37,527 bases of DNA, from the NCBI GenBank assembly GCA_040756085.1, contig JBFMAE010000405.1:1-37527 (forward strand). Direction: 5' to 3'. This document shows positions 1 to 37,527 of the stretch, piece after piece. Each line of letters starts with the position of its first letter. Position 1 is the first letter of the stretch. This DNA is from Thermodesulfobacteriota bacterium (GTDB lineage Bacteria > Desulfobacterota > BSN033 > UBA1163). The notes beneath the pieces are model-generated. The model was given only the letters and a program-made list of their open reading frames with translations. It did no database searches and was not told the DNA's origin. The translations under genes and the position numbers were made by a program.

Positions 1-44
1 TCTGGAGACAAAATCAACTTTGCTTTTTGGCTCTTCTTTGGCAT
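1..44 (-). CDS. partial CDS, first 14 codons only (MPKKSQKAKLILSP...), product unknown
   Basis: ATG at 44..42 with GGAGGG about 7 nt upstream; runs off the left edge; same strand as and 73 nt downstream of the UbiD-like gene. Confidence 0.3.
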   Translation of the reverse strand, partial: MPKKSQKAKLILSP

Positions 45-117
45 ATTGATTCCCTCCAATCGTTTTGGAAATCAATATACCAAAACTTCTTATTTATGTA
101 AATATTTTAATGAAACG

Positions 118-1437
118 TTATACTAGTCCTACCTTCGTTGTATAAATATCTCCCCTATCTCTTATATGGGGGGGTGTCCGCCACTTTGCCGAAGGGTCTA
201 AGGCAGTAACCATTTTAGGAAGAATGACTAAATCTAAATCCCATTGGGTACGGGTGGCAATAGCCCACTCCACATCCTTAGGATCGAACGGGTCAATATC
301 ATTATCCACCACGATTACCAGTTTGAGGTCTCGGCTCGCTTCCGAAGGTGAGAGCATGGCGATGATGGCTTTATAGGGATCCGTCTCAAAATATTTTTCC
401 ATTTGGACGACGGCATGGAAACGGCAACAGCTTCCTATCGTCAGGTGGACATGGTTCACATTGGGAACAGCCTTTTTCACATGATCGAGAAGATCTGCCT
501 CTCTTGGAATACCTCCCAATAAGAAATTCTCTACAGAACTAGGGAGACAATCTAAGTAAATAGGATTTTGTCTGTGGGTGATCCCTGTGACTTTAATAAT
601 GGGATTTTTCCTTGGAGGAGTGTCGTATACCTGAGAATAATCACCAAAGGGGCCCTCAAATTCTCGGACTTCGGGGACCATCTTCCCCTCAATGGCAATT
701 TCTGCCCAGGTAGGGATTTCCACATCCACAGTTTCTGCTTTAACCACTTCTAACCCTCCATTCATCAGGGTGTTTGCAACCTCTAACTCGTCAATTTCTA
801 AGGGGACGATCCTATCAGGCATTCCCCCTTCCAACCAGGTAACTGGATCGACTCCGATGACAATGGCCACATCCAATGGTTTCCCCTTATTCTCGGCCTT
901 CTCAAATAGTTGCATCAGATGTCGATAATGGTTCACCATGATTCCAATCTTTTGCCTTCCCTTCACCCACATCCTTGCAAAAGATAGATTCCTCACCCCC
1001 GTCTCCACATCCTTTGCTATAATAATGCCTCCAGTAATATAATACCCTGCATCTTTTTCGAAATGCATCGGTATGGGAAACATACTCATTAAGTCCACCT
1101 CATTGACAATGACTTCTTTCACTGGTCCTGATTTAACTTGTTTCACTTTGCTTGGGTTCCTAGCCGCCTTTATGATCTTTTCACTTAATTCCCTTATATT
1201 TGTTCCAAGTGCTTCTGCCACAGCTTGTCGGGAGTGAAAGATGTTTGCCACCACTGGGATATCAAATCCTTTCACACGTTCAAATAAGATCGCTGTTTTA
1301 CCATCATATTTTCGTTCTATGCGAGCGATTCCGAATTTCGGTTCGACCTCCTCATGGATACGGATAAGCCTTCCTTGAGAGTCGAGAAATTCCAGAAATG
1401 ATCTTAAATCTCGAAAGGACAAGATTTCCCTCCTCAT
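118..1437 (-). CDS. UbiD-family (prFMN-dependent) decarboxylase, short ~440-aa form
   Basis: 439-aa ORF; full-length resemblance to UbiD/3-octaprenyl-4-hydroxybenzoate carboxy-lyase family (N-terminal LRSFLEFL..GRLIRI, central GYYITGGIIIAKD, C-terminal DVEWAIATR). Confidence 0.88.
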   Translation of the reverse strand: MRREILSFRDLRSFLEFLDSQGRLIRIHEEVEPKFGIARIERKYDGKTAILFERVKGFDIPVVANIFHSRQAVAEALGTNIRELSEKIIKAARNPSKVKQVKSGPVKEVIVNEVDLMSMFPIPMHFEKDAGYYITGGIIIAKDVETGVRNLSFARMWVKGRQKIGIMVNHYRHLMQLFEKAENKGKPLDVAIVIGVDPVTWLEGGMPDRIVPLEIDELEVANTLMNGGLEVVKAETVDVEIPTWAEIAIEGKMVPEVREFEGPFGDYSQVYDTPPRKNPIIKVTGITHRQNPIYLDCLPSSVENFLLGGIPREADLLDHVKKAVPNVNHVHLTIGSCCRFHAVVQMEKYFETDPYKAIIAMLSPSEASRDLKLVIVVDNDIDPFDPKDVEWAIATRTQWDLDLVILPKMVTALDPSAKWRTPPHIRDRGDIYTTKVGLV

Positions 1438-1496
1438 TCAATCCAAAAGTTATCGAATCTTGTTTTAACTCATCGATTTATATATTCATTGAACAT

Positions 1497-2225
1497 TTAA
1501 AAGGATCCTCTACCAAAAGTTTCCTTACTTAATGCCTCTAAAGCCTTTTGGATGTCCTGGATATGTTTGAGCATTAGATTCTGTGCTTCTTCAGGATCTT
1601 GATTTTTTATTGCGAGATAAATATCTTCATGATATTCAACCGTTTGCTCTACAGGTTTGGCTGATAGGATTATAGAGGATATGTTCTGTTCCATAATATC
1701 CATGATCGAATCGATCATAAAAAAGATCACCGGATTCCCTGAAGCCTGTGCAATCAATCGGTGGAACTCGAGATTGAGAAGCCTCGCCTCACTGTAGTTG
1801 CCTTTGCTCAACCAGTCTTTGGTCTCCTGTATATTCAGCCTTACCTGTTCAAGGGATTCTTCTTGAATACGCTCGGTTGCCACTTTCGCCGAAAAAGGTT
1901 CCACTGCTAAACGGGCTTCTGTAAGGTTGGAGATTTTGATCTTGTCCATAGCAAACATATTTTGAAGAAAGTTATTAACAAATTTGGTATTAGGGTCTCG
2001 AATGAAAGCACCTCCATCAGCCCCCCTCCTAATCTCCAGGATACCGAAATGCTCTAACAATCTAATGGCTTCGCGGATAGTTACACGGCTCGCCTCAAAT
2101 TGCTCCATTAATTGACGCTCAGAAGGTAGCTTGTCTCCAGGCCTAAGTTTTTTTTGGAAAACCGCTTCCTTAATCTGGTCCACAATGGCTTGTGAAATCC
2201 GGTCAGTATGTACAGATTTAAACAT
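1497..2225 (-). CDS. GntR/FadR-family transcriptional regulator (wHTH + FCD domain)
   Basis: N-terminal GntR signature LPSERQLMEQFEASRVTIREAIRLLE; helical C-terminal FCD-like domain; 242 aa. Confidence 0.9.
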   Translation of the reverse strand: MFKSVHTDRISQAIVDQIKEAVFQKKLRPGDKLPSERQLMEQFEASRVTIREAIRLLEHFGILEIRRGADGGAFIRDPNTKFVNNFLQNMFAMDKIKISNLTEARLAVEPFSAKVATERIQEESLEQVRLNIQETKDWLSKGNYSEARLLNLEFHRLIAQASGNPVIFFMIDSIMDIMEQNISSIILSAKPVEQTVEYHEDIYLAIKNQDPEEAQNLMLKHIQDIQKALEALSKETFGRGSF

Positions 2226-2251
2226 ACGTTCAAAATAATTGGGATATCATT

Positions 2252-2280
2252 TATATATATTAATGTAAGACCTTTGTCAA
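2252..2280 (-). promoter_or_regulatory. sigma-70-like promoter for the GntR gene (TTGACA-N17-TATATA on minus strand)
   Basis: Reverse complement of 2275..2280 is TTGACA; 17-nt spacer; 2252..2257 reads TATATA; lies in an AT-rich gap 27 nt upstream of the ATG. Confidence 0.35.
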
Positions 2281-2353
2281 TAAAAAAATTTTTTATTTTT
2301 TTCTTCTAAATTTCTTTTTATAAAAGTTTTGAAATCATAATTATTTTAAAGAA

Positions 2354-3472
2354 TTAGCCAATATTATTAATTCCCTTTTTTGGGAAAATGACCACTTTGA
2401 TGGGTTCTTCGCCTTCGATCTCACCTCCTGCCAACCTCACCGCCTTTTCGGCTTCTTCAAGGGGAAATCGATGGGTTACCATCTTCTCCAGAGGATATCT
2501 TCCAGATTCAGCTAATTGGATGGCCGGAATGACGGATCGAAAGTCGTGGCTGAAGACGCCTTGAACCCTTACCTCTTTGAATACGATCTTATCGATAATG
2601 AGAGGGATCTCTCTGTCCATTCCGTAAAGACCGGGAAGAATGACCGTCCCTTTCTTCTTCACCAGGTCAATGGCCGTCACACAGCCTTTCGGATTACCGG
2701 TCACGTCCATGACCAGATCCGCCATCCTTCCTTGTGTGATCTCTTTGACTATTTCCAGAGGGTCCATCTTTTCCACATTGATGATCTCATCTGCACCAAA
2801 GGTTTTTGCCAGTTCAAATCGAGCTCGATCCTTCGTCATCCCTGTTACAATAATTTTTTCTGCGCCTGCTTCCTTGGCCACGATCACTCCAGCTAAGCCC
2901 TGCTGCCCCGGACCCTCAATGACCACCGTATCTCCATGAGAAATTTCACCGATCGTACGGAGCCATCGGATCGCATTCCCCAACACGGCACAGATCAGGA
3001 CTCCCACTTCCGGAAGAAGATCATTCCTGACCCTATGGACCATTGCCCTTGGAGGAAGGTAGAGATATTCGCTGTAAGCGCCCCAGAGATGAGGTGGCTC
3101 TTTGCAGGAGATCATCGAACCATACGTAAGAAATGATTCACAGTGAATATAATCCCCTTTCCTGCAGTAGAAACATTCGCCGCAGCCGAAGGCGTACTCC
3201 ACGATGGCCCGGTCACCTGTTTGAAGCCCATGTCTTCTGGAGGCTTCTTCCCCGATCTCAGCGATCGTCCCGAAGATTTCATGACCCATAATGATGGGGT
3301 AGGGCCGAGGTGCCCGAGATGCCTTCCCTCTATACATCCCGACGTCCGAACCGCAGACTCCAACCATTTCGACCTTAAGGAGCCCTTCTTGTGGTCCGAT
3401 TTTTGGTAGGGGAAATTCCTTTAAAACCATCTTGCCAGGTGACTCAAGAACCATGGCCTTCGAGGTCTTCAT
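2354..3472 (-). CDS. zinc-dependent alcohol dehydrogenase (MDR superfamily)
   Basis: GHE motif (MGHEIFGTIAEIG), structural-zinc Cys cluster GCGECFYCRKGDYIHCE, Rossmann GPGQQGL; start overlaps upstream stop as ATGA (3469..3472). Confidence 0.9.
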   Translation of the reverse strand: MKTSKAMVLESPGKMVLKEFPLPKIGPQEGLLKVEMVGVCGSDVGMYRGKASRAPRPYPIIMGHEIFGTIAEIGEEASRRHGLQTGDRAIVEYAFGCGECFYCRKGDYIHCESFLTYGSMISCKEPPHLWGAYSEYLYLPPRAMVHRVRNDLLPEVGVLICAVLGNAIRWLRTIGEISHGDTVVIEGPGQQGLAGVIVAKEAGAEKIIVTGMTKDRARFELAKTFGADEIINVEKMDPLEIVKEITQGRMADLVMDVTGNPKGCVTAIDLVKKKGTVILPGLYGMDREIPLIIDKIVFKEVRVQGVFSHDFRSVIPAIQLAESGRYPLEKMVTHRFPLEEAEKAVRLAGGEIEGEEPIKVVIFPKKGINNIG

Positions 3473-5034
3473 CTCTCCTTCTCCCGATCGAAAACCTCTT
3501 CCATCAAATCCGAACTTTCCTGTCTCAACACCTCTTTCAACACCCTTCCCATCGTATTCTTTGGTAGATCCGTCCGGTAGACCAGATATCGGGGGATTTT
3601 AAATGGGGCCAGTTCCTGAGTGAGGAATTTCAATAGTTCATGATAGGGAAGATGCTCATTACTTTTCAGGACCACATAGGCTTTGACCTCTTCATCTCCA
3701 AAACCAGAGGGAGAAGGCACTCCGATCACTGACGATTCCAGTACCTTGGGGTGACGGTTAATCACCGTCTCCACCTCCAGCGCCGAGATGTTCTCTCCCT
3801 TTCTTCGAATAATCTCTTTCATCCGGCCGGTGAAGAAGAAGTATCCCTCTTCATCTCGAAAACCGCTATCCCCGGTATAAAGCCAACTTGACCGGACGGT
3901 TTCGGAGGTGAGGATTTCGTCCTTGAAATAGCCTTTCATCATTGCCGGGTTTCTGATCACGATTTCTCCGACAGTAAAGGGGGAAGCCACTTCTCCGTCC
4001 TTATCCAGAATCATCACTTCATTTCTGATCCGGGCATCTGGATGAGTCATGGGGAGGCCCAATCCTCCATCCTTCGATTCGCCTTCTCTCGGACTCATGA
4101 TGGCCAGGGGTGACTCCGTCAGACTATAGATGGTTTGTAGTCGAATACCAAATCGTCTCTCAAAGTCTCTGAAATGGCCTTTGGGTGCGCCACCGGCAAT
4201 CACTTTCCTCACAGAATGGTCGCGATCCTTCTCTGATTCGGGCCTGTTGTAAAGAATATGGGCGATGGCAAGAAGAAGGACGAGTTTCGTGGCCTGATAC
4301 TGTTTTGCTTGTTCCCATAACTTAGATGCGCTGAATTTTTCGATCAGGATCAAACTCGCTCCGGCGGCCATGCTGCCCATCACGGAATAAGCCTGGGCAT
4401 TGATATGAAAGAGGGGATTGGCGGTCATTACCCGATCTTCCGGTTCAATGCCAACCATATGGGCATAAGATTCTCCGGTGAGGGTATAGGTTCGGTGGGA
4501 GAGCATCACCCCTTTGGGAATGCCTGTGGTCCCGGAGGTGTAAACATAGACGGCATCCTCTTCTTCACCGATAGGTAATGGGTCTAATAATTCCTCCTGT
4601 CGATCCAGCCAGGTGGTGAAACGGATGGCCTCTGAAAGGGAATCTCCAAGGACGATGACATTTTGGAGATTCGGACATTCCTTCTTCATCCTCTTATTAA
4701 AAAGATCGCCCTCCTCTTTCTCCAGGACGATGGCCTTCGCCTCTGAATGTCGAAGAATATAAAAGATCTCCTTCTCTTTGAGAGCCAGATTGATGGGAAC
4801 CATGATGGCTCCGATCTTATTCAACCCGAACCACACATAGAGAAACTCCGGTCGGTTGGAGAGCAATAGGCAAACCCTATCGCCTCTTCGAATTCCCAGT
4901 TCCAAAAAACCATTAGCAACCTGATTGGCCTTTCGATCGAGTTCCCCATAAGTGATTTTTTGGTCCCGGAAATAGAGGTATACCTTTTCTCGATATCTTT
5001 CTACTCTCCCTTCCCAGAATTCCCGAAGACTCAT
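3469..5034 (-). CDS. AMP-forming acyl-CoA synthetase / aryl-CoA ligase (ANL superfamily)
   Basis: The true start is Met289 of the 809-aa ORF (MSLREFWEG...), at 5034 and overlapping the permease stop as ATGA. AMP-binding motif VYTSGTTGIPKGV. The 288 codons upstream are Cys/Arg/His-rich antisense-type sequence inside the permease gene. Confidence 0.9.
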   Translation of the reverse strand: MSLREFWEGRVERYREKVYLYFRDQKITYGELDRKANQVANGFLELGIRRGDRVCLLLSNRPEFLYVWFGLNKIGAIMVPINLALKEKEIFYILRHSEAKAIVLEKEEGDLFNKRMKKECPNLQNVIVLGDSLSEAIRFTTWLDRQEELLDPLPIGEEEDAVYVYTSGTTGIPKGVMLSHRTYTLTGESYAHMVGIEPEDRVMTANPLFHINAQAYSVMGSMAAGASLILIEKFSASKLWEQAKQYQATKLVLLLAIAHILYNRPESEKDRDHSVRKVIAGGAPKGHFRDFERRFGIRLQTIYSLTESPLAIMSPREGESKDGGLGLPMTHPDARIRNEVMILDKDGEVASPFTVGEIVIRNPAMMKGYFKDEILTSETVRSSWLYTGDSGFRDEEGYFFFTGRMKEIIRRKGENISALEVETVINRHPKVLESSVIGVPSPSGFGDEEVKAYVVLKSNEHLPYHELLKFLTQELAPFKIPRYLVYRTDLPKNTMGRVLKEVLRQESSDLMEEVFDREKER

Positions 5035-6938
5035 ACTCTCCTTTTCCTTCTCAATAATTGGACTCCAAAAATGATCCCGAGTACAGCCATGCCGAAGATA
5101 TCTGTATAGATACCGGGTTTGATCAGTGTCAACCCTCCTGCTAGAAGAAAGATTCGAGAGAGGTAACCCAGAGACCCGAGCATCTGGCCCATAAGCGCGG
5201 ACCCCAATGCAATACAACCCAGAATGGCTGTGAAGAAGGCAAAGAGAATATTTAAAAAACTCCCCTGCAGGATCAGCACCGGCTGGAATACAAAGAAATA
5301 GGGGACGATATAGGCGATCAATGCCAGACGCATTGCCATGAATCCTACAGCGAAAGGGGGAGCACCGGCAATCCCTGCCCCTGCAAAAGCTGCCAGAGCA
5401 ATGGGAGGAGTGATGGTGGAAAGGCAAGCATAATAGAAGACAAAGAGATGGGCAGCAAGAGGGAGGACTCCTAATTTGATCAATACGGGGCCACCCAAGA
5501 TGATGGTTAAAATATAAGCGGCAGAGGTAGTCACCCCCATCCCCAGAATCAAAGAGGTGATGGCGATAAAAGTGAGGGCTAAGGGAAGAAACCCTTTTGA
5601 GGCTTCGATAATCAGGGTGGAAAACTTCAAACCGAGACCGGTCTGCGTGACCACCCCGATGACGATCCCCGCACAAGCACAGGCCGTCACTACTTCGAGG
5701 CAACCGATTCCTCCCCTCTTCAACGCCTCGATCAACTTCATCGGCCCCATCCAGGTTACCCGCCTGACAAAACTGAAAAGAAAGACCGTCCCTATTGACC
5801 AAAGACCTGCTTTCATCGGAGAATAACCAACGGTGAGCCAGTAGACCAACAGGATGGCCGGGATGAGGAGATATCCTCTTCCTTTCAACGTATTCCATAA
5901 GTTGGGAAGTTCTTCCTTTGAAAGACCCCTCAGCCCCAATCGGATTGCCTCCAGATGAACCATATAGATCAAAGCGATATAGTAGAGGACAGCAGGAATA
6001 GCGGCAGCAATGGCCACTTCAATGTATGGAATCCCCAGCATCTCTGCAATGATAAAAGCCGCTGCACCCATAATGGGGGGCATAATCTGGCCACCCGTGG
6101 AGGCGACGGCCTCCACAGCCCCGGCAAAGGTTGGGCTATAGCCCAGCCTTTTCATCAGGGGGATGGTGAAGGACCCGGTTCCAACTACATTGGCCACCGC
6201 GCTTCCCGAGATCGTTCCGAAGAAGGAACTGGAAACCACCGCGACCTTGGCAGGTCCGCCTCTAAAATGGCCAGTGATTGAGTTGGCAAAATCGATAAAG
6301 AACTCTCCTGTTCCCGATGCAACTAAAAAGCCTCCGAAGAGAATGAAAATGTAGATGAAGGTAGCGGAGACGCCAAGGGGAAGGCCGAAGATCCCTTCGG
6401 TGGTAAGGTATTGATAGCTGATCAACGTCTCAAGATCCACCCCCCGATGTCCCCATAACCCCGGAATATATTTCCCGAGGAAGGCATAGAGGATGAAGAC
6501 CGAAGCGATGATGGGAAGAGCCCATCCCAATACCCTTCGGGTCCCTTCTAATACGAGAAGAATCAAGAGGCCGCCCAACCAGAGGTCTATTCTTGTGGCT
6601 GCTCCTCCCCTTAACACCACCTCCTTGAAGGTAACGACGAGGTGGAGCAGTGAAATCACTGAAAAGGCGATAAACACGCCATCGAGTAGCTGAACCCACC
6701 ATTTCCCCCCTTCCTTCCTCGAGGGATGGAGAAGGAAGATGAGCACAAAGGCAAAGGCCAGATGGACCGGTCTCTGGACCATGGCGGAATAGACACCGAA
6801 CTGGGCGGTATAGATGTGAAAAAGGGACATGGCCATACCCACCACAGTGATGAGGATCGCCTTCACCTGGGTGGCTTTGCTCACGATGTTTGTCTCCTTT
6901 CTCCAGTTTTGTTGATGAACAGCAATACCTTCTTCCAC
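5031..6938 (-). CDS. TRAP transporter fused permease (4TM/12TM fusion, TAXI type)
   Basis: 635-aa highly hydrophobic ORF with the conserved N-terminus ..MSLFHIYTAQFG..; genomic pairing with a TAXI binding protein and DUF1850; exact start uncertain (58-nt overlap with DUF1850 gene). Confidence 0.88.
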   Translation of the reverse strand: MEEGIAVHQQNWRKETNIVSKATQVKAILITVVGMAMSLFHIYTAQFGVYSAMVQRPVHLAFAFVLIFLLHPSRKEGGKWWVQLLDGVFIAFSVISLLHLVVTFKEVVLRGGAATRIDLWLGGLLILLVLEGTRRVLGWALPIIASVFILYAFLGKYIPGLWGHRGVDLETLISYQYLTTEGIFGLPLGVSATFIYIFILFGGFLVASGTGEFFIDFANSITGHFRGGPAKVAVVSSSFFGTISGSAVANVVGTGSFTIPLMKRLGYSPTFAGAVEAVASTGGQIMPPIMGAAAFIIAEMLGIPYIEVAIAAAIPAVLYYIALIYMVHLEAIRLGLRGLSKEELPNLWNTLKGRGYLLIPAILLVYWLTVGYSPMKAGLWSIGTVFLFSFVRRVTWMGPMKLIEALKRGGIGCLEVVTACACAGIVIGVVTQTGLGLKFSTLIIEASKGFLPLALTFIAITSLILGMGVTTSAAYILTIILGGPVLIKLGVLPLAAHLFVFYYACLSTITPPIALAAFAGAGIAGAPPFAVGFMAMRLALIAYIVPYFFVFQPVLILQGSFLNILFAFFTAILGCIALGSALMGQMLGSLGYLSRIFLLAGGLTLIKPGIYTDIFGMAVLGIIFGVQLLRRKRRV

Positions 6939-7423
6939 CCTGTTCTCTCCACCACCCGGATGGTAATGATCTCACCGGCCTCGAAATAATTCGAGAGCTC
7001 GATCTTCTCTCTTCTCCAGATCAGGGTGTGGTTGGCCAGGTCTCTCGATCCCATCATGAATTCCACCCGTTCCCTCTGTTCATTGATCTCTCTCAGCTCT
7101 CCCACCCCATCTGCCCTGAGATGAAAATTGGGATAGAAAAACCCTGCCCCATTGAGATGGGATTGGAAGGTCATATCTCTAAGAAGAATATGGTGATGGC
7201 CGTCGATCTGATAATTCTCCTGGAAGAAGGCTCGATCATAGGAATGGAGAAACCAGATGCTAAAACGATCTCCTGAGGAGACAGGAAAAGAGAGAGAGGC
7301 CTTCGACCGACCGAGGCTTGAAACTTCCAAGCGATAGGCTGGCCAGAAGGCCCATAACAGAATTCCCATCAGTGCGACTCCGATGATGATCCCTATCAAG
7401 AGAGGGCCCTTTTTAATTATCAT
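6881..7423 (-). CDS. DUF1850-like small membrane-anchored protein associated with TAXI-TRAP systems
   Basis: 180 aa with an N-terminal TM helix and motif FSIWFLHSYDRAFFQENY...GAGF; classic position between TAXI binding protein and fused permease. Confidence 0.7.
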   Translation of the reverse strand: MIIKKGPLLIGIIIGVALMGILLWAFWPAYRLEVSSLGRSKASLSFPVSSGDRFSIWFLHSYDRAFFQENYQIDGHHHILLRDMTFQSHLNGAGFFYPNFHLRADGVGELREINEQRERVEFMMGSRDLANHTLIWRREKIELSNYFEAGEIITIRVVERTGWKKVLLFINKTGERRQTS

Positions 7424-7440
7424 TGTTCAATTTCCAATTG

Positions 7441-8397
7441 TTATTTAATAATACCCTTCTCTTTGAAGAAACGGATCGCACCCGGATGAAGGGGAACGGA
7501 CATCCCCTTATCGGCATTCTCCAGAAGGATCTTCTTGAACTGAACATGGATGGCATCCAGCTCTGCCTTATGATCGAAGACCGTCTTCAAAATCTCATAA
7601 GCCAGGTCTCCAGAAAAGTCCTTATGAACAATGAAAAGTCCCATCCAGGCCAGGGTGTGATGGGGTTTGTCCATTCCGGAATAGGTCCCTGCGGGGATGG
7701 TCCTTGGAAAGTAGGCAGGAAATTTCTTATTGATCCGGTCGGCCATCTCCGGTTCGATGTCCAAGAATCGAATCTTCTTATACTGGGTCAAATCCATCAG
7801 AGTGGGGGCAGGAGTTCCCAGGGTCACGATGCCCACATCGATATTCCCGTCCTTCATAGCTGCCGTCGCTTCGGTATGGGAGATGAACTGCTCTCGGATG
7901 TCGTCATAAGTGATGCCATACTCTTTTAAAACGAGACGGGCCATGACCTCTGTCCCGCTGCCAGGGGGTCCCACTGCCACCCTCAGGTTCTTCCCTTTGA
8001 TATCGGCGATAGTCTTCACAGGAGATTTCTCTTCCACATAAAACTGGATATCGATGGGATACGTGGCGAAGAGGCCGCGGAGCTCTTCATGCTTCTCGGC
8101 CTTGAACATCTCCAACCCATTGTAGGCGAAAAAGGCAACATCAGGCATGCTGAGGGCCAGATCTTGTGTGCCTTTGCCAATTGCCCGGATGTTTTCAATG
8201 GAGGCACCCGATGGAATAGCCGTTGCGCTGACCCCTTTGACGTACTTGGTGATGAGCGTGGCCACCCCTCCTCCCAGAGGATACCACGTCCCACCGGTAC
8301 TGGCGGTGCCGATGACCAGTCGCTTTTCAGCGGCATGGCCCACACCCAACAGGATAACCAGTAAGAATAGTGTGATGAAGATAAAGGATCGTTTCAT
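7441..8397 (-). CDS. TAXI-family TRAP transporter solute-binding protein
   Basis: Signal peptide followed by RLVIGTASTGGTWYPLGGG, typical of TAXI receptors; 318 aa; start overlaps upstream stop as ATGA (8394..8397). Confidence 0.9.
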   Translation of the reverse strand: MKRSFIFITLFLLVILLGVGHAAEKRLVIGTASTGGTWYPLGGGVATLITKYVKGVSATAIPSGASIENIRAIGKGTQDLALSMPDVAFFAYNGLEMFKAEKHEELRGLFATYPIDIQFYVEEKSPVKTIADIKGKNLRVAVGPPGSGTEVMARLVLKEYGITYDDIREQFISHTEATAAMKDGNIDVGIVTLGTPAPTLMDLTQYKKIRFLDIEPEMADRINKKFPAYFPRTIPAGTYSGMDKPHHTLAWMGLFIVHKDFSGDLAYEILKTVFDHKAELDAIHVQFKKILLENADKGMSVPLHPGAIRFFKEKGIIK

Positions 8398-9932
8398 GGT
8401 TCTTCTCCTTTCCGATTTAAATATTTTTCCCTCAACACCGTCTTGAGGACCTTTCCTGAGGGATTCCTGGGAAGGTCTTCGACAAACTCAACCGATCTGG
8501 GTTTCTTATAACTGGCAAGATTATTTTTACAGTATTCGATCACCTCCTCCCCTTTCATCTTATCCCCCTTTTTTAAGACGACGAAGGCCTTCACCGACTC
8601 TCCCCAAATCGGATCAGGGATCCCGATCACTGCCACATCCTGAATCTTGGGGTGATGATAGAGCACCTCCTCGATCTCCCGGGGATAGATATTCTCCCCT
8701 CCGCTGACGATCATATCCTTCTTTCGGTCGACGATATAAACAGATCCTTCCTCGTCCATGCAAGCGAGATCCCCTGTGTGGAGCCATCCGCCCCTGAGAG
8801 CCTCGCGTGTCGCCTTTCTGTCTTTATAATACCCCTTCATCACATTGGGGCCCCGGCAGATCAATTCGCCCACCCCTCCCACTGGAACCTCTCTTTCCTG
8901 ATCATCCACGATCCTCACCTCCAAGAAGGGAAGGGGAGGGCCGACACACGCCCTCTTTCGAAGGGAGTCCTTTGCCTTGAGGATCGTAATGCTGGGAGAG
9001 GCCTCCGTGCAACCATAGACATCATAAACGCCATGGGCATTGGGAAAGAATTTTAACAATCTCTCTTTGGTCTCATCGGGAAGGATGGAAGCCCCGGTCG
9101 TACATTTGGTGACGGAGCGGGTATCGTATTTTTCCACATCCGGGAGAGCAAGCAGGAGATGATACACGGCGGGTGCCCCTGAGATCACATTTACTTTCTC
9201 TTTTTCGATGATCTCCATCACACCCCGGGGTTCGAAGCGCTTGATGAGGATGCTCGTCCCGGCCATGGCCACCCGGACGGTGAAGTGATTATTCAGGGCG
9301 GCGGTGTGGTAAAGGGGCCCAATGACCAGGGAAATCTCTCCCTCTTTGTCCTCCCTGCCCGTTATGGTGTTGATGAGATTCCACAGGATGTTCCCATGAG
9401 TGATAAGCGCACCTTTCGGTCTTCCTGTTGTTCCGGAGGTATACATCAGTTGGCACTCATCTTTTTCGGAAAGACGAACGGATGGTTCTCTATTTTCGGA
9501 TTTCTCCAGAAGCCTCTCATAATCATGAGCATCCCTCACGCGGTCTCCTATGGAGATAAAATTCTTAATCCGATGGGGCTGGGACCGGATGGTATTGACC
9601 AGGTCTGAAAATTCTTCCCCAAACACAAAGAAGTGAGCATCGGAATGATCCAGGATATATCGAACCTCATCCGGGGCGAAACGAAAATTGATGGGGGTGA
9701 AAACCCCGCCCGCCTTGGCCGTCCCCCAATAGGCTTCTACGAAATGGTTTGAATTGAAAAGCAGGACAGCGACCTTCTCCCCTTTTCTCAAACCCAATCG
9801 GAGAAGGGAGTGGGCGAATCGATTGACACGTCCATTAAATTCCTGATAGGTGAACCGCTTCTCCTCAAATAGAATGGCAATCCGTTCAGGAAATTTGTTG
9901 GCCGTAAGGGTGAGAATTTGGCCTACATCCAT
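8394..9932 (-). CDS. AMP-forming acyl-CoA synthetase (ANL superfamily), first gene of operon
   Basis: 512 aa; MYTSGTTGRPKGA AMP-binding motif, GELICRGPNVMKGYY, C-terminal PRNPSGKVLK. Confidence 0.9.
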   Translation of the reverse strand: MDVGQILTLTANKFPERIAILFEEKRFTYQEFNGRVNRFAHSLLRLGLRKGEKVAVLLFNSNHFVEAYWGTAKAGGVFTPINFRFAPDEVRYILDHSDAHFFVFGEEFSDLVNTIRSQPHRIKNFISIGDRVRDAHDYERLLEKSENREPSVRLSEKDECQLMYTSGTTGRPKGALITHGNILWNLINTITGREDKEGEISLVIGPLYHTAALNNHFTVRVAMAGTSILIKRFEPRGVMEIIEKEKVNVISGAPAVYHLLLALPDVEKYDTRSVTKCTTGASILPDETKERLLKFFPNAHGVYDVYGCTEASPSITILKAKDSLRKRACVGPPLPFLEVRIVDDQEREVPVGGVGELICRGPNVMKGYYKDRKATREALRGGWLHTGDLACMDEEGSVYIVDRKKDMIVSGGENIYPREIEEVLYHHPKIQDVAVIGIPDPIWGESVKAFVVLKKGDKMKGEEVIEYCKNNLASYKKPRSVEFVEDLPRNPSGKVLKTVLREKYLNRKGEEP

Positions 9933-9990
9933 AAGGGTCTTCTTCTTTTTTACAAGAATCTATTAAAAATCAAAGGATCCGTCAAGTAAG

Positions 9991-10019
9991 TTGACAAAAG
10001 AGGCAATTTTCGATATCTT
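9991..10019 (+). promoter_or_regulatory. sigma-70-like promoter for the gamma-CA-like gene (TTGACA-N17-TATCTT)
   Basis: TTGACA at 9991..9996, 17-nt spacer, TATCTT at 10014..10019; 35 nt upstream of the ATG. It overlaps the palindrome GTCAAgtaagTTGAC (9981..9995) in the divergent control region. Confidence 0.35.
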
Positions 10020-10053
10020 CTCATCCGCCTAAACTGCGGAGAGGGGTTAAAAA

Positions 10054-10578
10054 ATGATTACGGAATTTAGAGGAAAATATCCTAAGGTTGATCCAACCGC
10101 CTTTATCGCTGAAAATGCGATGGTCATTGGTGATGTGGAGATAGGTTCGGGGAGCAATATCTGGTTTTACAGCATCGTCCGAGGAGATCAGAACTATATC
10201 CGGATTGGGTCAAACTGCAACATCCAAGATGCCTGTATCCTTCATGTGGAAAATGATCTTCCCCTAATCATTGGAAATAATGTAGCATTGGGCCATCGAG
10301 TGGTGGCCCATGGATGCAATATTGGAAGGAGCTCCTTGATCGGAATTGGTGCCCTCGTGCTAAATGGGGCTGAAATTGGAGAAGAATCCATCATCGGTGC
10401 AGGATCAGTGGTCACGCCCCATAGTATTATCCCGCCAAGAACCTTAGCCTTGGGAAGTCCCGCAAAACCGGTCCGACCTCTTAAAGAGAAAGATTTCGAA
10501 TTGATCCGGCAAACCATAAAGAACTACCAAGATTTAAAGGAGATTTATCAATCCTTTCCCAGCAATAGGGAGAAATGA
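10054..10578 (+). CDS. gamma-carbonic-anhydrase-like / PaaY-like left-handed beta-helix (hexapeptide repeat) protein
   Basis: 174 aa; hexapeptide repeats; typical N-terminus ...VDPTAFIAENAMVIGDVEIGSGSNIWFYSIVRGD. Confidence 0.88.
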   Translation: MITEFRGKYPKVDPTAFIAENAMVIGDVEIGSGSNIWFYSIVRGDQNYIRIGSNCNIQDACILHVENDLPLIIGNNVALGHRVVAHGCNIGRSSLIGIGALVLNGAEIGEESIIGAGSVVTPHSIIPPRTLALGSPAKPVRPLKEKDFELIRQTIKNYQDLKEIYQSFPSNREK

Positions 10579-10675
10579 CAATAAGACTTTCTCAGTAACA
10601 GCGTTTGGAATCTTCTGGCCCAAAATTTGCTTAATATCTTTTCGTTTTTTGATATATTAAAGGAACCTTAAATAC

Positions 10676-10792
10676 ATGCGTGCCTTTGCATCGGCTTGGC
10701 CAGAGCGCCACATTGTGCAAGAGGTCCTTGCACAAATTACATGGTACCATTTAATAGCTCTGAGGCAGAACAGATGGTATCACAAAATGTGA
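10676..10792 (+). pseudogene. short fragment resembling the middle of a DUF1016/YhcG-type (PDDEXK nuclease) gene
   Basis: 38-codon frame MRAFASAWPERHIVQEVLAQITWYHLIAL... matches the conserved ..MRAFAEAWPD..IVQQ..AQLPWGHN..LL segment of that family as I recall it; no N- or C-terminal remainder. Confidence 0.4.
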
Positions 10793-11157
10793 TACCACAT
10801 AAAAAGTATTTCGGCGGGTCACTCCCTTATGCGTTTACAGAACAAGGTGTAGCAATGCTATCGAGTGTATTGAACAGCGAGAGAGCCATTAAGGTAAATA
10901 TTGAAATCATGAGGGCATTTGTCAGACTCCGGCAGTTACTTGCCTCAAATAAGGAGCTTGCTATAAGGCTGGATGAGCTCGAAAAGAAATATGATGCCCA
11001 GTTTAGGGTAGTCTTTAATGCCATCCGGGAGTTAATGAGGCAGCAAGAACCCGCACCTCCCAAGAAACGAATAGGGTTCTTGGTGGAAGAACCGCGTGTG
11101 CCCTACGAATCCTCAAGAAGATCTAAAAAAAGGAACAAAAATTTTATGGTGCTTTGA
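10741..11157 (+). pseudogene. ORF6N-domain protein lacking the N-terminal half of the domain
   Basis: ..SQNVIPHKKYFGGSLPYAFTEQGVAMLSSVLNSERAIKVNIEIMRAFVRLRQ.. is the C-terminal half of the ORF6N domain plus the usual coiled tail. The expected ~45 upstream residues are replaced by the DUF1016-like fragment in another frame. Confidence 0.65.
10775..10797. repeat. perfect palindrome TGGTATCACA-AAA-TGTGATACCA
   Basis: 10-bp arms with a 3-nt centre; sits exactly on the codons for MVSQNVIP at the junction between the two gene fragments. Confidence 0.9.
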
Positions 11158-11273
11158 AAGATGTTTTCGTAGTCGCAAAAATTGAAGGCGAATCAGGTTA
11201 CATCAACCTGAAAGGAATGCGTCTTCGTGGGGAATACAAGAAACCGATTGAGGAAGGACGATTGTTACTGCTT

Positions 11274-11669
11274 TCACCTTTCAAAGAAAATCAAAACGTA
11301 ACACAGCAGACTCAATCTCCTATCCGAATTCAAATTCACCCCCTCCCTAGCCCTCCCCCTCGAGGGGGAGAGAGAGGGTGCCATTCGAAGGATATCGGCA
11401 TAAGGCATGTCCGGTCTGAATTCAACCTCAGTCATATAGTCACTGACCTTCAGGTCGGGAATCGGCTTGATCTTTGCTTCAGCAACTTTTTCTATACTGA
11501 AATTTTCAAGCAATTTCTGGTGACCCTCCTCTTCCTTGGCCAATTCCAAAAAGAGTTCCTTCGCCCCTGAATATTTTGCTGACTGACTGACCCCCGTATA
11601 AAACTTGAAGGCCTGAATCTCTTTGTCAATGGCAAACTGAATGATCTCCTTAAATTTCTTCTCCTCCAT
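11274..11669 (-). pseudogene. ferritin-like/rubrerythrin-family protein truncated after its first helix pair
   Basis: The family match (..AIDKEIQAFKFY..LAKEEEGHQKLLE..DMPYADILRMA) stops near 11381. There the frame runs into a GC palindrome and continues as low-complexity sequence. Only one ExxH pair is present, against two in the neighbouring paralogue. Confidence 0.55.
11353..11370. repeat. GC-rich palindrome CTCCCCCTC/GAGGGGGAG centred on CTCGAG
   Basis: 9-bp arms directly abutting; located at the truncation point of the ferritin-like gene. Confidence 0.8.
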
Positions 11670-11780
11670 AAGCGCTCCTTTCTATTCCTACTTCCTTTTA
11701 AATGATTTCTCCCACTCAGATCCTAAACCCCGTCCCATTCTAACATACATTTTGATTTGATTTTAGATTTTTCAATCTAC

Positions 11781-11863
11781 AATCCGCAATCCGAAATCCC
11801 CTCACCCTTCCCATCTCCCCCTGCCTACCGGCAGGCAGGCATTGGGGAGATGGCGGGGTGAGG
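11781..11863. repeat. compound intergenic hairpin element (word repeat AATCCGCAATCCGAAATCC plus three-tier GC hairpin)
   Basis: Nested pairs CCTCACCC/GGGTGAGG, CATCTCCCC/GGGGAGATG and CTGCCT/AGGCAG; shares the exact 12-mer AATCCGAAATCC and the CTGCC/GGCAG core with 18106..18170. Confidence 0.8.
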
Positions 11864-11865
11864 AC

Positions 11866-12498
11866 TCAGTCTCCCCAACTCCAGAGACCGGTATTGTGAA
11901 GGCTATAGTACTGATCGTTTAGCAGCTTCTCATGGAGAGCCTCCTCATCGGCTAAACGTTTGCACATATCTTTTCCCCGTGGGTCTTTCGTTAACTCAGC
12001 CAACGATCGATAGTAGGCGTGAGCTTTTTTCTCCTCTCGGATCGCTATTTTCAAAGCATCCATATCGGTGAGCTGGTCCTGGCCTTTAGATTTCTCCGCC
12101 TTCAAAGGAAAGGTCTTCTTCTTAAGGGTCGTCCCTTCGTAGAGAATCCACTCCCCCTTCTCCTGAAGCGATTTGAGGAGGTTTTTCAGCCTCTGATAAT
12201 GATTCATTTCGAATTCGGAAAGTTGCTGAAACATATCCCTCCCTTTGGGGTTTTTTGTCATCTTGGCAGCTTTCGAATAAGTCTGATGGGCTTCTTTCTC
12301 CGCTTCCATCGCCACTTTTACCGCCTTGATATCCTCGCGCTCCATCCATGGTAGCTCTTTTCCGCAGGTTTTGCATGAAAGTTTTTTCTCTCTTTTGATG
12401 ACATCCGCTACATTCTCAAACCCCTCAAGAGTCATATCCGCTTCAGCACCACAATGCTGACACGTATAAGTCTCTTTCACACTCTTGCCCATGGTCAT
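11866..12498 (-). CDS. rubrerythrin/ferritin-like di-iron protein with N-terminal zinc ribbon
   Basis: 210 aa; CQHCG...CKTCG ribbon followed by two helix pairs carrying ExxH (EFEMNHY, DEEALHE). Confidence 0.8.
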   Translation of the reverse strand: MTMGKSVKETYTCQHCGAEADMTLEGFENVADVIKREKKLSCKTCGKELPWMEREDIKAVKVAMEAEKEAHQTYSKAAKMTKNPKGRDMFQQLSEFEMNHYQRLKNLLKSLQEKGEWILYEGTTLKKKTFPLKAEKSKGQDQLTDMDALKIAIREEKKAHAYYRSLAELTKDPRGKDMCKRLADEEALHEKLLNDQYYSLHNTGLWSWGD

Positions 12499-12511
12499 CT
12501 CCTTTCCAACA

Positions 12512-13033
12512 TCATTTGGCCAATGCCTCGATCATCTCCCTGCAGAATGCAGGCAGATCATCGGGTTTCCTCGAAGTGATCAGGTTACCGTCTCTGACGA
12601 CCTCCTCATCCACATAGGTTGCTCCGGCATTGACCATATCGTCCTTGATTGCAAAGAAGCCGGTCACCTTCTTCCCCTTTAACATTCCGGCGGAGACGAG
12701 CATCCAGCCCGCATGGCAGATGGCTGCGATTACTTTTCCCTTCTGATGGGCCTCTCTGACAATCCTGACCATCTCTGGATAGCGTCTCATCATATCCGGT
12801 GCATAGCCTCCAGGGATGACCACACCATCATATTTTGACATATCGATCTCTTTCGCTTCTTTATCCACTTCTACAGGATACCCGTATTTTCCAGTGAAGG
12901 TTCGGCTGCTTCCCGATCCCACCACCGTGACATCAGCCCCTTCCTCTTTCAATCGATAATAAGGGACCCAAAGTTCCAGATCCTGGTAGAGGTTCTCTGC
13001 AAGGAGAACAACCTTTTTCCCTTTGAGTCGCAT
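12512..13033 (-). CDS. DJ-1/PfpI-family protein (PfpI-type intracellular protease/deglycase)
   Basis: 173 aa; nucleophile elbow AAICHAGWML; GGAAAGGAG RBS. Confidence 0.9.
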   Translation of the reverse strand: MRLKGKKVVLLAENLYQDLELWVPYYRLKEEGADVTVVGSGSSRTFTGKYGYPVEVDKEAKEIDMSKYDGVVIPGGYAPDMMRRYPEMVRIVREAHQKGKVIAAICHAGWMLVSAGMLKGKKVTGFFAIKDDMVNAGATYVDEEVVRDGNLITSRKPDDLPAFCREMIEALAK

Positions 13034-13148
13034 CTTGTTTTTCTCCTTTCCATTTCTTTAATATTTAAAACGGTATCCGCAGCAAAGGTATAACCGCAAT
13101 TAGAACATTTCCATTGAGTCATTGAATTCACCTCCCCTCTTTAGTAAT

Positions 13149-13215
13149 GAGTTTGGAGTTAAGAGTTCGGAGAATTTTCTAAATAATTATTAATTTTTTT
13201 ACTCCGAACTCCGAA
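13149..13215. repeat. intergenic hairpin built from GAGTTCGGAG / CTCCGAACTC words with an AT-rich loop
   Basis: GAGTTCGGAG (13163..13172) pairs with CTCCGAACTC (13202..13211); further degenerate copies of the same word flank both arms. Confidence 0.75.
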
Positions 13216-13815
13216 CTAATGACTCCGAACTTTTATTCGGTCTTCATAAATGAGTTTCCTTCCAGCCTCAAAGGCATGTTGGAGGGCATCGGGATGCTTT
13301 AGGATATCCTCCTTTGCATCGATTCCCCGGAAGACCAATTCGCCTATATATTCGGCGTTGAGGACATCAAAAAAATATTTGGTAGTCAAAATCGCTCCCT
13401 CAAAAACTCTCTGCCCCTTCGTTCCGCCCACAGAGATCAGAAACCCCTTTCGCCTCTTTCCCTCCTTACCCAGAGATGGATCTTTCACTAGGTACTTTCT
13501 TGCCCAGAAGGCCTGAGTTCGGTCCACGAGGGCTTTGGCCCAGGCGGTGATGCCATAAAAGAAGATGGGCGAGGCGAGGATGATGACATCTGCCTCCAGC
13601 AGCTTCGGGTAGATCTTCTGCATATCATCAAGGATGACACATTCCCCGGTCCGGTCACATCCGTGGCATTCTTTGCACGGGGTGATCGTGAAATCAGTGA
13701 TAAAGAGGCGCTCTACCTCTGCTCCTTCTGCCTTCGCTCCTTTGAGGGCTTCTTCCAAAAGGAGCTCCGTGTTACCTCCTCTTCTCGGACTGCCAAAAAT
13801 TCCTAAAACCTTCAT
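13216..13815 (-). CDS. iron-sulfur flavoprotein / NADPH-dependent FMN reductase family (flavodoxin fold)
   Basis: 199 aa; MKVLGIFGSPRRGGNTE N-terminus and compact Cys motif CKECHGCDRTGEC typical of ISF proteins. Confidence 0.85.
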   Translation of the reverse strand: MKVLGIFGSPRRGGNTELLLEEALKGAKAEGAEVERLFITDFTITPCKECHGCDRTGECVILDDMQKIYPKLLEADVIILASPIFFYGITAWAKALVDRTQAFWARKYLVKDPSLGKEGKRRKGFLISVGGTKGQRVFEGAILTTKYFFDVLNAEYIGELVFRGIDAKEDILKHPDALQHAFEAGRKLIYEDRIKVRSH

Positions 13816-13852
13816 CGAACTCTCCTATCATATCTAATCTCTCCAATTCCAC

Positions 13853-13881
13853 GTAGGGAACGGTTTGAAACCGTTCCCTAC
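13853..13881. repeat. near-perfect palindrome GTAGGGAACGGTTT-G-AAACCGTTCCCTAC
   Basis: 14-bp arms; intergenic between the methyltransferase and ISF genes. Confidence 0.85.
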
Positions 13882-13966
13882 AAAAAGGGGAAGGGGGTTT
13901 TCATATCCATGGGATTGAACCAAGCTCCCTTAAACCATCCAACTGGGGTTTCTCGATCCCTTTGTG

Positions 13967-15073
13967 CTAGATCAGCACCTTAAAAACCTCACCCAACCCA
14001 GCTTCCGGTTCAATCAGGTGCTTCAATGAAAGTCTCAATCGGAGTCCATCCAATTCAGATATTTTACTTCCCAACGACTCCATTTCCTGAAGTATACCCA
14101 ACCCCATGAGGAATTGGTACTGGGGGACGAGGCCGGTGAAGTGGAGACCTATCTCTTCACCCTTCCTGATCAGGCCGGTGAAGTTAATATGGGAAGTAAT
14201 GTCCTGTTCTCCCAATCTCTCATAAGGATTTTCTGAAATCTGATGTTTGTGATAACAAAGAAGCGTTCCCTCTCGACGATGTGGAGCATAAAGTTCACCA
14301 GAGAGATAGCCGTAATCGATCGTTAAAACAAAACCCCTTTTCAAAGATCGGCTTACTTTTTCCATCCACTCCAGGGCATTTAAATTCACCTCTGACTTCT
14401 GGCCTTCTTGGAGAGTGATGTCCATGGATCTGAGGTAGTTAGAAATCCGTGGATCGGAGAGTTCTTCCCACCGCTCCTCCAATTGGCCGTTATGATGGGT
14501 GACATAGACCTCTTTCAAATTCCCCTGATCGAGAACCACTCTGCGAACAGGAAAGGCATCAACCAGTTCATTGGAGAGGAAGCAGCCCTGGATTTGAATT
14601 TTACCATTTTCAAACTCTTCCGGATCCCTCCAGATGATCTTTCCCTCTCTTTCCTGCTCAGCCAGTCTTTCTTTCTGTTCTTTTAAAAAATGGGGAGCAG
14701 TTTCAAAGAGGTGATAGTTGAGCCGGTGGTAGAAAGGAGGTGCATTTGTTTTCGCCCAATTCAGGATATCCTCACAGAGAAACCCTCTTCCTGCTCCCAT
14801 TTCAACCACATCAAAGGTCTCCCCTCCAAGGATCTCCGACATCTGGGAGAATTGTTTTCCGATCAATTGGCCAAAGAGGGGATGAACGCAGGGGCTTGTA
14901 TAATAATCCCCCTCTTTACCGATGGTTGTTCCCTTTGACCGGTAATAGCCATATTCCGGATGATAGAGACACCATTCCATGAATTGAGAGAAGGGAATGG
15001 GGCCTCTTTCATCGATTTGAGAGAGAATGAATTTTCTCAGCCCTTCATCCCCGTTCTGATTTGCTTTTTCCAT
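13967..15073 (-). CDS. class I SAM-dependent methyltransferase, MidA/NDUFAF7 (DUF185) family
   Basis: PFSQFMEWCLYHPEYGYYRS.., YYTSPCVHPLFG, SAM-binding VVEMGAGRGFL; start placed at ATG 15073 (MEKANQ..), GTG at 15121 also possible. Confidence 0.82.
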   Translation of the reverse strand: MEKANQNGDEGLRKFILSQIDERGPIPFSQFMEWCLYHPEYGYYRSKGTTIGKEGDYYTSPCVHPLFGQLIGKQFSQMSEILGGETFDVVEMGAGRGFLCEDILNWAKTNAPPFYHRLNYHLFETAPHFLKEQKERLAEQEREGKIIWRDPEEFENGKIQIQGCFLSNELVDAFPVRRVVLDQGNLKEVYVTHHNGQLEERWEELSDPRISNYLRSMDITLQEGQKSEVNLNALEWMEKVSRSLKRGFVLTIDYGYLSGELYAPHRREGTLLCYHKHQISENPYERLGEQDITSHINFTGLIRKGEEIGLHFTGLVPQYQFLMGLGILQEMESLGSKISELDGLRLRLSLKHLIEPEAGLGEVFKVLI

Positions 15074-15525
15074 ATCCAGAGGAGCTCCCTGTTGTGGTAT
15101 CCAGACTGAACCAATTCCCACCCATCTTTTCTCACGTGGAGGGAAGCCCTAACCCTGCCATGAACCACATGGGGTTCAGGAATAGGTTTGGAACGACCAT
15201 GTCCTTTACCATCCCGGATCAGCCTCACAATGCCTGAGATTCCACCATGCGATCTCAAGTTGAAGTCATTTTGAAATCCATTCAGAGGTGAGGGGAAGAT
15301 ATTGATATGAATATTTTCCCCTAAACTGTTTAATATGATTTCTCTTCCGGTGATATTTTCTACCCTGTTGAGGATAAAGATATTAAAACGCTCTTCAGAT
15401 AATAAAGCTTTGACCTGATAACCGCTATTGAGTATCACCACTTCATGGCCTTCTCTCTCCAGGCATTCTCTTAAATAATCACGACTGGTCATGTCGTGAT
15501 CAACGATACAAATTCTATCTTTCAT
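15037..15525 (-). CDS. receiver-like (pseudo-receiver) domain protein lacking the phospho-acceptor Asp
   Basis: 162 aa; N-terminal ~115 aa follow the CheY-like pattern (RICIVDHD ... FNIFILN ...) but Asn replaces the expected Asp. AGAGGA RBS. The C-terminal ~45 aa is unrecognisable and overlaps the next gene by 37 nt. Confidence 0.5.
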   Translation of the reverse strand: MKDRICIVDHDMTSRDYLRECLEREGHEVVILNSGYQVKALLSEERFNIFILNRVENITGREIILNSLGENIHINIFPSPLNGFQNDFNLRSHGGISGIVRLIRDGKGHGRSKPIPEPHVVHGRVRASLHVRKDGWELVQSGYHNRELLWIWKKQIRTGMKG

Positions 15526-15579
15526 TATCCATCCTCTTCCAAGATGAGTTCACGAAGTTGATTTTCTGGAAAGGGGATG

Positions 15580-15723
15580 TCACCGCCTCTGTTCGATGCG
15601 ATTTTCGAGGATGACCTGGTCAATGATCTCTCCACAAAAGATGCATCTCCATCCGAAAAATTCTTCGCATATGCCGTAGAATTTTTCGAAGATCATGACC
15701 CCACCGCAACGTTTGCACTTCAT
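15580..15723 (-). CDS. 47-aa zinc-ribbon protein (MKCKRCGG...WRCIFCGEIIDQVILENR)
   Basis: Two CxxC pairs; ATG at 15723 preceded by GAGGAGG 5-6 nt upstream; first ORF after the sigma-54 promoter. The longer 100-aa reading has no RBS and includes the promoter itself. Confidence 0.6.
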   Translation of the reverse strand: MKCKRCGGVMIFEKFYGICEEFFGWRCIFCGEIIDQVILENRIEQRR

Positions 15724-15865
15724 ATTAACCTCCTCAGTGTGGTGAAGCCTCATCCCATCAAGGCTTGGCTTCCGGGTAACCGAATTTAAAATATTGGTAT
15801 TTTTAGTTGTCATATACACTGCCAAATTGTGAAAGACACCCAAACGACTTTCCTGCAAATTTATA

Positions 15866-15881
15866 AGCAATTTCCATACCA
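15866..15881 (-). promoter_or_regulatory. sigma-54 (-24/-12) promoter TGGTATGGAAATTGCT
   Basis: Minus-strand sequence matches TGGCAC-N5-TTGC with GG and GC at the canonical spacing; lies ~140 nt upstream of the zinc-ribbon ORF and downstream of a sigma-54 activator gene. Confidence 0.6.
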
Positions 15882-16047
15882 AAAAAAGATTTTATAAGGA
15901 TATTGATAAGTTATCGAATTTCAAGAAGGAAAGTATGGGGAGGAATAGAAATTGGCAATGAATATGATGTCTATTTTTGAACCATAGTTTTGTGCAAATA
16001 ACCTCCTTAAATTAAAAAAATATTTTAATTTTAATAAATTATACCTA

Positions 16048-16063
16048 TGTCTATTTTTAGACA
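16048..16063. promoter_or_regulatory. candidate enhancer (UAS) palindrome TGTCTA-TTTT-TAGACA
   Basis: Perfect 6-4-6 palindrome ~200 nt upstream of the predicted sigma-54 start site; the 12-mer ATGTCTATTTTT recurs at 15967..15978; an AT-rich tract lies between. Confidence 0.4.
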
Positions 16064-16077
16064 GACCTATATCAATT

Positions 16078-17043
16078 TTATTCCTTTATCAACTCATAAC
16101 GCCTCATTTTTCCATAAAGTGTGGATCGATTAATTTTCAACTTTCTGGCTGTCTGATGTTTATTCCAATTGGTTTCCTCGAGGGCCTTTAAAATGATGCT
16201 CTTTTCGTAATCCTCAAGGGAAACCAGTTCCTGTTCTGGCAATGGTTTCTGTAAAAGGTATTGAGGAAGGTCTTTTGGTAATATTTTCTCTGCCTTAGCA
16301 ATGATGACGGCATGTTCGATGACATTCTCTAATTCACGCACATTGCCTGGCCAGGAGTGTGACAGGAAGATCTCCATCACTTCGGAGGAAAAACTTCCCG
16401 CTTCCCTTCCCTTCTCTTGTGTGAATTTTTTTAGAAAAAGGGATGCCAGAAGCGATATGTCATCCTTTCGCTCACGAAGGGGTGGGACGAAGATGGGGAG
16501 GACATTGAGCCGATAATACAAATCCTCTCGAAATGTGCCCTTCTTCATCCCCTCTGTCAGATTTTTATTGGTGGCAGCGATCACCCTGACATCGACCTCC
16601 AGGGTTTCTTCTCCTCCCACTCTCTCAAATCGATGATCCTGCAGGACGCGAAGAAGCAGGATCTGGGTGGGAGGCGAAACCTCACCGATCTCATCGAGGA
16701 AGATCGTCCCTCCATGAGCCAGTTCAAATCGTCCAATTTTTCGGCGAATGGCACCGGTGAAAGAACCCTTTTCGTGACCGAAGAGTTCACTCTCCAGTAG
16801 GTTCTGAGAATAAGCGGAGCAGTTGGCGACCACGAAAGGCTTTGATTTCCTGTGGCTATTAAAATGGATGGCCTTAGCGATCAATTCCTTTCCCGTGCCG
16901 CTTTCCCCCTGGATGAGGACGGTCGAATCGGTATTCGAAATATCTGAGATCAATTCAAAGATTTCTTGCATCCGGGCATTCTTCCCGAGGATGTTCCCAA
17001 AACTGTAACGTTTTTCGAGCGCCTGGGTCAAATCCATTTTCAT
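16078..17043 (-). CDS. sigma-54-dependent transcriptional activator (bacterial enhancer-binding protein) without N-terminal sensory domain
   Basis: 321 aa; Walker A GESGTGKE, sigma-54 contact loop GSFTGA, ESELFGHEKG, C-terminal Fis-type HTH (NKHQTARKLKINRSTLYGKM); AAA+ core begins ~15 residues after Met. Confidence 0.9.
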   Translation of the reverse strand: MKMDLTQALEKRYSFGNILGKNARMQEIFELISDISNTDSTVLIQGESGTGKELIAKAIHFNSHRKSKPFVVANCSAYSQNLLESELFGHEKGSFTGAIRRKIGRFELAHGGTIFLDEIGEVSPPTQILLLRVLQDHRFERVGGEETLEVDVRVIAATNKNLTEGMKKGTFREDLYYRLNVLPIFVPPLRERKDDISLLASLFLKKFTQEKGREAGSFSSEVMEIFLSHSWPGNVRELENVIEHAVIIAKAEKILPKDLPQYLLQKPLPEQELVSLEDYEKSIILKALEETNWNKHQTARKLKINRSTLYGKMRRYELIKE

Positions 17044-17132
17044 TTCCCTAAGGCAAGCCCTTTAACAATTTGTTTGGGACCGTCCAGGGCTTATGCATTG
17101 ATATCTTTATAATAACGGGGTAAATTATCTTT

Positions 17133-18092
17133 ATGGAGGATTGTAAGATTCTCTCGGCATTGAGAAAAGGGAGGGTCCTCACTCCGGCTCGTTTCGGTTG
17201 CCTTGGAGGAATTCCCACTCTGAATATCACCAATGGGTGCCTCTTTCGATGCGCCTACTGTTATGCCCGGGGATACAGCCAGGCCCCCATGCAAGGAGAA
17301 GTCCGTCTCTATCTCAACCTCCCCGATCTCTTGAAAGAGGAGCTTTCGAGAAGAAAGACCCTTCCCCAATGGGTGATCCTCAATACCTCGTCAGACTGTT
17401 TTCAACCCCACCCAGATATTCTCCATGTCACCTATGAGGTTATCCGGATTCTCTTAGACCATAGGATGGGAATCTCCTTTTTAACCAAGGGGATCATTCC
17501 TCAACGGTTTTTTGAGCTCTTGAGACGATCTCCCGATAAGATACTTGCCCAGATTGGACTGGTTTCATTATCCAACCGATACTGGAAAGGTTTTGAGCCC
17601 AATACCCCCTCTCCGGAAAGAAGGATGGAGAATATTCAAAGACTGAAAGAGATCGGAATTACTCCGGAGGTCAGGATCGATCCTATAATTCCCTTTATCA
17701 CGGATACCAAAACTGAGATGGAGGCCCTCCTCGGACGCTTGAAGGAAAGGGGGATAAGGAGAATCACTCTCAGTTATCTCCACCTCCGACCGGCCATCCA
17801 GAGACAATTGATGGAAGAACTTTCGCCTGTGCATCGAAGGCTCATCGAATCCTGCTTTAAAACTCAGGAGTGGAAAGCGGTGGGTTCTTCAACAAAGACG
17901 AAACTCCTTCCAAGGGCAATTCGAGAGAGAGGGTATAAGAGGATCAAAGAGACGGCTGAACATATTGGAATCACGGCCGTGGTCTGCCAGTGTAAGAATC
18001 CGGACCTGAAGGGAGATCTTTGTAGTTCGGGAAGGGCAAAGGTTCATTTGAGAAGAACGCTTCCAGTGCAACTCCCGTTGTTTAGATGTTAA
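17133..18092 (+). CDS. radical SAM protein, SplB/DNA-photolyase-like (COG1533-type)
   Basis: 319 aa; CLFRCAYCY (CxxxCxxC) cluster near the N-terminus; overall layout like spore-photoproduct-lyase-related proteins; weak RBS, so the start is approximate. Confidence 0.8.
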   Translation: MEDCKILSALRKGRVLTPARFGCLGGIPTLNITNGCLFRCAYCYARGYSQAPMQGEVRLYLNLPDLLKEELSRRKTLPQWVILNTSSDCFQPHPDILHVTYEVIRILLDHRMGISFLTKGIIPQRFFELLRRSPDKILAQIGLVSLSNRYWKGFEPNTPSPERRMENIQRLKEIGITPEVRIDPIIPFITDTKTEMEALLGRLKERGIRRITLSYLHLRPAIQRQLMEELSPVHRRLIESCFKTQEWKAVGSSTKTKLLPRAIRERGYKRIKETAEHIGITAVVCQCKNPDLKGDLCSSGRAKVHLRRTLPVQLPLFRC

Positions 18093-18105
18093 AGGTGGGA
18101 ACTTT

Positions 18106-18170
18106 AAAATCCGAAATCCGAATATCGAAATCCCTGCCTGCGCCTGCCTGCGGTAGGCAGGGCAGGCAGG
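18106..18170. repeat. compound intergenic hairpin element, same family as 11781..11863
   Basis: AAAATCCGAAATCCGAATATCGAAATCC word repeat followed by hairpin CCTGCCTGC(g)CCTGCC-tgcggta-GGCAGG-GCAGGCAGG. Confidence 0.8.
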
Positions 18171-18259
18171 CGAAACAATTCCTGAATTCAAATGATCAAA
18201 TTTCAAAACGAAAAAGCTTTAAATTTTGTATTTCGGTCATTCGAATTTGTTTCGAATTT

Positions 18260-18292
18260 CGCCTGCCCGCCGAACAAGTTCTTTGGCAGGCG
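18260..18292. repeat. second GC hairpin CGCCTGCC-N17-GGCAGGCG flanked by CGAAAT/ATTTCG words
   Basis: 8-bp perfect stem; lies in the same convergent intergenic region between the radical SAM and LigD-PE genes. Confidence 0.7.
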
Positions 18293-18318
18293 GGGATTTC
18301 GTGCTTCGAATTTAGAGT

Positions 18319-18798
18319 TTAATTGGTTTCACAAGGTGGGATCTTTACGATCAGTTTCTTCTTCTTTGCCGGAGTGAGGTCCTCTTCTACCTTCCAGTCC
18401 TTTTTGGCAAAAGAATCCTGTCCCTTGATCAGAAGCCAATCTTTTCCTGTACCCCTCCCTTTCATCAGGATGAGGGAAAAACTTCCTTTTAATTTCTTCC
18501 CATCCAAGGTGAAACTCAACATTCCCTTCTTCACGGAGGTTTCCGGATCTCCTTCGGATCGAAATTCGCCCGAGTCCCAGATGAGGACCGCTCCAGCTCC
18601 ATAATGTCCCTGAGGAATCATCCCTTCAAAGTCCCCGTATTCAAGCGGATGATCCTCCACCATGACGGCAAGTCTTTTTTCCGCAGGATTCATGGAAGGG
18701 CCCTTAGGGATGGCCCAGGATTTGAGGACGCCAGCGATCTCCAATCGAAAATCGTAATGAAGACGGGTGGCGTGGTGTTCATGGACAACAAATTTCAT
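18319..18798 (-). CDS. stand-alone DNA ligase D 3'-phosphoesterase (PE) domain protein
   Basis: 159 aa; hallmark FVVHEHHATRLHYDFRLE and KSWAIPKGPS..KRLAV.VEDHPLEY..FEG.IP.G.YGAG. Confidence 0.85.
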   Translation of the reverse strand: MKFVVHEHHATRLHYDFRLEIAGVLKSWAIPKGPSMNPAEKRLAVMVEDHPLEYGDFEGMIPQGHYGAGAVLIWDSGEFRSEGDPETSVKKGMLSFTLDGKKLKGSFSLILMKGRGTGKDWLLIKGQDSFAKKDWKVEEDLTPAKKKKLIVKIPPCETN

Positions 18799-18859
18799 AT
18801 TCCTTCCCTCTGAAATTCCTCAATTTAAATTTCAAATTCGCCTCCTTCATAAAAACCTT

Positions 18860-19757
18860 TCAGGATTTTAAAGATTCCTTCTTGAGGGCAATCAGAATTC
18901 CAGCGAAGATTGAAATTCCTCCGAGGACTTTCCAGATCGTCAGTCCTTCTCCCAAAATAAAGTAGGCCAAAATCGTGGATCCGATGGGTTCTCCCAGAAT
19001 GGTCACTGCTACCTAAGGATGCCGGAAGATATTTCAAAGCCCAGTTGAAGGTGGTATGGCCAATTAATTGGGGGATGAGGGCAAGGAGAAAGAGGAAGAG
19101 ATAGGTCAAGGAAGAATATCCGAAGAAGGGCTTTTGAAAGGCGAGGGAAAGAATGATCAATACCATTCCAGCAGTTGAATAGACCGGGAAGATATAGGAG
19201 AGGAGATCTTGCCCCTTTCTCATCTTTCTACCTACGAGAAGATATCCTGATGCAGTGATGGCACCCAGTAAGGCCAATCCATCTCCCATCAATGCCTCTC
19301 CTGATATGGCCACATCCCCAAAACTGATCAACCCACTGCCCAGAACCGAAAGGGTAATCCCTAAGATTAAATTCAATCCCACTGCTTCTTTGAAGAAGAA
19401 CCAGGCCCCTATTCCAACAAAGATGGGATTGGTAGAGACCAGAACGACTGAACTGGCTACAGAAGTATATTTCAATGAAGCGATCCAGAAGGCGAAATGG
19501 AGGCTCAGAAAGAGGCCGGAGAGAATCAACCATCCCATTTCGTTCCGCCCCCATCCCTTCCAAATTTTTTGATAACCGGCAAAGGGCACCAGAATCAGGG
19601 AAGCGAGGACCATTCTGTAGGCTGCGATGGTCAATGCCGGGGCATCACAGAGCTTGATAAAGATCGAAGCTGTGGAGATGGCTATGATCCCGATGGGAAG
19701 GAGGATATAAAGACGAATCATCTGGATAAACTTATCCCAATTTGAAATACTCTTCAA
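18860..19757 (-). pseudogene. EamA/DMT-family transporter with a single-base frameshift near the 3' end
   Basis: The ORF reads correctly to ..FNWALKYLPASL, then loses family similarity. Removing one C at 19012/19013 (G on the coding strand) restores VAVTILGEPIGSTILAYFILGEGLTIWKVLGGISIFAGILIALKKESLKS*, ending at 18860. Confidence 0.75.
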
Positions 19758-19760
19758 GCC

Positions 19761-20072
19761 CCCACCCTCTCCTCCCCCGCAAGTGCCTGTGTCGCAATGG
19801 CGTGGAAGGGACAGGGAGCCAGCTTTGGAAGCTTTAGAATTGCGGTTACTTGAAGGCGAGGGCTACCACCCCTAATGCTTAAAAATAATGTTTGCCTGGG
19901 AACCAAGCTTATGATTTTATTTGCTAAAAGGTTCCGCTCTAAAGCTTCCTCAGCCGCCTCTCTGTCCCTTGGCCAACGTGTAGACCGCCGAATGATTGTT
20001 TTCGATCTTCAGCCCTCTCTCTATTGTGACACAGTCTCCAAGTGGGGTAGGAAAAAGGCGGAGGGAAATTGA
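19761..20072. mobile_element. foldback repeat element, copy A (MITE-like, degenerate left end)
   Basis: Shares blocks with 29167..29452: CCCTCTCC..CTGTGTCG.AAT, GCTTTAGAAT(T)GCGGT, AAAGGTT(T)CCGCTCTAAAGC, ATT.TGACACAGTCTC, AGGGAAAT(C)TGA. Its arms are inverted repeats of each other. Confidence 0.55.
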
Positions 20073-20125
20073 CAGGGAGTTAAAAAATGGATAGGGTATT
20101 AAAAGAGCTGGAAGGAGGGATGAAT

Positions 20126-21199
20126 ATGGACATATTCGAACTAATGAAGAAGGATGGACATGAACAGATCATCTTCAACTTTGATAAAGAGACAGGGATG
20201 AAGGCGATCATCGCCATTCACGACTTCACGCTGGGCCAGACCTTTGGTGGAGTGAGGATGGTCAACTATGCCTCCATGGAGGATGCCCTTCGAGATGCCA
20301 TGAGATTGTCCAAGGCCATGACCTATAAATGTGCTGCGGCCGATGAAGACAAGGGAGGGGGAAAGGCTGTCATCTGGGGTGATCCGGAGAAAGATAAGAG
20401 CGAAGCCTTTCTCAGAGCCTTTGGCAGATTCGTCGAAATGTTAAAAGGTCGTTTTGCCACAGGGGCTGATCTCAATCTTAACATGATGGATGGTTCCATC
20501 ATGGGAAAGGAGAGTCAATATATTCTTGGTAGGCCTAAAGAGGAAGGAAGTTCTGGTAGTACTGGAATTACGACAGCGCTCGGGGTCTATGTAGGGTTGA
20601 AGGCATGTGCGAAATTCCTCTGGGGCGATGAGACCCTTCGGGGCAAAAGGATTGCCGTCCAAGGACTCGGTGCAGTAGGAGAACCTTTATTGAAACATTT
20701 AAAGGAAGGAGGATTAGAAGTGATTGCAACCGATGTGAGAGAAAAAACCCTCCAGCGCCTTCAACCCCAGTACGGATTCGTGACAATCAAACCTGATGCC
20801 ATCTATGAAGTGGAGTGCGATATCTTCTGCCCCTGCGCTATTGGCGGCATATTAAATGATAAGACCATTCCCAGATTAAAATGTAAACTGGTTGCAGGTT
20901 GCGCCAACAACCAGTTAGAGGATGAAGAGCGTCATGGCAGAATGCTCCATGAGCGAGGCATCCTCTATACACCAGATTTCATCATCAATGCGGGAGGTGT
21001 GATCCAGGTGATTGATGAAATCCAGGGATATAACCCCGAGCGAGCGAAGATGAAGACAGAGCGAATCTACAACCGCCTTCTCTCCATCTTTGAGATGGCT
21101 AAGAAAGAAGGTATCCTCCCTCTGGAGGCTGCCAATCGCTATGCGGAATCACGCATTCGCGAGATTCAAAAGATCAAACGTCTCTATGTGCCAAAATAG
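20126..21199 (+). CDS. leucine (Leu/Phe/Val-type) amino-acid dehydrogenase
   Basis: MDIFELMKKDGHEQIIF.. N-terminus, catalytic-Lys region KGGGKAVIWGDP, Rossmann GLGAVG; start at the ATG 6 nt after GGAGGG (20126). Confidence 0.9.
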   Translation: MDIFELMKKDGHEQIIFNFDKETGMKAIIAIHDFTLGQTFGGVRMVNYASMEDALRDAMRLSKAMTYKCAAADEDKGGGKAVIWGDPEKDKSEAFLRAFGRFVEMLKGRFATGADLNLNMMDGSIMGKESQYILGRPKEEGSSGSTGITTALGVYVGLKACAKFLWGDETLRGKRIAVQGLGAVGEPLLKHLKEGGLEVIATDVREKTLQRLQPQYGFVTIKPDAIYEVECDIFCPCAIGGILNDKTIPRLKCKLVAGCANNQLEDEERHGRMLHERGILYTPDFIINAGGVIQVIDEIQGYNPERAKMKTERIYNRLLSIFEMAKKEGILPLEAANRYAESRIREIQKIKRLYVPK

Positions 21200-21215
21200 C
21201 TGCTTGGAAAATAAA

Positions 21216-21307
21216 GTCTAAGGTTCAACGGTTAGCGTAAGGAGGCCGGTTTCGTTAAGACGATGAACGTTAAATGGGCTTTCTAACCTTAACCCTAACC
21301 CAAAGAC
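21216..21307. repeat. intergenic imperfect hairpin built from GGTTA/TAACC and GTTAAG/CTTAAC words
   Basis: GTCTAAGGTTCAACGGTTAGCGTAAGG ... CTAACCTTAACCCTAACCCAAAGAC; ends GTCT/AGAC pair, with several alternative internal pairings. Confidence 0.6.
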
Positions 21308-21351
21308 TATTTTTATGGGTCGGGGTGTCGTACCCGTTATAATGGATTACT

Positions 21352-22017
21352 ATGCAAAGAAAGGTCTCTCTTTCCATTACCGATGCCTATCGTCAACGAT
21401 TTCCTGAATTGAGTTTTGGGATTGGGACAATCGAGGCCTGTACCTATTTTGAGAAGTCCGAGCCATTCAAACTCTACAAAAGAGAACTCCTTCGAAAGAT
21501 GCGAAGGCGGGCCAACCTGGCTCAAATCGAAGAGCGGATCCATCTCTATGATCAATTCTTCGAAGACTGGGGGTATCCCTGTCCTCTTCCAGGCCACCTG
21601 AAACGGACCATTGAGATGGGATTCCCAATCGTCAACCTCTATATCGATACGCATATCATTGCAGAGATGTGTCATGGCATTCTCATGGCGATTCAGGATC
21701 TGGATCGTTTTCAAGGCGAATGGAGGCTTGACCGCGCTCAGGAGAGAGAGACATTTCAGGGGGTCTCAGGGAAGATGATCCGCTGTAAGGAGGATGAAAT
21801 TGTTCTTCGCGATGGAGAAGGGATGGTCTGTTCCCTTTTTCAAGGCCCAGATTTTAAAACGAGAGTGGAGCCAGCAAGCAGAAATATTGTGGTCTATGTT
21901 TTTACAGCACCAGGGATTCAGGAAATTCAAGTGTCAGATGGGATTCAATTGGCGATCGAGATCCTGGAAAAATTCGGTCACGGAACAGACTCTTGGTGGA
22001 AAGTTTTTAAACCATAA
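21352..22017 (+). CDS. B3/B4 tRNA-binding-domain protein (PheT-related, COG3382-like)
   Basis: 221 aa; pattern ..FPIVNLYIDTHIIAEM....IQDLDRFQG.WRLDRA...ETFQG..G......EDEIVLRDGEGMVCSLFQGPD..T.V....NIVVYVF is typical of stand-alone B3/4 proteins as I recall them. Confidence 0.7.
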   Translation: MQRKVSLSITDAYRQRFPELSFGIGTIEACTYFEKSEPFKLYKRELLRKMRRRANLAQIEERIHLYDQFFEDWGYPCPLPGHLKRTIEMGFPIVNLYIDTHIIAEMCHGILMAIQDLDRFQGEWRLDRAQERETFQGVSGKMIRCKEDEIVLRDGEGMVCSLFQGPDFKTRVEPASRNIVVYVFTAPGIQEIQVSDGIQLAIEILEKFGHGTDSWWKVFKP

Positions 22018-22028
22018 ATATCGTGATT

Positions 22029-22107
22029 CGTGTCACGTGTCGCGTGTCCGATGAACTGATAAGAAAGCATCAGAGGTCCGCGGACACGGATAACGGTCAC
22101 GGACACG
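22029..22107. repeat. long imperfect hairpin of CGTGTC / GACACG words between B3/4 and tautomerase genes
   Basis: CGTGTCCG (22043..22050) pairs with CGGACACG (22081..22088); outer CGTGTC/GACACG; inner CTGAT/ATCAG. Confidence 0.75.
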
Positions 22108-22126
22108 TTTCTTGAAGGAGATTCGC

Positions 22127-22318
22127 ATGCCTATTGTTCAGATTAGTATGATTGCAGGAAGGACACCAGAGAAGAAAGAGCAGCTCATGAAGAAAGTGAC
22201 AGATGCCATTATGGAAGTTCTTCAGGTTCCAGCGGATCGTGTTCGAATTATCCTCAACGAAGTCCCAAAAGAGAATATAGGGTATGGAGGGGTTCCACTC
22301 TCTAAAATAGATCAATGA
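22127..22318 (+). CDS. 4-oxalocrotonate tautomerase family enzyme
   Basis: 63 aa starting MPIVQISMIAGRT (catalytic Pro1 after Met removal); GAAGGAG RBS 6 nt upstream. Confidence 0.85.
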   Translation: MPIVQISMIAGRTPEKKEQLMKKVTDAIMEVLQVPADRVRIILNEVPKENIGYGGVPLSKIDQ

Positions 22319-22352
22319 AACTAACAGAAAGCAGAGCACCCAGAGCATAACG

Positions 22353-22494
22353 TTTAAACTCCTTTCGCTTTTGGGTATTCTGAAATCACAATTTGTGATT
22401 ACAAACGATTTTGAGGTTACTTTTTAGGGTCACAAACTGTGACCTTTTAAGAAAGTTACAAAGAGAGAGGCCGCCATTTGCGACCACATCCGGA
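22353..22494 (+). pseudogene. decayed ORF6N-domain remnants (two frames)
   Basis: Frame A reads FKLLSLLGILKSQFVITNDFEVTF*. Frame B reads RVTNCDLLRKLQRERPPFATTSG. Both resemble the FxFQL..L(K/R)SQFVT and VTNCD...P(Y/F)AFTE motifs of ORF6N proteins, and stops and frame changes are present. Confidence 0.4.
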
Positions 22495-22575
22495 AATGAT
22501 CTTGACGTGACCATTTGGAACTTCACGGAAACAATCGAGTTCTTTTTTATGGTAGGTTTAATTGGGGGTAAAGAT

Positions 22576-23025
22576 CTATCTTTTAGATAAATCTCCTACT
22601 TTCTCTTTTGTGATTCTAAAAATTCCTTCTGTAAGTTTCTCTGCGCTTCCAATGGAATCTTTGGCTTCTGTCTTAGAGATTCTACTATCAATCTCATAAA
22701 CAAATTGATGTCTTTTTCGCCTCATCCTGTGAAATTTATTAATCAAAACTCGATACTCCTCGCCAAGAATTCGAGAACAAAACTCTCCTACCGTTTTGTG
22801 CTGATCTTTTCCCTTCGGTCGGTATTCAAGATAAAGCATCAAGGCTCTTCCAGCCCGAAGCATTGAGTGATAGGTAATCGTATAGGTCCACTCTTCGTCG
22901 ACGTCGAGCGTTGCACGTGCCGTCCTTAAGTCTTTGTGCGTTCTTTCAAGGGCCTTTTTGACTTTGCTCAAATCGGGTTCTACTCTTTCAATCAGGCCTT
23001 GAGACTCAAGGTCGTTTAATTTCAT
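22576..23025 (-). CDS. HEPN-domain protein (toxin partner of MNT-HEPN module)
   Basis: 149 aa from ATG 23025 (GGTGAGG RBS); Rx4-6H-type motif RMRRKRH; overlaps upstream MNT gene by 20 nt. Confidence 0.72.
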   Translation of the reverse strand: MKLNDLESQGLIERVEPDLSKVKKALERTHKDLRTARATLDVDEEWTYTITYHSMLRAGRALMLYLEYRPKGKDQHKTVGEFCSRILGEEYRVLINKFHRMRRKRHQFVYEIDSRISKTEAKDSIGSAEKLTEGIFRITKEKVGDLSKR

Positions 23026-23584
23026 TTTCCTCACCGATCAATATGATTTTTGGGTTGTTGAGAACGGTTTTTATGAAACTATCCTTTGACTTGATTTTTT
23101 CACGAAATTCTCTCACAGAATAAAATATCATGTTAATTGCCCTTCCTAATTGTTGCTCAGCTTCGGAAAGGGCATCCTCTATTTCATCAAGATTTGCTTT
23201 TCCAACGACAATCAAATCCACGTCACTTTCGGTTTTTTCCTGATCTTTTGCAAAGGAGCCATAGACAAGAGCATATTTTATTCCATCGATTCTTTCCAGA
23301 GCAGTTTTAATCACTCCAACCACACCAGCCGTCTTCAGGATCAGTCCTTTCATCTCTTCAAAAAAAGGAGAATGTTTATTGACTCTGAAATATTTTTGTC
23401 TACCTTCTGTTTCTGAAACGAGTATCCTTAAACCTTCCAATCGAGCCAGTTCCCTGCTCAAGTTCGTCGAATCCTCTTTGAGCAAAGATTCCAGTTGTCT
23501 GACAAAAAAACGCTCGTCCACATGAGTAAAGAACCAACCCAATACCTTTGCCCTCAATTTAGATCCGAAAAGTTTTTTTGTCAC
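23006..23584 (-). CDS. winged-helix + minimal nucleotidyltransferase (MNT) protein
   Basis: 192 aa; N-terminal ArsR-like wHTH (VRQLESLLKEDSTNLSRELARLEGLRIL), NTase motif GSFAKDQEKTESDVDLIVV; GTG start with AAGGAAG RBS. Confidence 0.78.
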   Translation of the reverse strand: MTKKLFGSKLRAKVLGWFFTHVDERFFVRQLESLLKEDSTNLSRELARLEGLRILVSETEGRQKYFRVNKHSPFFEEMKGLILKTAGVVGVIKTALERIDGIKYALVYGSFAKDQEKTESDVDLIVVGKANLDEIEDALSEAEQQLGRAINMIFYSVREFREKIKSKDSFIKTVLNNPKIILIGEENEIKRP

Positions 23585-23602
23585 GCAAATGCTTCCTTAT
23601 GA

Positions 23603-23637
23603 ACAGTTGCAGTAAATAATACTACAATTGCAGTAAA
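23603..23637 (-). promoter_or_regulatory. direct repeats ACAnTTGCAGTAAA x2 (21-nt period) upstream of the MNT-HEPN operon, candidate operator
   Basis: 13 of 14 positions identical at 23603..23616 and 23624..23637; begins 19 nt upstream of the GTG start; the encoded protein has a wHTH domain. Confidence 0.35.
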
Positions 23638-23903
23638 AAAAGCTACAAAATTTTGAGACCACTTCTTCAACGGGTGCATCCTTCAATCCGGATTTGGATT
23701 GCTTTATCTCCCTATCTTTTTTATCTTCCATCTCCCCTTTCTCCTTCTCCTCATCTCCCGATCCTGCATTCCCTTATTCCTCATTCCTTGGCGGTTTCGT
23801 ACAATTTCTCAGGTTTAAGACATTTTTGGCCAATTTTTGATCAGCTCAATTTCTCCTCTCAGTGAAAAGCCTTATAAATCAAAAAGTTATAAACAAACTC
23901 TTC

Positions 23904-23919
23904 TGGCACAAAAAATGCT
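23904..23919 (+). promoter_or_regulatory. sigma-54-type promoter TGGCACAAAAAATGCT
   Basis: TGGCAC -24 element and TGC -12 element with canonical GG-N10-GC spacing; ~200 nt upstream of the NERD gene on the same strand. Confidence 0.5.
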
Positions 23920-24118
23920 TAATTATTCTCAGCATGATCTATTTCTGGTGTAGTAAGGGCAACCATACAGCAGGTGGGAGGGGATGCTTAGATCGCTCTG
24001 AGGTGAGGTATTGGTTAGTCGGTATTGTTGTTCGTCGGTATCATCCATAAAGAGGTTGGCCCTACCCTATTAACATAGCGCATAACGTGGTGGGCAAAGG
24101 ACATAAAGGAGTGCGCCA

Positions 24119-24907
24119 ATGGAAAAATCAACTTCCAAGTCGCCCCTAAAGGAGCCTCTCCTGAGGCTTCCGGGGCAATCTATGGATGAGCAAATTAATT
24201 GCCTTTTAAATGAGAAGCAGTTTAATTACGCCCTGTTTGCATTCGGTTTCTTCCTCCTCGCCATGGGCGCTTGGATACAAGTCTTCACACACTCTCAGCT
24301 TAATCCGTGGCTATTGGTTGCTGTGGCAATTGTTGTGATTGTGTACTGTGCATTTGCGTTTAGGCAGACCGCAAAGGAGGTACGGCGGCTGAAGTTAGGC
24401 CGGGACGGCGAGAGGGCTGTCGCCGAGCAACTCGATGTGGTAAAAAAGGAAGGTGCTATTGTCTTCCATGACCTGATAGGTGATGGCTTCAACCTCGACC
24501 ATGTCGTCCTATCGAGTCGAGGTGTCTTCGTCGTGGAGACCAAGACGCACACTAAGCCTATTAAAGGGTCACCATCTGTTACCTTTGACGGGAAAACACT
24601 TCTTATTAATGGGCTTGAACCTGAACGTGATCCAGTCTCTCAAGCTGAGGGCAACGCAAGATGGCTTGCCCAAATGCTTCGGGCCACCACCGGAAAGGAT
24701 TTCGCTGTGCGGCCTGTTGTGTTGTTCCCCGGATGGTTTGTAAAACCCTTCCCCAAGGGATCTTCTGTTTGGGTTCTGAATCCCCAAGCCTTGCCGTCAT
24801 TCATTCAACACGAGCCTACCCAGATCAGTGAAAGCGATCTGCACTTGGCCGCCTATCATTTGGCTCGTTACATAAGGACGCGCACTCAGGGCTTCAACCC
24901 GTATTAG
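24119..24907 (+). CDS. NERD (nuclease-related domain) protein with two N-terminal transmembrane helices
   Basis: 262 aa; GRDGERAVAEQL...VFHDL....NLDHVVLSSRGVFVVETKTHTK is the NERD core; two hydrophobic helices at residues ~37-80; AAAGGAG RBS. Confidence 0.85.
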   Translation: MEKSTSKSPLKEPLLRLPGQSMDEQINCLLNEKQFNYALFAFGFFLLAMGAWIQVFTHSQLNPWLLVAVAIVVIVYCAFAFRQTAKEVRRLKLGRDGERAVAEQLDVVKKEGAIVFHDLIGDGFNLDHVVLSSRGVFVVETKTHTKPIKGSPSVTFDGKTLLINGLEPERDPVSQAEGNARWLAQMLRATTGKDFAVRPVVLFPGWFVKPFPKGSSVWVLNPQALPSFIQHEPTQISESDLHLAAYHLARYIRTRTQGFNPY

Positions 24908-25120
24908 TTCTCAATGAGGAGGGGTTACAAGGACAGGGTGTCATCAATAGGAAAGTTGGCCATTTCAAATGCGGAATGTGGATTTAAACTGATTATTTTA
25001 TTATTGAGTTACTCGAAGTAAGAATACATCAAGAGGAAGAGTGCAGAGCGACCATTAGATTTCAGATTTTAGATGGCAGACTTGTCATTTCTCTCCCCTC
25101 CTCAACCAATGCAATAGAGG

Positions 25121-25163
25121 TTGAATTTAAGGGAATATTCTGATATATTTTGATTATCAGAAT
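25121..25163 (+). promoter_or_regulatory. promoter TTGAAT-N17-TATATT overlapped by inverted repeat ATTCTGATA-N9-TATCAGAAT (candidate antitoxin operator)
   Basis: -35 at 25121..25126, -10 at 25144..25149; 9-bp perfect arms at 25137..25145 and 25155..25163; immediately upstream of the AbrB-type gene. Confidence 0.5.
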
Positions 25164-25176
25164 AAGGAGAATTTTT

Positions 25177-25464
25177 ATGGAAAACATTGCTACCGCCCCT
25201 AAATTGGTGCGAGTCAGATCAAGGGGTCAACTCACCATCCCGCAGGATATGAGAGAAGCCTTAAATCTTGATGAGAACACAGGTCTTAACATCTTTCGGG
25301 TTGGCAAGGTATTGATTCTGTCTCCCAAACGCTTGCAACGAGCCTCGTTGGCTAAGGAAGTGGAACGAGAAATGAAACGTCAAGGATTGACCTTGAAAGA
25401 TCTCATTTCAGACCTAAGGGTTCAAAGGGAGAAATACCTTGCAGAAGCCTACCCGGAAGATTAA
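25177..25464 (+). CDS. AbrB/MazE/SpoVT-family antitoxin
   Basis: 95 aa from ATG 25177 (AAGGAG RBS); swapped-hairpin motif RGQLTIPQDMREALNL. Confidence 0.8.
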   Translation: MENIATAPKLVRVRSRGQLTIPQDMREALNLDENTGLNIFRVGKVLILSPKRLQRASLAKEVEREMKRQGLTLKDLISDLRVQREKYLAEAYPED

Positions 25465-25894
25465 GGTTTTTATCGACACCAATGTCCTTATTGCTGGGGT
25501 GAATTCGGTTACTGGGGCATCGGCAACCATCCTGGACTTATGTGAGACAGGAGTTATCCAGATGGTGGTTAGCCAGCAAGTTTTAATTGAAACCGACAGA
25601 AATTTTGCAGCAAAGTTTCCTCAATTGGTTGGCCGTTTCCGTCAGTTCATACACAATTTAGCACCTCTGATGGTTGAGGACTCGACCCCGGAGTCTATAA
25701 AGAAGACGGCCACCATCATTGATCGTAAGGATGCGCCCATTCTGGCTGCAGCGCAGAATGCCAATGTAGATTTTCTGATTACGTTAGATAAGAGGCACTT
25801 TCTCAATCCAAAAACGAGACAGAAAGTGATGTTGAAGGTTGTAAGTCCAATAGAATTCTTACAATCCTTTGAGAGGTTGTTCCTTGAAGAATAA
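25439..25894 (+). CDS. PIN-domain toxin (VapC-like, PIN_3 type)
   Basis: 151 aa; KVFIDTNVLIAG acidic N-terminus, ..DAPILAAA....VDFLITLDKRHF; TTG start with AGGGAG RBS; 26-nt overlap with antitoxin gene. Confidence 0.78.
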   Translation: MQKPTRKIKVFIDTNVLIAGVNSVTGASATILDLCETGVIQMVVSQQVLIETDRNFAAKFPQLVGRFRQFIHNLAPLMVEDSTPESIKKTATIIDRKDAPILAAAQNANVDFLITLDKRHFLNPKTRQKVMLKVVSPIEFLQSFERLFLEE

Positions 25895-25936
25895 ATTGGG
25901 TGTAAAAAAGTCCTGGCGGGGGCGTAGTTAAATTAT

Positions 25937-26974
25937 TTAAGAAACCAGCAAAGAGTCCCTCAGTATTTTTGACACTTCTGCCGTCAGCTCGCAAACCTTT
26001 TCAGCCAAAGGGATATGAAGGGAAGCGATCCCGCAACTGGGAGTAAGGATCGCCCTCTGAAGGAGGGTTTGATCAATTCCATTATTAGAAAGTGTCTCAA
26101 CCCCTTCTTTAAAACGTTTGACCAGACTTTGAGCATCCTCTTTTAACACATCCTCGCTCGTTGGAACGATGCCCCAAGCCAAAATGCCTCCTCGTTCTAA
26201 GAATGCTTCTAATTCTTTTGGATAGAGGGAGAGGTTCTCTAAATAACCATAGGCATCGAAATCGAGGTTCGTCGAAAGGAGCACGCTCCAGTCCGTATTT
26301 CCACAGCAGTGGACACCCTTTAATCCCTTCACGGCATCAAAACATTCATTTAAAGAATGAACGACATCCTCCTGATTCAGGCTTGAAAAGGCAGAGCCCA
26401 ATGAGGAAAGGGAGGGTTCATCAAAAAAGATTATTGTTGGAATTCCAAGAAAAAGGTCGTTGAACCTATTTTCCATCCATCGGGCTTTCAATGAGAGGTG
26501 TTTGACGAGGACGTCCCTTAAGGTGGTATCGTAAAAGATAGATTTTGCTTCTTGATCTGTTAAGGCCAAACCAAAAGTGATGGGCCCTGTAATCTGGCCT
26601 TTGATATATTTTATCTCCTTTCGGTGGCCCTCAGAAGAGAGGTCTTTTAGGATCCGAAGCCCTTTTGCAAAGTCTTCTGTGATTTGAAATGGTTCAAGCT
26701 CACCCTCTTCCAGCCTTTGATAAAATTTCTCGATTTCCTTATCAAAACCATGAGAGGTATCCACCCAAACCCTTTGTCCCTTTTCATTCCATCTTAAGGA
26801 AGGGAATCCCTCAGAGTATTGAACGACCATCCCTTCCAGAAAAGACCGCTTTGGCAGTTGGGGCCAGAAAGGAATGACAGGGAAGCTTTTTAAGATGAGA
26901 CGGAAAACCTCTTTCTCATCCTGATGGGGGAAGGTTCCGATTCCAGTAGTAATGAAAGAGTATTGAAATTCCAT
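25937..26974 (-). CDS. cobalamin-independent methionine synthase (MetE C-terminal)-like / UROD-fold methyltransferase family protein
   Basis: 345 aa; GTFPH.., PFWPQLPKRSF.EGM, IFFDEPSL, HCCGN, TPSCG are consistent with the short MetE-like family; exact activity not inferable. Confidence 0.65.
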   Translation of the reverse strand: MEFQYSFITTGIGTFPHQDEKEVFRLILKSFPVIPFWPQLPKRSFLEGMVVQYSEGFPSLRWNEKGQRVWVDTSHGFDKEIEKFYQRLEEGELEPFQITEDFAKGLRILKDLSSEGHRKEIKYIKGQITGPITFGLALTDQEAKSIFYDTTLRDVLVKHLSLKARWMENRFNDLFLGIPTIIFFDEPSLSSLGSAFSSLNQEDVVHSLNECFDAVKGLKGVHCCGNTDWSVLLSTNLDFDAYGYLENLSLYPKELEAFLERGGILAWGIVPTSEDVLKEDAQSLVKRFKEGVETLSNNGIDQTLLQRAILTPSCGIASLHIPLAEKVCELTAEVSKILRDSLLVS

Positions 26975-27154
26975 AGCTTTTCATAAAGCCATTTCATACA
27001 AAAAGTCAAGGACATTTTGCCCTGCCCATTATAACCCATTGATTATAGGTATAAAACTCGACCCTTGGACTGGATTTAACTCTGTTTTTATAGCAGGGAG
27101 GAAGACGCACTTCCATCGACAAGCTCAGGACACTGAGTCTATTGAGCCGAAGGG

Positions 27155-27183
27155 TTGACAACGGAAGGTTTGATGATTATTTA
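27155..27183 (+). promoter_or_regulatory. possible sigma-70 promoter for groESL (TTGACA-N17-TATTTA)
   Basis: TTGACA 27155..27160, TATTTA 27178..27183; no CIRCE element recognisable. Confidence 0.3.
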
Positions 27184-27220
27184 TTGGGCTGAAATTTTAA
27201 AAGAAGGGAGGTCTGTCTTT

Positions 27221-27508
27221 ATGAAGGTGAAGCCACTTCATGATCGGCTCATGGTCCAGAGACTGGAGGAAGAGGAGAAGACAAAAGGAGGAATCATCAT
27301 CCCTGATACGGCCAAGGAAAAACCGATAGAGGGAAAAGTGATCGCCGTCGGGGCTGGAAGGATCAAGAAGGATGGGACAAAGCTTCCCCTTGAGGTTAAA
27401 AAGGGCGATCGGGTCCTCTATGCAAAATATGCAGGAACCGAGATAAAGATTGATGGGGAAGAGTATCTCATGATGAAAGAGGAGGATATCCTCGCCATCA
27501 TTGAATGA
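27221..27508 (+). CDS. groES: co-chaperonin GroES
   Basis: [43 protein letters not shown]; GGGAGG RBS. Confidence 0.96.
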
Positions 27509-27519
27509 TGGATGAATGA

Positions 27520-29157
<1,638 letters not shown>

Positions 29158-29166
29158 TGAACTCCC

Positions 29167-29452
29167 TCAGATTTCCCTCTCCCCTTTTGGGGCTGTGTCG
29201 TAATCATGATGGAGGGTGGATTCCGCCGGAACAGGCAGTCATGTTCCTCAGCTTTAGAATGCGGTCGTTTAAAGTTATGGGTAATCGGCCTTCTCGGAAA
29301 TTGGATTCTTTTCATGGGCTTGGAGCCCCGAAGCTGAGCAATGAAAGGTTTCCGCTCTAAAGCCTCGTCACCCGACCACCTGTTCCGTGTTGTAACGGAA
29401 ATAGTTTCTTCTTAATTATGACACAGTCTCTTTTGGGGAGAGGGAAATCTGA
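29167..29452. mobile_element. foldback repeat element, copy B (MITE-like, intact terminal inverted repeats)
   Basis: Left end TCAGATTTCCCTCTCCCC....CTGTGTC and right end GACACAG....GGGGAGAGGGAAATCTGA (18 + 7 matching positions); nested internal stems CGGAACAGG/CCTGTTCCG and GCTTTAGA..GCGG/CCGCTCTAAAGC; no conserved ORF. Confidence 0.6.
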
Positions 29453-29504
29453 CTACCGCAGACAGGTGAAGGGGGATCATCCTCTGATCAATTGGATTTA
29501 TTAA

Positions 29505-31229
29505 ATGGAGGATTCCCACCCCATTGTATTACCGGAAGATCCGAAGGAGGCCCATAAGGTCTTCAATACCCTTCCTGTGAAGAGTCAGCTCGAAACCGTC
29601 CTGCAAGCTCGCGGAAAAGAGCGGCTCCATTTTTTATTCCTTTCGGAACATCCAGAACAGCTGGTTCAGCTTCTTCCGGAGATGGAGGTTTTTTTAACCG
29701 TGAAGGAGATCGGGGAGAAGGACAGCCTTCACCTGATCTCGCTCACTACTCCGGAGCAGTTTCAATATCTTCTCGACCTCGATTTCTGGAAAAGGGACCA
29801 ACTGGATCCGGAGAAGGTCCTTCACTGGATGGAGATTCTGCTCGAATCGGGTGAAAAGAAGGTCATCCAATTTATTCATTCATCGGATCCTGAGTTCATC
29901 GCCCTCCTTCTTAAAAAATTTCTTCACGTCACAACCCTTGAGGGGGAACACGTGGAGGTGATGGATCGCCTCTCTCTTTTTACTCTGGATCAATTTTACT
30001 TCGTCGATTTTAGGGGCAAGAGGACCAGAGAGGTGTTTGAGCCTTTCTTGAGAATCCTCTATAGGATCGATGGCGAGGGATATCGAAGATTGATGGAATC
30101 CATCATGTGTGAAATCGAATCAGAACTCGAAGAGACAGGATATCGCTTGAGAAACGGGCGCCTCAATGACTACGGATTTCCGGATTTTGAAGAGGCTTTG
30201 GAGATCTACCGGTTTGTCAACCCCGATTCCCTGAGGAGAGAGGAAAGGCCTCCGCAAGCCATAGGTCCGAGAGAAGGAAAGATAGGAAGTTCCACCTTCT
30301 ACCTCACCTTCCAGAATGAAGGCCCTTTTCTATCCTACATCCTCTCCGGGACGGATGATCCCGACGAAGAGGATCGAGTGAAGCAAGAATTAGCCTCACT
30401 CTGCAATAAAGCAATCGTGGCAGAGGCGATAGATCTTTCCAATATTTCCGCCATGGAGAGGGTAGTAAAAAAGGTTTACCATACTCTGAACCTCGGCCTT
30501 CAATACCTGAGCAGGGAAGAGGAGACGAAGGCATTGGAGACCCTTCGATCCCTTTCCATTCAGAAGATATTTCAATGCGGGGTGAGTACGACGCTTCTTT
30601 TAAGAAGGAAGGCAGAGTCGATTTTGAAAGGCCCCTGGTTTTCAAACGATCAGGAGAATCTCGTTTTTCTGGATCCTCCTCATCTTGAAAGATTTGAAGG
30701 GGTTCTGAAGAAGAGGCCCAGTCTCTATCGAAATGGAAAATTTGAAGACTTTAAGAACCTTCAGGATTTTAAAGAGATAGAGAGTTTTTTAGAGTTAATA
30801 GAAGTCGTTGTCAGTACATTGGGACAGAAGTTCAATGTCTATCCTCTAAGGTTAAAGGACCTGAACCTGAGCGGTTGCCATCCAGAGAGATGGCAAGAGA
30901 TAACGCTCTCCACCATTTTTCTCACTTCTATTGCAAACCAGATCCTCAAGGGAAGGTTTCAATTCGAAGCCATTGAGAAGATTTGCTTGAAAGATCTTTT
31001 CCTCCGGGTCTTTGAAAGAGATGGGGAAGGGAAGGGGGTTGTAAGGATGGAGATCAAAAAAGGGTTAAGAGAGTGGCTCGAGTCCATCGAAGGGGATGAG
31101 AACAAACGGCAGCATCTCAAAGCCTTTAGTGATTTCTGCCTCGACCTATTCGAAGAGCAATACGGAAGCATTTCTCAGGGAGAGGAGGTCGACCCCCGAT
31201 ATGTCAAGGGCCTCCTCATCCGTTCCTGA
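29505..31229 (+). CDS. conserved hypothetical protein, 574 aa, helical, acidic (possibly the family catalogued as DUF6178; N-terminus reminiscent of MgtE-N repeats)
   Basis: Long uninterrupted ORF with normal composition and no competing frame; N-terminal ..LTTPEQFQYLLDLDFWKRDQLDPEKVLHWMEIL.. is the only segment I recognise; family name given from memory only. Confidence 0.6.
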   Translation: MEDSHPIVLPEDPKEAHKVFNTLPVKSQLETVLQARGKERLHFLFLSEHPEQLVQLLPEMEVFLTVKEIGEKDSLHLISLTTPEQFQYLLDLDFWKRDQLDPEKVLHWMEILLESGEKKVIQFIHSSDPEFIALLLKKFLHVTTLEGEHVEVMDRLSLFTLDQFYFVDFRGKRTREVFEPFLRILYRIDGEGYRRLMESIMCEIESELEETGYRLRNGRLNDYGFPDFEEALEIYRFVNPDSLRREERPPQAIGPREGKIGSSTFYLTFQNEGPFLSYILSGTDDPDEEDRVKQELASLCNKAIVAEAIDLSNISAMERVVKKVYHTLNLGLQYLSREEETKALETLRSLSIQKIFQCGVSTTLLLRRKAESILKGPWFSNDQENLVFLDPPHLERFEGVLKKRPSLYRNGKFEDFKNLQDFKEIESFLELIEVVVSTLGQKFNVYPLRLKDLNLSGCHPERWQEITLSTIFLTSIANQILKGRFQFEAIEKICLKDLFLRVFERDGEGKGVVRMEIKKGLREWLESIEGDENKRQHLKAFSDFCLDLFEEQYGSISQGEEVDPRYVKGLLIRS

Positions 31230-31241
31230 TAGTCACAAGAA

Positions 31242-32192
31242 TCATTTACCAGATTGTTCGAGGAATTTGAAAAACTCTCCCTTTGTGGATAAGACCAGCC
31301 AGTCCTTTTCAGAGAGGGTATTCTTATAAGATTCCATGGTCTTCAGAAATTGATAGAAGTTCCTGGACTCACTGTTCTGATTATAAGCCTTCGCGTAGAT
31401 TGCGGTCGCCTCGGCATCGGCTTTTCCCTTGATCTCCTGGGCCGTCCGATACGCCTCGGATTCGATCCTTTTCAGATCCCGTTCTTTATCGCCCAGTATT
31501 TTAGCTGCCTCTCCCTGGCCTTCTGATCTGAACTTATCTGCAATTCGTTTCCGCTCCGTAATCATCCGTTCGTAAATCTTCTTCTGTACTTCATCCACAT
31601 AGTTAATCCGTTTAAAACGGAGGTCGAGCAGTTCGATGCCGAGGACTTTCAGCCGGGGGGATGCGGCTTCGATTACTTCTTTCGTCATTTTATCCCGGCC
31701 CTGTTCAATTTTTATTTTGATTTCAAAATCAAGGAATTCCCCGATATCCTCGCTGATCTCAAATTTCCGGTTGGTCGAGCGGATAATCTCCACAAGATTA
31801 TTGTTGGCCACAACGTTCCGGGTTTCCCCATCCAGGATATCATCCAGACGGCTTTGAGCTCCCCGCTCATCCCGTACCCTCTGGAAGAAAAGCAGGGGAT
31901 CGCTGATTCGCCAGCGGGCATAGGTGTCCACCCAGATAAATCGTTTATCTTTGGTCGGAATCTGATTTGTCGAACCATCCCACTCTAAAAAACGCTTATC
32001 GAAGAAGTTGGCTGTTTGAATGATGGGAATTTTAAAATGGATTCCAGGTTCGATGATTGGATCGCCCACGGGTTTTCCGAACTGGGTAAGAATGACCTGC
32101 TCGGTTTCGTTCACGACAAAAGCGGAAGAGAGGAGGGCGATCAGTCCCAACACCCCAATTACAATTATTATCCAATAGGATAGCCTATTCAT
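31242..32192 (-). CDS. hflC: FtsH protease modulator HflC (SPFH/band-7)
   Basis: Start at Met33 of the ORF (MNRLSYWIIIVIG..), GGAGGGG RBS, 8-nt overlap with hflK stop; FVVNETEQVILTQFGKP.. SPFH domain. Confidence 0.9.
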   Translation of the reverse strand: MNRLSYWIIIVIGVLGLIALLSSAFVVNETEQVILTQFGKPVGDPIIEPGIHFKIPIIQTANFFDKRFLEWDGSTNQIPTKDKRFIWVDTYARWRISDPLLFFQRVRDERGAQSRLDDILDGETRNVVANNNLVEIIRSTNRKFEISEDIGEFLDFEIKIKIEQGRDKMTKEVIEAASPRLKVLGIELLDLRFKRINYVDEVQKKIYERMITERKRIADKFRSEGQGEAAKILGDKERDLKRIESEAYRTAQEIKGKADAEATAIYAKAYNQNSESRNFYQFLKTMESYKNTLSEKDWLVLSTKGEFFKFLEQSGK

Positions 32193-33171
32193 TTTTCTTC
32201 CCCTCCTTCTGGAATTGAAACAGAGGCAGGATGCCGGTTGAATCCTTATCCGTAATGAGTTTTCTTCCCATTTTTGGGAGGATCTCATCCATTGTTTCCA
32301 GATAAATTCTCTGCCGCGTGACTTCCGGAGCCTTTAGGTATTCCTGGAAGACCGCATTGAATTTAACGGCCTCACCACGGGCCTGGTTCACCCGCTCAAT
32401 GGCGTATCCCCGGGCCTCCTCGATAATTTTGGCTGCATCCCCTTTGGCCTTAGGAATGATCTTGTTATATTCAGAGCGGGCTTGATTGATCAGCTTTTCC
32501 CGCTCCTGCTGTGCTTCGTTGACTTCGTTGAAGGCCGGTTTTACCGGATCGGGTGGGTTGACATCCTGTAGCACGATCTGGTCCACTTTGATCCCGGTTT
32601 CATATTGGTCACACAGTTCCTGTAATTTGGTGGTGACGGTATTGGCGATTTCAACCCGACCCACCGTTAATACCTCGTTAATGGAACGGTCACCCACGAC
32701 CTCCCGCACGATCGCCTCATTCATATCCCGAAAGGTCTTGATCGCATTTCTGACCTTGAACAAGAATTTGTAAGGATCTGAAATCCTGAACTGAACGATC
32801 CATTCCACATCAGCAGCATTCAGATCGCCGGTCAACATCAGCGATTCCTCCCGAAAAGCTCGCGGATCATAGGTGGTGCGGATACCAGCGGCTTTAGTTC
32901 TAAAACCGAACTCTTCTTTTAATTGACGTTCAATAGGAACTTTTTTTACGGTCTCAATGCCAAAAGGCAGTTTAAAATTTAACCCAGGGGAGACGGTCCG
33001 TGTAAATTTCCCAAAGCGCTGAATCACCCCAACCTCTTCAGGATTCACAGTAAAAACCGACGAAGCTAAAAAAATGATCACTATGAGACCGATCACAACG
33101 AATCGAATGGTCCTCATCGGGATATGGGGGGGACGGAGTTTCGGAAATTCAAATGATATTTCTCGATCCAT
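32185..33171 (-). CDS. hflK: FtsH protease modulator HflK (SPFH/band-7)
   Basis: 328 aa; TM helix then FTVNPEEVGVIQRFGKFTRTVSPGLNFKLPFGIE; coiled C-terminal half. Confidence 0.9.
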   Translation of the reverse strand: MDREISFEFPKLRPPHIPMRTIRFVVIGLIVIIFLASSVFTVNPEEVGVIQRFGKFTRTVSPGLNFKLPFGIETVKKVPIERQLKEEFGFRTKAAGIRTTYDPRAFREESLMLTGDLNAADVEWIVQFRISDPYKFLFKVRNAIKTFRDMNEAIVREVVGDRSINEVLTVGRVEIANTVTTKLQELCDQYETGIKVDQIVLQDVNPPDPVKPAFNEVNEAQQEREKLINQARSEYNKIIPKAKGDAAKIIEEARGYAIERVNQARGEAVKFNAVFQEYLKAPEVTRQRIYLETMDEILPKMGRKLITDKDSTGILPLFQFQKEGKKNE

Positions 33172-33331
33172 GAAAGGCTCCTCTCTTTCGATGATACGAA
33201 ATTGGCTATATAAAAAATTTTAGAAAGAAAAGGGCCTTTCTGTCAAGGGAAATGATTTTCATGATATCTTAAGGTCTCGATGAAACATAACATTAAGTCT
33301 AAGGGAGTTTTTTGAAGATCCCATGCATTGG

Positions 33332-33361
33332 TTGACCTTTGGAAGGCCTAAAGACTATAAT
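33332..33361 (+). promoter_or_regulatory. sigma-70 promoter for the ABC operon (TTGACC-N18-TATAAT)
   Basis: TTGACC 33332..33337, TATAAT 33356..33361; 35 nt upstream of the ATG with AAAGGAGG RBS between. Confidence 0.45.
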
Positions 33362-33395
33362 GGTTTAATATTTTCAAGAGAAAGGAGGATCGTTT

Positions 33396-34754
33396 ATGAG
33401 AACCATGCTTTTATTTATTTTAATTCTTATCTCTACTTTCCTCAGCCCCTCACCCATGATCGGAGCCGAAACCAAAATCACCTTCTGGACCACGGAGGTC
33501 GAGAAAGACCGAATGGAGATCCAGAGAGAGATTGCCAATATGTTTACTCAAAGGACCGGAATCCGTGTTCAGGTCATTCCTGTAGAGGAAAATCTCCTGG
33601 CCGAGAGGGTCACTGCCGCCTATGCAGCGAGATCCCTTCCTGATGTGATCTTTCATCCTATCGACTTCACGATCGGATGGGCAGAGGCAGGCATTCTCGA
33701 TCCTCAATCTGCCACAGAGGTAGTGAGTCAACTGGGTGTCGAAACGTTCGGAAAGGGGCCTTTGAATCTTGCCCGGTTTCAAAACGGTCATGCAGCGGTC
33801 CCCATTGATGGTTGGGGCCAACTCCTCCTCTACCGGAAAGACCTCTTTAGTGAAAAAGGACTTCCGGTGCCGGACCGCTGGGATAACATCTTCAAGGCAG
33901 CCCAGGCCCTTCACCAACCGCCTTTGATCTGGGGCTTCGAAGTAGCCACCGACCCCGGACAGATCTACACCCAGCAGGTTTTTGAACACGTTGCCCTGTC
34001 AAATGGTATCCGGTTAATCGACTCATCCGGTAAGGTTCATCTGGACACCCCTGAAATGGTACAGACCCTCGAATTCTACAAATCCCTCGCTCGTTTTACG
34101 CCCCCTGGGAACATTTACTGGCTCCACACCCGGATGGACTATCTGTCCGGTCGGGCGGCCATGATCATCTGGTCACCCTTCATCTTGGACGAGCTTTCAG
34201 GACTTCGCCGGGATCAACCCGTTGTCCCGGATATTGCCAAAGGGAAGCCCGGTTTTTTGGCCAAGAATACCGGTTTTGTGACAGTCATCCATGGACCTAA
34301 GGGAACTGCCCAATACGGACAGGTGAACTATCTCGGGATCACACGAGATGCCGATAAGCCCTCAGCCAAACGGTGGATCGAGTTTCTGCTCACAGAGGGA
34401 TACCTGAGATGGTTGGGGATGGCGGCAGAGGGTAAGTTGCCTGTACGCAAGGGGACCCTGGAGGAGCCAAACCGATTCATTAACGGTTGGATGGAACTTG
34501 AGTTCGGGGTAACCACTCGGGCTAAGATCTCGGAATTTTACGGGATGGACGTGGTAAAATCCATTATTGCTGGGGTGGATGGCTTCAATCGATGGGGATT
34601 TGCTGAGGGAAAGGGAGCGCTTGTCTCCAAGATCTATGGAACAAAGATGATTCCGGAAATTTTGAAACGATTCCTCGATGGAGAACTGGACGCAAAGAGG
34701 GCTGCCCGGATGATGGACGAACGGGTGAAGGCGCTTGAAGGAGGAGCCCGATAA
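33396..34754 (+). CDS. ABC transporter extracellular solute-binding protein (family 1, carbohydrate type)
   Basis: 452 aa; signal peptide; ..KITFWTT..., typical SBP_bac_1 layout; followed by two MalFG-type permeases. Confidence 0.88.
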   Translation: MRTMLLFILILISTFLSPSPMIGAETKITFWTTEVEKDRMEIQREIANMFTQRTGIRVQVIPVEENLLAERVTAAYAARSLPDVIFHPIDFTIGWAEAGILDPQSATEVVSQLGVETFGKGPLNLARFQNGHAAVPIDGWGQLLLYRKDLFSEKGLPVPDRWDNIFKAAQALHQPPLIWGFEVATDPGQIYTQQVFEHVALSNGIRLIDSSGKVHLDTPEMVQTLEFYKSLARFTPPGNIYWLHTRMDYLSGRAAMIIWSPFILDELSGLRRDQPVVPDIAKGKPGFLAKNTGFVTVIHGPKGTAQYGQVNYLGITRDADKPSAKRWIEFLLTEGYLRWLGMAAEGKLPVRKGTLEEPNRFINGWMELEFGVTTRAKISEFYGMDVVKSIIAGVDGFNRWGFAEGKGALVSKIYGTKMIPEILKRFLDGELDAKRAARMMDERVKALEGGAR

Positions 34755-34767
34755 AACAGGAACTGGT

Positions 34768-35712
34768 ATGAGCCCCCAAATTTCTACACTCTTTGATTTT
34801 GATAAGGAGTCTCGACTGGCCTTCTGGATGCTGGCCCCCACCTTTGCAGTCGTTCTGGCGTTTGTCCTCTTCCCGGTCATCTGGAACCTCTGGCTCAGTC
34901 TCAAGCCCGTCTCCCTGCGGGATCTTCGAGGGATCTCTCTTTTTCAATTCAATCTCACCATGGAAAATTTCCAAAAGGTCTTCACCGACCCGGAATTTCT
35001 TCCAATCCTTCTGACCACGTTGATCTATACCTTTGGAGGAAGTGTTCTCTCCATTCTTCTTGGATTGATGGCTGCCCTTCTCGTCCATCAGGAATTCACC
35101 GGCAGAAGTTTCCTGAGGGGACTTTTCATCTCTCCCTATATCGCTCCGGTGGTGGCGGTCACCTTCACATGGAGTTTTATCCTGGACCCTCAACTGGGTT
35201 TTTTTAACTGGTTTGCCCTGGAGAAGGGGCTTCTCAATCAGCCGATCCCGTTTCTATCCCAACGATGGTTGGAGCTGAACTTCTTCGGAGTCCTCTTCCG
35301 GATCCCGCTGGCGCTTACCTCGGTAATCCTTTTCGAGGGATGGCGTTACTTTCCCTTTGCCTTCCTCTTCATCCTCGCAAGGCTCCAGGCCATTCCGGAG
35401 GACCTCTACCAGGCCGCATCGGTGGACGGGGCAAGTCCGTTTCAGCGGTTTTATTACATTACCTTGCCGCAGCTCTCAACGGTTCTCTCCACTCTCTTCC
35501 TTTTCAGGTTCATCTGGACTATCAACAAGTTTGACGATATCTTTCTCCTCACCAGGGGACAGGCGGGGACAAAGGTTCTGACCATCAAGGTCTATGATTA
35601 TGCTTTTGGGGAATTCAATATCGGGGCGAGTTCAGCCGTGGCCATGGTGCTCTTTGGAATTCTCTCCATCTTTCTATTTGTCTACTTTCGCTGGATTGCC
35701 AAAGAGGCTTGA
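34768..35712 (+). CDS. carbohydrate ABC transporter permease (MalF-like)
   Basis: Start at ATG 34768 just after the SBP stop; EAA-loop region ..QAIPEDLYQAASVDGASPFQRFYYITLPQL. Confidence 0.88.
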   Translation: MSPQISTLFDFDKESRLAFWMLAPTFAVVLAFVLFPVIWNLWLSLKPVSLRDLRGISLFQFNLTMENFQKVFTDPEFLPILLTTLIYTFGGSVLSILLGLMAALLVHQEFTGRSFLRGLFISPYIAPVVAVTFTWSFILDPQLGFFNWFALEKGLLNQPIPFLSQRWLELNFFGVLFRIPLALTSVILFEGWRYFPFAFLFILARLQAIPEDLYQAASVDGASPFQRFYYITLPQLSTVLSTLFLFRFIWTINKFDDIFLLTRGQAGTKVLTIKVYDYAFGEFNIGASSAVAMVLFGILSIFLFVYFRWIAKEA

Positions 35713-35782
35713 TCGACTCAAAGGAAGGATTACGTAAGGGTGAAATCAGAAATCATTGTATATCAAGGGGGAGATGTCAAGG

Positions 35783-36631
35783 ATGAGTCGTGAGCGTCTG
35801 GAGAGGGCCATTATCAAAATTCTCAGGGTGGGTGGAATCCTCTTCTTCATCGTCATGGTGGCCTTCCCTTTCTACTGGATGATCGTCTCCTCCTTCAGGT
35901 CTCTGGAGGAGATTCTCGTGAATCCCTCCAACCTCGGGCTAAACATTCGCCAGATCGATTTTCGCGCCTATTACGAAGTCCTCTTTGAGCACGGTTTTTT
36001 GCAATACATCTCCAACAGTTTTTATGTCTCCATTTCCACCGTGATCTTCTCCGTGACCCTGGCCACCGTGGGAGGATACGCGGTCACCCGGCTCCGGTTT
36101 CGCGGCCGTGCCTTCATGTCCTACAGCATTCTGATCATCTACATGTTTCCTGCCATTGTGATGGTGATCCCTCTCTATGTCGTCTTTTCAAAGATGGGAT
36201 GGAGGGATTCGATCCACATCCTCATCCTCGTCTATCTGGCCCAGACGCTTCCTGTGGCCCTCTATATGCTCAGGAGCTACTTCCAGAATCTTCCCTCTGA
36301 GATAGAGTCCGCGGGACTGATCGACGGATGCAGCCGTTTCGGCGTGATCTGGCGGATCGTCATTCCCCTTTCCGCACCTGCCCTGGCCAGTGTGGCCCTT
36401 TATACTTTTATGATCGCCTGGAATGAGTTTCTTTTCGCCTTCATGTTTCTCGATACCCCTGAAAAATTTACCCTTTCCAGGGGAGTGGTCCAGCTTGCCG
36501 GAAGCGTCCACCTTTCCAAACAACTCGTCATGGCCGCATCGGTCATGGTGACCGTCCCCATCCTAGTTCTTTTTCTCTTTTTCGAACGCCACCTCGTTCG
36601 CGGTTTGACGGCGGGTGCGATGAAGGGTTAA
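35783..36631 (+). CDS. carbohydrate ABC transporter permease (MalG-like)
   Basis: Start at ATG 35783 (9 nt after GGGGGAG); EAA loop ..LPSEIESAGLIDGCSRFGVIWRIVIPLSAP. Confidence 0.88.
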   Translation: MSRERLERAIIKILRVGGILFFIVMVAFPFYWMIVSSFRSLEEILVNPSNLGLNIRQIDFRAYYEVLFEHGFLQYISNSFYVSISTVIFSVTLATVGGYAVTRLRFRGRAFMSYSILIIYMFPAIVMVIPLYVVFSKMGWRDSIHILILVYLAQTLPVALYMLRSYFQNLPSEIESAGLIDGCSRFGVIWRIVIPLSAPALASVALYTFMIAWNEFLFAFMFLDTPEKFTLSRGVVQLAGSVHLSKQLVMAASVMVTVPILVLFLFFERHLVRGLTAGAMKG

Positions 36632-36753
36632 GTCGATAAAACAACGGGACGCCAACACCCGTAGTGATCGATGAAGTCCAGAGGGCGCCTGATTTAATAC
36701 GAGCTATCAAGAGGGTAGTCGATTAATCAAGCCGAGGGCAAGGGTTTTGTTCG

Positions 36754-37018
36754 TACCGCCAAACTTATCTGGAAAGAGATCTTTTGAACATAAAATCGAT
36801 TGAGAATATCCCAGATTTCAATCGCCTTTTCAGCCTCGTAGCTTTTCGGACAGGAAGGCTCATCAACCTCTCTGACTTATCTCGAGAAACAGGGATACCC
36901 TTCACAACTCTTCGTCGATAGATAGATGAATCTATTGGAGGTCACCTATCAAATATTTTTGCTACGGCCTTACTTTACTCATATCGGGCTATTTGACAAA
37001 GCATTTAAAATCAATTAA
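36754..37018 (+). pseudogene. C-terminal remnant of an AAA ATPase with DUF4143 domain (COG1373 type), frameshifted
   Basis: Frame 1 reads YRQTYLERDLLNIKSIENIPDFNRLFSLVAFRTGRLINLSDLSRETGIPFTTLRR* . It continues after a +1 shift as MNLLEVTYQIFLLRPYFTHIG... The ~200-aa ATPase half is absent. Confidence 0.6.
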
Positions 37019-37021
37019 TAT
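36993..37021 (+). promoter_or_regulatory. near-consensus sigma-70 promoter for rplU (TTGACA-N17-TAATAT)
   Basis: TTGACA 36993..36998, TAATAT 37016..37021; 29 nt upstream of the rplU ATG with GGAGG RBS. Confidence 0.55.
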
Positions 37022-37049
37022 TTAGCCTAATTTAATTTGGAGGCGTCTG

Positions 37050-37364
37050 ATGTATGCAGTGGTGAAGACAGGAGGAAAGGATTATCGGATCTCCAAAGGG
37101 GACATCATCCGGGTGGAGAAGTTGGATGGTAGAGTAGGAGATCAAGTGGCGTTAAAAGATGTCTTGATGGTATCTCAGAAAGACCAGGTCCAATTCGGAA
37201 CTCCCACTCTGACCAATGCTGTGATCATGGGTGAGATCGTCCAGGAGATCAAAGGGAGAAAGGTCCTGACTTATAAAATGAAAAAGAGGAAGAATTACCG
37301 TCGCTTCAAAGGACATCGACAGACGTACATGTATCTTAAGGTCAATGATATTCAACTGACCTAA
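37050..37364 (+). CDS. rplU: 50S ribosomal protein L21
   Basis: MYAVVKTGGKDYRISKGDIIRVEKL... full-length 104 aa. Confidence 0.95.
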   Translation: MYAVVKTGGKDYRISKGDIIRVEKLDGRVGDQVALKDVLMVSQKDQVQFGTPTLTNAVIMGEIVQEIKGRKVLTYKMKKRKNYRRFKGHRQTYMYLKVNDIQLT

Positions 37365-37504
37365 TACGAATCAATAATCCCCCCCTCGCCCCCCTTTAGC
37401 AAAGGGAAGGTGTGAAAAAATTGTAAAATGGGTAAAAAATTAATTGACATAGCCATATGACTATGATATCCTCTTCTCAACATTTTTGGGAGGAGGCGCT
37501 TTCC

Positions 37505-37527
37505 ATGGGATACCTGACCAAAGTCCA
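37505..37527 (+). CDS. partial CDS, first 7 codons (MGYLTKV...), product unknown
   Basis: ATG 8 nt after GGGAGGAGG; runs off the right edge; N-terminus is not that of L27. Confidence 0.3.

Follow-up and report, generated by a model that had tools for sequence, protein, structure and literature searches.

The window analysed here, by which we mean the whole stretch of 37,527 nucleotides, carries the chaperonin genes groES and groEL and, downstream of them, a gene for a DUF6178 protein (Table 1). The interval between groEL and the DUF6178 gene, in which the earlier note had placed an inserted foldback element, does hold such an insertion, and all of the repeats and nested stems that the note listed are present in the sequence. 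The foldback starts with a hairpin arm 9 nt after the groEL stop codon, and its outer arms extend into a 43-nt inverted repeat that is 79% complementary. The inner stem CGGAACAGG/CCTGTTCCG falls inside an inverted repeat (29227-29258 with 29356-29387), and further inner pairings are formed by GCTTTAGA..GCGG with CCGC..TCTAAAGC and by GGGCT-tgg-AGCCC. Both strands fold far better than shuffled sequences (z -7.9 and -8.9). A direct repeat, CTTTTGGGG, is found at 29184-29192 and 29430-29438, and its T run is the target-site duplication; the 8 non-complementary nucleotides that had been bracketed in the earlier note hold this direct repeat and are not a bulge. From its position, co-transcription of the element with groESL is plausible.

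Table 1. Features of the groEL-DUF6178 locus and of the second element copy, with positions in the window.
Feature	Position	Strand	Basis or remark
groES	27155-27508		Upstream of groEL; Pfam Cpn10 6.6e-39
groEL (Cpn60)	27523..29157	+	Pfam Cpn60_TCP1 1.1e-79; stop codon 29155-29157
Host hairpin, left arm TCAGATTTCCCTCTCCCC	29167..29184		Target, outside the mobile element
Target-site duplication, left copy, TTT	29185..29188		Direct repeat D8; originates from the hairpin loop
MITE, 242 bp, non-autonomous, IS1182 family (very likely); family 1, subfamily A	29189..29430	+	Copies in own genome, relatives, IS termini
Left terminal inverted repeat GGGGCTGTGTCGTAAT	29189..29204	+	2 mismatches to consensus GAGACTGTGTCGYAAT
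Conserved foldback module, 163 nt	29228..29388	+	Covariance model R1, 150.7 bits, E 1.4e-33; covariation
Right terminal inverted repeat GAGACTGTGTCATAAT (minus-strand reading)	29415..29430	-	In-register comparison of copies
Target-site duplication, right copy, TTT and one extra T	29431..29434		Direct repeat
Host hairpin, right arm GGGGAGAGGGAAATCTGA	29435..29452		Inverted repeat of the left arm
DUF6178 gene, downstream	29505..31229	+	Pfam PF19676 3.8e-156; synteny with groEL kept in relatives
Second family-1 copy in the window, subfamily D, 256 bp, diverged	19783..20038	+	BLAST, covariance model

The order groEL-DUF6178 is kept in related genomes, in which the spacer between the two genes measures 62-85 nt, compared with 319 nt here. 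In two of these relatives (G001 and G005), an intact empty hairpin, ...CCCTCTCCCC-TGA/GCG-GGGGAGAGGGG..., stands directly 3' of the groEL stop codon. Because the orthologous site has the hairpin without the insert, the 18-nt outer arms belong to the host and not to the element; they are a REP-like, GC-rich host hairpin that is older than the insertion. The genome holds approximately 95 empty hairpins of the form CCCCTCACCC-NN-CCCTCTCCCC-(3-nt loop)-GGGGAGAGGG-NN-GGGTGAGGGG, for example at C11:13733, C126:2750, and C305:53. The element of about 286 bp with 18+7-bp termini that the earlier note described is, therefore, correct as a foldback and incorrect in its ends, as the mobile part measures 242 bp, the 18-nt arms are the host hairpin, and the true terminal 16-mers contain the CTGTGTC block.

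Host hairpins of this kind are landing sites of IS1182-type elements, and other small GC-rich palindromes, of GCCTGCCTGCCGGTAGGCAGG-like and GCGCCGCCGTCCAAAGCC...GGCGCCGGAC-like types, are also nested between their stem halves (C309:5215-5528, C252:7400-7800, and C305:7640-7730). On contig C309, a palindrome of approximately 66 nt is inserted within a family-1 MITE, beside the CCGC-TCTAAAGC stem. The genome has, in addition, 15 Y1_Tnp (PF01797) genes with open frames of 170-335 aa, which could, as candidates only, encode REP-associated transposases.

A BLAST search of the assembly (3.8 Mb in 444 contigs, 93% complete) recovered copies of the element at 91% (C260) and 70% (C133), one that is cut short by the end of its contig (C382), and approximately a dozen 250-nt elements having a 35-nt core in common. 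Family 1, as we call this group, has at least 16 copies in its own genome, divided among four subfamilies (A-D) and including one, C364, that derives from an internal deletion and a solo-end remnant (C85:5560-5600) that reads CCCC-TAG-GAGACTGTGTCGCAAT-TAG-GGGG; relatives in other genera carry subfamily A elements and many more family-1 copies. Both element ends bear the 16-bp terminus GAGACTGTGTCGYAAT, and the same termini also bracket unrelated interiors of 99-180 nt. Across this and other genomes, an identical 3-nt direct repeat flanks the insertion at 49 of 89 unique sites, where 1.4 would be expected by chance, and an inverted 3-nt repeat is found at just one of the 89; registers of 2, 4, and 5 nt fail. 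At the groEL site itself the loop is a T run, so that a 3-bp and a 4-bp duplication look alike there. The second copy within the window sits between divergently oriented genes, has a degenerate left end (GTGCC, not GAGAC), and is flanked by the repeat CAA/CAA.

The only open reading frame of note, which encodes 68 aa (29154-29360), matched no family in a Pfam search and is broken by stop codons in most subfamily relatives. Long open frames run across the element, but dinucleotide shuffles have frames of about the same length (60 vs 70 codons), and stop codons are not depleted relative to them (23.6 vs 23.0 stop triplets). A coding reading was rejected on these grounds.

An autonomous partner for the element is found in related genera. 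In G006 and G012, pairs of the same ends lie approximately 1.72 kb apart (L040 and L041) and enclose genes for proteins of 482 and 494 aa, which match the NCBIfam model NF033551, 'IS1182 family transposase', at 360 and 390 bits (cut-off 270) and also carry the Pfam domains DUF772 and DDE_Tnp_1_6. These full-length ISs occupy the loops of the same hairpin type, as in CCCCTCTCCCC-CAG-[IS]-CAA-GGGGAGAGGG. Close homologues of the transposase (at least 77% identity) are confined to 5 of 19 genera, and a stop codon is present in one of them; a genome search together with a local tblastn search found no homologue of the cognate transposase in the present assembly (93% complete, 444 contigs). Since the assembly is incomplete and several of its contigs end inside these repeats, the gene may be unassembled; in this genome it has been either lost or left out of the assembly. 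With IS homologues in so few genera and none in this assembly, the MITEs outnumber and outlast the IS.

Because an IS with the same termini exists elsewhere and the assembly itself is without the transposase, the element is classed as a non-autonomous MITE. It is small and non-coding, it has terminal inverted repeats, a target duplication, and empty sites, its copies are dispersed, and its autonomous partner shares its termini. We consider it very likely that the 242 bp are a non-autonomous IS1182-family MITE that entered the loop of a hairpin already standing downstream of groEL. Because of two mismatches at its left end (GGGGC, not GAGAC), the window copy may be immobile now. The earlier note had likewise favored a non-autonomous MITE without a credible ORF, and both views hold; of the checks that it had proposed, a BLASTN count of copies and target-site duplications succeeded, and a search for an autonomous partner succeeded in related genera and yielded no transposase in the genome's own assembly.

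In other genomes, the same ends occupy loops of hairpins that bear no relation to this type, as in CCCGGC-GAAA-[element]-GAAA-GCCGGG. As these hairpins are quite different, the target appears to be recognised by its shape, the hairpin tip, and not by its sequence. To the observed copies, ends, duplications, empty sites, and partner IS with identical ends in identical targets, we would add an inferred course of events, which includes the chemistry, mobilisation in trans, and structural recognition of the hairpin tip. The full-length IS would supply an IS1182-family DDE transposase in trans, and this enzyme would recognise the 16-bp ends GAGACTGTGTCGYAAT, cut at the hairpin tip with a 3-bp stagger, and paste the element into the loop. 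With a staggered cut in the loop, the loop nucleotides would come to flank the element as a direct repeat.

All 19 genera that were sampled from the family have the terminus GAGACTGTGTCGYAAT, with at most one mismatch, and each genome carries 2-133 copies of it (reversed control 0-1); two sister families have almost none. The labels of 52 loci with paired ends name Smithella, Smithellaceae, 'Syntrophaceae', and Thermodesulfobacteriota MAGs, and a few loci are labelled as other phyla; those in bins of other phyla could reflect either transfer or mis-binning.

Several side observations bear on the wider movement of these ends. The same 12-nt ends, at MITE spacing, around unrelated interiors, and in other hairpin targets, are seen in other-phylum bins assigned to Sedimentisphaerales (L050), Thermodesulfovibrionales (L057), Elusimicrobia (L064 and L067), Scalinduaceae (L070), SAR324 (L078), and Omnitrophica (L089), and could mean either that this IS1182 lineage has spread horizontally or that the contigs were mis-binned. 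IS1182 ends also surround a different interior at C73:6441-6620, C280:15745-15869, C35:9792-9915, C81:14119-14243, L057, and L054. That interior is made of GTCATTCTGAG(C/G)GAAGCGAAGAATC / GTCATTGCGAG... units, each unit being itself an inverted-repeat element, and such units are found in MAGs of several phyla. The 494-aa transposases of two different genera (G012:C22:463014-464495 and G005:C35:4288-5769) came out as 100% identical in the homologue search, which suggests a very recent inter-genus transfer or cross-contamination of bins.

The interior of the element is a conserved foldback module with an outer covarying stem, an invariant GCTTTAGAAT-GCGG ... CCGC-TCTAAAGC stem, and a variable centre. 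This architecture is common to subfamilies A-D, which are approximately 70% identical, and to relatives in other genera. The outer stem differs among subfamilies, being CGGAACAGG, GGGAGAGGC, or GGGACAGAGAG, each with its matching complement. In an alignment of 23 module sequences with 22 pairs, 89% of the cells are paired, compared with 76% in shuffles, and double-sided changes are seen in 16 of the 22 pairs, compared with 9.3 +/- 1.4 in shuffles (0/500) and 2-9 in slid registers; the relatedness of repeat copies makes the shuffle control overstate the significance, and the slid-register control, which is fairer, still supports the structure. Covariation within an inverted repeat is weaker evidence for RNA function than it would be in an ordinary RNA gene, because template switching in a DNA palindrome or selection of the DNA hairpin during transposition can also restore complementarity. 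A further alignment, A3, in which two rows had wrong coordinates, contributed to none of the counts.

A covariance model (R1), a kind of check that the earlier note had suggested, was built on the 23-sequence alignment, and in this genome it recovered approximately 16 copies with known ends and approximately 47 further copies. Of 33 genomes sampled from the family (Smithellaceae), 32 contain the module according to R1 at E <= 1e-9, with as many as 52 copies in one genome; the same scan gave 0 of 13 for sister-family genomes, and a strict core pattern found it in 0 of approximately 389 genomes of other families in the phylum. The interior matches the parent IS over just 16-30 nt at the ends, and an R1 scan of 12 IS loci found no module in full-length ISs; on this basis, derivation of the interior from the parent IS was rejected.

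In most of the further copies, the ends are GRAGSTGTGAAAAAATT...AATTTTTTCACASCTYC, with 3-bp direct repeats (TCA, TAA, and TGA) on either side. A view of them as 'naked' copies without transposon ends is largely wrong, as most have the ends of a second IS1182 lineage. In G013, a distant IS1182-like element, the protein of which is approximately 28% identical, is bounded by GAAGCTGTGAAAAAATT. The core reads TTTACAA-GCGG ... CCGC-TGTAAA in the other lineage and TTTAGAAT-GCGG ... CCGC-TCTAAA in the lineage of the window copy, a compensated change. The same interior is found between different ends, so that at least two IS1182 lineages have MITEs that contain it. A few copies lacking recognisable ends are located on C200 (between pgk and tpiA), C436, C404, and C251. 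Across subfamilies, the module is better conserved than the termini; this reverses the ordinary course of MITE decay, and a simple MITE picture leaves it unexplained.

At three places, two modules of different subfamilies are convergent (head to head) and lie 66-190 nt apart: C92:1591-1754(+)/1945-2104(-), C30:733-895(+)/961-1125(-), and C172:4826-5001(+)/5067-5226(-).

When the orientation of the window copy is taken as '+', family-1 copies between two same-direction genes run with those genes in 25 cases and against them in 4, and copies of the other lineage run with the genes in 22 cases and against them in 6 (p = 0.004). In this genome only, where the sites are independent, 33 copies are co-oriented with neighboring genes and 6 are not. 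Nearly all copies are positioned 20-200 nt past a stop codon and ahead of the next start codon. The '+' RNA is the less stable of the two strands, in that the reverse complement folds better in 37/47 and 30/47 copies and RNAalifold gives -43.9 kcal/mol for the reverse complement versus -26.9 kcal/mol for '+'. In the 47-sequence alignment, columns 73/177 show a seemingly fixed A.C pair that probably reflects an RNAalifold register artefact beside the AU bulge, and for this reason our claim of strand asymmetry is taken from the alignment-free energy comparison. One reading of the orientation bias together with the weaker '+' fold is that insertions that put the stronger hairpin into operon transcripts are harmful and have been removed.

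Alternatively, the bias may stem from the mechanism of insertion and not from selection, for instance if the transposase acts on hairpins extruded from one strand at a replication fork or transcription bubble, so that insertion would set the orientation of the element against the direction of the genes. The target does look structural, as the elements occupy loops of unrelated hairpins, hairpins extrude from single strands, and two IS1182 lineages show the same bias. However, the target hairpins have a symmetric sequence, the left and right termini are so nearly the same that they offer no evident orientation determinant, and IS1272/TnSha1 of staphylococci inserts both ways at one target (PMC4923244). 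We regard a mechanistic origin of the bias as a possibility to be kept in mind, with the odds against it.

It is also tempting to ask whether the module functions as a structured RNA, be it a cis-acting element of mRNA stability or processing or a multi-copy small RNA, for which the MITE is just the vehicle and which at groEL would act on the groESL transcript. The covarying stems are in keeping with this, as are a core that is more conserved than the transposon ends and common to MITEs with different ends, the lack of the module in any full-length IS, its family-wide and family-restricted distribution, its co-orientation with flanking genes, and its nearly constant position in short spacers after stop codons. 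Against it, a scan for sigma-70 promoters and intrinsic terminators gave nothing beyond chance (one weak terminator-like hairpin lies at 29383-29400), and neither the window copy nor subfamilies B-D nor copies with other ends matched a family of Rfam 15 at E <= 1. No constant neighbor gene accompanies the copies, the neighbors being pgk/tpiA, HGD-type activase genes, alanine racemase, mtrH/URO-D, and groEL/DUF6178. Moreover, the strand that is usually co-transcribed has the weaker fold, individual copies carry uncompensated mutations, and the complementarity of a DNA palindrome is restorable by template switching (quasipalindrome correction) or by selection of a DNA hairpin in transposition. 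A functional RNA, to which the alternative of the earlier note (a highly structured small-RNA gene) also belongs, is, in our judgment, unlikely. A riboswitch or gene-specific leader was rejected because the neighboring genes are unrelated.

A broader proposal, which we put forward tentatively and consider rather improbable, is that the module represents a Smithellaceae-specific new class of structured nucleic-acid element that is selected for its fold, either as a cis-acting RNA that would influence the stability, processing, or attenuation of operon transcripts or as a single-stranded DNA hairpin that IS1182-type transposases need, and that has spread between the ends of several IS1182 lineages. 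If this were true, the cargo would be the conserved thing and the transposon ends interchangeable shells. Our best guess is that the module is kept because a long foldback would help the elements to move or to be tolerated in transcribed intergenic spacers, in which case it would be a passenger in the groESL transcript and not a dedicated RNA gene.

Two remaining alternatives are so improbable that they can be dealt with briefly. That the whole 286 bp is the mobile unit, with the 18-nt outer repeats as its terminal inverted repeats, draws on the perfect inverted repeat of TCAGATTTCCCTCTCCCC, which occurs exactly twice in the window, at either side of the element (29167-29184 on the + strand and 29435-29452 on the - strand; 0.13 expected), but is refuted by the hairpins that stand without an insert, both after groEL in G001 and G005 and at many other places in the genome; against it also speak the variable 3 nt between arm and 16-mer, which are direct and not inverted repeats, and the alignment of copies in register, in which the outer C-rich/G-rich arms vary from copy to copy and the inner 16-mers are nearly invariant at both ends. 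Likewise, although several contigs end inside element copies (C350, C305, and C382), a collapsed or chimeric repeat produced by assembly is hardly credible, given the unique flanks of the window copy on both sides, its conserved synteny, the precise insertion signature, and homologous full-length copies in many independent assemblies.

The element is, in kind, known biology, and a non-autonomous IS1182-family MITE has several counterparts among described systems. IS1397 and ISKpn1, of the IS3 family, are autonomous ISs that insert in the loops of REP/BIME palindromic units with a short duplication. The present elements resemble them in that they enter the loop of extragenic palindromes that are repetitive in the host and make a short duplication, whereas IS1397 and ISKpn1 differ in transposase family and ends, are autonomous, and are without a conserved structured cargo. 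ERIC/IRU, Correia (NEMIS), and RUP elements are small imperfect palindromes that occur in many copies in transcribed intergenic spacers and have a conserved central inverted repeat; the effects of ERIC and Correia elements on flanking mRNA depend on orientation. The Smithellaceae elements are unrelated to these in sequence, and the mobilising enzymes of Correia and RUP elements are other ones. Position and the orientation bias speak for a possible co-transcription of the Smithellaceae elements with flanking genes, as in ERIC and Correia elements. The host hairpin family of approximately 95 copies looks like the REP sequences of REP/REPIN and RAYT systems, a likeness that concerns the target hairpin and not the inserted element. 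A literature search found no paper describing these Smithellaceae repeats.

The closest experimental precedent comes from the same transposase family. IS1272 and TnSha1, which are IS1182-family elements of staphylococci, integrate, without sequence specificity, into hairpins, several of which are confirmed terminators (PMC4923244), and palindromic targets have been ascribed to some IS1182 members (Siguier et al., 2015, as cited in PMC4923244). The transposase family is thus shared, as is a hairpin-forming inverted-repeat target that often lies downstream of genes and has no primary-sequence specificity (PMC4923244). IS1272 and TnSha1, however, cut bluntly within the stem, delete part of the target, and produce no duplication (PMC4923244), whereas here the loop is hit, the stem stays intact, a precise 3-bp duplication is made, and the element is a gene-less MITE. 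The present elements thus follow another mechanism than IS1272, the only experimental precedent, in which no duplication arises and part of the stem is lost. The present elements are set apart from described cases by this precise loop targeting with a 3-bp duplication and, second, by a family-specific, covarying, orientation-biased interior that is common to transposon lineages.

These findings explain one kind of long foldback in genomes of the Smithella family, the boundaries of which are a host hairpin, a 3-bp duplication, and 16-bp ends. They also add a second and cleaner example of how IS1182-family elements target hairpins, in which a precise hit in the loop with a 3-bp duplication stands against the stem cut and deletion of IS1272. 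The less ordinary part is the conserved, covarying, orientation-biased interior, which is carried between different transposon ends. The hosts of the module-bearing operons are syntrophic degraders of alkanes and fatty acids and, if the module acts as an RNA, dozens of operons in each of their genomes, groESL included, would carry the same structured insert.
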